Source of the DNA: Lama guanicoe
Taxonomy: Eukaryota
Assembly (NCBI GenBank): GCA_013239625.1
Contig: MU053933.1
Span: 2,257,026 to 2,321,025, forward strand
DNA: 64,000 nucleotides
Direction: 5' to 3'
The position numbers were made by a program, and so were the translations under genes. The notes under the pieces are model-generated. The model had not been told where the DNA came from. It did no database searches and saw only the letters and a list, made by a program, of their open reading frames with translations. Positions 1-64,000 of the stretch are shown here, piece after piece. Positions within the stretch are counted from its first letter, which is position 1; each line of letters opens with the position of its first letter.

Positions 1-562
1 GGTTATTTTTGTTTTTAAGTATAAGAAGGTAGCATGAGTATATTTATCCTAAAATTTGAAAATACGAATGAAATATACCATGTTCAAAAAACATGTAAAC
101 TACCTACATTGGCTGACAAAATGAAAGAAAAAATTTTAGTCCAATAGGATTATTACCTTTATTTGGCAAATATACTGAAGATCTGTTCTGTTTCAAATAT
201 GGAAATAGATTTTTTTTCCTAGTCAAACAAATTTTATTGAAAAAAATTTTAATACAACACAATCCAAAGAAAAGTTGAAAAGATGTTGAAAGATCTGATT
301 CTCCAAAAGGCACAGACTCAGTTCTCAAGGTGTAGGGAACCCATCAGCCTTCAGCACGGAGGCCTTTCCTGTAATACTGCAAACATCCAGAGCTCAGAAA
401 GAAACAGAAGTTTTCTGGGCTTATCTCATAAGGCTGGCAAAACCCCGATGCCAAAACCAGCCAGGAGAGAGAGAAACTGACTAGTGACCTATGTCATGTA
501 AGAGATTGTAAATAATGTTTTAGCAAATTTAATATGGAGATACATTAAAAGAACAATATGCC

Positions 563-765
563 GGGGGGGGAGGGTATAGCTCAGCGGTTAGAGTGCATGC
601 TTAGCACACATGAGGTCCTGGGTTCAATCCCCAGAACCTCCATTAAAAATACATAAATAAACCTAATTACCTCCCCCTAAAAACTAATAAAAATAAATCT
701 ATAACAAAAAGCAAAAACAAAGTGGAGGACAAAATTTAAAGTCTATTAATATCTTACAGATCAGA
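563..765 (+). mobile_element. tRNA-derived SINE (camelid Vic-1 type)
   Basis: GGGGAGGGTATAGCTCAG..A box and GGTTCAATCCCC B box, followed by AAATAAACCTAATTACCTCCCCC and an A-rich tail; flanked by AATATGCC direct repeats (555-562, 773-780). Confidence 0.85.
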
Positions 766-865
766 AAAAAAGAATATGCCATTATCAAGCAGAGTAGTTC
801 TCAGAAATGATATAATTAACAATGCTAGTAGGTGGAAACAGAAAAGTCATTGAGAGTTAGAACTC

Positions 866-1450
866 TCAACACACACACACGTACACACATACATGCACAC
901 AATATACACATGCATGCACACATGTATACACATGCACACATATACACATACACATGTACACTTGTACAGACACATGTACACACGCATATACACATATCCA
1001 CCTACACACAGATATACACATATACATATACACACATACATGTACACACATGGACACGCATACACACATACACACGTGCATGTGTACACACAGAAACACA
1101 CATACAGGCATATACACTCATGCACATATACACACACGTACACATATATGCACATATGTACACGTGTACACACATACACAGATACGCACAGGCATATACA
1201 CACATGCGCGTGCACACATACACGCACACACATGCGTATATGCATGTAGACACATACACATACACGTGTATACACACATACACATATATGTACATACACC
1301 TGGATACACGTGTACACGCATACACAGATACATTCACATACAGGCATATATGCATATACATACCCATACACACATGTACACACATGCATGCACACATATA
1401 TACATACACACATACACATGTACACACACGTACATACACACAGACACGCA
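866..1450. repeat. Long degenerate (CA/TA)n microsatellite (CACATA/CACACATG-type)
   Basis: About 580 bp of nearly uninterrupted purine-pyrimidine alternation; it is the source of the HT/VC-rich spurious ORFs. Confidence 0.95.
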
Positions 1451-3164
1451 TGAGCTGCCAAAGGCACCGCCATCACCTTCAGGACCCGGACGACGGGGCC
1501 TGTCCCACCGGTCCCGGCCGGGGCTCTACTGTGTCCCCGTCGTGGCGTGGCTGGGAAGCAGAAGGACAGCACAGCCGGGGGGCCGGGGGCAGCGCGCTCT
1601 CGGCCACACTGTCTGCTGGGCCCTCATTCCCTCCCAGCACCTCTTCCATCTGCCCGGCCGGCACCAGAGGACACTGCCCTTCTGCTCACACTCAGATGCC
1701 CAAAGATTCCTTTTTTGGCATGTTTTTAAAAGTCATTTGGTCATTTGACCTTCCACCGACCCGCCAGCCCCGACCACAGGCTCCCAGCCCCAGCCCAGGG
1801 CGAGGGCAGGGCAGCTGGGCTCCTGGAAGAGCTGAGGTGAGAGCAGTGACTCTTGAGAGACACTCTGAGCTGGGATGCAGACAGCTCACAGGCCAAGGAG
1901 GAGGACGCTGCCGAACAGGGTGTGGGCCGTGAGGGAGGAAGAGCCCTGACACCTGCTAGATCAGGCTGGACCCAACACAGCCCTGGGAAGAGCGCAGAAC
2001 GTCTTTACATCTGCCGTGGCTTGTCCCAGACCCAGTGCCACCCCCATCCTTGCCACTCACAAAACCCAAGGCTTCCCGGGACCAGGCCTGGGGGAGGTTG
2101 GGAAGGGGTGGGGGGTGCCACGAGCAGAGCCTTTCGCGGCCAGGCGCTCAGGCTCCCCCACCACCACCGTCCCTTTCATAGCTTGCTGCCCTCCGAACCC
2201 GATTTTTGCATCTGTACAAGGGGGTCCCAAAGGGGCGCCTCGCATGGGGGATGACCTCAGGAAGCACTCTGGTGTGACTGTGCATGTCGGAAAGGTCAAG
2301 TGCCATGCCTCCTGCGGACCAGAGACGTTCTTAGTGTCCCGATCATTCCCCTGAAGCAACGCTGACTTCCTCAGCTCTGGGACGTGGATGAAGCACACAG
2401 TTCTCTCACCACCACTAGAAGAGCCACCGAGAGGACGTGTAAAAGTTATAGGAAAAACTAAACAAAGTAGTATGTAAACAAGAAGGAGGCCCAGTAGGAC
2501 CCTGCATGTATTCATCAAAAAGAGAAACAGGTAATGTGTGTAAACTGGAACAAGATCTCCAATGCACAAGAATAAAAAAGCTTAGTCTAAAACCAGACAG
2601 GCGACATCAAGGAGCTGGCCTTATCTGGTGTCCAAGCAAGAGACTGCTGGAGGAGTGGTGCAAAGCCTGTGAAAACGCACACTGATGGCCCCAGCGGTGC
2701 CAGGGGACGAATCCCATTCACATCACAAGACGAAGTCAAGCTGCTGTGAGAAAGAATTAATCAGACAATGTTTGAAAATTTTAAATTTGGAAATAAGTTG
2801 ATAAAGGCCAAAAAAGAGCCTGGAAATAAATGGCAAAAGACTGAAATGTGGTCTGAAAGATAAAAATCAAGAAAATGTCCTAGAGCAAAGGATAAACATT
2901 TGGAAAGTGAGAGAAGAATTAAGAGATGGGAAGGCTAGTTCCAGAAGATCTGACATCTAACGGGAGCCACAAAAGGAGAGGCCAGGAGAGACTAAGTAAT
3001 TTTCTAAATAGCACAAAACGTTTCCCGAGATGAGCTTTCATGTCAAAAGTCTTGGTGCATCCCAACCACAGAAAGGAAAGTGACACACAAGCCCAGAAAC
3101 AAAAAACACGGCATTTGAGAAGAAGGATGGAAAGAAAACCCAGACGCTCCTGGAGAGTCAACAA

Positions 3165-3323
3165 AGACACACGACACATCTGGCTGCGAATGACAGATGA
3201 CAGCTTCAGGCTCTCCTAGACACACGACACATCTGGCTGCGAATGACAGATGACAGCTTCAGGCTCTCCTAGACACACGACACATCTGGCTGCGAATGAC
3301 AGATGACAGCTTCAGGCTCTCCT
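3165..3323 (+). repeat. Perfect tandem repeat, 3 x 53 bp
   Basis: Unit AGACACACGACACATCTGGCTGCGAATGACAGATGACAGCTTCAGGCTCTCCT starts at 3165, 3218 and 3271. Confidence 0.95.
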
Positions 3324-3802
3324 CAGGAAATCTGGACATCACAAGACAATGGAAATACGTCCCACCGCTTTGGGGAAACAGTTATTTAAAACCAGAATTC
3401 TGTGCCCAACCAAACCATCATAAAGTGGAAAGGTAAAGTGGCTGTGTTCTCAGTCACATGCGAGATCTTAAAACGTAAAACCACCAACATATATGAAAAA
3501 GTCTGATACCTCACCACAGCAAGATGAAAACAGAAAAAACGCCGAGTATAGCTTGATAGGGGACAAAGGAAGGCACCTGTGTGTGTCACAGAAGAGGAGG
3601 GAGCTCACAGACCCGGTCGTGGGTCCTGAAACTCCCAACACCTGCTCAGGGAGACACAGGTGCCTGGAAGGCAGGGGGCCCTCGGCGTTCTGTGAACCGG
3701 TCCTCTGTACCACTCATATTTCGTAAAATGTGCAAGTTTCACTTTATAGTTACGTTTTTAAAGGCTTACATGTAATTTAGAAAATACTTAAAGCGTCCCA
3801 TA

Positions 3803-4615
3803 CACCCACCAGAATGGTCATCATCCAAAAGTCCACAAATGATAAGTGCTGGAGAGGCTGTGGAGAACAGGGGACCCTCCTCCCCTGCGGCTGGGAATGT
3901 AGTCTGGTGCAGTCATTTTGGAGGACAGTATGGAGATTCTTCAAAACACTAAAAACAGACTTACCCTATGAACCAGCAATCCCACTCCTGGGCATATTAT
4001 CTGGAGGAAACTCGAATTTGAAAAGACACCTGCACCCCAATGTTCATAGCAGCACTATTTACAATAGTCAAGACATGGAAACAACCTAAATGTCCACCCA
4101 CAGATGACTGGATAAAGAAGTTGTGATATATGTATACAGTGGAATACTACTTAGCCATTAAAAGAATAAAATAATTCACTTGCAGCAACCTGGATGGACC
4201 TGGAGATCATCACTGTAAGTGAAGTCAGCCAGAAAGAGAAAGAAAAATACCATATGATATCACTCATATGTGGAATCTAAAAAACGAAAAGGGGGACACA
4301 TATGAACTCATCTACAAAACAGAAACAGACTCACAGACATAGTAAATAATCCTATGGTTACTGGCGGGGAAAGAGGTGGGAAAGGATAAATTTGGTAGTT
4401 TGAGATTTGCAAATATTAACCACTATATATAAAAACAGATTAAAAATGAGTTTCTTCTCTATAGCACAGGAAACTATATTTGGTACCTTGTAATAACCTT
4501 TAATGAAAAAGAATATGAAAATGAATCTATGTATGTATACGTATGACTGAAACAGATGCTGTACACCAGAAATTGACGCACTGTAACTGACTATATTTCA
4601 ATTTTTAAAAAATTA
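3803..4615 (+). mobile_element. 5'-truncated LINE-1 (ORF2 C-terminus plus 3' UTR)
   Basis: Translation includes [40 protein letters not shown], typical of the L1 ORF2 C-terminus; the L1 3' UTR ends in an A-rich tail and matches the copies at 12995 and 59900. Confidence 0.9.
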
Positions 4616-4917
4616 AAATGAAGCACCCCACACACAGGAGAGATGGAACCACAATTCATCACTTCGGAGAAGTGTTCACCTCTAGGCCTCAGCTCAGCAT
4701 AACCTTGCCTCAAATGTTTTCCATAACTTTTTTTGAGCCAAACACAGGAGAGACGGGAAACATCCTGCAACTCAGGACATTCATACTCACAAGTTTAGTG
4801 AGTAAAACTATTGAAAATACGCCAGCACTAATGAAGGCTCCCGCAACCAGCTGTCAACACCAACGAGGAAGTGCGGGCGTGGAGCCTCCTGCTGGGACGA
4901 CACAGGCCAGGGAGGGG

Positions 4918-4924
4918 TATAAAA
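4918..4924 (+). promoter_or_regulatory. TATA box of KRTAP10 copy 1
   Basis: TATAAAA about 90 bp upstream of ATG 5011, followed by a CA-rich KRTAP10-type leader. Confidence 0.8.
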
Positions 4925-5010
4925 GCCCGGCACCCCTAGGCACCTCACACTCCCTCGCACTCACACTCAGGCTCACACACTCACCCTCCTCCAGCCCCAC
5001 CGCCCCCGCC

Positions 5011-5556
5011 ATGGCCGCGCCGGCCCTGTCCACCTGCTCCGGCGACCTGAGCTACGGCAGCCGGGTCTGCCTGGCCGGTCCCTGTGACTCCTGCACCGGC
5101 TCCTCCTGGCAGGTGGACGACTGCCCAGAGAGCTGCTGCGAGCCCCCCTGCTGCGCCCCGGCCCCCTGCCTGAGCCTCCTCTGCGCCCCAGCGAGCTGTG
5201 AGCCCTGCCCCTGCCCATCTGCCTGCACCAGCTCCTGCACGGCCTTGTGCTGCCCGCAGTCTAGCTGCCAGCCCTCCTGCTGCACCTCCTCCCCCTGCCA
5301 GCAGGACTGCTGTGAGCCCGTGTGCTGCAGGCCCGTGTGCTGCAGGTCCGTGTGCTGCACGCCTGTCTGCTGCAGGCCCGTGTGCTGCAGGCCCGTGTGC
5401 TTCACGCCTGTCTGCTGCAGGCCCGTGTGCTGCAGGCCCGTGTGCTGTGAGCCCACCCCCTGCCCCTCGTCCAGCTGCAGACCCTCCTCTTTCGTGTCCC
5501 TGCTCTGCCGCCCCAGGTGCTCCCGCTCGGCCTGCTGTGTCCCCGACTCGGCCTAG
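5011..5556 (+). CDS. KRTAP10: Keratin-associated protein, KRTAP10 family (181 aa, single exon)
   Basis: MAAPALSTCSGDLSYGSRVCLAGPCDSCTGSSWQVDDCPESCCEP.. N-terminus, CCRPV pentapeptide repeats, Kozak context GCCATGG, TATA box upstream. Family member number not assignable. Confidence 0.93.
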   Translation: MAAPALSTCSGDLSYGSRVCLAGPCDSCTGSSWQVDDCPESCCEPPCCAPAPCLSLLCAPASCEPCPCPSACTSSCTALCCPQSSCQPSCCTSSPCQQDCCEPVCCRPVCCRSVCCTPVCCRPVCCRPVCFTPVCCRPVCCRPVCCEPTPCPSSSCRPSSFVSLLCRPRCSRSACCVPDSA

Positions 5557-5885
5557 AAGTCCGGCTGCTGACCGGGCCCGTCCCCCCCAGGGCTAGCCGG
5601 GCTCTAGGGTGCCTCAGCTGAGGGGCTGAGCTCAGCGATACTAGCATTTGGCGTCCTCCAGGAGTTTAACCCCCAGAAAAGACCTGGAGACCATCTCCTC
5701 TGTGTCACCAAGAACAGGGACTCCACGTCCTCTGGGGTCTCTCAGGAGTTGCTGCCACGGTCATCCCAGAACCTACGCGCAGGCCTGAGTCGTGGAAGCG
5801 GGTCCTGTCTCTCCTAGCCCAGCAGCTTCTCCCATTCCCACCCCTCCTCCACCCCGCCCCTTCTCCAAGCCGAGCCTTTCCTGCA

Positions 5886-6819
5886 NNNNNNNNNNNNNNN
5901 NNNNNNNNNNNNNNNNNNNNNNNNNNNNNNNNNNNNNNNNNNNNNNNNNNNNNNNNNNNNNNNNNNNNNNNNNNNNNNNNNNNNNNNNNNNNNNNNNNNN
6001 NNNNNNNNNNNNNNNNNNNNNNNNNNNNNNNNNNNNNNNNNNNNNNNNNNNNNNNNNNNNNNNNNNNNNNNNNNNNNNNNNNNNNNNNNNNNNNNNNNNN
6101 NNNNNNNNNNNNNNNNNNNNNNNNNNNNNNNNNNNNNNNNNNNNNNNNNNNNNNNNNNNNNNNNNNNNNNNNNNNNNNNNNNNNNNNNNNNNNNNNNNNN
6201 NNNNNNNNNNNNNNNNNNNNNNNNNNNNNNNNNNNNNNNNNNNNNNNNNNNNNNNNNNNNNNNNNNNNNNNNNNNNNNNNNNNNNNNNNNNNNNNNNNNN
6301 NNNNNNNNNNNNNNNNNNNNNNNNNNNNNNNNNNNNNNNNNNNNNNNNNNNNNNNNNNNNNNNNNNNNNNNNNNNNNNNNNNNNNNNNNNNNNNNNNNNN
6401 NNNNNNNNNNNNNNNNNNNNNNNNNNNNNNNNNNNNNNNNNNNNNNNNNNNNNNNNNNNNNNNNNNNNNNNNNNNNNNNNNNNNNNNNNNNNNNNNNNNN
6501 NNNNNNNNNNNNNNNNNNNNNNNNNNNNNNNNNNNNNNNNNNNNNNNNNNNNNNNNNNNNNNNNNNNNNNNNNNNNNNNNNNNNNNNNNNNNNNNNNNNN
6601 NNNNNNNNNNNNNNNNNNNNNNNNNNNNNNNNNNNNNNNNNNNNNNNNNNNNNNNNNNNNNNNNNNNNNNNNNNNNNNNNNNNNNNNNNNNNNNNNNNNN
6701 NNNNNNNNNNNNNNNNNNNNNNNNNNNNNNNNNNNNNNNNNNNNNNNNNNNNNNNNNNNNNNNNNNNNNNNNNNNNNNNNNNNNNNNNNNNNNNNNNNNN
6801 NNNNNNNNNNNNNNNNNNN
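5886..6819. other. Assembly gap (934 N)
   Basis: Run of N. Confidence 1.
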
Positions 6820-7664
6820 GGGGAAGGACCTGCCTACCTGGCCTGATGACCTTACTTCTCGACTTCATAAGCTTCTTCATCTGTCATCCCTACTGCTCTG
6901 AGTACGGTGGCGGCAGGGGCTGGGGGGAGGGTGCATACAACCCCAGGACTCCCAGCGGAACCTCCCGTGACCTTTCATGGTAAGAGAACCAGAAGACCTC
7001 GGAGTCGGGGCCTGGCAAGACCCGGAGCAGCCACCCTGAGTTCCCGCCGAGATCTGCGCTGCCCAGCCCTCCCGCCGCTCCCCGTGGCTGAGGCGGCCCG
7101 GCACCCCACCGTCAACCATAAGGCCCCAGGAGGCCTGCGCTCTGCAGCCCAGCCACATCCCGCCCTCTCCTCCGCGGCCGTGGCCCTCCCTCCAGGGTGG
7201 GATCCTGGGGGCAGTGAACAGTGTTTCCTTTGCTCCTCCATGCTGGGGCCATCCTGGCCAGGCAGGCCACCCCCATGAGAACCCGCAATGGGTTCCTGCT
7301 GCCACTCTTGGATGGACCGCGGCATCCACGCCAGGCCACCCCCAGCAGTTGACCAAGCACAGCAGGGGTGCGAGGGCAGGGCCATTCCTGACAGACACCC
7401 GCCATTTGCTCAGGGCACCCCATCCATCTGCCCCAGGCCTTCTCAGAGCTGTGCCAGGGGCGGAGCCACTGCTCATCTGGCTCTTCCTCCTTACAGCTAA
7501 CTCACATGAGTATGGTCAGCCTGGCCACGTTAAGGCTCTTCCCCACTCCAACTCCCCCATTACTCTTTCATGGGCATCCCCACAATAAACTGCTAAAAAA
7601 CTTATCCCACTTGGCATCAGCTTCTTGGAGAATACAAACTGACTCACGCACCCACATTTTAGAG

Positions 7665-7870
7665 CAGAAAGAAGGAGGGAGGAAGAGAGAAAAGGAAAGG
7701 AGGAAAGGAAAGAGAGAGAGAGAAAGAAAGAGAAAAAGGGAGAAAGAGAGAGAAAGAGAGGAAGAGAGGAAGAAAGGAAGAAAGAAAGAGGAAAGAAAAA
7801 AAGAGAAAAGAAAGAGGAGATGGGGGAGGGAGGGAGGAAGGAAGGGAGGGAGGAAGGAAGGAAGGAAGAA
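7665..7870. repeat. GA-rich low-complexity / (GGAA)n polypurine tract
   Basis: Almost entirely purines on the + strand. Confidence 0.9.
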
Positions 7871-8169
7871 AGTGCCCATACTAGAGCAACATGCTTACAT
7901 GGAAAATTCACACCAGCCTCTGGTTGCCTTTAAATTCTGAGGAATTTGGGCACAATTTTCACCTTGATTTCATGTATCTCAATTTAAAAACATAATGGCT
8001 TCATCTACTTGTTATTCATGGGTATCACCTTTTTTTGGATCCTGGAAAGATCTTAGTTGTTTATACACAATTACAATAACTCCTCCAGAGTGAGTATGTG
8101 CCCCATCCAGGGAGAAATGGCAACGTCTATCTGAGGTGCTTGCAGGACAAAGTAGCCACTGTTGTTTCA

Positions 8170-9700
8170 AGACAGACTGTGATAAGTTAAAGATGGTAGA
8201 CTATAAGCCCTAAGATGCAAAACAAGGAGCTGCGCTAATGAGGCAACAAAGGGAAAAATGGAATCATACATAAAAGCAACAAATCCAAAAGAAGGCGGAA
8301 AACGGGGAAAGGGGAAGAAGGACGTGCGACAAGCTGGCAGCAACAGCAAGAGGACAGGTGAAACCCACTGCATCAGTAGTCACACTAAACCCAAGTTGTC
8401 CGCACACTCCAGTCAAAAGTCAGAGACTAGTGGACCGAGTTTAAAAAAAAAAAATAGACCCAACGTTATGCTGCCTATGAGAAATGCAGTTTAAACATAA
8501 GAAGAAAACAGGTTAAAAGTAAAAAGAGGGGAAAAGCTATATTAAGCTAACGTTAATCAAAAGAAAGCTGCAGCAGTTGTGTTAATTCCATAAAATAGAT
8601 TCAGGATCAAAGCATACGGCCAGGGATTGTTAATGAGGATCATGTCATAAAGATCAAAGAGTCAAATGATCCTAAATGTGTATGCACCTGATAGTAGACC
8701 TTTAAAATGTATGAAGCAAAGAGTGATTGACCTGCGGAAACAGACAAATCTTAATGGAATCCTACAGCCTGAGATTTGAATAGCCCTTCTCAGTAACCTA
8801 CAGCACAGGCAGACGGAAAATCAGAGAAGATGTGGAGTATTCGAACAGCATCATTAACCAATTTGAGCTATTTGACATTGAAAGAACACTCCACTCTCAA
8901 ACAAAACAAACCTTCTTTTTAAGTGAATGCAAAACATGTACCAAGATAAATCACATTTGCTAAGATAGACCTATAAAGGCTACAAAGCAAATTTCTACGG
9001 CTTTGAAAAAATTCAAATAACAAATTGGGTATTTTCTGACCACAGTGGAATTAAACGAAAAATGCAGTAACAGAAAGTCCTTGTAAAATCCCCAACTATT
9101 TAGAGAAGAAATAGACTTCTAAATAACCCGTAAGTCAAAAAATAATGAAGAAAGGAGGAAATCAGAAAATATTTTGACTCATATGAAAGTGAAAATACAA
9201 CATATCAAAACGTGGGGGACGCTGCTGAATCAGTTCCGAGGGAGAAGTTTGTGGCACTGCGTGTGCTTGTTAGAGAAGAAGAGAGTTCTCAACTAAGTGG
9301 CCTCAGCTTCCAGCTGAAGAAACTAGGAAGCACATTAAACTGGAAGAAGAAAGACAGTAGCAAAGACCAAAGTGGAAAGTCAGTGAAACGGGTAACAGAA
9401 AGGAAGATAAAAATCAAATAAGCCAGGGCTCTTTCCTTGAGAAGGCTGATAAAGCTGGTACACCATCAGCCGCACTGCACAGCAAGTCAGGCAGAGACAG
9501 TGCCGCTCACCACACCGGGGGTGGGAGCCGTGGCACCGCGAGAGAGCCTGCAGGTGGTGGGAGGATAACCAGGGGACATCCGGACCCGCTTTAAGCCCAG
9601 GAATCTGACAGCCTAAGCAAAACGGCCAAATTCCTTGGAAGACACTAACTACCAAAGCTCACCTGAGAAGAAGCATGCGCACGGAAGAACACACCCGCAA
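8170..9700 (+). mobile_element. Old degenerate LINE-1 fragment (ORF2 endonuclease region)
   Basis: A-rich sense strand with decayed L1 ORF2 motifs such as ATGCTGCCTATGAGAAA, CCTAAATGTGTATGCACC and TTTTCTGACCACAGTGGAATTAAAC; many stops. Boundaries approximate. Confidence 0.75.
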
Positions 9701-11119
9701 AGAAACGGAATCGCAGGTAGAACCTTCCCACAGCCCACCTGTCCTTCGACAGTAAACGGCGAGCACACAAAAACACCCGCGCCTCAGAGTCGTCCTCTTC
9801 CGCCAGAAAGGAGCAAATTATTGACACACACCACAGCCGAGTGGATCTCAGGGGAACTGTGCAGGTGGACAGTCGGTCTCAAAGGTATGATGCTGTTCAC
9901 GGAACATTCTCAATTTGACAAGAGGATAGAGACGGAAGAGGGCTCGTGGTCCTCAGGGGTCAGGGATGAGAGTGTGGTGGGTGTGGCTCTAACCAGGCAG
10001 CTGAGGGAGCTTTGTGGCAGGATGGCTGGTACCATCCTGTGTCTGACTGTGGTGGTGCCGACGTGACCTACGGACGTGAACACGCCGCATAGAACCACAC
10101 AGAACACAAGTGCCTGTAAAACTGATGAAATGGGAGTCAGGTCTGTGGGCTGTCAATCTGGTGACTTGCCCTCATTACGCAAAGTGCTATCACTGAGGGA
10201 AACTGGGCAAAGGGTAGTCAGGAATTCCCTCCACTTTCTTTTGACAACTTCTTAGAAATCTATAATTATTTCAAAATGTAAAAAAAGCAACTTTTCACCA
10301 AGAAAACTCCAGGCAACTTGACTTGTGAATTCTATCAGATGTGACATGAAACACCAGAGCATCGAACAAGCCCCCTGTCCACCTGCCGCTGGGCCCTGGG
10401 AGGAGGCCATAGGAGACGCTGCGTCACCAGCATCTTCTCGAGCTTAAGCCGGGGAGCTGCCCTAGACCCCTCACTGTCACACAGCCTCTGAGATCTCCAG
10501 GAATCTGCCTTCTACTCTCAACATTGTTCCCCGTCACCCGGAGCCCAGGGCCCCTCCCCAACACGGTGTGCCAGCAGGCATGAGGAACACTGCCCTGGCT
10601 GCCTCCCCCACTCCCCAGATGGTCCATCTGCCCCCTGAGACTGCTCCAGTCCGCCTCCCACCACCCATGCCCCCCCAGGTGAAGGCGTAAGGACGGATGA
10701 ATCAGGCAGCATCTGGCTGAGCCTCACAGCGCCGCCCTCTGCTCCTGCCCGTTCCTGGCCTCTCCCCTTGGGGACCAGCTGTCCTCCGTGCCCCAACCCA
10801 GGAACACCAGGATCAGACCAACAATAAACCCTCACAGCCACAGCAACCCCACCAGGAGCCACCACGGCACTCCCCCCCGAAGGAGTCATGGCCACAAGTG
10901 TCCCCTGACCCACCATCAGGGAACCTGCAGGAGGAACAGCTTGACCACAGCTCAGCCCCAACACCAGCTTCCCTAAGGGCCATACCCTGGTCAGGTGGTC
11001 ATCGAGGTATCCAGCCAGCAACTGACTCATCTTATGAGGCTTCCGGGCCCCCCAGACACTAACAAGGAAGGGCAGGCGTGGGAGCCTCGTGCAGGGACAA
11101 CACACCTACCCAGTAGGGG

Positions 11120-11126
11120 TATAAAA
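11120..11126 (+). promoter_or_regulatory. TATA box of KRTAP10 copy 2
   Basis: TATAAAA about 96 bp upstream of ATG 11216. Confidence 0.8.
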
Positions 11127-11215
11127 CTGACAGCTTGAGCACATCACACACACACACACTCACACACACACTCACACACTCACACTCACCCTCCTCCAGC
11201 CCCACCACCCCCACT

Positions 11216-11866
11216 ATGGCTGCGTCCGCCCTGTCCACCTGCTCCGGCGACCTGAGCTACGGCAGCCGGGTCTGCCTGGCCGGTCCCTGTGACTCCTGCA
11301 CCGGCTCCTCCTGGCAGGTGGACGACTGCCCAGAGAGCTGCTGTGAGCCCCCGTGCTGTGAGCCCCGCTGCTGTGAGCCCCGCTGCTGCGCCCCGGCCCC
11401 TTGCCTGAGCCTCCTCTGCGCCCCAGTGAGCTGTGAGCCCTGCCCCTGCCCATCTGCCTGCACCAGCTCCTGCACGGCCTTGTGCTGCCTGCAGTCTAGC
11501 TGCCAGCCCTCCTGCTGCACCTCCTCCCCCTGCCAGCAGGACTGCTGTGAGCCTGTGTGCTGCAGGCCTGTGTGCTGCAGGCCCGTGTGTTGCAGGCCTG
11601 TGTGCTGCAGGCCCGTGTGCTGCACGCCTGTCTGCTGCAGGCCCGTGTGCTGCAGGCCCGTGTGCTGTGAGCCCACCCCCTGCCCCTCGTCCTGCTGCAG
11701 ACCCTCCTCCTCTGTGTCCCTGCTCTGCCACCCCGTGTGCAGACCCGCCTGCTGTGCCCCCGCCCCCTCCTGCCAGCCCAGCTGCTGCCGCCCAGCCTCC
11801 TGCGTGTCCCTGCTCTGCCGCCCCAGGTGCTCCCGCTCGGCCTGCTGCGTCCCCAACTCGGCCTAG
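11216..11866 (+). CDS. KRTAP10: Keratin-associated protein, KRTAP10 family (216 aa, single exon)
   Basis: MAASALSTCSGDLSYGSRVC.. with CCEPR and CCRPV repeats and an extra C-terminal module (HPVCRPACCAPAPSCQPSCCRPASCVSLLC); TATA upstream, AATAAA at 12138. Confidence 0.93.
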   Translation: MAASALSTCSGDLSYGSRVCLAGPCDSCTGSSWQVDDCPESCCEPPCCEPRCCEPRCCAPAPCLSLLCAPVSCEPCPCPSACTSSCTALCCLQSSCQPSCCTSSPCQQDCCEPVCCRPVCCRPVCCRPVCCRPVCCTPVCCRPVCCRPVCCEPTPCPSSCCRPSSSVSLLCHPVCRPACCAPAPSCQPSCCRPASCVSLLCRPRCSRSACCVPNSA

Positions 11867-12137
11867 AAGTCCGGCTGCTGACCGGCTGGTCTGCCGGCCT
11901 CTCTCCAGCTGCTGTCTTTGACCCTGAGCCCAGCTGTCCTCTCTCAGGAGCCCCGGAGCCTCTCTGCTGGCGCCAGGACCTCCCCTCTCTCGTGGGTGGA
12001 CACACAGCTGATGCCTAGAGGGGACTTGAACATGCCGCCCACAAACCCCTCAGCTGGGGGGACTGCTGGCCCTGGGAGCCCTCCTCTGCAGGGTTAGGTG
12101 CTTGTATTTCATGTGTCAAAGGTCAACTGCCATCATC

Positions 12138-12143
12138 AATAAA
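12138..12143 (+). terminator. Polyadenylation signal of KRTAP10 copy 2
   Basis: AATAAA about 270 bp after the stop, followed by GT-rich sequence. Confidence 0.7.
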
Positions 12144-12994
12144 ATGTTTGTGTGGGGAAATACGGACCCATGTCTACTTCATCCTCCTCCCTGAGCCACT
12201 CTGACCACTCCAAGTCTGGGCAGTCGGGCTCTGTCTGGTAAAAACCAGGCAATGAGGACATAGTCTCGAATCTGAGCGCAAAGCAGCTGAGAAACAATAG
12301 GGTCTCAAAGAGGACGCCAAGTGCAGGCTCCATGTCCCCTCCTCCCCCAGGGCCCCCTCCCCATGGCAGACAGCCTGCCAAGGCCAGCACAGGGCTCGAG
12401 TCGGGTGCAGAAGGCTTAGACCCCAAGTGCACCTTGGGCCTCTGCTCACGCCCACCCCCTGCCCGTCCAGGTGAGAGGTGACTTGGGGAGCAGCTGAAAC
12501 CCTGTTTGGTCGGGATCTGAGAGTCCAAGACTAGCCCTGTGCTGACTTCTGTTGGAGAGAGGCGCCCTCATGGAGGCTCGCCTGTGTGCCGGGCTGCGTA
12601 TGAGTCCCTGTGGGCCTCAAGGGGGTCCAGGGGTTGGTTCAGACATCACTTGTTCTGCTCAGGGTTTCAAGGTCTGATTGGGAAGGCACAGAGAAGAAAG
12701 ACAGCTTGGGAACAAACCCTCAGAACAGCGGGCAAGGGTGAGCCAGCCATCTCAGTGGAGCTGGCGTCACGTGGGCTGCACTCAGACTGACCGGGTCAGC
12801 ACCGGGCACCCTTCCTATCCCTTCATCAGAAAGGAACTGATGAGCCCACTGGATCAGAAGGATAGTGGAGACCAGGAGCAGAAGGCACCCCCCGAGTCGG
12901 GGGTTGTAACCCCCACCCCCACCCCACCCCACTTTAGCTCTAACCAGGGAAGCGAGGACAGAGCAAAGGACCCTGAAACAGAGAGTGGCTGGAT

Positions 12995-13581
12995 ACATGC
13001 ACCCCAGTGCTCAGAGCAGCACTGCAAACAACAGCCAAGACATGGAAACAGCCTCAGTGTCCATCGACAGATGACTGGATAAAGCATCTGTGGTGTATGT
13101 ACACAATGGAATACTACTCAGCTATAAAAAAGAATAAGGTAATGCCATTTGCAGCCACATGGATGGACCTAGAGATCGTCATTCTAGGTGAACTAAGCCA
13201 GAAAGAGAAAGAAAAATACCGTAGGATATCACTCATAACTGGACTCTAAAAAAGAGAAGAAAAGAGGACACTATGAACTCATCTACAAAACAGAAACAGA
13301 GTCGCAGACATAGTAAACAGTCTTACGGTCACCAGGGGAAAGGGGGTGGGAAGGGATACTTTTGGGAGTCTGAGATTTGCAAATGCTGGCCACTATATAT
13401 AAAAATAGATTTTTAAAAGTTTCTTCTGTACAGCCCAGGGAACTATATTCAATATCTTGTAATAACCTTTAATGAAAAAAATATGAAAATGAATATATGT
13501 ATGTATATACATGACTGGGACATTGGGCTGAACGCCAGAAATTGACACACTGTAACCGACTACACTTCAATTAACAAAACA
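12995..13581 (+). mobile_element. 5'-truncated LINE-1 3' end with target-site duplication
   Basis: Same L1 3' end as 3803-4615; flanked by AAACAGAGAGTGGCTGGAT (12976-12994) and AAACAGAAGGTGGCTGGAT (13582-13600). Confidence 0.9.
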
Positions 13582-14109
13582 AAACAGAAGGTGGCTGGAT
13601 GGTAGGCCTGCTTTAACTCTTAAATCTCTCAGCTCGCTGGAGTTCATTCAGACCTGGACCCTTGTCGGTTCAAACTTAAGAAACTATGATCGTCTCCACA
13701 GATAAGCGGATAAAGGCCTTGAGGGACTCTTCACAGAACAGGGTTAGAAAGGCATGGGAAGGCTCTAGTTCACCTGCCCCAGGAAAAGTGAAAGGAGGGA
13801 CGTTGGCACACGTGGAAATCAGAACCTACCACCCACCGCAACGCCAAAATGGTCCATCTGGGGGATGAGCAGGGCGTGGGCGGCTCCTGGTCCCCCTCCA
13901 CCACCGGTGGACATCGGGACCCTCGGCGGCTCCTGATGGGAAGGCCGTGTGGGTGGTGGCCAGGCGCCCACGGCTCACTGAGCGTTAGGAGGCGGATGCT
14001 CAGAGTGCACTCTGCCGTCTCAGGTGCCACCAAACAAAGGAAGACCGGCGTGGCCGTGCGGGGTGCAAAGGAGGGGCCAGACAGGCCTCGCAGCTTGGGG
14101 CTGCCCCCG

Positions 14110-14535
14110 TGATGGGATGAACTGTGTCCCTCCAAAGCAGATGTGCTGGAGTCTGACCCCCAGAACCTCTGAATGTGACCTTACTTGGAAATGGGGTCTT
14201 TGTACATACTAAAATGAGGACAGTGAGGTGGGCCCCAACCCAGAGGACACAGGACCGTGTCCTCATTTCCAAAAAAGGAAGCTGCAGACACAGAGCCATG
14301 CACAGAGGGAAGACGGGAGAAGATGCAGGCAGGGATCAGGGTGGTGCCTGGAGCCAAGGACACCAGAGATGCCTGCAAACACGGGGAGCCAGGAGAGGGG
14401 ATGGAGCGGATTCCCTGCTGCCCTTGGAAGGGACCAGCCTCCCACACCTCGGCCTCCAGACCGTGAGACCATGCGTTTGTGCGGTTGAAGCTGCCCAGCC
14501 TGGGTGCTTTGCGTGACAGCCCAAAGAGGATGCTG
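14110..14535 (+). mobile_element. MaLR (MLT1-type) solo LTR
   Basis: TGATGGGATGAACTGTGTCCCTCCAAA..GAATGTGACCTTACTTGGAAATGGGGTCTTTG.. resembles the MLT1 5' consensus. Confidence 0.75.
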
Positions 14536-15214
14536 CAGCCCCTCCCCAACTCTGGCCCTTGCAGAGGGTGGAGAGGTCAAGAAGAGGGTGCTTGTGGGTC
14601 AGGGACCCAGGCCCTGGGGTGCTGAGCTCTGGAGAGCATTCCTTGGAGAAAGCTGTCCCTGAGGGAGGGAGGACTGGGGCCTTTACATCCTCTGCAGGCA
14701 AGGGAGGGGGCTCCCAGGGGGTCACCACGAGAGCGGCAGAGTCCCCTGCAGGGAGGACCACCACTGCCCCAGGCCGTGATGCCCAGAATCTGTGCTGGAT
14801 GCTCGGGGAGGGGGCACAGGTGTGGGCTAAGAGGAATGCTGCCTGAGAGTCCCCGCGGCCCCGGTGTGGACCCACGGGAGAGAGGGCAGGGTGGACTCAG
14901 GCCAGGGGGGAGAGCCTGGAGCAGGACAGGCCTGGGCAGAAAGACCGTCAGCCTCTGAGTGACCGAGGAGGGAAGGTTCGGCTGGAGGGGCTCTTCCCCC
15001 GGCCGGGGGCACAGGGCAGGAAGAGCCCGCAGGGGGAGAATGGGCTCCGAGACCGGCAGCAGGGCCGGGGAGTCGGCTCCGCAGCCCCCGCGTGGCTCTC
15101 CTTCCTGCCCTTTGTGTCCCCACTTCCACCCACAACCCCGAAGGTCACCACACAGTTGAAGGATCAGAGACGGAGTGTGGAAGGGGGGGCTGTGCCACCG
15201 AGAAGCCGGCCGGC

Positions 15215-15610
15215 CTGTGGCTGCCGTAAAAGTGACCACGAACGTGGCTGAAGCAGCTCAAACGTGCTGCCCCCCAGCCGTGGAGGCAGAATGGGAAGGA
15301 GTCTCCCGGCCACAGTTGGGGTGTGGGCGGGCGGGCTTCCCTGGAGGCTCCAGGGCAGAGTGTGACCCCTGTCCTTTCAGCTTCTAGAGGCCCTGCATCC
15401 TCGGCTCGTGGCCTCGAGTCTTGCTTGCCCCTCCCGTGGCCTCCCCTTCTGTGGCCGTCTCCCCGCCCCCCATCAGTCCCACCTGGAGGACTCAGAGCAT
15501 CTCCCATCTCAAGGCCCTCAATTTACTCCCGTCCACAAAGTTGCTTTGCCGTGTAAGGGGACGTATCGCAGGTCCTGAGGGCAGGACGTGGCATCCCTGG
15601 GGAACCACGG
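15215..15610 (-). mobile_element. Degenerate MaLR (MLT1-type) LTR
   Basis: GGCTGCCGTAAAAGTGACCAC..TTCCCTGGAGGCTCCAGGGCAGAG..CCTTTCAGCTTCTAGAGG resembles the MLT1 reverse strand. Confidence 0.6.
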
Positions 15611-16269
15611 AAGTCCCCCCCCCGCCCCCATCAGGCTCTTTCCCACCCATGGGGAGGGGGAGGAGCCCTGCGTATCCACAGAGCATACGGGTTTAATTTA
15701 GTGATGTGAGCGCCACCTATCAATGCTGCGCAGAAGGACATTTTACACAAAAGGGGTGAGTTCAGGACCTTAATGCCCTCGGTCCACCCAGAGCAGGGTG
15801 AGGACTGGCCTCGTAAGGTCAGGGGACAGAGCTGGGTCCCTCACCTGAGCGCTGGGAGTTCACCTTTGGCACGAGCTTGGTCACCCACATGGTCATCTGG
15901 TGACCTGACCTGCTCTGTAAAAGGAATTTTCTAGAATCGGGGGGAACCACCCCCGGAGGAAGCAGTTTAGGGAATGGCAGGAGGGGAGAGACACTGCTCC
16001 GCGAGCATCGCGCTCTGACGTGTACTGGAACTTCAGTGCGGGAGGCTGCCGAGCCTGGACGCCGCCCCAGCCGGCGTGGGCGCCGGGCAGGTGACCCCGC
16101 CGGGGATGAGGCCCTCAGCCTGGCCGGCTGGGATCGAGCAGCCTCGCTGCGATGCAGTCTCGTTGGGCGCGGAAGGTGTGGAGAGGACGATGTCTGGGCC
16201 GCCCCCTGGGAGTTCAGAGTTGGCTGCTTCTGACCCACACACGGGCAGGGGTCCCGGCAGGGCCTGGGC

Positions 16270-16529
16270 TCAGCAGCAGGAAGGGACACCACAGGGGATG
16301 GGTCTGCAGACCAGGGCGGGGCAGGAGGGCTGGCAGCACCCGGAGGACTGGCGGGAGGGGGCCACACACACAGGGGCTTGCAGCTCACGGGCAGCCGTGT
16401 GGTCAGCTTGCAGCTCACAGGCACGCACACGACAGGCCTGCGGCTCAGTGACACACAGCAAGTCTGCCGGCAGGGGCCGGGCTCACGGCAGGCCGGCCGG
16501 CAGCCCGCAGAGCAGCTAGTGTGGCACCT
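16270..16529 (-). pseudogene. KRTAP12: KRTAP12-family pseudogene
   Basis: Minus strand reads AGG-TGC-CAC-ACT-AGC-TGC where paralogs have ATG-TGC-CAC-ACC-AGC-TGC (MCHTSC). It ends VCVAPSRQSSGCCQPSCPALVCRPIPCGVPSCC*. The 260-nt span is not a multiple of 3, and the TATA box is altered to CATAAA (16631-16636). Confidence 0.85.
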
Positions 16530-17988
16530 GGAGGTGAGGCGCTGAGGTGGGGCCAGGACTGAGGGCTGGGTGCTTTGCGTGATAGCCCAAAGACTCAGGG
16601 CTGGGCTGGAGGCTCCTCCCCTGGGTGACCTTTATGCCCGGGCCATGGCCTCCTGGCCACAAGGCACGCGAGCGCCCTCCTCCCGGCCGCCTGCTGTTTT
16701 TCCTCCTCGTCCCTCCCCACAGTCTCTTCCTGGAGTTCCCGGTGGAAGTGACCCAGTTCGGGAAGCTCCTTCTCAGCGGGAGGCACCCAGTGACACAGTG
16801 GTCCTGCGACTTCTGTGATTGGAGCCTGGGCTGGATAGGGAAGGGCCACCACGTGGGGACGGAAGTCTCGCATCGTATTTTCAGGGTCCGCCCCAGTTGT
16901 AAGGACCCTGTGTCCGTCTGCACAAGCACAGCGTCCCCAACTTTGATGCGGAAACTCGGTGATCCAGGAGGTTCTTCCGCAGGGTTGGGCTCCTCACTGG
17001 GAGCCGCAGCCACATTACTGCCACGATCGCAGCGACGGGGTTCCAGCTTCGTGCCGGGGCTGAGCTAAGCGTTTCACGTGGACCCCCTTGTAACCGATTA
17101 ATGACCAGTCCTGCCACCGCCCGGGGGCGGCTGGAGCCCCGTGTGCACAGGCGGTCCCTCAGGGCGATTCAGAAGGAGCCCATGACGGGCGCACGGTCTC
17201 AGCGCTGAGACGGAGAAGCAGGTACTTGGAGGTGTCAGCCCCCTGGGTCCCGGGTCCTCACATTGTGCCGCATGCGCTGGGGCCCTGGGCGTGTGCTCTG
17301 AGATTCCTGCATCTGTCAATTGGAATTTTTTTTTAAAAAGTCAAATTTGGGAATTTTATCTGCTATTTCTTCCCAGTTTTCTTATATATCAGTGTCATTC
17401 TCCTCTCCTCCCCAGGCAGAAATCACTTGCACGTTAGCCTCTCTGATGTTGTCTCACAGGCCTCCTCATCTTTCTTAGCTCCTTGTCCCCCTTCTTCAGG
17501 TTGGATGATTTCCACTGACGTGTCCTCAGGTCCACCGAGCCTTTCCTCTATCAGCCCAGGGTGGTGACGCCTGCTCCTCGGTTCCCACGGTCGGAATCCT
17601 CCACCGGCCCCCGCACCCTGTCGGCCCGAGCTGTGGGATTCCCCACTGCCCCTGGAACTGCCCGTTTCTGCAGCCGTGTCCTCACAGCCCCCTGGCTGCC
17701 TCTGCCTGGAGCGCCGCCCCAACCCCCTCTCTGGACGCAGAGCCAGCTCAGCGTCGCCTCCCCTCCCGAGGCCCCCAGACCACCCACCAGCTCCCCACTT
17801 CTCTCCACCTGCTGAGCCTGCTCTCCTTTCCGGGACTCAGCCCCTCTGGAATCATCTCATGCACGAATGTTTCATGCACTCATTTGCTCACTGCCCTGGA
17901 AGGCTCAGGCGGCGGGGGCATCTCTCTCGCCAGCACGCAGTGTAATTTGTTGCATGAACGAACCAGCTCTTGTACTGATTACTGTGAA

Positions 17989-18180
17989 GCAGGAGCCGGC
18001 GAACTTTCTGTAAAGGGCAGAGAGCGAGACTCTCAGGCTCCGCGGTCACGCGGCCTTCCTCAGCACAGCTCAGCGTGGCCGGGCGAGCGGCCCCGGACGC
18101 TAAGCACGCAGGCGGGCGGTGCCCACAGAGCTCCGCTGCCACACAGGCAGCAGGCCAGCGCTGTCCCACAGGCTCCCGCT
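17989..18180 (+). mobile_element. MER58-like hAT DNA transposon relic
   Basis: CAGGAGCCGGCGAACTTTCTGTAAAGGGCAGAGAG.. resembles the MER58 5' end; heavily diverged. Confidence 0.55.
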
Positions 18181-18511
18181 TCGGCGTTTTCCTCTGCAAA
18201 AAACCCTCAAAGTACAGTATTGCCTCAAAGTCTTCGTTGACGTCATGAGACCTAAAGGAGTAAGAGGTTACAGCACCGAGTCCATGCAAGGGTGCGCTGG
18301 GCACAGTGATGGCCGGAGGAACAACACACACCCCACGTAAAGTCAGACCAGAACATCCTGCTTACGGGCGGAGGAATTGGCCTCAAAGCCAAACTAATTT
18401 GTGGTGAAGAACAATACAGGAAAGTGCGTCCCATGATAATAAGGCGTTGGCAACAACCTCGAGGAAGTCAGCAGGTGAGCTTCTGTGCTGCTGGGACGCC
18501 CACGGCCCGGG

Positions 18512-18517
18512 TATAAA
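18512..18517 (+). promoter_or_regulatory. TATA box of KRTAP12 (+)
   Basis: GGGTATAAAGGC, 75 bp upstream of ATG 18587. Confidence 0.8.
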
Positions 18518-18586
18518 GGCAGCCCGGGCAGGGAGGCTGCAGACATCACCGCCCTCCTCCCGACGCCAGCCCAGCCCTAAGCCACC

Positions 18587-18934
18587 ATGTGCCACACCAG
18601 CTGCTCCTCCGGCTGCCAGGCTGCCTGCTACGTGCCCAGCTCCGGCCAGGCGTCCTGCTGCACGTCCAGGCCCTGCCAGGCGTCCTGCTATGTGCCCCTG
18701 ACCTGTAAGCCAGCTGTGTGCGTGCCCGTGAGCTGCAGGCCCGTGTGCCTGCCCGTGAGCTGCAGGCCCACCGTGGGTGTGGCCCCCTCCTGCCAGTCCT
18801 TTGTGCGTGTGCCCGTGAGCTACAAACAGGTCGTGTACGTGGCCCCCTCCTGCCAGTCCTCCGGGTGCCTCCAGCCCTCCTGCCCTACCCTGGTCTACAG
18901 ACCCTCCTCCTGTAGCACTCCCTCGTGCTTTTGA
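18587..18934 (+). CDS. KRTAP12: Keratin-associated protein, KRTAP12 family (115 aa)
   Basis: MCHTSCSSGCQ.. start, VCVPVSCRP repeats, APSCQSSGC.QPSCPTLVYRP..STPSC end; GCCACCATG, TATA box, AATAAA at 19188-19193. Confidence 0.92.
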   Translation: MCHTSCSSGCQAACYVPSSGQASCCTSRPCQASCYVPLTCKPAVCVPVSCRPVCLPVSCRPTVGVAPSCQSFVRVPVSYKQVVYVAPSCQSSGCLQPSCPTLVYRPSSCSTPSCF

Positions 18935-19257
18935 CTGTGAGCCTCCTCCCAGCTGCCCCCTGTGCAGATGAGTTCATACCTGTGCCCCTCCCAGAACGAG
19001 TCCTCCATGGGCCTCCAGGTTCTGCACGTGGCAGATGGAAAGCGTGCTCCACCAACCCCCGACCTCCGGGGTGAGAATGTGGACGGATGACCTGGACCCT
19101 TCCGTGAACTTGTGCACCCCCCTCAGGAAGCCCTGGCTCCCGGGGTCCCTCTCGGTCTCCAGCAGGAAACCACACCCGTGTGAGCCAAATAAACCGTGCT
19201 TTCTCAATGCAGCCATGTCCCTCCATTTTATCTTCACATATTTTGAAGTTTTCTTCT

Positions 19258-20773
19258 GTTATTTTTCCCCCACTAGAGAGCAGTTTATCATCTTTAGACT
19301 CAAGGAATTAAAGGCGTGGGTGCAGACTATGCCAGGCCCAGGGCGTTGCGGCTCCTGGGGGCAGGCCCAGCTGCAGCAACGTGCAGGGAAATGGCGGGGC
19401 AGCAGTCAGCAGGTTTGGTCTTCAACGTGGGGGGAAGGAGCGATGATTTTGGGGGCTGGGGAGCAGCAGGAAGAAGAAAGTGGTCTGAGGAGGGGGTGGG
19501 GCCCAGAGGGGCGGAGTTGAAAGGGAAGAGGAAGGAGGCCCCTCCCCACGCACGGTGCTGAGGAGAAGGCACTGGGCTCAGTCTCCTCCTGCCCCGCCCC
19601 CACCCACAGAAGACGGGGGTGGGGGTGGGGGGGTCCTTGTCTCCTCCTCCTTTCAGGGGCCCAGAGGCTGTTTCCGGCTGAGCCTTTAAAAGATTCTGTC
19701 AAACTCATACGTGCTGATCATGGTGGCGCAGGAGGGAGCAGCCTTGAGGGTCCTCAGGAGGAAGCCTGTGAAGAGTCCCCTGGTGCCGGCTCGGCCTGGG
19801 TCCCCTGCAGCAGCAGCCAGGTGGAGTCGGCGTGCGGGGGCATCGCTCTCACTGCCTCCACGGCTCCCCGCGTGACCTGGCCTTGAGTCTTCACCACATC
19901 GAAGGGTAGAGTCGGGGTGGCCACCACCGTCCCCGAGATGCCGCCAGCCACAAAGCTGATGCCCACGGAGGTCTGGTCCTTTGGCCTGAGCCCGCTCAGC
20001 CAGCCCTTCACCAGCTCGTGACTGAACCAGTACAGGGCTGAGAAGGGCACATCCCGAAGGGCAGTGGGACCCCAGTGAGCCACAGCGAGCGCCAGCCGCC
20101 CTGAGCCACAGCAGCTCGGACACAGGTGCCCAGCTCCCGGTACACCAGCTGCCGAGCCTGCAGCTTTGTCCGCACCAGCTCCAGGGGGCTGGCCACAGTC
20201 ACCGTGCCCAGGCGGGCCAGTGCACCGGCCACCATCGGTGCACAGAGGTCTGAGGTCAGGGCTCGACCACACAGGAAGGCCATGAGCTGGCCATAGGCGG
20301 TGGAGCAGACGGTGGCCGCTGGCACAGTCACACCAGGGTGGCTGGGCGGCCACTCCACAGGGTCCTGGTGCCCTCGTGTCCCACAGTCTTCACAGAGGCA
20401 CCCGTGGTGCCAGCGAAGCAAGTGGGGTCCTGACACCCGGCGGCACAGCGGGCACCCCTCGGGCCCGGGACGGCGCGGAGCACAGGAGGCGCTTCCCCGC
20501 GGGCTGAGGGGAGCAGGGCAGTTTGGTGCCGGAGAGGCTGCAGAGTCCCGGGGTGGGGGGCAGTAGCTCGCGGGCCCCCGAGGGGCCATGAGGAGGGAGG
20601 GCACCACAGCCCCAGCGCCCGAGGCCGCCATCTGTTGGAGGGGGCTGATGGCCCCGGCCCTGGTCACCGCCTTGCGGCCTGGGGTCTGGCTCCAGGCCGG
20701 CACCCGCGCGGCGGGTGATCGGGGCCGGGCGGGCCCGTGGCGGCTCCGCGGCCAGCGTGGGGTCCGCGCCAGC
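19258..20773 (-). pseudogene. SLC25A39: Processed pseudogene of mitochondrial carrier SLC25A39
   Basis: Intronless, frameshifted pieces: ISPLQQMAASGAGAVV, FLCGRALTSDLCAPMVAGALARLGTVTV.SPLEL.RTKLQA, WGPTALRDVPFSALYWF..ELVK..RPKDQTSVG.SFVAGGISG, LPFDVVKTQ, KAAPSCA.MISTYEF. Premature TAA at about 19686; 5' and 3' UTRs present; 15-bp TSD TTGAAGTTTTCTTCT at 19243-19257 and 20774-20788. Confidence 0.92.
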
Positions 20774-20788
20774 TTGAAGTTTTCTTCT

Positions 20789-20913
20789 TTTTTTTTTTTA
20801 ATTGTTTGTTTTTTGGAAGGAGGAGGTAATTAGGTTTATTTATTTGCTTGTTTTCTGTAATGGAGGCACTGGGGATTATGCCCAGGACCTCCTGCATGCT
20901 AAGCACACACTCT
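20789..20913 (-). mobile_element. Vic-1-type SINE, 5'-truncated
   Basis: Reverse strand reads GTGCTTAGCATGCAGGAGGTCCTGGG..CCCCAGTGCCTCC..AAATAAACCTAATTACCTCC followed by poly(A). Confidence 0.85.
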
Positions 20914-21599
20914 TCGAAGTTCTCTCCTTGGAGGTGTGAACAAAGCACAGCACAGCAGCCCCTCGCAGAGCCTCCTCCTGGCGGCCCAGCTGGGGTGGGG
21001 GACCTTGGTGAGTGGAGGGTCAGGAAGGTGTGCCCCCATGTCCACCCCTCGAGACTCATGCCGTGGGTGGGGGAGGACTTCCCTTCCTTTGAGTGGCGGA
21101 CAGGGAACAGGCCTGGGTCCCACCTGGTCCCTAAAGGATGACTACACAGGGAGGGCCAGAAACACCCACACAAACCCACCACACTTACAGTGGGGAGGCT
21201 GGATGTCCCAGGAGAAGAGGCAGGAAGTCTGAGAAAGCCTCACCCTCCTAGCCCCGGGCACACAGGGCCTGCTAAGGCTGGCCCTGGACCAGGACCAGAG
21301 AGCCCTCCTGGCTCCCGACTCCAGCCCGGCCAGCGCAGCTGCCTGAGCAGTGCTGGTCTCCACCAGGGAAAGGCAGATACGTGTAGAGGTCCCTTCTGTG
21401 TGCCAGGCAAGCAGGGCCAGCTGAAAACATAGGGCAGAGCAAAACATTGCGTCCCCCAGCTCTTGTCCTAAGCACAAGACACTGGCATCCCCACTGGAAT
21501 CTGAAGTTGCTGGTACCCTGAAAGTCCCAAACTGAGGCCAACACCTGAGCAGGTTGATTCAAACCTCCCTCCCACACATTGATGCCTTACAGAAGAGAC

Positions 21600-23520
21600 A
21601 CAGCCATTCCCAGGAGGAAACACTTTATGTTCATTGAAATGAACACATGATATCTGAGATTCAACAAAACGTAGAAGACATACAAAAAAAGCGGGGTGGT
21701 GGTGGTGGTAATAAATCCACTGTCAAGAGAGAAAGCCATCAACATAATTAGACTCCAAGTGACCCAGAGGTTGGAGCTGTCGGGCTGGAATTTTAAAATA
21801 ACTATGACTAATATGTTAAAGGATTGCATGTAAAACATAGACTACACATATGAACAGATGGGAATTGCAGCAGAGACGTGGAAACCACGAGAGAGAGTCA
21901 CATGGAGAGTGCAGAATCAAATACAACATCAAAGGCGAATTCCTTCAGTGTGCTCTTCAGCAGACATGACACAGCCAAGTGTGCAATCACTGAGTCTGAA
22001 GACAGGGAAATAGAGCCCTATTAAAACACAAAAAGTACGACGGGTGGGGGGAGAATAGAGCACCAAGGCTCCAGGGCAATATCAAGTTATCACTGATGCA
22101 CATAATTAGAATCCTGGAGAGAGAGTAAGGCACAGAAATTACTTATCCGTAGAAGGGATATTTGAAGAAATAATATGAGAAATTCTCTAAAAATGATGAA
22201 AGACATCAGACCATGAATTCAAACATATCAGAGTACTTAAGGTAGGATAAATGTCTCCCTCCCCAAAAAATGAACTGGAAACACCATATTAAAACTGTGG
22301 CTGTCAAAAACCAAAAGTAAAGGGGAAATCTTGACAGCATCCACACGGAAAAGACATGCTATATACAGAACAAAGATAGGAATTATATCAGAGTTCTGAT
22401 TAGAAATTATACAATCCAAAAGACAGTGGAATGATATCTTTAAAACACTAAAAGAAAAATCTGTCAGTCCTATGAAGCAGAGTATCTTTCAAAAATGAAA
22501 GTCAAATAAGCACTTTTTCAGATAAACAAAAAACGAGAGTGATTAACAGAAGATATTCACTACAAGAAATATTAAGAAAAAATCTTCAAGCCAAGGACTA
22601 TGACAGCGTGGAGAAACCTGGATCTACACAAGGAAGAGAATGGTTCTAGAAGTGATTTTAAAGAGATAAATACAAAAACGATTACAAGATAACTGACACT
22701 TAGAGCAAATATAGTAACAGTTCTCAGCGTACATAAAAGTAAAATATGACAATCACACAGAGGACAGGGAAGGGAAGCAGAAGTGCACTGCTGTGAAGTC
22801 CTGATGCTACAGATGACACGGCGTGAGACTACTTGGAGGTAGACTGTGTTATATTAAAGCTGTGTGTTATAAACTCTAGATCGATCAGCTTCCAAAAGAT
22901 CAACAAGTAATGAGTCAAAAGTAGAGATGAAATGGAATAAATAAAAATATCAAACCTAAAAAGAAGGAAAAGAGAAAAAGGAACAGATGGTTCTCTGATA
23001 TAGCTAGCAAGATTGTATTTTTACATTTAAATATATAAACAATTATATTAAATGTGAAATATCTAAACATCAAAATCAAAAGACAGAGATTTTCAAATTG
23101 GATAAAAAAACAAGAGCCGACTATGAGCTGACTATCAGAAATCCCACTTTAATTATAAAAATATAGACAGGTTAAAAGTAAGCAAATGGAAAAATATACC
23201 ACACAAACACTAATCAGATAAAGCTGGAATGTCTATATTAATATCAATAAAGTATATTTCAGAGCAAGACATATTACCAGGGATAAAGAGAGAGATGATA
23301 TAATACTAAAGGGGCTGACTCATCAGGAAAACTTAACAATTCTAAATGTGTAAGCACCTAACAACAGTTTCAAACACATAAAACAAACAAACAAAATGAT
23401 AGAACTAAAAGGAGAAACAGACAAACCCACAATTATCGCCTGACTTCAGCTTCTCAGCAATCAAACAAGTAGACAGAAAGTCAGTAAGGACAGAAGAGCC
23501 TGACGATGCTGTTTACCTGC
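21600..23520 (+). mobile_element. Old LINE-1 fragment (ORF1 through ORF2 endonuclease)
   Basis: A-rich, with decayed ORF1-like (GATATTTGAAGAAATAAT, AGACAGTGGAATGATATCTTTAAA) and ORF2 EN-like (ATTATATTAAATGT, AAAGCTGGAATGTCTATATTAATATCA, CTAAATGTGTAAGCACCTAACAAC) motifs. Boundaries approximate. Confidence 0.75.
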
Positions 23521-24847
23521 TCGACCAGCTGGTATTTACAGAATTCTCTTGCAATTCTTACCTCCACCTGTGCGCATGTCTCTAACTGACGTCTGCCGAA
23601 ACAACGGCGCACGTGTGTGCGGCGGGGACGCCCGCAGCACGTGTGTCCCAGTTCCCAGCTCACATACATGTCCGCAAAGCCCAGAAGTGTGGGAACCAGG
23701 ACGTGTGGGGGTCGGGGAGGTCCAGGTGGGTGCAGAGGGGGGCGTGTTCTGCCCTGACTGAGCGAGCCAGGGTGTGAGGGCCCCAGGACCTCCTTGGAAC
23801 ATAGGAAGGGAGTGATGGCATTGCAGACACCAGGAGCCCCGTCCACTCCTTGTGGCATGGCCCCCCGACTGGCCAACCACTTACGCAGAGAATGATGAGT
23901 CAGGATGGGGGAGGATGGGGCGGCCCTGATCCTTCTCCTGGGCGAGTGGGAGGCAGTGTGCACACTGAGACGTGAACAGCTGACTGGGCACGTTTTGTGG
24001 GGCATTTTCACTGTCCTGGTGGAACTTGCTCCCAAGAGTCCAGCATCTTGGACATGGGGACCCTTTGGAATCCACATTGTGCCAGTGTCACCCTCCAGAT
24101 GTCCTCGTCAGCCGCCATCTGGCCTGCAACCCAGCTCATGACCTCTCTCAGACTCAGATGCCTCAACTCTACCAAGGGGAGTAAGAATTGCTTCCTCAGA
24201 GACGTGAAGGGAAGGTTTCTGGAAATCGTGGGTGGAGAAGACCACGCAGGGCCTGGTGCGAGGGGGCTGGCAGGGACACGTGGGGCTGAATTCCGTCATT
24301 CTCAATGGTGACCTGCTGGTCTGCTCTCCCCAGGGGCTGTGGGGCCCTGGGCCCCAGTCATCCTGGTGGGACAGTCCTGTCGTGGGCCAGCTCCGGGTGG
24401 TCCCCACGGGTGGGAGTCTGGGCGCATCACGCCGGTGCCCTCCCCTCCTTCCCAACAGCAGGACCCCACGCCAGCCGGCAGGACGCCCAAACATCCCCAC
24501 AGGAAGAAGCCCCAGGTGGGGCCCCGGGCCGGGGGCTGTCGTGCACAGACACTGGGGCGTGCGAGGGTGGGCGCCCACCCGGGACACTCAGGGACTCGGT
24601 GGACAAGGGCACAGGACCCTGACTCCCTGGGGACCATCTGTCCACACCCTGCAGTAGGACCCAGTGCCCCCGGCCCAGCAGAGCCCAGCCCGGTGTGGGC
24701 TGCGGCCGCTCCCAGCTCAGGGGCTGTGCTTCGTGTGCGGGGTCTCCTTGTGGGACCGGCTTCACGGGGCCCCCAAAACAGGAAGAGGAAAGTGCAACCA
24801 GCGCCAGCAGCACACAGTGGACCTGTTGCCGGGACACAGGGCCCGGG

Positions 24848-24854
24848 TAATAAA
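24848..24854 (+). promoter_or_regulatory. TATA-like box of the divergent KAP-like gene
   Basis: GCCCGGGTAATAAAGGCTGC aligns with the KRTAP12 promoter GCCCGGGTATAAAGGCAGC. Confidence 0.65.
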
Positions 24855-24901
24855 GGCTGCGCGGGGAAGGAGCTGCCAGACCCGCCCAGCCCCACACCAC
24901 C

Positions 24902-25210
24902 ATGGGCTGGACCATCGGCCCCGAGGGCTGCCAGCCGGGCTGCGCCAGTCGCCCGGGCTGCGTCCCCATCTGCTGCCCTCCCCTGTGCTGTGGGGTGGCC
25001 ACCCCCAATGAGGCCACGCTGTGCTGTCCTCTGGGCTCCATGACCACCTCCTGCCACCCGGGCTGCGACCCTCAGTCCCTGTGCAGCCCCGCCTGCAGCC
25101 CTGCCTGCTGCACATCCCTGAGCTGCCAGCCCGAGGCCTGTGAGGCCGCCTCCTGCCCCACCTGCATCTGCCTGCCCTCCTTCCTCTGCGCCATCCTCCC
25201 CTGCTGCTGA
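24902..25210 (+). CDS. Divergent Cys/Pro-rich keratin-associated-protein-like gene (102 aa), family unassigned
   Basis: Intact ORF MGWTIGPEGCQPGCASRPGCVPICCPPLCC..LPCC*, 23 Cys in 102 aa, strong Kozak CACCATGG, KRTAP12-like TATA region, TGC-TGC-TGA end and AATAAA at 25385-25390. Confidence 0.75.
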   Translation: MGWTIGPEGCQPGCASRPGCVPICCPPLCCGVATPNEATLCCPLGSMTTSCHPGCDPQSLCSPACSPACCTSLSCQPEACEAASCPTCICLPSFLCAILPCC

Positions 25211-26714
25211 AGCCGCGTCTCCCTGGTCACGGCAGCCGAGCCGTGCCACGAAGGTCTCCACCCTGCCGCTCCGCCCTTCACGGGAGCGCGCCCCCGGGGC
25301 CCCACACTGGCCTCTGGCTAGTCACCGAAGACCGAGCCCAGCTCCCAGAGGGAGCCTGAGCCAGGAACCCCGCAGAGGCTGGCTAATAAATGGGTCCATC
25401 TAGCATCCCCTCCAAGGAAACCATCACTAGCACACGGCCGGGGACGGCGTCCCGGGAGGAGACTTGAGGGGCAGCGCAGTGAGGTCACAACTCGGTCGGT
25501 GTGCAGATGAACAGATACTAACCAAATAGATTAATGAGAAAGCTGACCAAGTAGTGGGGCTAGGAAAAACTCGGGGTAGAACGAGGGCCCTGGACAGACC
25601 TTGTGGGTCAGTGGACGACTCCTGCTTTTGTTCACAGGGTAGGGGTGTGGCCAGCCCCTACAACGTAAACAGCAGAAAGGCTGAAAGTAAAGGGGAGAAA
25701 AAACACATCCAACCGGAGCCATCCGGTGCAATTACCTCAGCAGGCAAAGTGCACTTTACGGGAGAAACACTGCCCCGATGGAGATGCACTCTGGCCCGTG
25801 GTAACAAAGTCCAGTGCGCCAGAGACGCAGCGTACTCAGCCTCCACGCGCCACAAACGGTAGCCTCAAAATGGCAAAACCTGGTGCATTCCAAGGAGGAA
25901 AGACGACTCCTGCGTCACGGGAGAGACCGTGACACACCTTCCTCAGAGCAAGCTGACCGACAGCGTTAAAGGTCAATTTATTCAGAACCTGAGACTTTTC
26001 CAGTATTTTTCTTCGCTTCAGACAAAGCTTGCTGAAATGAGACTTTGGCTAATTAATATTTAGGGAACATTTTGTCACAAAGAACTTCCAGATTTATGCG
26101 GAAACATCCATTTGTGGCCTAAAACTTGTGCTCGTGGTATGTGCACATTTGAACCTTTACATCCGTTAAAGAAAAGTGTCAGCTCTGTTGCCCCAAAACA
26201 GCTCCCGTCACAAGGCGCTGCTCAGCTGTGACACATCAGAACCTGACTTTACTGTCACCTTAAGCCAGGGGACTGCCTTGCCCGTTTTGCTCTTTTCCAC
26301 AGTATGACTTGTGGAAAGCACTTGTGCTATTTTCCAAAGCTCTCCTATGAAGAGCATCACGGAAAAGCGGTTAAAACCGTTCAACTGACACAACGCTGTA
26401 GACTGACTGCACTTCAGTTGAAAAAACATTCAGTTCAGAAATAGCAGAATCGTGGGCACAAGTTAATGAAATGGAAAGCACATCACCCAACAGAGTGAGG
26501 ACGGTTCTCTGAGAAGACGGACCCTTGGCCTGTGGGATTGGCCGGTGGGACAAACGGAAAGGGGCCCCAAAGACTCCTGGGAAATGAGGAGAAATTACAG
26601 CAGAGCCACAGACATAACAATTTTAAAAAATTATCAGTGACCATTACAACTTTATCCCAACAAATTATCTAAAACACATAAAGCTTACCAAAACAATTTG
26701 TTTTAGAAATCTGA

Positions 26715-26860
26715 GGTGACGAGGGTGCTGCTCAGCGGCAGAGCGCAGGCTTTGCGTGCACAAGGTCCTGGGTCCCATCCCCAGTGCCTCCGCTACAATA
26801 AATTAAGTGAATAAACAGACAAATCTAATAGCCTCTCCCCCAAAAAACAAACGAAAAAAG
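26715..26860 (+). mobile_element. Degenerate Vic-1-type SINE
   Basis: GCTCAGCGGCAGAGCG..GGTCCTGGGTCCCATCCCCAGTGCCTCC..AAATCTAATAGCCTCTCCCC plus A-rich tail. Confidence 0.7.
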
Positions 26861-28716
26861 ACATGTGATAACCTGTAACCACTAAAAATTTGAATCAAGA
26901 GTTAGAATCCACCAGCCAAGCTGATGCCAGACCCAGACGTTCAAGGAGTAAGTAGCTCCAGACGGCTATAAACTCCTCCAGGGAATTCAGAACTAAGATA
27001 GCCCCCGCCCTCCCTCCCTCCCTCCCTCCGAGAGCTGGACCCACCGGAGCGCCAAACGAAGAAACGTGTGCAGGCGGCTCCACTTACAGAAGCTCAGAAC
27101 CACTCAAATCATTGCTGCCGGAGGTCCGGGCAGCGGTCCCTCTGGAAGGTGGGGGCTGGGAGGGGGACTGGAGGGTCCAGGACGGCCCTGGAGAGCTGGC
27201 CTGCCACGGCCTGGCCCTGACATCTGGTCCCCTGCGGGCTGGAGGGGAGGGCGGGCCCGCTGGAGGCGCTCCGGGCCGGCCGGGGGCAGGGGCGGTGGTC
27301 TCATCCACAGGGTGGGCTCTCTCTACTGCTGACAAAGTATATCTCAAGCCCCACCCATCCTGGGCCTTAGAAAAGCTCCAGGGAAAACTCTCACAAAAAA
27401 GCCCCAAAACAAAGAGTCTGGAGCCCGTGGGTGCTTCAGGGCTCCGTGCACACGGCTCCCTGCCCTGCGCTCCTGCACGCCGTCCTCCCCTCTGCCGGAC
27501 AGACAGACGGAACGCGAGCGCTTTGCACGCCGCGGAGGTTGGCTTGCCCCACACAGAAAGGTCATGGATGCCAGCGGGTGGGGAGGGGACAAGGACAGTC
27601 CACAGCCAGGCCCTCCCGCCCGCAGTCCCCTCGGCACCCGCACCCGGCCACTGGGCCACTGGGCAGATTTAACCTGACACAGGCTCACAGCAGGGCAGCC
27701 GGAGGGGCCCAGACCGACGCACCGCGCACGGGAGGGAACAGCCGTAGCACAGAGTGAGAAGGGCGAGTCCCCGAAGGTCACAGTCAGGGTGATGTCCTAT
27801 CACCATGCAAGCTGCTGAATCCGAGTTACACCTTTTGGGAACACACAGAGACGTGACTCAACTCCGTTTTTTCAAAGGTGACAGACAGCGAGCACAGTTC
27901 CCGGCCGAGCTCGCTGCGGCGCAAGAGCTGTCACTGATGTTCTGCTGTCCACGTGAGGGCTATTGTAGCACAATCAGCAATAATTGATCATCAGTTGACT
28001 GATTAAAAATGAGTCATATGTGGACCAGTGATGGAAGTGAGTCGCGAGCTGAGGACCAGAGCTGCCCCAGTTCTGCAACCCTGATGCCCAAAGGAGCCAA
28101 AGCTGCCCCACTGGGCTCAACTCTCCCTGATGCAGGACCACAGGACATCTTCCGACAAGATGGGGCAGCCCGTACTCACTCCTGGAGGCGGGACTCCACA
28201 GCTGAGGGGAAGATCAGCCACGGAAAGACGGCGAGTCCCTGCCCGCGCCACCTGCCGAGTGCGGAAGGTATGACGTCCCGGGCCACTCCCTCCTCCCAAG
28301 ACCCTCCTCCCCCCCCCACCCCGAGAGCCGCAGTGGAGCCGCAGGGATCACTGCAGAGGGGACCAGCCCCACATCCTGGGTAACAGACTGGCCAGCCAGA
28401 AAACTGAGAGATGAAAGAAAGACAGGAAGAGATTGCTGCCTCGGGAAAGCACGATTTATTTGGCTCATGTGAGGTGTGGCTTCCTGTCAGAGCCAGAGAA
28501 ATCTGCTGGGAACCAGGGCTTCCCAGAGGGGATGTACAAGTTTACTGAAGGATCCAGATCATCTCAGCACATTTCCCTCCCCTGGGGGTCAGGGGGGTGG
28601 CAGAGCATGCTTTCCATCTGCCACGTGCAGAACCTGGAGGTCAGTCGAGGACTCGTGCCAGGAAGGACACAGGTGTGGCCCCATCTGCACTGGAGATGCT
28701 GGGAGGAGGCTCGCGG

Positions 28717-28944
28717 TCAAAGGCAGGAGGGGGTGCTATAGGAGGTGGGTCTGCAGACCAGGGTGGGGCAGGAGGGCTGGAAGCACCCGGAGGACTGGCA
28801 GGAGGGGGTCAAACACACGACTGGCTTGTAGCTCACGGGCACACGCACTGGCCTGTATCTCACGGGGACATACACAGCTGGCCTGTAGGTCACAGGCACG
28901 CAGCCGGACGCCTGGCAGCCAGAGGAGCAGCTGGTGTGGCACAT
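28717..28944 (-). CDS. KRTAP12: Keratin-associated protein, KRTAP12 family (75 aa, short, Tyr-enriched)
   Basis: MCHTSCSSGCQASGCVPVTYRP..PSCQSSGCFQPSCPTLVCRPTSYSTPSCL; TATAAA at 29014-29019 and AATAAA at 28455-28460 on the minus strand; GCCACCATG. Confidence 0.88.
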   Translation of the reverse strand: MCHTSCSSGCQASGCVPVTYRPAVYVPVRYRPVRVPVSYKPVVCLTPSCQSSGCFQPSCPTLVCRPTSYSTPSCL

Positions 28945-31199
28945 GGTGGCTTAGGGCTGGGCCGGCGTTGGGAGGAGGGCGGTGATGTCTGCAGCCTCCC
29001 TCCCCGGGCGGCCTTTATACCCGGGCCGTGGGCGTCCCGACCACACAGACCCAGCTGTTGACTTCCTTGTTTCTGCTTCTTTCCGGCAGTTTCCTAGGAT
29101 GCAGTTTTCTGCTGTAGATTTTCTGACTAATTAATTAGACCCCCTGCGAGCTCTTGTTACACGTGGCAGCCTGCCCAGCTGTCTTACTGGCGCCGTCTGG
29201 ATTCTGCCTTGTTCCTCAAAATTTCATCTGAGCAACTTTTGAATGACTCTCCAGACCTCCCTCCCTCTGGGACGCTGGTCCTCCTCCCCATGTCCAGCTG
29301 GCTCCCCAGCGGATCCCCAGAGCGTGTCTGCCTGGTCCCGGGGTGTCTGGGCCACCGAGCAGGAGGTGGAGTGCCAGCGGACACACAGGAAGGATGCAGG
29401 GACCCCTCGCCCATGGGGTCCTGAGGATAAAGGGCGCGGGTCACAGAGAACTTCTGGTGGGTGGTGACCTTGGCTGCTCGTCCTGAGAAAGCCTCGCAGT
29501 TAGAAAAGCAATATGAGAAGCCACGGAGATGCAGCTCCGGGAATAGCAGGAGCCAGCATATCCGCAGGGAAGTGTGTACGGAGCAGGGGCCTTGGGGCGG
29601 CGGCAGGAGGGGTGCAGGTGGCTTGTGGATGGTCCGCGGGCACCGCCTGCACCCCAGCGGCCAGCACAATCTCTGGCCTACAGAGGTCAAGGTGGGCCCC
29701 GTGGGACTCGCGCGAGGGGCCAGCTCGTCTGGCAGCATGTTGACCAGCTGCGGTGAGGGCATGCAGCTGCTTGCGCTAGACGCCGCCTGCTCCCTCTTCC
29801 CTGGGGCTCTGGCCTGTCCCCTACGTCCCCAAAGCTGTCTCCAGCACCACTCTGCCCGCCCGGATGCTCTGGCTGTAAAATCTGGATGAGCACTTGGATA
29901 GCCCTCCCTACCGCTTTTATCAAGAATTCAGGGGTCTCCACCTCTACCCTTGACAGCGAGGAAGCTTTGAGAATCTAATGCGGACAATGGTGTTTCTGAA
30001 AAAAACCCTGTAAGAGGCTGCTGAGTTGAAATGTAAGAGGCTTTATGAAATTTTCTCCTAAGGCCAGGTTCCTGACGTCTGGTGCACAGCTCCACACAGT
30101 TCAGGCACCACACAAATGCACACATGGCTGAGACCAGACAAACACTCCCACGCAGGGCCCGTCTGTGAGGGGAACACTGTTCCCCACGCCTAAGCTCTCG
30201 TCCATAAAGAGACACCCTCCAGCACTCCCGCCCCTCGGCTCCCTCCTCTGCAGGCGGGAGAGGGTCACCCGCTGGGTGACTGTGGGACAAGGAGGGGACC
30301 AGTCTGCCTGGGGAGAGCGCTTGCTGTGATCATCTTGGCCAGGGCATTCCCAGCACAAAGACCTCCCTGCCCGGGGCTGGGGGTCCCTGGGACGGCCTGA
30401 CCGGAGAGCCTGCCTCATTGTGTTCTAGAAGCCACACGCCTGTCCTAGTCCTCCACTCGCAGGCGAGTTTACCCCTGCCTGCCTGATAGCTGCCTCTCCA
30501 CTGGCTCTTCACTGAAGCAAAGACGAGAGATACCCAAAGAACTGCTCAAACCACAGCCTCTGCTGCAGGGCCCAGGAACCTTCTGGAACAGACAGGAGTT
30601 GAACATGGAGATCAAAATGATACTGGGAAAACTCAATGGAGTGACTGGTACCAGACCACTGAAGAAAACACATGAGATATCCACTTCCGGGCAGTGGTTA
30701 AGACACAGCAGTGACTGTGACTCCTGAGAGGGGGAAACCCGCAAGACGGCCTCCACACGTGCCCAGTTCCCGGCCTGGGGTCAGCCTCCCAGGTGCAGTG
30801 CAGTGAGCTGGGGTTTGGGCAGGACATGAGGCTGCATTCTGCTGAAGAGGAAAAGGCCCGTGGTTGGCACTGGAAGCACCTAGAATCTGAGGAGTCGGGC
30901 GTCAGAAAGGAGGGGCTGCATGCAAGTCCCCTGTAGATCTGTGCCGGAGGGAGGGGCTGTCTATACGTAAGGCAAGGCCACTGGCGGCTGCCAAGAAACT
31001 GCTGCAGGACTGAGAGTGGAGCCCCTCTGGCATCCCACTGACACCCCATATAGTCAGCCCCCTAGGAATAGGGGTCCCACTCTAGATCTGCCCAACAAAG
31101 CCTAGCCAAGCCATGACAGGATTTCCAGGGAAGACAGCTTGGAAGTTGAGTCTCACCAACACATAGAGCTTTCCACAGGTCTGCTCCAACAAAGTGTAA

Positions 31200-32460
31200 A
31201 ATCCTGCACAAACAAGTTCAGGGTGGTCAGTTAGTAACTGACTGTCTGCCAGAATAAAAGTGAACAATCAGTAGAACATGAGAGAACGCAGGCTCTCCAA
31301 ATGTATTATCATAATTGCTAATATACAATCAAAAATCACTAGACATAAAAAGATACAGGAAAATGTAGTCCGCAGTTAAAGAACAAAACAATAGTAATGC
31401 AGCCTCAGCTGGTCCAAATACTGGTTTTGCAAGCCATGGCATTAGAGCAGCTATTTGTTTAAAGACTCAAAGGAGGAGATGCTCAGAGAAGTCAAGGAAA
31501 ATATTATGTTCATGAGTGAATAGGTTCTCATGAGGGAATCTCAGCAGAGGAATGGAAACATTAAAAATGGGAATTCTAGAACCAGAAAGCACAGTAGCTG
31601 AAATAAAATGTCCACTTGGTGGACCTAAAGCAGACTGAAGACAAACAGAAAGAGTGAGTGAAAGCGAAGATGCAGCAGGAGAAATTATCCAGTCTGACGG
31701 GAAAGAACGCACAAAAGTGACAAGACCTGCGACAGCATCGAACAGTCTGACACACACGTAAGCTCAGCCTCAGAATGCGAGAATGCTATCGAAGCACAAA
31801 ACTGTTTTGAAGAAGTAATAGACAATTTTCCCAAACTTGATTTAAAACAACTTACAGATCCAAGAATCGTAGTAAACCCCAAGCAGTATAAATACAAAGA
31901 AAACCACACCTGGCCACTGAATAGTGATAAAAACCAAAAGTTAAGAAAGAAAAAAAAAGAAAAGAAAGAAAAAAAAAGAAAAGAAAGAAAAAAAAAGAAA
32001 AGAAAGAAAAAAAAAGAAAAGAAAGAAAAAAAAAGAAAAGAAAGAAAAAAAAAGAAAAGAAAGAAAAAAAAAGAAAAGAAAGAAAAAAAAAGAAAAGAAA
32101 GAAAAAAAAAGAAAAGAAAGAAAAATAAAAAACTTCAAAGCAGTGAGAGAAAAAACACTCCACAAACAAGAGAAAAGACAACAACAGCTGACTTGTCATC
32201 GGAAACAGTGGGAGACAGAGGACAATGGAATGATATCAGCAAAAAGCTGAAGACAAAAATTGCCCGTCAGGAATTCTGTACCTAGAAAGAAAACCAATAA
32301 AATGCACCTAAACTATCCAAAAAAAGAGAATTCCATACCCAGCACTCCACCTTCACGCCTGAGGGCGAAGTGAAACAATTTCAGAGAAACAAAAGTGAGA
32401 GAACTCCCCAGCGGCGGACTTGCCCTCAAGAAATACCAAAGGAGGTCCTTTAGGTGGAGC
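31200..32460 (+). mobile_element. Old LINE-1 ORF1-region fragment
   Basis: A-rich with decayed L1 ORF1 motifs (GTTTTGAAGAAGTAATAGACAATTTTCCCAAACTTGAT, TTACAGATCCAAGAA); interrupted by a purine tandem array. Confidence 0.65.
31943..32125 (+). repeat. Tandem purine repeat, 19-bp unit GAAAAGAAAGAAAAAAAAA, about 9 copies
   Basis: Direct inspection; regular 19-bp period. Confidence 0.9.
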
Positions 32461-33224
32461 AGAAACGGGCCCAGGGAGGGTCCGCGGGAAGGGCCAGGGC
32501 CCAGGGGCGCTGGGAGGCGCGTATGGACAGGAGCCTCGCTCTCCCTCTCCCAGTGACTGCCAGGAGCGAGGTCGCATACGGACATGCGTTCACACTGGGC
32601 TGCCCTAAACTCTCTCTGCTTTCCGCGTGATTTTGACCTGCGGTAAGAGCCAAAGGAGGCGCTGAGCCCATGGGTCGTGGCCTGTGCAGAGGCTCCAGGT
32701 CATTCGCCGTGTGGTCTCAGATCAGCTTGGTCCCTCGGGTTTCCAAGTTCTGACCATGTTTTAGCCCCTGAGCCTTGGGGTGACATCATCACCGTGGTGT
32801 CCGACTCGTCACGGGGCTCCCTAGGGGAGTCCCCTCCACCCACAGCAGCAGTCACAGGGGCCTCACACAGGCACGAGGGCCTCAGGGACACAGCCTTGGA
32901 GGAGGCTGCAGCACTGCCCTGAGAGATGGCCACACCCTGTGAGCAGCACCCACCGGAGAATGACGTGTGGCTGGAGTGTAGAGAGAACACAGGGCAGACA
33001 CACATGAGGAGCGCGTAATCCACGCTCCTGCCAGCTGCCCAGCCCCCGGAGGGGCACCGGGGTGTCTGACGCTGGCTGCAAGGCCGGGCTGACCAGACCC
33101 TCGGGTGGGGAAAGGAATCCGGAGGGCGGCTTAGCCCCTCCCTCCCCACTCGGGTCCCCCGGGATCCACCCAGTGCTGCCTGACGTGGGCAGACAATTCT
33201 GAGTTAGAAGCTCAAGATGGTCAC

Positions 33225-33580
33225 CCAGTGAACTCTGATTAAGGACCTAGACCTGGGAGGTTATCCTGGGTGAGTGAGTGGGCCTGAAACTCCACCACAA
33301 GTGTCCTCAAAACGGAAGCAGCGCCTCCGTCTTCACACAGACAAGGACAGACGGCCGGCAGAGATGGGAGGGACGCGGCCACAAGCCAAGGACGCCTGGA
33401 GCCCCAGAGGCGGAAAGGGCCTCCCCTCCAGCCACACGCCCCCCGACGTCGGCTCAGCAGACCTGCTGTCAGACTTCGGCCTCCAGGACCGGGGAGGGGG
33501 GCAGATCTCTGTGGTTTTATCAATTTTATATGAGCAAGTGTGGGATCGTCTGTTACAGCAGCCACAGGGAACGGGTGCAA
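33225..33580 (+). mobile_element. Degenerate MaLR (MLT1-type) LTR
   Basis: GATTAAGGACC..GGGAGGTTATCCTGG..GCCACAAGCCAAGGA..AGACTTCGGCCTCCAG..TGTTACAGCAGCCACAGGGAAC. Confidence 0.65.
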
Positions 33581-34680
33581 ATGTATATGATAAGCGTAGC
33601 TTCCATACTTTCTAAGTATTCTGGCTTAACATGTCATCGAGATGATACAGAAATGGTCATCACTGCAGAAACCCTTCAGCCCTTCACCCAAGGGGTCCAG
33701 CCAGCTTCCCTCACCCCGCAGACGGCGCTCTTCACCTGCTCCCCGAGCCTGGCCTTCAGGGTCCACCTGACCAGCCCCCTCACTTCCACAGTGGCTGTGC
33801 TGTCCCAGCCGCCCTGCCTGCTGGCCTCGCTGACCAGCGGAGGCCCCACGGGCACCCTGCCACCACCCCCGACCTGTGCAGCTGCCCTGCCCGTCGCACC
33901 TGGCAGCGTCTGGCGCAAAGAGCATTGGGATGCTGTTCCCTGGACCCCTGAGTGTCCCACTGGAGTGTCCCAAGAGCCCATGGACAGAGTCCAGGCTCAG
34001 CCCCCGGGAAAGACGCAGTGGAGGTGGGGCTGAGTCTGAGAAGACAGACGGAGAGGCGGGAGGGGAGGCAGAGAGAGCCCCAGCAAGCACGAGGCCTGAT
34101 CGATCCTCAGGCACCGGGGAGCCTGAGCGGGAGCCCCGCTGTGGGGGCGAGAGGGGAACGTTGCCAGCCGCACCTGACCGAGCCTCGGCTGGGCCACCAC
34201 GCCGGCTGCTGCGGCCAACGCCACAGAGGTGCAGAGAGCCCGCAGGGTGCAACGGGGAGACACTCTGAGCAAGGGGGCCACAAACATCCCCGCCTCGGAG
34301 ACGCCGTCTGTGCGGAGAGCAGCACAGAGTCTGCTGTCTCGCCGCATCCTTCCCTCCGGCCAGGGCCCAAGACAGGGCCGCCGGCCACCGCCACCGCCAC
34401 CGCCAGGGCCTGCCCTGGCATCTCCACCCTCCCTCGTCTGCAAGGACTCGATGACAAATGCAAAAGAAGGGGAACCACACGCCCCAGAAAGGAGCCACTT
34501 CCAGGTCCCAGAATCCAAGTTACCCCCCTTTCCGGATCACCAGGTCCCCAGGATGAGCGCCCAATGGCCGAGAGCACCCCGACCCCCACCCCCGCCTCGT
34601 CTCCAGCTGACCTGGTTCTCCCACACCCACTCAGCACGTGGTCAGGACCCGTCCTGTGGCCCCAACACACAGCCGGGGCT

Positions 34681-34812
34681 TTTACGAGCTGGGCCGCATC
34701 TCCTGGGAAAACAAGCGGCCCTAATGAGGGAGCCCAGGACCCGGACACCAACCGGGAAGGGCGGGCGTGGGGCCTCTGCTGGGGCAGCACGTGACACAGA
34801 GCAGGGATAAAA
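34681..34812 (+). promoter_or_regulatory. Proximal promoter of KRTAP10 copy 3 (HOX13-type site; GATAAAA TATA variant)
   Basis: TTTACGAG at 34681-34688 (reverse complement CTCGTAAA); GATAAAA at 34806-34812 in the position where paralogs have TATAAAA. Confidence 0.55.
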
Positions 34813-34884
34813 GCCGACCATCTGAGCACCTCACCCACACTCACACACACTCACTCACCCTCCTCCAGCCCCACCGCCCCCGCC

Positions 34885-35415
34885 ATGGCCGCACCCTCCC
34901 TGTCCACCTGCTCCGGCGACCTGAGCTACGGCAGCCGGGTCTGCCTGGCCGGTCCCTGTGACTCCTGCACCGGCTCCTCCTGGCAGGTGGACGACTGCCC
35001 AGAGAGCTGCTGCGAGCCCCCCTGCTGCGAGCCCCTCTGCTGTGAGCCCTGGGGCTGCGAGCCCCGCTGCTGCGCCCCGGCCCCTTGCCTGAGCCTCCTC
35101 TGCGCCCCAGCAAGCTGTGAGCCCTGCCCCTGCCCATCTGCCTGCACCAGCTCCTGCACGGCCTTGTGCTGCCCGCAGCCTAGCTGCCAGCCCTCCTGCT
35201 GCACCTCCTCCCCCTGCCAGCAGGACTGCTGTGCGCCCCTCTGCTGCAGGCCCGTGTACTGCAGGCCTGTGTGCTGCACGCCCGTGTGCTGCAGGCCCGT
35301 GTGCTGTGAGCCCACCCCCTGCCCCTCGTCCTGCTGCAGACCCTCCTCCTCCGTGTCCCTGCTCTGCCGCCCCAGGTGCTCCCGCTCGGCCTGCTGTGTC
35401 CCCGACTCGGCCTAG
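34885..35415 (+). CDS. KRTAP10: Keratin-associated protein, KRTAP10 family (176 aa, single exon)
   Basis: MAAPSLSTCSGDLSYGSRVC.. with CCEPx and CCRPV repeats; GCCATGG; AATAAA at 35778-35783. Confidence 0.93.
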   Translation: MAAPSLSTCSGDLSYGSRVCLAGPCDSCTGSSWQVDDCPESCCEPPCCEPLCCEPWGCEPRCCAPAPCLSLLCAPASCEPCPCPSACTSSCTALCCPQPSCQPSCCTSSPCQQDCCAPLCCRPVYCRPVCCTPVCCRPVCCEPTPCPSSCCRPSSSVSLLCRPRCSRSACCVPDSA

Positions 35416-38400
35416 AAGTCCTGCTGCTGACCGGGCCTGTCCCCTCAGGGCCAGCCGGGTGCTATGGGCACCTCCCTGACCATTGCTGGCCCCCCACGCC
35501 ATCCTCAGAAAGCACCCCAGCCCGAGCTCTGGTATGCACCTCTGCATGAACGTTCACTGACCTCAGACCCCAACAAGCAGGGCTTAGCCCGTCTGTGGCC
35601 TCCACATTAGGCGCAGATGGATGTGAGATGGCCCTCCCCTACTACCAGGGGCCCCCAGGTTACCCCTGACAACCACTGACCCCGCTCTTCCTCCCAGGCT
35701 TGGGGCCGTACTCTGCCCTGTCGCCCCCTCCCGCTGCTCTGCGCCCCCTCTTTCCTGCAGGCATCTTGAGCTGAATGAATAAACATCCTTGTGTCAATTA
35801 GTTCTCTCTCCCAACTAGTTTTATTCCATTATTCCCGGCCCTTGGGGAACATAAGTAACTCTGGCCTCAGCGAGCTTGGAGACAAGCCACGTCCTGGGAG
35901 CACTTCTGAGGGTTCTGAGGTCTGAGGCCCAGCTGGTCGTTTCCAGGGCCCTTGACTCCCGCGTCTGTACGCCAGGCAGCTCTGGGTGGCTGTGCCATGT
36001 GTCTGAGACTCCGGCGGCCAACGCCACCTGGTGAGCAGGCCCCTAGGTGAGAAGGCCCCCTGCCATAGGCCTGGCTCTCCCTGGTCACTCTGCGGACATG
36101 CAGGGGCCAGGGCCCACGTTGGCTTCCGGCCCGGAGGCAGGCTGGGACTGTCACCCACTGGGACACAGCTGACGTTGAGCATTTCTGCCATCCACCAGCG
36201 TCCTGTGCTTGTCCTCCACCTCCCCTTGAACTCTGCGCTTTATTCAATGTTCAGATGTCCCAACCTGCTTTGTCTGTGCCAGACAGGCTGATGACAACAC
36301 CCCCTCCCCGCCCCAGGTCCAAGCTGGGTGTGGTCGAGGTCAAGGAGAAGAGGCCAGGGGGTAGGTGACTCCCAGGCCCACACTCCAGGGTCTGAGGGCC
36401 AGGCTTGCTGCCTGAGGTTCACCCCGGGGGTGCCCCACGTTTCCTGGGGCCCCAAGCTTCCGATGCCCAGCCCTCGCTCCTGAACAGAGCCACTCCCTCA
36501 CCTTCCTTCCAGCTGCCTCCACTCTCCACTGGTCCTACCTCTTAGCTCGTGACCCGACCCTGCCCTGCTATTGACATGAAGAGCTGCCCTCCCTCCCCAG
36601 AGGCCTCAAAGTCCAGCAAGGTGGTCCCCAAGGGGAGGGAGCAACGGTGAAAGCCCGCTCACTCAGAGCAGGCCTAAGACATCGCCTGACCCGCCCACAG
36701 TGTCCCCTGGAGAACCTGGTCCAGACTCCCTGGGCTGGGCTGGCTGTTCCAGGGTCACTGTGCCCCCCACCCGATAAAAGGAGGTCCCCAGAGAACCTGT
36801 CAGTAGAAGGAGGGCCCCCCGCGACTAGAATCGGGTGGTGGGAATGGGTGCAGACAGACCAGCACCCAGCCCTGCCTCCATATTCCAGGGCTGCAGAGGC
36901 TGGTGGGAGTCCCGGCCCCTGCTTGCCCGGGGACCCTGCCCATCTCCTGGGACCCTCCCAAGGAGGTGGAGGTGTGAGAAATCAACTCCCCCAGCTGTCA
37001 CAGGGCTCAGCCCACCAGGGCCCCCTCTGCCCCTTCACAAGTCGCCCTCAGGCCAACTTCACCAGCCCCGTCCCCCAGAGGACTGAGGAGGCCCCGACTT
37101 CCTGTGCACCCTGCCCCTCTGGTCAGTTAATGAAACCCTTGGGCCCCTTCTCAGAAACACGAATTTCAATGCACAAAATACAATGCTCCAGATTTCCAGG
37201 GGAGACCACTGTGTGCAAACACAGTTACTAAAAAGGAATTTGTTTAGAACGAGCAGTGAGACGTGGGCCTTTCCATCAAGGCGTTAACTAAACAGGGGAG
37301 CGGGGCCTCAGGTGGACGGCGGAGGGAAGTCTGCTCGCATCTGTGATGGGACACGAGGGTGCCGGCGGCTCCGCAGGTGACAGTCCCGGGTGTTACCCTC
37401 GCTGGGAGCTGCTGCGTCTGGTTAGTTATGAAGACGAAGGTGCAGTGCCTCCCACCCAAGTTCAAGGCCCCTGGATTCCATGCCCCGATCCTGGATGGAG
37501 CCAACTGGGTCGGGGACAGTGCCCACTGAGACGGGGGCAGCGGCCAGTCACCGATCCAACGACTGGTGACCCTCCCCCAGGGCACCCCAAACTCAGCGCT
37601 TGACCCCCAGAGGCATCCCGGGGGGGGTCGTTCCGTAGTGCAGGGGCTCCTCCAAGCGCCCGCCAGCGCCCCACCCCCACGCGGCTGCACCCGAGCCGGG
37701 ACACCCGCGGACCCAGAGCCCAAGCCCCGGCCCGTGCAGCTGGCCCACCCACCTGGGGCCGAAGACCCTTGAAGAATTTCCCGTCTACCTCAGTCTTCTG
37801 CGCTGCCACGGCCGCTGCAGAAACCACTGAAAGGCGCGTGGCCAAAATGACACCAGAACCTGGCTATCTGCGTGGATGTGCATTGGGTTCTTCCCTGCGT
37901 GTGCACAGACGCCCACGTGGTCACACACCTGCGCACTCACATCCAGGTGCACGAACACCGCCCGCCCTCCCCTCAGCGCAGGACGACCCTGGTCCTCGAG
38001 CCCCGCAGACCCTCCAGGTTGGCAGCCGCCCCCCGTTCAGCGGGTGCAACGGAGAGGCCCGCGTGGTGCAGCCAGCCGGGAGAGGAGCAGGCAGTCGGAG
38101 CTGCCCCACCCCGCCCAGAGGTGGGCAGCCTTTGGGGTCACTTCTCCTTCCCCCTCTGTCACCGGAGCCCGAGCTGGGGCAGAGGGGGCTCACGGGGCTG
38201 CAAACCATCCGTGGAGTCACCTTGGGAGGCGAAGCGGGCATTCTTTCCCCCGCCCACCTCCCAGCGGCGGGCGGGTGAGTGTCCCTGACACTGCCTGAGA
38301 TGTTCATCAGACCTGACTCCCTGGAGACTCCCACGAAGTCCCTCCCCCAGCGCAGAGCTGCCCGGGCCTCCTCAGCACCACTCCCGGCCCGACCCAGGAT

Positions 38401-41400
38401 GGGATGAAAGGTGAGACGCTAACAGAGGTGTCCCCCACCCAAGCCCCAGCCCCTTCGAGGACCAAGGCTGGCAGGGAGGAACCAGCTCTCAGGTCAGAAG
38501 CACCTCTCCCTCTGCTTTCTGAGCAGAGCTCGGGACGGCGCGCATGAGGCATCAGCGTGGGCATGGTCCCGGGTGCTCCCCCAGACTCAGGATATGGAGA
38601 GCAGTGGGCGCCCTCCCAGCCCTAGCCGATTCCAGCCCAGAGCTCAGAACCCACCTGGGAGGAGGGAGGGAGGGGCTGGGGGGGTGGGAGGATCCTGGCT
38701 GAGGGCTGAGGCCTCAGACCTGGTGTTTGGCGGGGGTGGGGCGTGGGAGGCGGCTCCAGTCCCAGAAGCATGAGTTGGGGGTTTCCTAGATTTTATCCTG
38801 GAAAAAGACTGCCTGGAAATCCGTGATTTCCTCTTCAAATTCAAAACCACAGAACCAGCGTATAGTGTGTGAGGTCCCATTATAAAAAGGGAGATTCCTT
38901 TATTCCTACTTTCTGTGCAGACAGACAATGCCCTGGCCTAATGGATGGGAATTTTTGGAAAAGGAACGGCGTGAGGGTCACAGCGCACGGGCTCCGCGTG
39001 GTGGGGCTCTGTGTGTGCGGGCTCCACGTGGCAGGGCTGTGAGCTGGCCGGGGGGAGGCTCTGCTGTGCTTGCCAGTGAAGCCTGCTTTGTTCCGAAGAC
39101 TTGTTTCTGGAGAAAGGACGGTGAGAGGTGAGGTGGGTCTCTTCCAGAGCACAGGTGACTGACCTGCATCGATGGGGTCGGGGAGGGGAGTGGTCATGCA
39201 TTTAATGGCATGTACGGACTTTTGCTGAAAGTGACAAAAACAAAAAGCCTCATTATTTCTTTGGGGGAGTCTGTGCCCAGTTGCAAAGCCGTCAAGCAGG
39301 TGAAGTGGGTCTTTCGGCCTCAGTCCCCCCACGACCCTGACGTGGCACCTCTCTTCCCTGTGACGCACGCCCACATGCCCAGCTCCAGGGGCGCCCGGGG
39401 CGTGACTCCGAGGGTGCCGGCCTGGGGCTGGAGCTGCGCAGATGCAGCCTCACGGCCGCCAGCACCAGAGGACAGGGTGGAAGCCACTCCCACGGGGACA
39501 AAGCACAGCCGACCAGGAAACAAGCAGCGGCTTCCTCACTGCAAACCACTCAAGGGCCTTGCGCCAGGCGGTGTGAGCCCAGCAGGGGGCGTCGTGCCCA
39601 CACGGGACTCCCGGCAGCGACTGGGGCCTCGCCCGTGGGCGCCAGGAGTCCCACCTGCCTTTCCCGCAGCATTCTCCTTAAAGGAGCCCGGAGGGCAGGG
39701 AGGAGGACTTCCTGGGAGCCGCCCCACTGTGGCCCCACCCCAGGCAGCTTTTAAAAGCTGTGACTGCGCCTCCCCCACAAGGGTGTCGAGCGAGTGAAGG
39801 AAGGAAGGTGGGTGACAAGGGCGCCACGTCCATCAGGTAGACACCTCAGCACCACCCGACTCCTGGGTGAGGAGCTGCCTCTGACCGTCTCCAGGCTAAC
39901 AGAGGACACGGTTCTGACACCTGCAGCAGGTCACCCCGCCCCGAGCCCCCACCCTGCCCCTCTCTCTGCCCTGCCCCCTGCACCCAGCAGTGTCCAGCCC
40001 CTTGGGGTGCTGCTCTCCCCATTGTCGCCCCACAGAACCCCTCTGCCTTGGCCTCCTGTCCATGTGGAGATGACACTGGGTTGGGACAGGCTGAGTCTGG
40101 GGTGGACAAAGGCTCTTTGGCCCGCAGCTGCCACTCACTCCCTGACCAAGATCCCGGCTCAGAACTCGGGCCACCAAGCTGTCCCCCGCAGGGCACCCCT
40201 GCCACTTTCCTGGCACCACACACATCAGGCACCCCAGAGTGGTGAACCTCTTGTGGGAGCTGGAAGGTCTTACAATTGTATTGCACCCTCTGTCCCAGGG
40301 CAGCTGGCCCAGCTCAGGGGGGCAGCAGAGGGGTCTCAGGATCAGAAGACTCACGCTGGCTCTGGGGTCAGGGGGCCAACAGCTTATTCAAGGCATCTCG
40401 GCCCAGAACCCTGCCGGCTACACTCATCCCAGGGGAGCCCAGCCCACACGCACATGCCTGCCCTGAGCCCTGGCCGCTCTGTTCCAGAGCCTCTCCCCTG
40501 CCGTCCGCCACCCTGAGTCTGGTCCTGTGTCCACAGCTGGTTCCCCAGCTGCACCTCCCACCTGGCCCCGCCACCTCGTTTGTGCTGACTGCCTGCCGGG
40601 GTCCTCTCTCTGGCTTGACTGAGGCTGAGACTTGACTCATCCTCAGACACACCTGTGTAGACGGGCCAGGCCCCAGGCCCCACCCCTCATCAGAGGGTCC
40701 ACACCAGACCCTGGGCAGACACGTAAGCTCAATTTCCCCGTTGGCAAAACGGGCCACACCACCTCCTGCAGGAGGGGCCCTGGAGCCTACTGACCAGTAC
40801 ACCTGCGAGATTCTGACCACAGGTTCCCGACCAGCCCCACCCAGGCCCCACGCCCACCTCAGCTGTCAGGACGCAGCCCCTGCTGTCCAGTTCTCATGAA
40901 GGCCGGACAGAAGAGGCCAGCTTCGTGTCCACACAAGGCCCCCTCTCCGTTCCCAGGCTTCCTCACTGTTGAACTTGAAGCCCCCCAGACGTGCGTCCCC
41001 TGTTACCCCAGCTCCTGGGCCACTCTGGCCCCCCACCGTCACCTGGATGGGGTTAACTTTCTACGTGCAGGGCAAAGGTCCAGTCCTTCCCTCCACTGCT
41101 CCGCTGGGTTGGGGACACCTGAAAATCCCAGCCTGTAGTGACCCACAGCCTTCCAGCGACCTTACTTGCTTACTAAGTGAGTCTGTGCCCCGGGGCAGAG
41201 AGAGACGGGACAGTGCTGGAAGCAGAGCCCCTTCCCAGCACAGCGCCCCCGGGGAAGGGGTACGGCGCCCAGGGGCACAGAGGCCCTGAGGCCTTCACTG
41301 ACACAGTCACACTCCAGGCCACCGGCTGGTGGTCGCAGACTCGGGGGGCAGGATCTCAAAACCCGGGACGGTCACAGCCAGGGCCTGGGCGCTTCGTGCG

Positions 41401-42824
41401 CAGACCCAGCAAGGGCGCAGGGAAGGTGAAGTCCACCCGCACACACTGTCCGGTGTGAACACCCGTGCTTTCCACACCCGAGCGCATCAGGGCGACCTCC
41501 TTAACTGCCTGTGTCCCGGCCGGCTCCCCTCCAGTGCCTCGGGAGCGCTCCAGGTTTAGTTCACGACTACTTACTTGCTTTCATCTTTCTTGCCTCCTTC
41601 CTGCTAGTGCAACTAGGTCATCTTTTAACTGTTTGCAATGTGCCTTCAGGGGAGAGGGGGCGGGTTTTATAAATAACCTTTATCATTACAGATGCAGGGT
41701 GATTCTGCTCCCAGCGCTGAAGGAACATGAAGATACATGTCTCTGACTCACCCCCAACGGGGAGACTCCGTGCGCTCAGGACGCTGCACCCTGGAACCCG
41801 CGTGTAGGTCTGTCCTTGAAGATGGGGATTCATGGCTACAGGCTGACTTGGCTTCTGTGCCCTGCAAACCACCCACCCGAAGGCTGTGACTGCGACAGGC
41901 GCGGCCGCTCGGGGCCCGGGAGCGGGTGCTTGAGTCCTTCCCGACACCCCCACCCCGGGGCCTGCTCACCTCCACTCATACGTCCCGGTTGCTCCCTGGG
42001 GAGCTGGGGACCTCTATGGACCACTCCCAACCCACACAGATCAGTGTTCCAAACTGGGGACATCATCGGTCAGCTCCTGGTCACATCATTGGGAACCAAG
42101 TGCCACCAGAGCAAAGAGCTGTGACATGCAGGGGACTTCGGAGGATCCCAGGGACCCACGTACACACTGCCTCCACGCCTCCCTCGCCGCCCACACTGCC
42201 GCTCCCACGAGGCCGCACGCGCCCATCACTCACTCCCATCCCCGAGCCCAGCTGCTGCTCCCGGGTCTCCCGTCCCTGGCGCTCTGTGCTTTACTGTGGA
42301 GGTGTGGTACATAAAGTCCCCCGGGAGAAGCTCCAGAAAGGCGTGATCGGGCATGGTGGCCGGCAGGTCAACGTCCTTCCTAGGGAGGCAGGAGCGGAAC
42401 GCCCCCCAACCCCGACGGCGCTCTCCACCACGGAGGGGGGCACGCCTGGGGCTTCGCGGCCCAGACTGCCGGATCTGTGCTGTGCTGCGCTCAGCACGGG
42501 CCTGGGCTCTGCTCACAGGGACCCGCCAGCAGCTGCGCTTCATTCCTCAGGCAGGTGCAAGGCCTCCCCCGGGAGGCCCAGCAGGTAAGTACTTGCGAAG
42601 GGCCTCGGGTTGGGGAGGCTAACTCTTTGAAGGAGTCCCCACCCCGCAACGTCTCCACTGTGACGGCCGCCACGCCTTTCGTCTTCTCCACCGCCTCCCT
42701 CGCGAAGCCCAAGCCCGGCTGCTCCCCAGCCAGCCCAGCACCGGTGGCCTTGGACCAGCCGGGAAAGGGCAGCACCGTCCTGGAGCCCGGCACGTCCCTG
42801 CCCCACCCCACGTCCCCCGCTTAC

Positions 42825-42909
42825 CCGTGCAGGGCTCCCATTGCCGGGTGCCTTGGCCTGGGGTCACCAGGGGCAGGAGCGCGACACACAGGGCCAGCAG
42901 GACAGACAT
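42825..42909 (-). CDS. TSPEAR: TSPEAR coding exon 1 (signal peptide); gene continues toward lower coordinates beyond the window
   Basis: MSVLLALCVALLPLVTPGQGTRQWEPCT+G followed by a GTAAG donor (phase 1). Matches the recalled human TSPEAR N-terminus [28 protein letters not shown], and KRTAP10/12 genes are known to be nested in TSPEAR introns. Confidence 0.9.
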
Positions 42910-43420
42910 GAGGGGCCCGGGTCCCAAGCTCCATCCAGGGCTCTGCACGCGCCCACGCCCGGGAAGCAGCGGCTCCTCGTGCACCTGGGTCGGCCCTGCC
43001 AGCGGTCACTGCAGGGGCCACATCCCTGAGGCCGTGCAGGGGCGGCGGCGCGCGGCCGGGCGGCAGCAGGCGCGGGCAGGTCGGGCTGCAGCCTTGCTCT
43101 ACCTCCTCATCTCCAGCCGCGCAGGGTCCCGTCCTGCAGGTGACAGCTGCCAGCACCTGCGAGGCTGCGATCAGTCATTGGCCAAGCGCCTTTTCCCCGA
43201 AGGAGGAGAGAAGTGAAGCATCCAGGAGGGCGGAGAGCGAGCCAGAGGCCCCAGGACCTGTGCAGGCCCCTCTGGGGTGCGAGCGCGGGCCACCAGGCGG
43301 GGTGGGGGTGGGGTGGGCGGGAGCAGAGCCAACGCAGTCCCCGCGGTCCAGGGCGGGCAGCGGCCGTCGGGAGGGTGGGGCTCCTGTGGAGGGCTTTTAT
43401 CTGGCGCCCAGCCCTCCGGA
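42910..43420 (-). promoter_or_regulatory. CpG-rich TSPEAR 5' UTR / promoter region
   Basis: Dense CpG (e.g. GGCGGCGGCGCGCGGCCGGGCGGC near 43041) and GC boxes immediately upstream of exon 1. Confidence 0.55.
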
Positions 43421-44534
43421 GGGTGTGTGGGTTTGTCAACTGCTGGGTTTCAGGAATTTCCCTCCGGAGGGAAGTCAGTCCTTCAAGGGAACAGCTAATG
43501 AGACGCGAGCGTCGCCCGGGGGAGGGGAGTGGCCGTGAGGCGGGTGGTTCATTTCATCAGGCTCCTGGTCACTGGGGCCTGACCTGCCCAAACCACGGTC
43601 AGTCCACCTGCAGGCTGCCCCAGGTGGCCGGTTATCACGTGTGGTTGTTCTTTTGTGAGACACCCTGCCCCCCGTCCCTCAGAGAGAGTGCACAGACAAA
43701 CGGGCTGGGGGGGCGCACAGGCCCCAAGAGGCACCTTCCCTTGTCTCAGATGGCGGGCAGCGGCTGGTCCTGAACCCCAAGCTCTGCCCCGAAGCCCCAG
43801 CTCCGAGGTCTACGCAGAGGATGGTCTGACACAGAAGGCGTTTACGGGGCACAGACGCCCCCTACCCGGGTCAGGGCTTGCTGGGAGGCGGGAGCAGGGG
43901 GGAGCCGGAGAGGAAGGGAGGGAGGGGCATGTCAAAGGCCTCCCCGCGTGGCCCAAGACGGTCCCCCTCCCCTCTGTCTGAACACGCACGGACGGTCTGC
44001 ATCCTGGTCACGGGTCCCGGTTTTCCAGGTCCGTGTGAAGAAAACCTGCAAGGCCCGTCTTACCCTGGGCCCTTCCCATCACAGGGAGCCCTCGGGCGGG
44101 CCTCCCTCGCCCCTGCTCCTGGACCCTGAACCCCCGGCCAGCCGGGCACTCAGACTCTGCCGCCCCAGATCCTGGGGGCTGTGAAACACAGACCCAGCAC
44201 GGATCACCTGGTGAGAGGAAGGACCCAGCCCCCCACAGAGCGAAGGCCTGGTCTTTGCGGAAAAGACAGCAGTTTAAACTGAACAACTCGAGCTCCTCTC
44301 TTTTCTTTCTCAATTGATGAGAAGTCTGAGCTCACAGCGGCCCTGGGTGGGGGCGGGGGGGCAGGTAGGTCAGGACCGGTGACGTCCCACAGGACGGGCA
44401 GGTGGCACCTGCGCAGGGCCACAAGCCCAGACCACGTTGCTGGGGTGCCACAGACTTCGCCACGTGACCACTGACCTCTGACCCCAAGGCTCTTGCTCAC
44501 CTTCGCAGTGTGATAAAAGTAAAATCATGTACTT

Positions 44535-44661
44535 TTTTGTTCTGTTTGTGACAGGGAGGTAATTAGATTGATTCTTTTTTTTTAAACGGAGGTGCTGGGG
44601 AGTGAACTCAGGGCCTCCTGCGTGCTAGGCACGCCCTCTGTCACTGAGCTGTACCCACTCC
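44535..44661 (-). mobile_element. Vic-1-type SINE
   Basis: Reverse strand GGGTACAGCTCAGTGACAGAGG..GCCCTGAGTTCACTCCCCAGCACCTCC..ATCTAATTACCTCCC. Confidence 0.75.
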
Positions 44662-45999
44662 TGTATTTCTTTTTTAACAACCAGATCTGAAAAATCAAAA
44701 TCACATTACCTTGAACCTTTCCAAAAAATCTCTCTTCTGTTACATTTAATCCAGTAACACCAGTAAGATTCTCGATGATTAACAAGGGTTAATTAGTAAA
44801 AAGTTACCCATTTTGAAAACAGCAAAAATATGTGCCTGGACGCAAAAAAAGCTCAGAGTTTCCCATCCAGCCTGGCCCCTGTGCGGCCCTGGACAAGCCT
44901 CACGCGAGCTATGAGTCTGGCGCCGCGTCTGCGGGCCGCGCTGCCAGAGGACCCCCGCGGCACGTCCTGTGCGTTACGGGGTGTGGTCCCCATGGGGTAG
45001 CGCTTCGCCAGGGTGGCCGGGCACGCCGGCTCCCAGGGCCCCCGCGAGAGGGGCAGGGCCACGCGCCCTCCCCGGGGACACACGCTCCCACAAGCCGATG
45101 TCACTGAGGCTTCGGCAGCAAAGAAAGCTGCATACAGTTTGCTACCCTGGGTCCCCCGAGTTCCTCTGCTGCGGAAACTACCTCTCCCACATCACAGGCT
45201 CTGGAGTCACGGAGCTGCGTCCCAGGAGCCCGCTAAGACATATGAGCTTGCGAAGGTCAGGGGTGGCCCGGCCACCGTCTCATAGGTCAGAGCGAGTTCT
45301 GTGATTGTTCGAACCTGCCCGAACAAACCTTACATTGTCGGGATTCCCCTCCCGGCAAGCAGGCTGGGTGAATTCCATCTCTGTGGCCCGAGCGCATCCT
45401 CGCCTCTTTGGGGCTGGTCAGCGTATCCCAAACAGCGGCGATGCCTTCTCGAGGCAACGGCGAGACGTGGCAGGTAAAGGAGAAAGTTGAAATGGTGACT
45501 TCGTGTTACAGAAATGCGCTGATTCCGCCCAGCCCCCCCGGTGAACTAACCCTTCACTGACGCAGACCATTAAAGCTCCGTGGTTTTTAATCGTTTAAAG
45601 ACACAAACGCTCCTCCGGGAATAGGCTGTAATTTGGAATTGAATGACCGCTGTCCTAGGGATGCTTGGAGAGGTGTGTGAAGAACAGAAGAGAACACTGG
45701 GCAGGTGACAGCGAGTCCAGATCGACTTGGGAGGACCTGGCGAGCTCGGACAGTGAGGAGTCGCCGGCCGGGCTGGCTGCTCCTGGGCCAGGTCCCCACC
45801 TGGGCCGGGCCCGCACCTGGTGCCCAGCTGTGAGCTCGTCAGCCACTGACTCACCCGGGGCAGGCGAGGCCCAGAGTCTCCGGGAAATGCAGGCGGGAAG
45901 TCACTTCGAAAGGGATCTAAGAAGAGAGGGCTCATTGGGTTACTGAAGAAGGGACTGAGTTTGTTTTCCTGGCACGAGAAAAGTTCTTTGGATGGTCAG

Positions 46000-47380
46000 G
46001 CCATTAACCCTTTGTCTGCTAAAGGGTTACTGCATGTTATTTTCTCCCTGTGATTTCGTTTTTGATGCTTCGGTTTAAATGGTTATGTTTTGTTTTTGCT
46101 ACTTTTTGATGATTCTGTTTTTTGCCAGGTATTTCAATTTTTTATTTAGTCAGCAACATTCTCCTTAAGCCGTGTGGGCCTTCTCTGCTGCTCTGCTGTG
46201 TGCTTCGCCCTCCGGCCCATCCGAAGTGTGGTCCTGAACACTGGAACTCAGTGAGTAGGACTCTGTTTCCAGAAGGCTGCTGTGTGCACACCGTTTATTA
46301 AGTACCGCCCCCTCCCACCACCTCGAAACGTCCAGTCCAGAGGGGTCAGACTAATCTCGGTTCCACTAGTCTGTCTCCTTTGCCAGCACGTGATTCTGAC
46401 AACAGGGTTTATGGAAAGCATTCACACAGAGACAAAGGGTGCACGCACTCGTTTTCCCTTTTCAAAAACGTATGAGCAGTTCTCACGTGTTTTCTTCTAC
46501 GAACTTAAAAAATGATTGGTTCTTGCCTCCACCTTCCAAATGAAAATCGAACAAACGAGCAAAAAGCGTTGCAGGAAAACCTACTGGAATGACAGTGAGT
46601 TCACAGAGTAAACTCAGAACACGGGCTTTCTATGATGTGAAGTCTCCCCACTCAAGGACATGTGTGTCTGTTTATTCCGAAGTTGAAATAAATTCATCCC
46701 TTAAATTTCACAGTTTTGACTATAGAGATCCTATACTTTTTCTGTAAAGTTACTCCTGTAAATGTCCGGTAAGTTTGTAATTTCATCATCATCGTGATCA
46801 TAATCCCCCACTTCCACCTGTAATTGGTCACTGCTCATATAAAGAAGACTGGTCCATTTTTGTACAGTTATCTCGTGTCCAGCAACCTTAAATTTAGTGA
46901 GTGATTTTACAGTCTCTTGTTTTTCTAGACGAACATTGTCTGCCAGTAACAGTAACTGTGGCCCTGCTGCGCTAGCGTGTGCACCAGGCTATCTTCTTCT
47001 TATGGCACAGACCAGGGCCTTCAAAGCCGTGTCGGAAGCAGCGACAGCCCTGGGCTTATCTCACGCCCAAGCTTGGTGGGACTGGCCGCCGAGTCTGGAA
47101 GCCTTATCATGTTAAAGAATTACTCTTCTTTTCCTCTTTTACTCAGAGGAGGAATGGCTGCTGCGTTTCGTCAGATGCTTTTATACATCGATTAATATGA
47201 TTTCGCAGATTTTCTATTTTAGCTTTTTAAGTTTGTCGGTGGAATTCATCACAAGGCCCTTTTCCAAGTGCTGAGCCACCCTGACCCTCCCGGGGTGACA
47301 CACACAGGAGCAGGGTGCCTTTTTCTCCTGACTCACTACAGACCTGACCCAACGTTTCATTTAGAACACTTGCTTCCGCA
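46000..47380 (-). mobile_element. Ancient LINE-1 (L1M-type) remnants
   Basis: T-rich strand with decayed antisense L1 ORF2-like text; boundaries uncertain. Confidence 0.5.
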
Positions 47381-48090
47381 CCACATTCTTCTCTTCCCAG
47401 GCAGCCCGCTGGGCCCCAGCTGCTCCCCGGGCACTGCAGGCTGAGAGCTGTGTGTCACAGCCCACACCTCTGTGCCCAGCGTCAGGCCACTTGCAGATAC
47501 TCACCTGATGTCCTACCGGGGTCTCTGTGCCCCTGGCTCAGAGCAGGCGCCGTCCTGGGTGCAGGCCAGAAACTGGGAACTCATCCTCGGCACCCCCACC
47601 CCAGGAAGTCCCACTGAGTTCACCCCAAACACTCCTGCCTCCCACCCCGCACCTTCCCGGCCCAGCCACCTTCACTCCACACTGTTGCTGCCCACCACAT
47701 CCCGTCTCCACACCCCCCGGGCCTCTGCACCTGCTCCTAGCGACCTGGCCTCTCAGAACCCAAGCCTGGCCTGACTGGCCTCCCATCGGGGGCTTCCGGC
47801 CCAGAATAAAGACAATATTGGAGTGCAGCCTCCAAGCCTGAGGTGTGGCCCTGCCTTCCACCCAGCAGCAGGTCCCCCTCCACTCACACGCACTCACACG
47901 CGCACACATGCACACACGCGCACACACACGCCTGCGGCTTCTGTCAGACCCACGTCTGGGATGTGCCTCCTCCCACCCGTGGCTGCTCCCAGGTGGGCAA
48001 GCTCCCTGCACCTCCACCTCAGCCTGATTAACCCCTGGGGGGCCTCCTTGCAGAAGCTCTCAGCACCTTGAGTGCCTCTCCTTCAGGGAG

Positions 48091-48654
48091 TGAGGCGGGA
48101 AGCCCCATAAAAAGACCAGCAGGGACCCCAAGCAGGGCCACTACTCTCCTGCTGGCACCATCCAGTTCCCTGGCCCAGAGGCTCTATCTCACTTTTAGCC
48201 TCTGAAACGGCTTACTTACCCCTAAAATTCTGTTGGTTTCCTGAACTCCCTTCTGATTGGTTATTTCCTTCACTCCTGATTGGTTATTACTCTCACTTCT
48301 GATTGGTCCACTTCCTTAACTTCTGATTGGTCCATTTGTAGTACTTCATTTGCATGGAGCTCACTCCTGATTGGTTATTTCTCTCCCCCCTGATTGGTCC
48401 ATTTCTACAAAGCTTGTTCCTGGGTGGTCAACTTCTGTTATACTTTATTTGCGTATGATGTTGCAAAGTGTAAAACTGGCAGCCTATAAAGGCCTGTGTA
48501 GACCTACAGACGGGGTCCAGAGCTTGGAGTGTTAACTCCTCTGGGCCCGCTGGTGTAATAAACCTGAGTTCTCCGACTCTCCGAGTGCTGCTTGGTGTCT
48601 CGCCTGGATCCAGGTTGCTGGCACAACTGAGCTGTAACACATTTTTCCACAACA
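48091..48654 (+). mobile_element. ERV1-like solo LTR with 4-bp TSD
   Basis: Begins TG and ends CA, flanked by GGAG on both sides (48087-48090, 48655-48658); U3 has six CTGATTGG boxes, then TATAAA (about 48486) and AATAAA (about 48557). Confidence 0.8.
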
Positions 48655-51600
48655 GGAGGTCTTGGTCACTTGTTCACGTGACCCTTTGAATGATGTCTGC
48701 CCTCCTCCCCAGACCGGGGGCTCCAGGCTTCAACGTGTGCCGTCGACTAGCGACCTTGCTGTCTTTATCATGGGTGACACCAAGCTACGCCAGCTTTATA
48801 CAGTCATCTGGTGCTTTCCAGACGTCCTGGTCTGGACACTTGTTTCCTGGCGAGAAACTGGGCCTCGTTTGCAAGAGTGTTTCAGCCTTCTTCCCTTTGC
48901 AATTTTTTAAAACACTTTTCAAGCCTACAGCAAATTTGACAGAAAACGTGCTTCGACGTGGCAGGCGGTGACCCTGTGTCACATATGCTCCGCTCTCCCA
49001 TCTGCACGTGCCTGTGTGAGCACTTCTCCCTGCTGGACCTCTTGGGTGTAAACTGTTAACATGACCTTCACTCTGGGTGTTTCTGCATGTGTTTCCTAAA
49101 ATAAGGACATGCTCCAACATTTCTATAATGAGATTATCATATCTAAGAAAAATACCATGAATCCAGTAAGATTAGCTGATACAGTGACCAAGTTTAAGTT
49201 CCAGGTTGAGACTCTTTCAACGAGCAATGTTTCAAACTTTCAGTTTCTTTTATGTTTATTTATTCTTTATTCTTCATAATTTATGTTGATGACTTCTATT
49301 TTACTGGGAAATCACCCACTTCCTCTAAATTTTCAAATTTACTGCCAAAGAATTAAAATTACTTTCTTATTCTTTAAAATAAAATTAATCTGTTCCAAGC
49401 CTCCGATTGTGCTCTTGTATTTAATGTGTGTAGTCTGTGTTTCTTTACTTTTACTTTAAGGTTTGCTGTGAAGTCATGTAATTCATTCATCCTTTGAATA
49501 CCTGGGTTTTCTTACATAGACGTATATGAAAACTCTTGTTAAATGATGTTTCACCAGTTCCTTAGGTTTTTTTCTGGACCTGACACTTTATTAGCTTTGT
49601 GTTCTTCCTTTCAGTCTGGGACCCTAACCCGTTTATACACCTACAAGCACACGAGCACATTTTTCCCTCCATGCAGCAGTTTACCAGCAGTAAACGCAGA
49701 CCCACCCATCCTCCGGCTGAGCGCGTCTGTGTGTGTGTGAGCTCTCTGATCTCTTCTGTTTCTCCCGGAAGCCCTGTCCCTTGCTGCATCATAAACTCCG
49801 ACGCCACGCCGTCAGGGGCATGGGTGTTTGTGATCGCTGTATGCCCTCGACTTCCTTTGCCCCGGCTGGTATGCAACATTCCTCTTACTCCTCTTTATCC
49901 CCAAGTTTGTGTATTTCTAGGAGTTTGTTTAATGTGTTTTGCTACTTTGGTTGTGGTGCATTTTTTTTTGTATCATTACAGAAGTTGCATCTTTGTCTCA
50001 CTGCCCAGTGTTGGTGCTTTTTTGCTGTGAATATGGAATCCATGCCAGAAAGGGGGAAGGACCCCCTGTTACGAGGAGCCCGCCCGGAGAAGGCACACTG
50101 AATTTCTAGTACCAACCCCCGGCGTCCCAGCGCCAGGCAATTGTTTCGGGAAGCACGAGTACCGCGGGGGTAGGCATCCCTGAGGACCCCGCTCGTCGCG
50201 CCTTCCTGCGGAGAAGCAGACGTGGGAAGGGGCGCAGGAGGGCTGAGAAGAAAGCCTGTCCCTGCTTTTCCCCCACTGGCTGGCTTTTGGCTTCTTTCAC
50301 ATACCAAGCGCTGCATTCGTACAGTCACTCGAGTTAGTTTTGCTAACTAGTTATGAAAAAGGAGCAGATGCAGGAGTGTTGACGGGCCGGGGCCCTCTGC
50401 TCTGCGCTGCTCCTGTGGCTGCTGCGCGGTAAGGCGGGACAGGGGACGCCGCACATCTGCTCTGTGAAGGACGGAAGGCACCTCTCGGCCAGTGCTGAGG
50501 GCCCCAGGCTGCCTCTCTCCCTCCGTCACCAAGCCTGCCATTTCCAGCTTGCCGGGGCACCAGTTCCCACCTCCAGGCAAAGCCCATCCTTACCACACAG
50601 AGCATGTTCTTAAAAAATTCTTCACAGATTAACCCACATTAATCTAAACCCGATAAAAGCACAGGTTTTCCCTTCTACTCGCTGCTGCACTGTAATTTCC
50701 CCAGCAACCTGCTGAAAAGAGCAAGGGAAACTTAGCAACTGGGCCTGGAGGGAAGCTGCAATTACCGGGTGCGAGGCCGGCGGGGCAGCGGCACCCACTT
50801 CAAAGGCGCAGGGCGGGGGGGGGGGCAGGCAGAGCTGTAATTAGCGGGGCCGGAGGAGCAAGAAAGCCCCGTGTGCACTCGCAGTGCGGCAGGAACAAAG
50901 GGACCTCTGTTTGATGTGAATCACCAAGTCCGGGAGGGGAGGTGTGCACCTCCGCCCTCCGCCCTGCAACCGGGGACCCCGCGGCTCCCGCCCTCCGCCG
51001 GTCCCTGCAGACTCAGGGGTGCGGAAAGCCAGGCTTTGGCGACTCGTCCCCTCCCTCTCAGTGCTGGCCCTGGGGGGCCCAGAGCAGGATGGAGAAGCAT
51101 GGCCTGCCCACGCTTGGGGGGTGGGTCTGTGAGCCTGTGGGCCCGCAGCCACCCGTTGCAGGCAGAGCAGGCCTCCCTGGGGCTGGATCCTGGGCACCTG
51201 AGGAGCTGGGGCCCCACCCTCCCCACACAGGACCTTGGAGCCTGGGGAGGGAAGCCTCCAGAAGTTCCCACCTGGAGAGAAGAGTGTGTGGGCTTCAGGG
51301 TGGCCACCCACTGGCCACTTCCCTGATGGCCAGTTGGGCCCAGTCTGGCCCCAAATCAGAGTCTTTGGCCTCTGTGTTGGTGTCGGATCCTTGTCACCTT
51401 AAGACATTTTCAAAACCACATTTTCCAAGGACATGGGGTGTGCGGACACTGGCCCTGAGGCACCGTGCGCTGGATTTAAAGTCAGTTTTGTGCCAGCGGG
51501 GCGAGTCTCCCTGAGTGGTGAGCGCAGTCTTCAGCTCCAGTAGAAACGGGCTTTGGGGCGCTTGTGGGTTCTCAGCCTCGCACAGGGGCTGTCTTTGATG

Positions 51601-52574
51601 ACGTCTTCTTGCCCGTGTGGGCTTGGCGTCTCTCTGCCTGGTCAGTGAGATGGCCCGGGTCGCGACCCAGCCACCCCCGGGGTCGGAGTGATGCAGTCTC
51701 GTCATTGATACCAGCAGCACCGCCCCGTCCTCAGCCTCTTGCTGGATGTGGGGCCCCCAGCAGTCAGAGGCTGTGTCCTCCCTGGGGCTCCCTGCACCCC
51801 AGCTCTTCTCCTCACTGAGCACCCTCACCTTTGCTGGGAAACGGGGGCCCACGGCCAGCAGCGCCCGCACCTTCCTCCACCAGGTCCAATGCCAGTGCCG
51901 CTGCCGCTCCGTGCTGTCGGGGAGGCCGTGTCCCATCTCAGTCCACGGTCACTGCAGCCCCTGGACTGTCCATCCCCACTCCTCTCCAGGGTCCTCATTC
52001 CTGAGGGTGCCCCTCCCTCCTCAGCCCTGCCACCTCCTCCCTCTCAGGGCCCTTCACTCCATCTGCTAAGGGACTGCTCCGGACAGCAGTTCTCAAAGTC
52101 CATGCACAGGAACCCGGTGCCCTGGCCCCGTTTTGAGAACGGCTTCAGCTCTGCCCTCTCCCTAGAGACGCTGGCTCCCGGGGGCCCCTCCACCCTGGAG
52201 AGTCGCGCCCTCACTCGGGCTCGTGTCCCCACATCTACCCACCCCCTCCCGCTCCTCCAGCTCCTCCTGCCCTCTCGGTGCAGACTTCCAGCTCCTGGCT
52301 CCCCTGAGCCTGGTTCCTTGAACCCCAGATCCAGGTGCTCGGTAAGCGTGCGATGCCTGAGCCCGGATGTGTGATGGGGCCCAGCTAAGGTCACCGAGGT
52401 CGGAGGACGACTGAGGCCTTCCTGTCACCTGATCCCATGGACTTCCCCCAGAAAACAGATGCCCAGTGGGTGTAAGTTACAGCATGTGGTGCTTTCCAGC
52501 AGAGCTGCTGCCAACTTCCCAAATCACGTCTCGTCCTCGTGCTCCACAAACACTGACGGGGACTCACTCCACTC

Positions 52575-52995
52575 CAGCCACAGTCCAGGCACTGGGCTGC
52601 AGCGACAGCGAGAGGCAGATGGCCGTCCCGCCCAGTGTCCCCTGGTGTCCTCCGGGTATCCTCCCGATGTCCCCCCACGTCCTCCTGGTATCCCCTGTGT
52701 CCTCCTGTGGTTTCCCTCTGTGTGTCCTCCTGGTCTCCCTGGTGTCCCCCTGGGGTCCCCCCGTGTCCCCTGGTGTCTCCCCTGTGTCCCCCCGTACCCC
52801 CCCAGTGTCCTCCCACAGTCTCCTTCCATGTGTCCATGTCCATCTCCTGATGAGGACGCCAGTGTCTCTGGGTCAGGGCACACCCCGCGACCTCCCTCCA
52901 GATCCAGCTCCAAAGACGGCCACACAGACCCCTGCGCGCTGGGGCTCCCACGTGTGGATTCTGGGGACACAGCTCAGCCCATAGAAGCATCATCA
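52575..52995 (-). mobile_element. MaLR (MLT1-type) LTR with internal degenerate TGTCCCCC-type tandem expansion (about 52635-52830)
   Basis: Reverse strand begins CTATGGGCTGAGCTGTGTCCCCAGAATCC; interior is repeated about 10-bp GTGTCCCC units. Confidence 0.6.
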
Positions 52996-55699
52996 CAGCA
53001 GAGACTGAGTCATTAAGACAAAAGTAGCTACGTGAACGCGCTGCACGGCATCCGCCCTCTTCTCGGTGTCAGGAACTGAACCAGCGACGTGATAACTAAC
53101 GTCTGTCTGCACCGAGTGATGCTTCTCGTGAGGGTGCAGGCCCCGTGTGAACACGTCCTCACACGTCCAAAGTTAAGTCAGTGACGAGAAAGATGCTGGC
53201 CAAGCTGTGACTGCGGTAGCTGCACCGTCCTGGGGAGAAATCTGAGGCTGCAGCGAGCCCGACGCGCCCGTCCGGCCCGAGCAGCTGCTACTCCCCCGCC
53301 TCGTTTGAAAAAATGTGCTTGTGTCTCATCTGCGGGTTTGTCAGAAGAACAAGGACTGTGGCCGGCGGGCGAGGTGTCCCGGGCTCGTTCCCGCGGACAG
53401 ACGTGAGGGGCTGTCGGGGGGGAGCCTCCCCAGTGGCTGAGCAGTCCTGGTCACCACACCCAGCAAGTAGGCGGCGGCGCTCATACATGTGGGGCCTTTA
53501 AAAACAACTTTATTTTCTTACTGCACAAGTGAAACGGCTCACTGTTGAAACCTCACCCATGATGGCGACAAGAAGGAGGAAGTGGCCGCTTTCCGTGGTC
53601 CTGCTGTGGGGTGGTCTCGGCACCTCGGACACAGGGTGCAGCAGCCGGACCCCTGGATGTGCTGCGACGCCTGGGGACACGCACACACGTCGCTCTGCCT
53701 CTTGTCCTAGCCAGCCACGTCACTGGCATGGGCGCCCAGAGCGCTGGGCCCGCTGGCGTCCATTCCTTAGGAGACCGGGGAGAGGGGCTGCCCGCCTGGA
53801 GCCTGAGGCCCAGCTCCTCCTCCCAGTGTCTGCAGGGCCCCCTGCAGCCCCACCCCAGGTCAGAGCCAGGACAAAGGGAGCGCCCACTCCCTTGCAATCC
53901 ACCCCTCCCCACACCTCTGCCACCCCACACGTCACCGCCCGAAGTCAGGGCTCTGGACGGGCACAGAACCCCGTGAGGGGTGGGAGCAAACGCTGATTCT
54001 GGAGCCTGGCACGACCCCCCGCATGTCCTGAGCACCGAGGCCAGCGGGCAGCTGTGGGCAGGGCCAAGACCCTGCGCAAAGATCCTGGTGAGAGATGTGC
54101 AAGGGGGAGGGGACAACCAGGCCCACACCAGAGATGCGACCCCAAGGCCGCGGTCCTCAACTCCCCAGGGTGCGGGCGCCCTGTGGGTGCGGGCCAAGAC
54201 TCCGGCAGGCAGACTCAGTCCTTGACCCCTGGCGTGAATATGGTGCGGGGGCCGCAGCGGGAGGCCGCAAGGGCAGGACCTCACGCCGGCCGTTTCGCTG
54301 GCCATTAGCACCTGCCCGAGGACACGCAGCCCCCGGGACAGTCCCACGTGAGCGAGCGAGGGCATCAGGCAGGACTGGAGGGCGGCGTGGGGGCCCCTGA
54401 GTCCAGCCAGGAGGCCCCGGGCAAGTCTCTGGGCCCTCCCTCCAGCTAGGGGTCTCAGAACTGGGAGACTCTCGCACCCAAACCGCGCTCTGCAGGACGT
54501 CCAGGCTCCACCCTCATCCCCACGCCCCCACCTCTCTGCTCCTGCAGCTCGCCCTGGCCCCGTCAGCTGCAGGTCTGCTGAATTTCCAGGAGGAGGAGGA
54601 GGTCTGAAGTCTCACGTTTTACTTCAGGCAGATCAGTGACGCAGCTTGAGGACCAGCACACGCAGCAGGACCCCTCCCCTCCCCTCCCCTCTCTGTCCTC
54701 CCCCAACCCCTCCCTCTCAGAGCCCAGCTGCCGCATGAAACAGTCACTCCAGCACCCAGCTGACAGCCAGCGCTTACCGCGGCCAACCTTGCGAGGGAGG
54801 CTTTTCGGGCGCCAACCCTCCAGCCCCAGTGGAGCCTTCAGATGGGGAAGCCCGGCCACCATCCCCACAGCAGCCCCTGACCCCCGGCGGGGCCGCTGCA
54901 GGAGTCCCGACCCCCTGAGACAGGTGCAGGGGGCACATGCTGTCTGTCTTGAGCAGCCGGCTGACATGTCACAGGGCAGAAGGCTGACGCAGGTACTCGG
55001 GCCTGCACCCAGCTGTTTGGACCCCTTTCCAAGGTCACCCATCTGCTGTCTTCATGTCTCCACTGGGCCCTGTCACGTGCTGATCTGATTGGGACCAAAC
55101 TAACAGCAGCACCAGGTCAGCTCCAGTCCGAGCAGGGCTCTTCGCCAGCTGTCAGACATGCACACACAAGCCCGAGACTTCGGGTGGCCCAAGACATTGT
55201 CGTCGAATCAATGTTAATGTCCACTGAGTCTTGTTTGGTTCTATCAATAAATCATACATGAACCACAGATCGTCTAAGCAAGAGATGCATTTTCAAAAAA
55301 AAAAGCCTACTGTGGTTTTAAATATTTGATCAAAAACTATAATTATAATATGTTTGTGCAGTTGTATGCATTTTGAACTGAAATTAATTTAAGGGAAAAT
55401 CCAGAAAAAATTCAAAAGAAATTATTGAGCACTGAGAGCCTGCTGTTCACAGAACTTCTTAGACTTTCATTCTGACAGGCACACCTTCTCCTGGTGCAGA
55501 GAAGGGGGAGTGAAGAGGTGGGGCGCTGCTGCCCCGGAGCACTGGCCAGCCCCGCCCGGCCCCTGCTCTCCTCCGGGGGTCGGGGTCTCCTCCCCGCCTG
55601 CCAGACAAGCCTGCTCTCTGGGGCCCGGCCAGACCTGAGTCAGATCCGAGGCAGCACCTCTTAGGCAGGTGGGTTCACCCAGTGCCCAGGTGGGCAGCA

Positions 55700-55870
55700 C
55701 ACTCAGGGGCAAGGCTTCCCAGAGGGTCTGAGCAGCCGCGGGGCCATCACCTGGGCACTCCTTAGAAATGCAAATTCTCAGGCCCCACCCAGGCTGAGGG
55801 GGAGCCCAGCCCTGTTTTAACAAGTCCTCTGGGTGGTTCTCATGCCAGATGAGGACTGGGAACAGCTGTG
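55700..55870 (+). mobile_element. MER5A-like DNA transposon
   Basis: CATCACCTGGG..TTAGAAATGCAAATTCTCAGGCCCCACCC..TGTTTTAACAAG. Confidence 0.75.
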
Positions 55871-58800
55871 GGGTGGGAGGGAGAACCTAGGGGTGCAGTG
55901 GATCAGGAGGGATGGGAGGCTGGGTGAAGCCAGAGGTGGGAGGAGAAAGAGTGGGGTTCGGGTCCCTGCGGCAGAAAAGCCGGGCATCTGCACAGACCCT
56001 CAGGACGAGGCGGCCCGGCCGGCGGGGCGTCGAAACAAGGCAGCGCCCTGGGCTTCCAGCAGCCCCGCCGGGAGGCCGCGCCAGGCACTGACTCCCTTCA
56101 GGCAACTGTTCACTGAAACCGTGCTCAGTGCCACGTGGATGGACCTCAGAACCCCACGCTCAGTGAGCGCAGCCAGAGACCAGAGCACAGCGCGCAGCGC
56201 CTTCGAGTGGGCCGCGCAGACAGCGGATCAGCGGGGCCGGCGCGGGCCTGAGGGGCTGCTCGGGAGCGGACAGAGGTGGCGGCTGCACAGCAGTGTGAAT
56301 GTGCTAAGTGCGCTGTGCCGGTCACCTTATAACGGTTAATTTCATGTTACACGAATTTTACGTCAAAAAGGCCCCACTTAGAGCCACCTGAGATTCCGTC
56401 CTGCGACCCGCACACGATTTTAGTGCCAGTCACGTCACCCGCTCCCCAAGATGCTTCGCAGTCAGCACAGCTGCCCCAAAACCAGCGACGGAGACCGGCT
56501 TTGGTCAGCGGGCCAACGGGCTGAGCGGGCTGAGCCGCCCAGTGCCCCCCAGAGCTCCGTACCTACACGCCGTGGATGCTGGGGGCCGCGGGGCCCGGCC
56601 CCAGGCGGGCCCTGGACCCAGAGCACCTGCTGAGGGTCTGCACGGAGATAGCCCCTGGGGCATGCCGTGACCAGTGATCGGGCATCTCCTCCCCGTGAGG
56701 GGCAGTGGTGCCCCTTCCCCAGGGGGTCGCCCAAGGCCGGGGGCACATGGTGTGTGCTGAGCTCAGAGACGCGGGCTCTGGGCCGGGGAGGCCTGGCATT
56801 GGGTGCCCCCACCCTCTAGAGCTGTCGCCCGAGGACTTCGTCCCGGAGCACTGCCTGCAGCAGCTGAACGGGGCCCCTGGAACAGGAGCAGCAGGCCACC
56901 AGCGCTCAGGTTCAGATCTCGGCCAGGTCTGGGGGGCCCGGGGCTCCGATCCCCTTCAGGGTGGGTGGCTCTAGCTCTCCCGGCGAGGCCAAGCTTGGCC
57001 AGGAGCCCCCAGACACAGGAACCTCACTGCTGACCCAGCCAACCCCCAACTCCTCGCAGGCTGGTCCCAGGAACTGCCTACCCCCACCCTGGCCAGGGCA
57101 GGCTGCGCTGCCAGGCCCCAGGCAGAGGCTGGCTGCTGAGCCCTGGTCTCCATGCGAGGGTCCCGCCGGCTCCGACCCCCACGCTGCAGGCTGCATCCTG
57201 AGGGTCCAAGCTCAACCAGGCCTTCCGCCACCCTCAGTCCGTCTGCCCTGCCATGAGGCGGGCCTTCGGCCGACAGGGCTCTGGAGCCTGCGTCTAGGGG
57301 TGGCGTGGCTGCCCAGCCCCCGCCCAGGAGGTCTGAGGCTCTCTGACAAGTCCTCCCAAGATCTCTCCAATGATCTCATGGTTTGTTCCCCCGGCACTGC
57401 CAGGCTGGGCAGCACTGAATGAATGAACGAATGAGTGACGTCCCTGCCTCACTGATGAGCTGACAGATGCCTGGGTGGACTTTGGGGGTCCCCAGGCCCC
57501 ACGAGGCACTGCGCCCCTGCACCCCCAGGACCCAGATGCTGTCTGGGGCTCCAGGGGGCTCTCACTGGCTCTGAGCGTGTGGCTGCTGCCTTTGCTCCTG
57601 CGCTGTGGACGCACATGAGCCGTGTTGTCTCCGTGGTCTGCGCTCCGGGGATGCATCTCTGCCCAGAAGCTCCTGCTCACAAATCAGCATAACACTGCCT
57701 GCTTCTTGCTCCAAACTAGAGGGTTTCAGGCACCGTGAGCCCCTCGCTCTCGTGGCCGGGGCAGCGTGTGGCAGGCAGACTTAAACGCCAGGCATGCATG
57801 CCAGATGGTCGAGCGGCAGCCAGGAAGCGCAGGTGGGGTGAGGGCACGAGGTGGAGGACCCCGCAGAATTCACCAAGACACAGACAGTCATGGGCAAGCA
57901 TCACAAACAGGAATGTCCCCGTTCAAGCCCTGGCCCTTTCGGGCAGCAGCCAACATGTCTGCTGCCGTCTCACCCCCGGGCTTCGTGCTCCACCTGCTGT
58001 CGCCCCCTGAGCGTGTGTCATGCACCCCTCAGGGGCAGAGTTTCAGAGGCCCCAGGGCTGGGCTCCTCCAGCTGGGGAGAACAAAACTGGCTGCTGGGGA
58101 CTGCAGTGGCTGGAAGCTCTGGGGTCACGGGCCACATCCGTCCAGGGGCGTCGGGCGTCTGTCCCGGGACCCTTGGCTCAGGGCTCAGACCCCGGGAGGC
58201 ACAGCCCTGGTGGCTGAGGTATGGCTTACATGCTCCCCTGTCCACTGACTGCACGCTGTGGAGAGGGACAATTCCCACAAGGAAACGGGGGGAGCGTTGC
58301 CAGAGTAAGGGAGAAGGGGCACGGGGCCCGAACCAACATCGCATTCTGCTGGCGCCTCACACATCACACCCTCGCCTGCCCCGTCCCCACAGCCCGCCCG
58401 GTGGCTTGGGCCTTAGTCCCCTCGCCTCTGCCTCCGCGGGTCCACTGGCAAATCCTGTCGGTTCTGCAGTCCATCTCAGGTGCCCCAATGTCCATCTTCA
58501 CTGCCTCCAAGCCCCAGCCACCCTGCACGGCCTCCAGCTGCCTCGGCCTCCCCGCCTCCCACCCCACCCCGTCCCCACAGCAGGAGGGGCCTTTGAAGAT
58601 GCCACTCCACACGCATGGCTCTGGGAACCTTGATGGCCCCACGGCCTGCAGAAGGACAGCCAGGCTGGATGCACTGTCCACGGGGCCAGGCCGGGCTGCT
58701 CCATCCAGCTGCCCTGGAAGCCCCGCCCCCAGCCCTCTGTGTGTGCATGTGCGCCCATGCACGGGCGTGTGGCCGTCTCACCAGTAAGGACAATGGCCCC

Positions 58801-59749
58801 ATGGGATTCCGAGGCCTGTGCGTCACCTGCCGCAGGTGATGAATGCTGGGGGCAGGCCCGTGGCTTTGAAGGGGAAGACATGGGAGTGACTGCATCTCCA
58901 GGTGGCTGAGGGGAGGGAGCTGGACGCGTTCTGAGCGTGACTCTGGAGTGACGTCGTCGGCTGCCATCGCTAAGGAGGGGCTGGCAACTGGTCCAGACAC
59001 GCGTGTGTGCCCGGAAACGATGAGGGTGGGGCTCCCCGCAGAACCCGCACACACGGTGGGGTGGCTCTCACGGCGCAGTGTCTTGGGGAGGGGCACCGTG
59101 GACGGCAGCTGAGTAGAAAGTGCCAGTTCCCTGTAGACCCCGCTGTGAGCCACAGTGCGGCGATGTGGACAAGTGACAGCAAATGCTGTCCTGGGTGCTG
59201 CTTACCGCGCCCCCACGCGCCAGGCTCTAGCTCTCCAAGCAGGACCTGGGGCTGTCTGTTCCCCAGCCACACCCTCAGCTGGCCCCCAGGTGGGTCTGCG
59301 AGGCCTCGATGGGGGGTCACTGCCATCTGGGGTCTCAGGATGAACTACATCCAAGCAGGAGGGCCTCTAGGGGAACCCCGGCCACAGGAGGGGCCCTGCA
59401 GCAGCAGGCGTGGCTCTGGTGGGAGGAGAGGGCTCCAGCCTCAGAGCTGGGCCCCTCCTCAGGCTGCAGGCCGGTCCCAAGGCTGGGACGCCAACTCATT
59501 GAACAGGTAGCACGCCAGAGGGCACTGAAAGGCTGAGACCCCAGAGAGGGGCCCGGCACTTAGAGCCACTTGGCTCTGGGGGTACTTGCCAGCCGGAGGA
59601 GGTGGCTGAGGGCCCCCAGGGCAGCTTGGTGGGAAAGAGCACCTGGACGTCTGCCCCCTGAAGGCGCAGCTCACTCCATGACCGTTTAGGGGGCGGGGAC
59701 CTGGTGCCGGGCTCTGCTGTCTATACCGGGGAGAGGCGGTCACTGACTG

Positions 59750-60730
59750 GACACTTGCATCCCCCAAATTCACACACTGACGCCCCACCCCAACGTGACA
59801 GTGTTTGGAGCTGGGAACTTCAGGAGGTAATTGGGTTCAGATGGGGTCATGAGGGTGGGGCCCTCACAGTGGGATTTGTGTCCTTACCAGAAGAGGGAGA
59901 ATGGAGGACAGTAAGGAGGTCCCTTAAAAAACTAAAAATAGACTCACCCTGTGATTCAGCCACCCCACTTCTGAGCACACATCCAGGGAAAACTATAACA
60001 TGAACAGACACCTGCACCCCGTGCTCACAGCAGCACTGCACACAGCAGCCAAGACGCGGAGGCAACCTCGGTGTCCACCGACAGGTGACGAGGTAAAGCA
60101 GCTGTGGTATGTTTATGCAGTGGAATACTACTCAGCCATAAAAATGACCAAATAATGCCATTTGCAGCAACGTGGATGGACCTGGAGATGATCACATCAA
60201 GTGAAGTCAGACAGAGGAAGACAAATAGCATACGATATCACTGACATGTGGAATCTAAAAAAAAGACACAGATGAACTTACTGGCAGGTCAGAAACAGTC
60301 TCACAGACACAGAAACCAAACGGGGAGGGGGGAGGGATGGGCAAACTGGGAGCTTGGGATCGGCAGATACACATTACCATTTACGTATAGGTAACAAACA
60401 AGGCCCTACTGTGCCGCACAGGGAACTACATTCAGCATCTGTAATAACCTATAATGGGGAAGAATTGAGACGAAGAAAATACACACGCATGTGTCTGTAC
60501 GACTCAACCGCTTTGCTGTTCGTCTGAAACTAACACTGTACATCAATTACACATCATTGAAAAAGAAAAAAGATGTGGGAGAGGCCAGGCCTTCCTCTCC
60601 GCCCCGCGAAGACCCAGCGAGAAGGGGCGCCTGCAGGCCAGGGGCGCTTCTCACCTGAGTCCGGCCTCGACCCTGGGCTTTCGGGCTCTGGACGCATGAG
60701 AAACACACGTCTGTCGTTTCCTGTGGCACC
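59750..60730 (+). mobile_element. MaLR LTR interrupted by a 5'-truncated LINE-1 (L1 about 59900-60570)
   Basis: MLT-like 5' part (CCCCCAAATTCAC..GAGGTAATTGGGTTCAGATGGGGTCATGAGGGTGGGGCCCTCA), then the L1 ORF2 end and 3' UTR with A tail, then the MLT-like 3' part resumes. Confidence 0.7.
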
Positions 60731-62424
60731 TGGACACCTGCGGATGCCTCCTCTCCAGGTGGCAGACAGAGGCAGCAGGACACCAGGCGGAAGGGGCGGG
60801 CTGTGGGGGAGGACAACCACGGGGGACGACGGGAAACACCTCCACCCGTGCACCCCAGGCTGCGGCCACAGCAGGAGCCCACGGGCCACGGGAAGAGGAG
60901 GCAAGAGCCAGAAAGGTGCCCAGTCCGTCCCTAGGCCTTTGCTGGACGTGCGAGCCTGGGCGTCCGCTTCCCAGCCTGGCCAAGCTCTCAGGACAGAAGG
61001 CAGGTCGCTGGGCTCCTGAGATGAGCGTCTCTTTGGGACCCCCAAAGGGCTACACTACCTAGGTGACCACAGCTCGGACCGCAGGAGTCCAGGAAGGTGG
61101 CCCTCGACCAAGCAGAGCCGGGGACCCCGTCCTGGAGGAGGTGTGAGCACCGTCTGTGCACAACCTCCCCCTGTCGGCTGGCCGATCGGAATCAAACCAG
61201 TCCAAACCAAAACAAAGCAAAACCAGCCAGCCAAATCCGGCAGTGCTGGCAGTCTGAAGAGGGGCCTGACAGGTGCTGTCCCTGCACCTGGAGGAGTGGG
61301 GATCAGCACCGTGAACAAGACCGGGGAGATGGTCAAGCAGAGGGGGACACAGACACTCGTGCAAACAGTCGTGCTGGCTGGGCCTGAAGGCAGGGTGGGA
61401 CATCATCGTTACCTCCTGGCCCACCCTGACAGAGGCACCGCAGGCACAGGAAGGTCCTGCCCTGAGCCAGGTCCCAGCCCCTCCAGCCCCGGGAGCAGGC
61501 TGCCCACAGCGGGCCAGTCCTCCTGACTCGCATCCCAGCCTCCCTGGCGGGAGGCGACGACATGGAGGATTGAGCAGTCATAGTTACTGACGTGCGTTCA
61601 CAAAATTTAGAAGGAAACTGTAAAGTTTAAAAAATAAATGTATAGCTGAGCAAAATTTTGGCTGGCAGGCCCTCACCTAGAAGACAGCACGTCCGAGGCG
61701 AGCGCACAGTCCCCAGGGCAGGAAGGGCGCGGTGAGGGGGTGGAGGAGGGGCCTGACCTGTCGTGTGGACACCGCCTTTCCCCAGTCCTTCCAGGCCCCG
61801 GAGACCCCCATCCTTGTCCTGAGCCCTGTGTGTGACCAGCAGGCTGTGAGCGAAGTGACCCGTGTCCCAGAAGAGCCCACGTGTCAGGCGCCTGCAGGTC
61901 ACAAACACAAAAGTACGCAAGGGACGGCACATGCAGTGGGACCCGCCCCCTGCACGCCCAGCACACCCAGGACACGTGCCCTCACCACCACCACCACCCA
62001 GGCCCGGGGCTCAGGCCAGCGTCCTGAGACCTGGGAAGGGTAGGGCCCGCAGCCAGCGTGGCCGCAGAGAGGGGCCTGGGCCCTGGCTTGAAGGGAGGAG
62101 GCGCTGGGTGAGAAGAGGTGCAGGCGAGCTAGCCTGGCCGACACGGACACGGAGCAGCAAAAGGCCCAGTGGTCCCGCCTTCCCTCGAGCCCTGATGGGC
62201 GGTCTCGGAGTCTGAGGGCTGCGCAGACTTGAGCCACTGCTGCCGCACCCCAGGGACGCGGCCCGGATGAGACGCCCTCTAGGTGCAGGTCCCGAGCACA
62301 CGGGACACCGGGCACCTCCTTTCCCTCAAAATGCAGATCGCAAGCTGTTCCTTTAAAGCACCTTCAGTAAGACTTACTTGCATTTTCAAAAGAATGAGAT
62401 TTTCAAAACCTTAATTTTAATGTT

Positions 62425-62542
62425 TTGGGGGTTTTTTTGGCAGGGGCAGGTAATTAGGTTTATTTGTTTGGTTTTTCAGGGGAGGCACCGGGGATTGAAC
62501 CCAGGACCTTGTGCATGCTAAGCATGTTACACCCTCCCCCCA
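62425..62542 (-). mobile_element. Vic-1-type SINE with internal deletion
   Basis: Reverse strand GGGGGAGGGTGTA-ACATGCTTAGCATGCACAAGGTCCTGGGTTCAATCCCC..AAATAAACCTAATTACC; the A-box segment is missing. Confidence 0.8.
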
Positions 62543-64000
62543 CCACAATGTTTATTGACATTTTATATTCATTAATTATAACCTGCGTTTTCACTTTTAA
62601 TGCGCACCTTTGAGTACTGTGAAAGGAAACAACTATTTGAAAACAATGAACAATTTTTTGTTGTTCGTTTTTGTATTTCACTTAGTTTATGGAAACGTAT
62701 TCAAGGGTTTACACTCTGAATACAACTGTGGCTTTTAGAAATATTTTAGAGCAACACTGTTAGTTGATATTAACGTAATGAAAATCTTGAGTGTAACATG
62801 ACTGGCGACTGAACATGTTGAAACGGGGGTAAGGAACACACGTTTGGGGGGTGAATGTGCAACGTGAGGACGCGCACGTCTGTGCTCCGGGCACGCCTGA
62901 CGTCCCCAGTGCAGACGGCCCAGACCCGCGCGACCACGGCCGAGCGCCAAGCGTGCTCTCCTGCTTTGCCCCACCCGCCACCTCCTCGTCCAGCTACAGG
63001 CAGACTTCACCGTGTCGCCGCGGTCTCTGTACTCTCCGTGTGCAGGCCTGGCGGGGCCCCTCACACGCTGGCTCTGAGCCCTCTGCCCTTCCCGGGGTGG
63101 GGGGTGGGGTTGCCATGGAGGGAGGGAGCCCACAGCTGAGGGGTTCCGGGGAGCAGAGCCCTGCAGCCCCTGCACTGGGACTGAGACGAGCAGGCCTGCC
63201 CCAGCCTGGTATGCGGTCCCTGCCTCGTTCGCCGGGCCTGTCCTGGCTCGCGGAGCACGTCCGCTGGGGACCCCGCGGCCACACGCAGAGTGAGCAGTCA
63301 CCTAGGCCAGACCCTGAGACCCTGCTGGGTCCCGCGCCAGGGGCCGCCCCTCCCTGGAGTGCTGGGCAGACCCCGGGGGCTGGCTGGGGTGTGACGTTGC
63401 ACCCAGTGACCCCCTTTGCCACCTGCAAGACGGCAGCAGGCGTGGGGAGGGGTCCGAGGCCCCCTGCTGAGGCTGCAGGGCCCGCTCTCCGCCGGGGGCA
63501 GCTGCCTCTCCCGCGGCCACGTCCACCTGGAGCCAGGCATGTGCAGGCTGGCAAATCACAGGTGATTCATGTGGCTAATTTATTTATGACAATCAGGCTA
63601 AATTTAGGTTAATTACTTTTTAATCATTCTCTCGAGGGTACATGAAAATACTTGAAGCCAGTCCACGAGGCGGAGCGCTGCCGGGGACGGAGTGCTATCT
63701 GATGGATGGGGTGCCAGTCGACGGGGACCGGGGCGGGGGCCAGGCCTCTGCGCTGCTCTGGGAGGGGCTGGGGGCCCTGGCGGGGATCCAGGCACTCAGA
63801 TGTGAAGGTGTGCCCCAGGGCACTTGTCTGCTTGCCCAGCCCCACGCCCCTCCCTGGATACACCTGGACATGGAGACCTGGGTCCCTGCAGTGAGCTCCC
63901 ACCCCAGCTCCTCCGTCTTGGCCCCCCATCCCACCCACGCTCTCCCACTCAGCTTCACTCTGGAATTGTCTGACTCCCTCAGCTGACTGGAGGTGCTGGG

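Follow-up and report, generated by a model that had tools for sequence, protein, structure and literature searches.

Three KRTAP10 genes in guanaco DNA stop at the same TAG codon, each directly ahead of an in-frame stretch that resembles the usual end of a KRTAP10 protein. Is this stop genuine and derived, and how did genes whose first and third stops lie 29,859 bases apart come to share it? We favor, at a probability of roughly 0.8, the reading in which the stop is real, is derived and was spread by gene conversion through old tandem paralogs.

Three KRTAP10 genes and their shared stop

The window analyzed here is a contiguous stretch of 64,000 nucleotides. We identified the following KRTAP10 genes (g1, g2 and g3) and terminal elements in it:

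5011..5556, + strand: KRTAP10 gene g1, 181 aa, ATG at 5011, ends DSA-TAG; PF13885 E 1e-17; TATAAA near 4918
11216..11866, + strand: KRTAP10 gene g2, 216 aa, ends NSA-TAG; PF13885 E 8.5e-26; TATAAA near 11120, AATAAA at 12138
34885..35415, + strand: KRTAP10 gene g3, 176 aa, ends DSA-TAG; PF13885 E 2.4e-14; GATAAA near 34806, AATAAA at 35778
5554..5571, + strand: g1, putatively derived TAG (5554-5556), then fossil tail KSGC and old TGA (AAG TCC GGC TGC TGA, 5557-5571)
11864..11881, + strand: g2, putatively derived TAG (11864-11866), then fossil tail KSGC and old TGA (11867-11881)
35413..35430, + strand: g3, putatively derived TAG (35413-35415), then fossil tail KSCC and old TGA (35416-35430)

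The initial annotation had described a shared TAG in front of an in-frame K-S-x-C-TGA in all three genes, and this arrangement is present in 3/3 of them, at precisely these positions. 'All three' refers to the KRTAP10 members inside the window, where tblastn and blastn searches with g1, g2 and g3 as queries returned no fourth copy. Given the published numbers of KRTAP10 rows per species, pseudogenes included (cow 15, pig 14 and horse 11, in the available part of PMC4180150, supplement 2), further guanaco members probably lie outside it.

All three reading frames are uninterrupted and contained in a single exon, with a TATA-like box upstream of each. The domain PF13885 (Keratin_B2_2, Cys-rich pentapeptide repeats) scores above the gathering threshold in 3/3 genes, and N-terminal and terminal blocks align without gaps to the KRTAP10-like-named proteins P0020, P0022 and P0017. 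The nearest Atlas clusters of g2 are named KRTAP10-12-like (score 0.96), at a recognition level under the tool's threshold. When g1, g2 and two neighboring genes were sought as exact matches in the protein collection, 0/4 were present. An AATAAA signal was found for g2 and g3; the 3' end of g1 runs into a 934-base N gap (5886-6819), which hides its poly(A) signal.

Scanning the window for the 17-base stop-plus-tail pattern gave three exact matches, all at g1, g2 and g3. Allowing 3 mismatches added four matches, where shuffled sequences gave a mean of 1.16 at up to 3 mismatches. In a metagenome scan for the same pattern, 6/6 matches were chance occurrences in unrelated DNA. The chance of a K-S-x-C-stop following a stop is about 9e-7 at the local base composition, for a pattern that was picked post hoc and is carried by three non-independent copies; for these two reasons the outgroup alignment provides the stronger evidence.

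Ancestral state and age of the stop

We fetched 153 proteins, 10 of which, besides a relative's record (P0014, discussed below), carry the terminal VSLLC block. The homolog searches kept 13/140, 5/18 and 6/44 candidates, and the best 150 of the 189 hits of a representative search were used; the homologs retrieved are mostly chimeric predictions or partial gene models. Aligned gap-free from VSLLC, position 22 of the terminal block is TAG in g1-g3 and Gln in 6/10 outgroup proteins. The marsupial sequence P0019 (Dromiciops) has Gln there twice and terminates QKSCC, P0017 (Dipodomys) ends QCSC, and P0153 (Marmota) has QR at this point; P0015, P0016 and P0024 read QKPSY, QKSCC and QKSSC, respectively, and each continues beyond. 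Among the others, P0020 (Suricata) terminates four residues ahead of position 22, without the Gln, and in P0006, P0018 and P0021 the residue is R, P and L, respectively, followed by unrelated sequence, a run-on that probably reflects mis-spliced gene models. P0060, which falls outside the block pattern, stops even earlier than P0020.

Gln occupies the aligned position in 6/10 outgroup blocks, the marsupial included. A Gln-led tail is therefore what we consider most likely in the therian ancestor, making the TAG of the window a derived state. The proposal that the TAG replaced the Gln of a Q-K-S-x-C tail is thus upheld by the alignment. Its attribution to one CAG>TAG mutation holds as far as descent is concerned, in that the stop appears to be shared by descent; a single origin and a CAG rather than CAA codon are what parsimony suggests from protein outgroups.

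The stop also appears to be shared with a relative. Record P0014 is a relative's chimeric gene model that is collinear with the window as far as the promoter of g3, its parts mapping in order to 18587, 24718, ~28140 and 34546-34635. These are followed by a KRTAP10 C-terminus reading VPNSA at its end, the same residue as the stops of the window. In one off-frame stretch 8/141 residues differ (~94% amino-acid identity), and in two further stretches, counted by eye, 5/43 residues and one codon in 32 differ. These counts suggest a DNA divergence of perhaps ~2.5-3%. Such a divergence exceeds what is expected within one species, and it might correspond to the split between old-world and new-world camelids. 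If the P0014 model ends at a true stop, the TAG would be common to the window and to this diverged relative. The P0014 copy at the g3 position resembles g2 of the window (it has the extra block and NSA) and not g3, which suggests that exchange among the copies went on after the relative's split.

Two alternatives bear on the reality and age of the stop. A base error or collapsed consensus could have placed TAG in all three near-identical copies, and GC-rich repeats of this kind and the N gap beside g1 are the setting in which this might happen. However, the copies differ right beside the stop (GAC/AAC, GGC/TGC) and therefore do not represent one consensus, and the independent record P0014 terminates at the same residue; we regard the chance of an artefact as close to negligible. 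Near-identical DNA occurs in sequencing runs: 14/24 rows contain at least half of the words, or 13 rows from 5 studies under 4 organism labels when the possible source X1 is set aside, and these counts carry no information on the TAG base. With the exception of one row whose RNA origin is a guess, RNA runs have only small word shares, which do not amount to evidence of expression. The other alternative is that the same stop was fixed in an early artiodactyl and is common to pigs, ruminants or whales, in which case it would be no camelid marker. The homologs recovered in our protein searches include no C-terminus from a non-camelid artiodactyl (sheep, cattle, pig or whale), the ruminant matches P0004, P0005, P0007, P0009 and P0011 being without the terminal block, so the TAG may predate camelids; early ends are also known in other mammals (P0020, P0060). 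Against a greater age, the tail still reads K-S-x-C-TGA with 1/15 columns variable, which would fit a young change better than at least 60 million years as UTR, and the other homogenized changes are missing from ruminant N-termini. We consider an origin older than camelids very unlikely.

Gene order, flanks and the homogenized tract

The initial annotation left open whether the stop had spread by gene conversion or by duplication. Coding sequences of g1, g2 and g3 differ by 3.3-4.3% between pairs, with 2-3 synonymous differences per pair in the first 44 codons, and the TAG plus tail differs at 0, 1 and 1 of 18 bases. Promoters differ by 36-38% between pairs, and the last 50 bases upstream of the ATG by 10-16%. 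In the 3' flanks the pairs are 38-55% different over the first stretch and 56-68% different farther on.

Gene order and strands agree with those of human KRTAP10-10, 10-11, the KRTAP12 genes and 10-12. The human order is KRTAP10-10(+), 10-11(+), 12-4(-), 12-3(+), 12-2(-), 12-1(-), 12p1(+), 10-12(+) (PMC2528016, supplement 1), and the positional counterparts are KRTAP10-10 for g1, KRTAP10-11 for g2 and KRTAP10-12 for g3, which lies beyond the KRTAP12 genes. The intervening synteny markers are:

~16270..16560 (approximate limits), - strand: probable pseudogene, a KRTAP12-like copy at the position of human KRTAP12-4 that lacks an ATG and changes frame close to its end
18587..18934, + strand: KRTAP12-like gene, 115 aa
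28717..28944, - strand: KRTAP12-like gene, 75 aa

Judged by order and flanks, the g1-g3 loci would predate the split between humans and camelids. Because the loci are old, as indicated by the human order and the diverged flanks, yet their coding regions are nearly identical, we suggest that the stop spread by conversion. Of the two routes originally proposed, conversion is thus supported by the homogenized coding sequences, and recent duplication of g1-g3 is rejected on the diverged flanks and conserved gene order. Gene conversion has been reported for KRTAP10 (PMC4180150) and, in PMC2528016, for subfamily 10, in the portions available.

The stop would not have traveled alone. The N-terminal residues T8, G11, A22 and P24 occur in g1-g3 and in Camelus ferus P0025, which is 88% identical to g2 across 77 residues, and they are found in 1, 0, 0 and 0, respectively, of 19 outgroup blocks, a set that includes sheep and in which several blocks are same-species repeats. 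The TAG thus appears to belong to a set of lineage-specific changes, at least five in number, that are common to all three copies.

The homogenized tract extends 19 bases beyond the present TAG, through the old TGA and four more bases:

35431..35434, also 5572-5575 and 11882-11885, + strand: CCGG, last 4 bases common to the three copies and 3' edge of the homogenized tract; 0/4 columns vary

In the flank just beyond CCGG, 27/30 ungapped columns vary (p 6e-8 relative to the tail, a contrast that indels inflate). Were the edge governed by coding selection alone, it would be expected to move back to the TAG eventually; 15 bases in three copies give no power to detect this, and little decay is expected yet. 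Separately, g1 (5572-5600) and g3 (35431-35458) have ~25 more 3' UTR bases in common that are absent from g2, and this shared UTR can pair with the fossil tail in g1, at a level not above shuffled controls.

By way of background, KRTAP10 genes lie inside TSPEAR introns, and in a bat model (P0027) a KRTAP10 start is fused to EPTP domains. Several other features lie around g1-g3. The KRTAP12 gene at 18587-18934 (+) contains a 9-residue repeat that is missing in the relative's P0014 copy. Amid the KRTAP12 genes there is a 102-aa Cys-rich ORF (24902-25210, +) with a TATA-like element upstream. It has no Pfam match and is absent from the protein collection; its neighbors in the Atlas, at 0.95 and with low recognition, are Keratin_B2 and KRTAP12-like, and it is possibly a divergent unnamed KRTAP. 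An intronless, frameshifted mitochondrial-carrier sequence at ~19700-20800 (-; PF00153), which we take to be SLC25A39-like, looks like a processed pseudogene. An AT-rich dispersed repeat is present in three copies that are 76-82% alike (~4025-4600, 12990-13570 and 59900-60315) and presumably resembles an L1 3' end, and a long (CA/TA)-type low-complexity array at ~850-1480 yields spurious His/Thr- and Cys/Val-rich ORFs.

Consequences of the stop and related systems

The three genes most likely encode functional proteins with a trimmed end, as predicted from their intact frames. Pseudogenization was considered and rejected: the frames are intact, the stop lies 15 bases from the old end, and each gene is a single exon. 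For a single-exon gene with a stop this close to the old one, junction-dependent decay is not expected. The truncation had been described as removing the last Cys. The tail Cys is indeed removed, but the description overstates the loss, as it amounts to 1-2 of 47-60 Cys (47, 59 and 45 are kept in g1, g2 and g3, and 1, 1 and 2 are lost) and the proteins still end CCVPxSA. The effect at the protein level is probably small, and the loss of the tail was probably tolerated rather than selected.

It had also been suggested that the retained tail could permit low-level readthrough, for which we find no support beyond basal leak: the stop context is UAG-A, there is no UGA-CUAG and the copies share no RNA structure. 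According to the available text of PMC4132726, four efficient mammalian readthrough cases have UGA-CUAG. The accessible part of PMC5829715 ranks stop fidelity as UAA>UAG>>UGA and states, for UGA, that purines at +4 favor termination. An editing hairpin at the g1 stop was considered and set aside, as the helix is not above shuffles and is not shared by the copies.

Two further alternatives would give the stop a function. In one, the TAG is leaky, and readthrough or A-to-I editing of the UAG gives a minor old-tail form that preserves the tail. The tail is indeed in frame with the old stop in 3/3 copies, and the g1 UAG is predicted to be paired within a long helix. However, the context is UAG-AAG in 3/3, the folding z scores are -0.23, -1.11 and +0.10 with three differing structures, and conservation of the tail does not exceed that of the adjoining coding sequence (1/15 versus 2/60 columns vary, Fisher p 0.49, a comparison of little power); moreover, the single variable tail base would change a residue. 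A functional leaky stop is therefore extremely unlikely, and the survival of the tail in g1-g3 may be explained by conversion and youth, though some basal leak may occur. In the other alternative, the truncation was favored: loss of the terminal Lys and of Cys or Cys-Cys alters the cross-linking of the cuticle, and the stop was driven by selection through the paralogs, against GC-biased conversion. The Q-x-S-x-C tail is conserved from a marsupial to placentals, the change is strong-to-weak in genes whose GC3 is 0.88-0.92, and the stop occurs in 3/3 copies and a relative. An ovine KRTAP20-2 nonsense variant is also associated with fiber curvature (PMC8657448, available portion). The C>T change runs counter to GC-biased conversion and removes an old tail, and it fits pure neutrality slightly badly, but this is a single site, too little for a claim of selection. 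The four other shared changes suggest that family-wide sweeps are routine, just 1-2 of 47-60 Cys are gone, and early ends exist elsewhere; favored truncation is accordingly very improbable. A broader proposition strikes us as unlikely: that the stop swept the family against GC-biased conversion because a shorter, tail-less KAP10 is favored in camelid fiber, and that the homogenized tract, in still reaching the abandoned stop, serves as a natural experiment in which the sharp edge proves to be set by inherited homology and not by present coding selection.

For the conversion reading that we prefer, we propose the following course of events. In the camelid lineage, one KRTAP10 gene would have acquired a nonsense change at its fifth-last codon, in the simplest case CAG>TAG, with little effect on fitness. 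Interlocus gene conversion may then have spread the TAG among the old tandem paralogs, in the same way as the other lineage-specific residues. The genes would have stayed intact, ending five residues early, and the old K-S-x-C-TGA would now begin the 3' UTR. Two things would keep the old tail recognizable: its position within the homologous tract, which conversion continues to copy, and the youth of the change compared with the neutral decay of 15 bases.

We found no literature on this KRTAP10 stop in our searches, the coverage of which does not extend to subscription journals, and the sole match to six C-terminal peptides in paper text was a virus paper. KRTAP10-1 is listed among camelid copy-number variants in the available part of a preprint (10.1101/2025.08.28.672513). 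The locus is a new example of the already known concerted evolution of KRTAPs, one in which a nonsense change clearly acts as any other substitution spread by conversion among family members would. The proposal that KRTAP homogenization halts at the stop through coding-only selection could also be tested here, as the coding sequence now finishes 15 bases ahead of the old edge. Should the stop be camelid-only, proteomics could use the new C-terminal tryptic peptide, which in the window reads SACCVP[D/N]SA, as a marker of camelid fiber.

Compared with known systems, the three genes are typical of KRTAP10 (KAP10) of human 21q22.3 in their PF13885 repeats, N-terminal block, VSLLC block, single frame and order with KRTAP12. 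They differ in that their ends lack the five residues of the Q-K-S-x-C tail that P0019, P0016 and P0024 carry, and in that they have four N-terminal residues in common only with Camelus ferus. The in-frame extension closed by a second stop is reminiscent of mammalian programmed readthrough (OPRL1, OPRK1, MAPK10 and AQP4, as described in the text available for PMC4132726). In contrast to those cases, g1-g3 have UAG-AAG and not UGA-CUAG, they share no RNA element, and the extension is apparently the ancestral C-terminus, not a vertebrate-conserved extension behind a conserved stop.

The closest parallel is the concerted evolution of high-cysteine KRTAPs, as presented in the accessible portions of PMC2528016 and PMC4180150 and, for KRTAP1, of 10.1101/282418, with which g1-g3 share homogenized coding sequences, diverged flanks, high GC3 and lineage-specific changes in all copies. 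What differs from the cases in those portions is that the change swept through g1-g3 is a stop codon. KRTAP1 conversion tracts have sharp limits at both the start codon and the stop codon, with no moved stop in the part of that report available, whereas the edge in g1-g3 lies at the former stop plus four bases.

Follow-up and report, generated by a model that had tools for sequence, protein, structure and literature searches.

The window analysed here, a 64,000-nucleotide stretch of the guanaco (Lama guanicoe) genome, contains an open reading frame (ORF) for a 102-amino-acid protein in the vicinity of several KRTAP12 sequences (see Table). The original prediction described a complete gene unit at this site, and the following components of it were confirmed: a proline-rich, cysteine-rich ORF ending in CC-stop, a good Kozak context (CACCATGG), a GGAA-rich upstream element and a downstream AATAAA. 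As the TATA-like box contains an in-frame stop, an N-terminal extension of the ORF is excluded.

Table. Features of the locus, in window coordinates
Feature	Position	Strand	Basis or remark
KRTAP12 pseudogene, no ATG and one frameshift	16271-16528	-	head-to-head with the gene at 18587
Intact KRTAP12 gene, 115 aa	18587-18934	+	Keratin_B2_2, 29.4 bits
GGAA-rich upstream element	24776-24795	+	read directly; 10-mer 24786-24795 recurs at 18418-18427 upstream of KRTAP12 gene
KRTAP12-type core promoter	24824-24887	+	TATA-like box 24848-24855, one extra A
End of short 5' leader and Kozak context	24888-24901	+	alignment
ORF, 102 aa	24902-25210	+	309 nt, ends CC-stop, located between KRTAP12 genes
Proximal AATAAA	25385-25390	+	174 nt after stop; RNA contigs of both runs extend across it
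143-nt GT..AG intron	25495-25637	+	starts 284 nt past stop; spliced out in X15 and in X16, from two studies
Downstream exon of read-through transcript	25638-26584, end provisional	+	contigs aligned to 26495
Short KRTAP12 gene, 75 aa	28717-28944	-	one of three KRTAP12-type copies

The promoter of this gene is of the KRTAP12 type and not of the KRTAP10 type. Across a 61-nt alignment it shares 79-80% identity with the promoters at 18486-18544 and 29045-28987, and its local scores against three KRTAP12-type upstream regions (51, 56 and 37) were reached by 0 of 300 shuffles each (shuffle maxima of 27 and 29 for the scores 51 and 56), whereas scores against three KRTAP10 upstream regions were 20-24 and were reached by 8, 23 and 99 of 300 shuffles. 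The alignment of the TATA region to a KRTAP12 promoter, claimed from the first inspection, is thus beyond chance, but the box itself (TAATAAAG) has one A more than the TATAAAG of both intact KRTAP12 genes. The 5' leader is ~26 nt shorter than KRTAP12 leaders, and leader plus start are 73% identical over 63-67 nt to their KRTAP12 counterparts. The three copies present in the window served as the standard for what is a KRTAP12-type promoter and leader.

High-sulfur KAPs are cysteine-rich proteins in which Cys does not exceed 30 mol% (PMC3269608, Table 1). The sequence at 24902-25210 falls within this class as a small one-exon ORF inside a KRTAP cluster, and its product does so by composition, with 23 Cys among 102 residues (22.5%) and 16 Pro. 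The protein also has the five-residue Cys/Pro pattern defined from the sequences of the neighbouring genes: it contains 11 C-x-P motifs (reached by 0 of 20,000 shuffles), 11 of its 23 Cys share one position class modulo 5 (p 0.003), and nine Cys pairs lie at lag 5 (p 0.018). The degenerate C-x-P repeats contradict its earlier description as non-repetitive. The acidic character noted in the same description was borne out, as five acidic residues and one basic residue give a pI of 4.2 (7.7-8.9 in 13 KRTAP12 proteins), and Val content is 2% versus 10-16% in KRTAP12. A hydrophobic C-terminus is present as described (best 19-residue hydropathy 1.73) but is not unique, being equalled or exceeded in 1 of the 13 KRTAP12 proteins (1.84; next 1.69); with hydropathy inside the KRTAP12 range, a C-terminal membrane anchor is not favoured. 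A structure model, weak because it was built from a two-sequence alignment, gave a mean pLDDT of 42.8, from which the protein is predicted to have no stable fold; a folded disulfide domain is likewise unsupported.

By profile and by identity, the protein lies outside both families of the cluster. The signature words of KRTAP12 (MCHTSC, VPVSC) and KRTAP10 (WQVDDCPESCC, CCRPV) are absent from it, as originally reported, and no Pfam family, Keratin_B2 and Keratin_B2_2 included, was matched at E<=1, a search in which Keratin_B2_2 was matched by 4 of 4 neighbouring genes, three of them above cut-off. On a leave-one-out KRTAP12 profile it scored 0.8-10.6 bits versus 62.7-141.9 bits for all 13 left-out members, and KRTAP10 proteins scored 12-35 bits. 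Global identity to KRTAP12 is 31-42%, below the lowest pair of KRTAP12 members, which are mutually 46-81% identical, and to KRTAP10 it is 41-44%; the KRTAP10 comparison set consists of three proteins, all from the window. The repeats of these proteins align unreliably.

The claim of a non-KRTAP10/12 protein therefore stands in that it fits neither family, but it is not unrelated to them, as both of its ends align to proteins of the cluster. On the KRTAP12 and KRTAP10 profiles alike it outscores all 1000 shuffles. Its first 14 residues resemble the beginning of KRTAP12 proteins (p 0.006, and p 0.0002 for the dromedary protein with its retained Cys2) but not that of KRTAP10 proteins (p about 1), with ~6 of 14 positions identical to the N-terminal frame MCHTSC...GCQ of 12 aligned KRTAP12 members, although the word MCHTSC itself is missing. 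The last 30 residues fit KRTAP10 and KRTAP12 alike (scores 49.0 and 43.8; 0 of 1000 shuffles each), so the C-terminal motif SCQP..C...SC....C.P is not diagnostic of KRTAP10. Language-model neighbours were KRTAP12-like and Keratin_B2 clusters at 0.94-0.95, although recognition was low, and the 3' region of the gene is not alignable to paralogs. The proposed old KRTAP12-related gene of high-sulfur composition is supported; it is likely an old, divergent KRTAP12 offshoot.

The gene had been thought possibly unannotated, but an automatic dromedary model, XP_031306974.1 ('KRTAP10-8-like'), already exists; the gene is thus already known as a prediction under a KRTAP10 label. The model is an ortholog of 102 aa, 97% identical to the guanaco protein, with three differing residues (positions 2, 16 and 89). 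Its name is a best-hit label, as there is no KRTAP10 head and the guanaco window has a KRTAP12 promoter. We found no other protein homolog, and none outside camelids (1 match among 8 candidates of 56-179 aa; 0 of 27 longer candidates), and a search of 1.84 billion representatives gave one match, a search in which relatives more than 50% identical can hide behind a representative. In a control search, 50 candidates for the neighbouring KRTAP12 included 13 relatives at E<=1e-3, mostly carrying KRTAP12 names. The libraries searched consist solely of predicted proteins, and many KRTAP genes lack annotation (80 are missing from one pig build, PMC12831279), so missing non-camelid orthologs are weak evidence. 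Two DNA runs, X4 and X7, had no coverage of the gene and so carry no information on it. A metagenome scan for mammalian host DNA gave 532 pattern matches, none confirmed, and a metagenome scan with the promoter pattern gave seven loci, none similar to the window. Peptide motifs of the protein were absent from the available supplements of PMC4180150 and PMC12831279, which contain coordinates and names.

We compared the slot of this gene, defined as following a head-to-head KRTAP12 pair and preceding the next reverse-strand KRTAP12, with the tables of a comparative survey (PMC4180150). These catalogue as pseudogenes, in the same slot and relative strand, a cow 'KRTAP10p' of 297 nt, close in length to the 309-nt guanaco ORF, and a horse 'KRTAP12p' of 90 nt; these are putative orthologs by position only. 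No same-slot entry is given in the pig, panda, dog and human tables (the human table has nothing between KRTAP12-3 and KRTAP12-2) or for the first of two horse KRTAP12 pairs, and the elephant-type table is not comparable for the slot. In the alpaca table, from a 2.5x assembly, KRTAP12 has a single entry (213 nt), as does KRTAP10p (507 nt). The human pseudogene KRTAP12p1 (PMC2528016; KRTAP12-5P is listed in PMC12779367), 311 nt long and the fifth sequence of KRTAP12 type in its cluster, resembles the guanaco gene in lying on the forward strand, but it occupies another slot, after KRTAP12-1, and was rejected as a positional ortholog.

Camel-type RNA contigs from two studies span the ORF without an indel, showing that the frame is intact in Old World camels, and differ from the window allele by six synonymous and four nonsynonymous changes. 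A conserved open frame with dN/dS below 1, together with follicle expression, had been named as support for the original prediction, and dN/dS between the window and camel-type alleles is 0.22-0.31, with borderline significance (p 0.018-0.075, depending on the model). The camel-type allele has lost no Cys and carries Cys at positions 2 and 17, where the window allele has none; Cys2 has been lost in the window allele. Neutral simulation left the frame intact in 573 of 1500 runs (38%) over the 3.8% camel distance, in 27 of 1500 at 15% divergence and in 2 of 1500 at 23%. The gene is far beyond 15-23% divergence from its paralogs (promoter ~80%, 3' region unalignable), and it has kept its start, its stop position and a GC3 of 0.90.

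The same contigs bear on the structure of the transcript. The gene had been described as a single-exon unit ending at AATAAA, but contigs of both studies run past this signal and skip the intron, so its transcript is not always single-exon. This 3' intron, skipped in 2 of 2 RNA runs, departs from the description of KAP genes as intron-less (PMC8657448). The U-rich element downstream of the proximal AATAAA is poor (T fraction 0.12 vs 0.24-0.42 in four neighbouring KAP genes), and the intron donor is weaker in the window allele (C at +3) than in the camel-type allele (A at +3). The contigs have loose ends (76 and 89 nt) whose first letters match window positions 26496-26525, and an unspliced contig is also present in X15. 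In the follicle, a form that terminates at the proximal AATAAA may exist; no run among the 24 listed was identifiable as skin or follicle.

We propose, with a probability of roughly 0.6, that this is an intact gene, an old KRTAP12 duplicate that likely still encodes a hair-cuticle keratin-associated protein. Judging from promoter and cluster, the KRTAP12-type promoter would drive expression in cuticle cells; KRTAP10 and KRTAP12 are likewise expressed in the hair follicle cuticle (PMC10029157). From what is known of the family, the 23 Cys, many of them five apart with Pro two residues on, would form disulfide cross-links to keratins and other KAPs during fibre hardening. As its composition shows, the valine-rich repeats of KRTAP12 have been replaced and the charge has changed from basic to acidic. 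Outside the follicle, the camel-type contigs show transcripts that pass the weak proximal AATAAA and splice the 3' intron; nonsense-mediated decay would act on these read-through RNAs, which probably arise as a by-product.

Several observations count against an intact hair-cuticle gene. These are the altered TATA box, the lost Cys2 of the window allele, the weak poly(A) context, a sole RNA that is spliced read-through from libraries without a skin label, a dN/dS of borderline significance, frame survival in 573 of 1500 neutral runs over the camel distance, the cow and horse slot entries called pseudogenes, the lack of a Pfam KAP domain at E<=1, and the GC3 of 0.71-0.77 that the KRTAP12 pseudogene at 16271-16528 still keeps. 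The TATA box, the poly(A) context, Cys2, the 38% neutral survival and the cow and horse entries, along with an intron 284 nt past the stop, also speak for an alternative that we regard as unlikely, in which a once-functional KAP gene is now decaying in camelids as well, its frame is open by chance, and its RNA is non-coding spliced read-through antisense to the host gene. This alternative is opposed by the predominance of synonymous changes (6 of 10; p 0.02-0.08), by camel differences that cost no Cys codon except at positions 2 and 17, both of which are Cys in the camel-type allele, and by a GC3 equal to that of intact neighbours (0.82-0.92).

A still less probable origin is unequal crossing-over or gene conversion that joined the promoter and first codons of a KRTAP12 gene to a 3' half of KRTAP10 origin, followed by divergence of what would still be a KAP gene. 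The 3' coding half scored 61-74 at the DNA level against three KRTAP10 genes (0 of 300 codon shuffles each) and 34-43 against KRTAP12 genes (34, 5 and 1 of 300), global identity is higher to KRTAP10, and the dromedary model is named after that family. These scores are offset by the mutual likeness of KRTAP10 and KRTAP12 C-termini, to which the protein scores about equally, by longer, repeat-rich KRTAP10 genes that raise scores for any such sequence, and by lost cysteines in the camelid KRTAP12 genes used in the DNA test. Co-option outside hair, for example in reproductive tissue, with the spliced long transcript as a working mRNA, is improbable: 3 of 5 RNA runs holding part of the gene are labelled 'reproductive system metagenome', X15 contig depth is 79.8 over the gene and 4.0-4.6 upstream of it, two studies show splicing of the intron, and the acidic, valine-poor composition is unlike KRTAP12, but the tissue labels are coded or lack detail, expression cannot be ranked by contig depth, the search is biased towards the runs it covers, an intron so far past the stop predicts decay of the RNA, and its donor is weakened in the window allele.

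More distant from KRTAP12 than the KRTAP10 proteins are and yet with a KRTAP12 promoter, the gene would be a candidate for a third subfamily and a camelid fibre gene under the wrong name. Reviews and surveys describe the cluster as two families only, KRTAP10 and KRTAP12 (PMC8657448, PMC4180150, PMC2528016). The protein has no lysine and a single arginine followed by proline; it would therefore yield no tryptic peptides and escape standard fibre proteomics. A more speculative and doubtful extension is that it represents a third TSPEAR-intron KAP lineage that predates the divergence of camels and horses, has died out in cattle and horse and is alive in camelids, encoding an acidic cuticle cross-linker invisible to trypsin proteomics and silenced outside the follicle through its 3' intron. 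The advance is incremental, adding one more small KAP to a family in which individual lineages are known to gain and lose genes.

Compared with KRTAP12, a high-sulfur family of cluster 3 in TSPEAR introns, the gene is alike in promoter and leader, in a C-terminal motif with CC at its end, and in length (~100 aa), cysteine content and cluster position; it matches the N-terminal frame in part and is unlike in its acidic protein without VPVSC-type valine-rich repeats, its unalignable 3' region and its spliced read-through RNA. With KRTAP10 it shares the C-terminal motif, five-residue Cys spacing, acidic residues and 73% DNA identity over 108 nt in the coding 3' part, but it has another promoter, no KRTAP10 N-terminal domain and no CCRPV runs, and at 102 aa it is about half the length of the 176-216-aa KRTAP10 proteins.

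The ORF described in the original prediction is present as stated: it is 102 aa long, encodes 23 Cys and 16 Pro, ends in two cysteine codons, has the Kozak sequence CACCATGG and a GC fraction of 0.90 at third codon positions, and is followed by an AATAAA. The KRTAP12-type promoter claimed for it was likewise borne out, as the 200 nt upstream of the ORF gave alignment scores of 51, 56 and 37 with the corresponding regions of the three KRTAP12-type genes in the window (0/300 shuffles each), compared with 20-24 for the three KRTAP10 genes (reached by 99, 23 and 8 of 300 shuffles). The TATA box contains one A more than those of the intact KRTAP12 genes. The 250 nt downstream of the stop codon did not align to any of six neighbours (scores reached in 35-279 of 300 shuffles), and no U-rich element follows the AATAAA (T fraction 0.12 versus 0.24-0.42 in four neighbours).

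The gene order of the window agrees with the published description of cluster 3 (PMC8657448). The two intact KRTAP12 genes have almost identical promoters and are low in cysteine.

Features of the KAP cluster in the window
Feature	Position	Strand	Remarks
Degenerate CA/TA repeat	850-1480		long; gives spurious ORFs rich in cysteine/valine
KRTAP10	5011	+	first gene in window order
Assembly gap	5886-6819		934 N; could conceal more KAP sequence
KRTAP10	11216	+	second in window order
KRTAP12 pseudogene	16271-16528	-	start codon lost, one frameshift, CATAAA replacing TATAAA; position of human KRTAP12-4
KRTAP12, intact	18587-18934	+	17% Cys
Mitochondrial carrier retrocopy	19400-20780	-	intron-less, frameshifted (Pfam Mito_carr, E 4e-8); presumably SLC25A39-like
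Studied gene	24902-25210	+	between KRTAP12 (+, 18587) and KRTAP12 (-, 28944)
AATAAA	25385		174 nt past ORF stop
GT..AG intron	25495-25637	+	143 nt; begins 284 nt past ORF stop
Repeat-like element	26720-26815		short; A-rich tail; two AATAAA (26797, 26810) could terminate a read-through transcript
KRTAP12, intact	28717-28944	-	75 aa only; 13% Cys
KRTAP10	34885	+	last KAP gene in window order
Short exon with GT donor	42909-42825	-	follows KRTAP10 at 34885; presumably TSPEAR exon 1

The gene had been thought possibly unannotated, which does not hold, as an automatic gene prediction already exists in a camelid, the dromedary (XP_031306974.1, 97% identical). Its database name, 'KRTAP10-8-like', is misleading; the dromedary protein has a cysteine at position 2, like KRTAP12 proteins. 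A literature search, with subscription journals mostly outside its reach, found no publication describing the gene. The 102-aa protein contains no lysine, and its sole arginine, which is cysteine in the allele of the RNA runs, precedes a proline, so trypsin would give no peptides of it.

The window is camelid and diverges by about 3.8% from the camel-type alleles found in RNA, so its source is probably a South American camelid. All 71 words sampled from it occur in ten DNA runs that carry four organism labels, each flagged as a possible source of this DNA. Relative to the RNA alleles, the ORF has 6 synonymous and 4 nonsynonymous differences, 10 in all, and zero indels. The frame is open in the camel-type allele and dN/dS was below 1 (0.22-0.31), part of the outcome that the original prediction had named as support, at borderline significance (four site models gave p = 0.018, 0.044, 0.060 and 0.075); the case for selection still acting on the gene, which rests on this ratio, is therefore borderline. 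In neutral simulations the frame stayed open in 573/1500 at the camel distance, and its survival there is hence unremarkable, compared with 27/1500 at 15% divergence and 2/1500 at 23%. Because it is far from its paralogs, the gene has likely been under selection through most of its history. We consider it unlikely that the gene is decaying to a non-coding state.

No Pfam family matched the 102-aa protein at E<=1; Keratin_B2_2 was matched by 4/4 neighbours. We built a KRTAP12 profile from two window genes and 11 of the 16 proteins of a homolog set gathered with the KRTAP12 gene at 18587 as query, excluding partial or frameshifted proteins (P0003, P0009, P0012, P0015 and P0016), and a KRTAP10 profile from three genes, all from the window. 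The 102-aa protein scored 7.7 and 8.5 bits on these, respectively, beating 1000/1000 shuffles on each. With leave-one-out KRTAP12 profiles, the 13 members scored 62.7-141.9 bits, KRTAP10 proteins 12-35 and the 102-aa protein 0.8-10.6. It was 31-42% identical to KRTAP12 proteins, the lowest member pair being at 46% and the median KRTAP10-KRTAP12 identity also 46%. Because of these low profile scores and an identity under the family range, the protein fits neither KRTAP12 nor KRTAP10, as had been predicted. Its ends depart from that description: residues 1-14 resemble 12 KRTAP12 starts (p = 0.006; dromedary protein, p = 0.0002), not KRTAP10 starts, and the C-terminal 30 residues resemble those of both families once one or two gaps are allowed (0/1000 shuffles each; homolog P0013 was excluded from both tests owing to its insertion). 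Nor is the protein non-repetitive, as first supposed, since it carries a worn five-residue repeat with 11 C-x-P motifs (0/20,000 shuffles) and 11 of the 23 Cys sharing a single residue class modulo 5 (p = 0.003). Compared with the KRTAP12 family it is acidic (pI 4.2 versus 7.7-8.9) and poor in valine. A language-model search placed it near KRTAP12-like and Keratin_B2 clusters (0.94-0.95), which lends weak support because the recognition values fell below the tool's bar; the structure model was of low confidence (pLDDT 42.8). We conclude that this is a genuine but divergent high-sulfur KAP gene, of which at least the promoter and start descended from KRTAP12. At the DNA level the coding 3' half scored 61-74 against KRTAP10 (0/300 codon shuffles) and 34-43 against KRTAP12. 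Because this half is nearer to KRTAP10, the gene could conceivably be a chimera of a KRTAP12 promoter and start with a KRTAP10-derived 3' half, an origin that, next to the two-family match of the C-terminus, we regard as doubtful and less probable than decay.

Among the 24 sequencing runs listed, 5 recorded as RNA contain part of the stretch. Contigs from four runs (two RNA, two DNA) were aligned to the window; those from the DNA runs did not cover the gene. The two RNA runs, X15 and X16, come from two studies. At positions 16 and 89 both encode the residues seen in the dromedary protein, and X15 does so at position 2 as well (X16 starts past it). A single X15 contig covers 24567-25495, and X16 covers 24906-25493, resuming at 25637. 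The gene had been described as a single-exon unit ending at its AATAAA, a description that these contigs do not bear out: both runs cross this signal, skip the intron and continue to about 26570-26584, and X15 has an additional contig running through the intron. This spliced read-through transcript is unexpected. The GT..AG borders indicate that transcription runs in the same direction as the ORF (+). Under the usual exon-junction rule an intron far 3' of the stop leads to nonsense-mediated decay, which is thus predicted for the spliced form. The donor +3 position (25497) is C in the window and A in the camel-type allele, so Old World camels may splice this intron, with its use reduced or absent in the species of the window. 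X15 is labelled 'reproductive system metagenome' and the organism label of X16 is coded; neither counts as evidence of follicle expression. Co-option of the gene outside hair is the least probable reading.

From the observed promoter type, frame, repeat pattern, camel ortholog and spliced read-through RNA, we propose, with a probability of about 0.6, that the gene is a KRTAP12 duplicate encoding a cuticle-expressed, disulfide cross-linking protein. It would have arisen by duplication of a KRTAP12 gene. KAPs cross-link through disulfides as unfolded matrix proteins, and the 102-aa protein would act in the same manner. Its expression would be in hair cuticle cells, the site listed for KRTAP10 and all four human KRTAP12 genes in PMC10029157, and its spliced read-through form would decay.

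In published coordinate tables, an entry in the same slot occurs in 2/6 species with a comparable KRTAP12 pair; none is listed in pig, panda, dog or human, or after the first KRTAP12 pair of horse. The human KRTAP12 pseudogene was rejected as a counterpart, as it sits in a different slot. In supplement 2 of PMC4180150 the cow cluster, in human direction, reads KRTAP10(+), KRTAP12(-), KRTAP12(+), a 297-nt 'KRTAP10p'(+) and KRTAP12(-), and that of horse reads KRTAP12(-), KRTAP12(+), a 90-nt 'KRTAP12p'(+) and KRTAP12(-); pseudogenes in that survey are those with frameshifts or stops. That a single survey names this slot KRTAP10 in cow and KRTAP12 in horse fits the mixed affinity of the 102-aa protein. 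The distance past the forward KRTAP12 gene is 3.1 kb in cow, 4.4 kb in horse and 6.0 kb in the window, where the gap contains the ~1.4-kb retrocopy and a ~2-kb AT-rich stretch. Sharing the slot and strand of the studied gene, a likeness of position alone taken from tables, the cow and horse entries are possible pseudogene counterparts of it.
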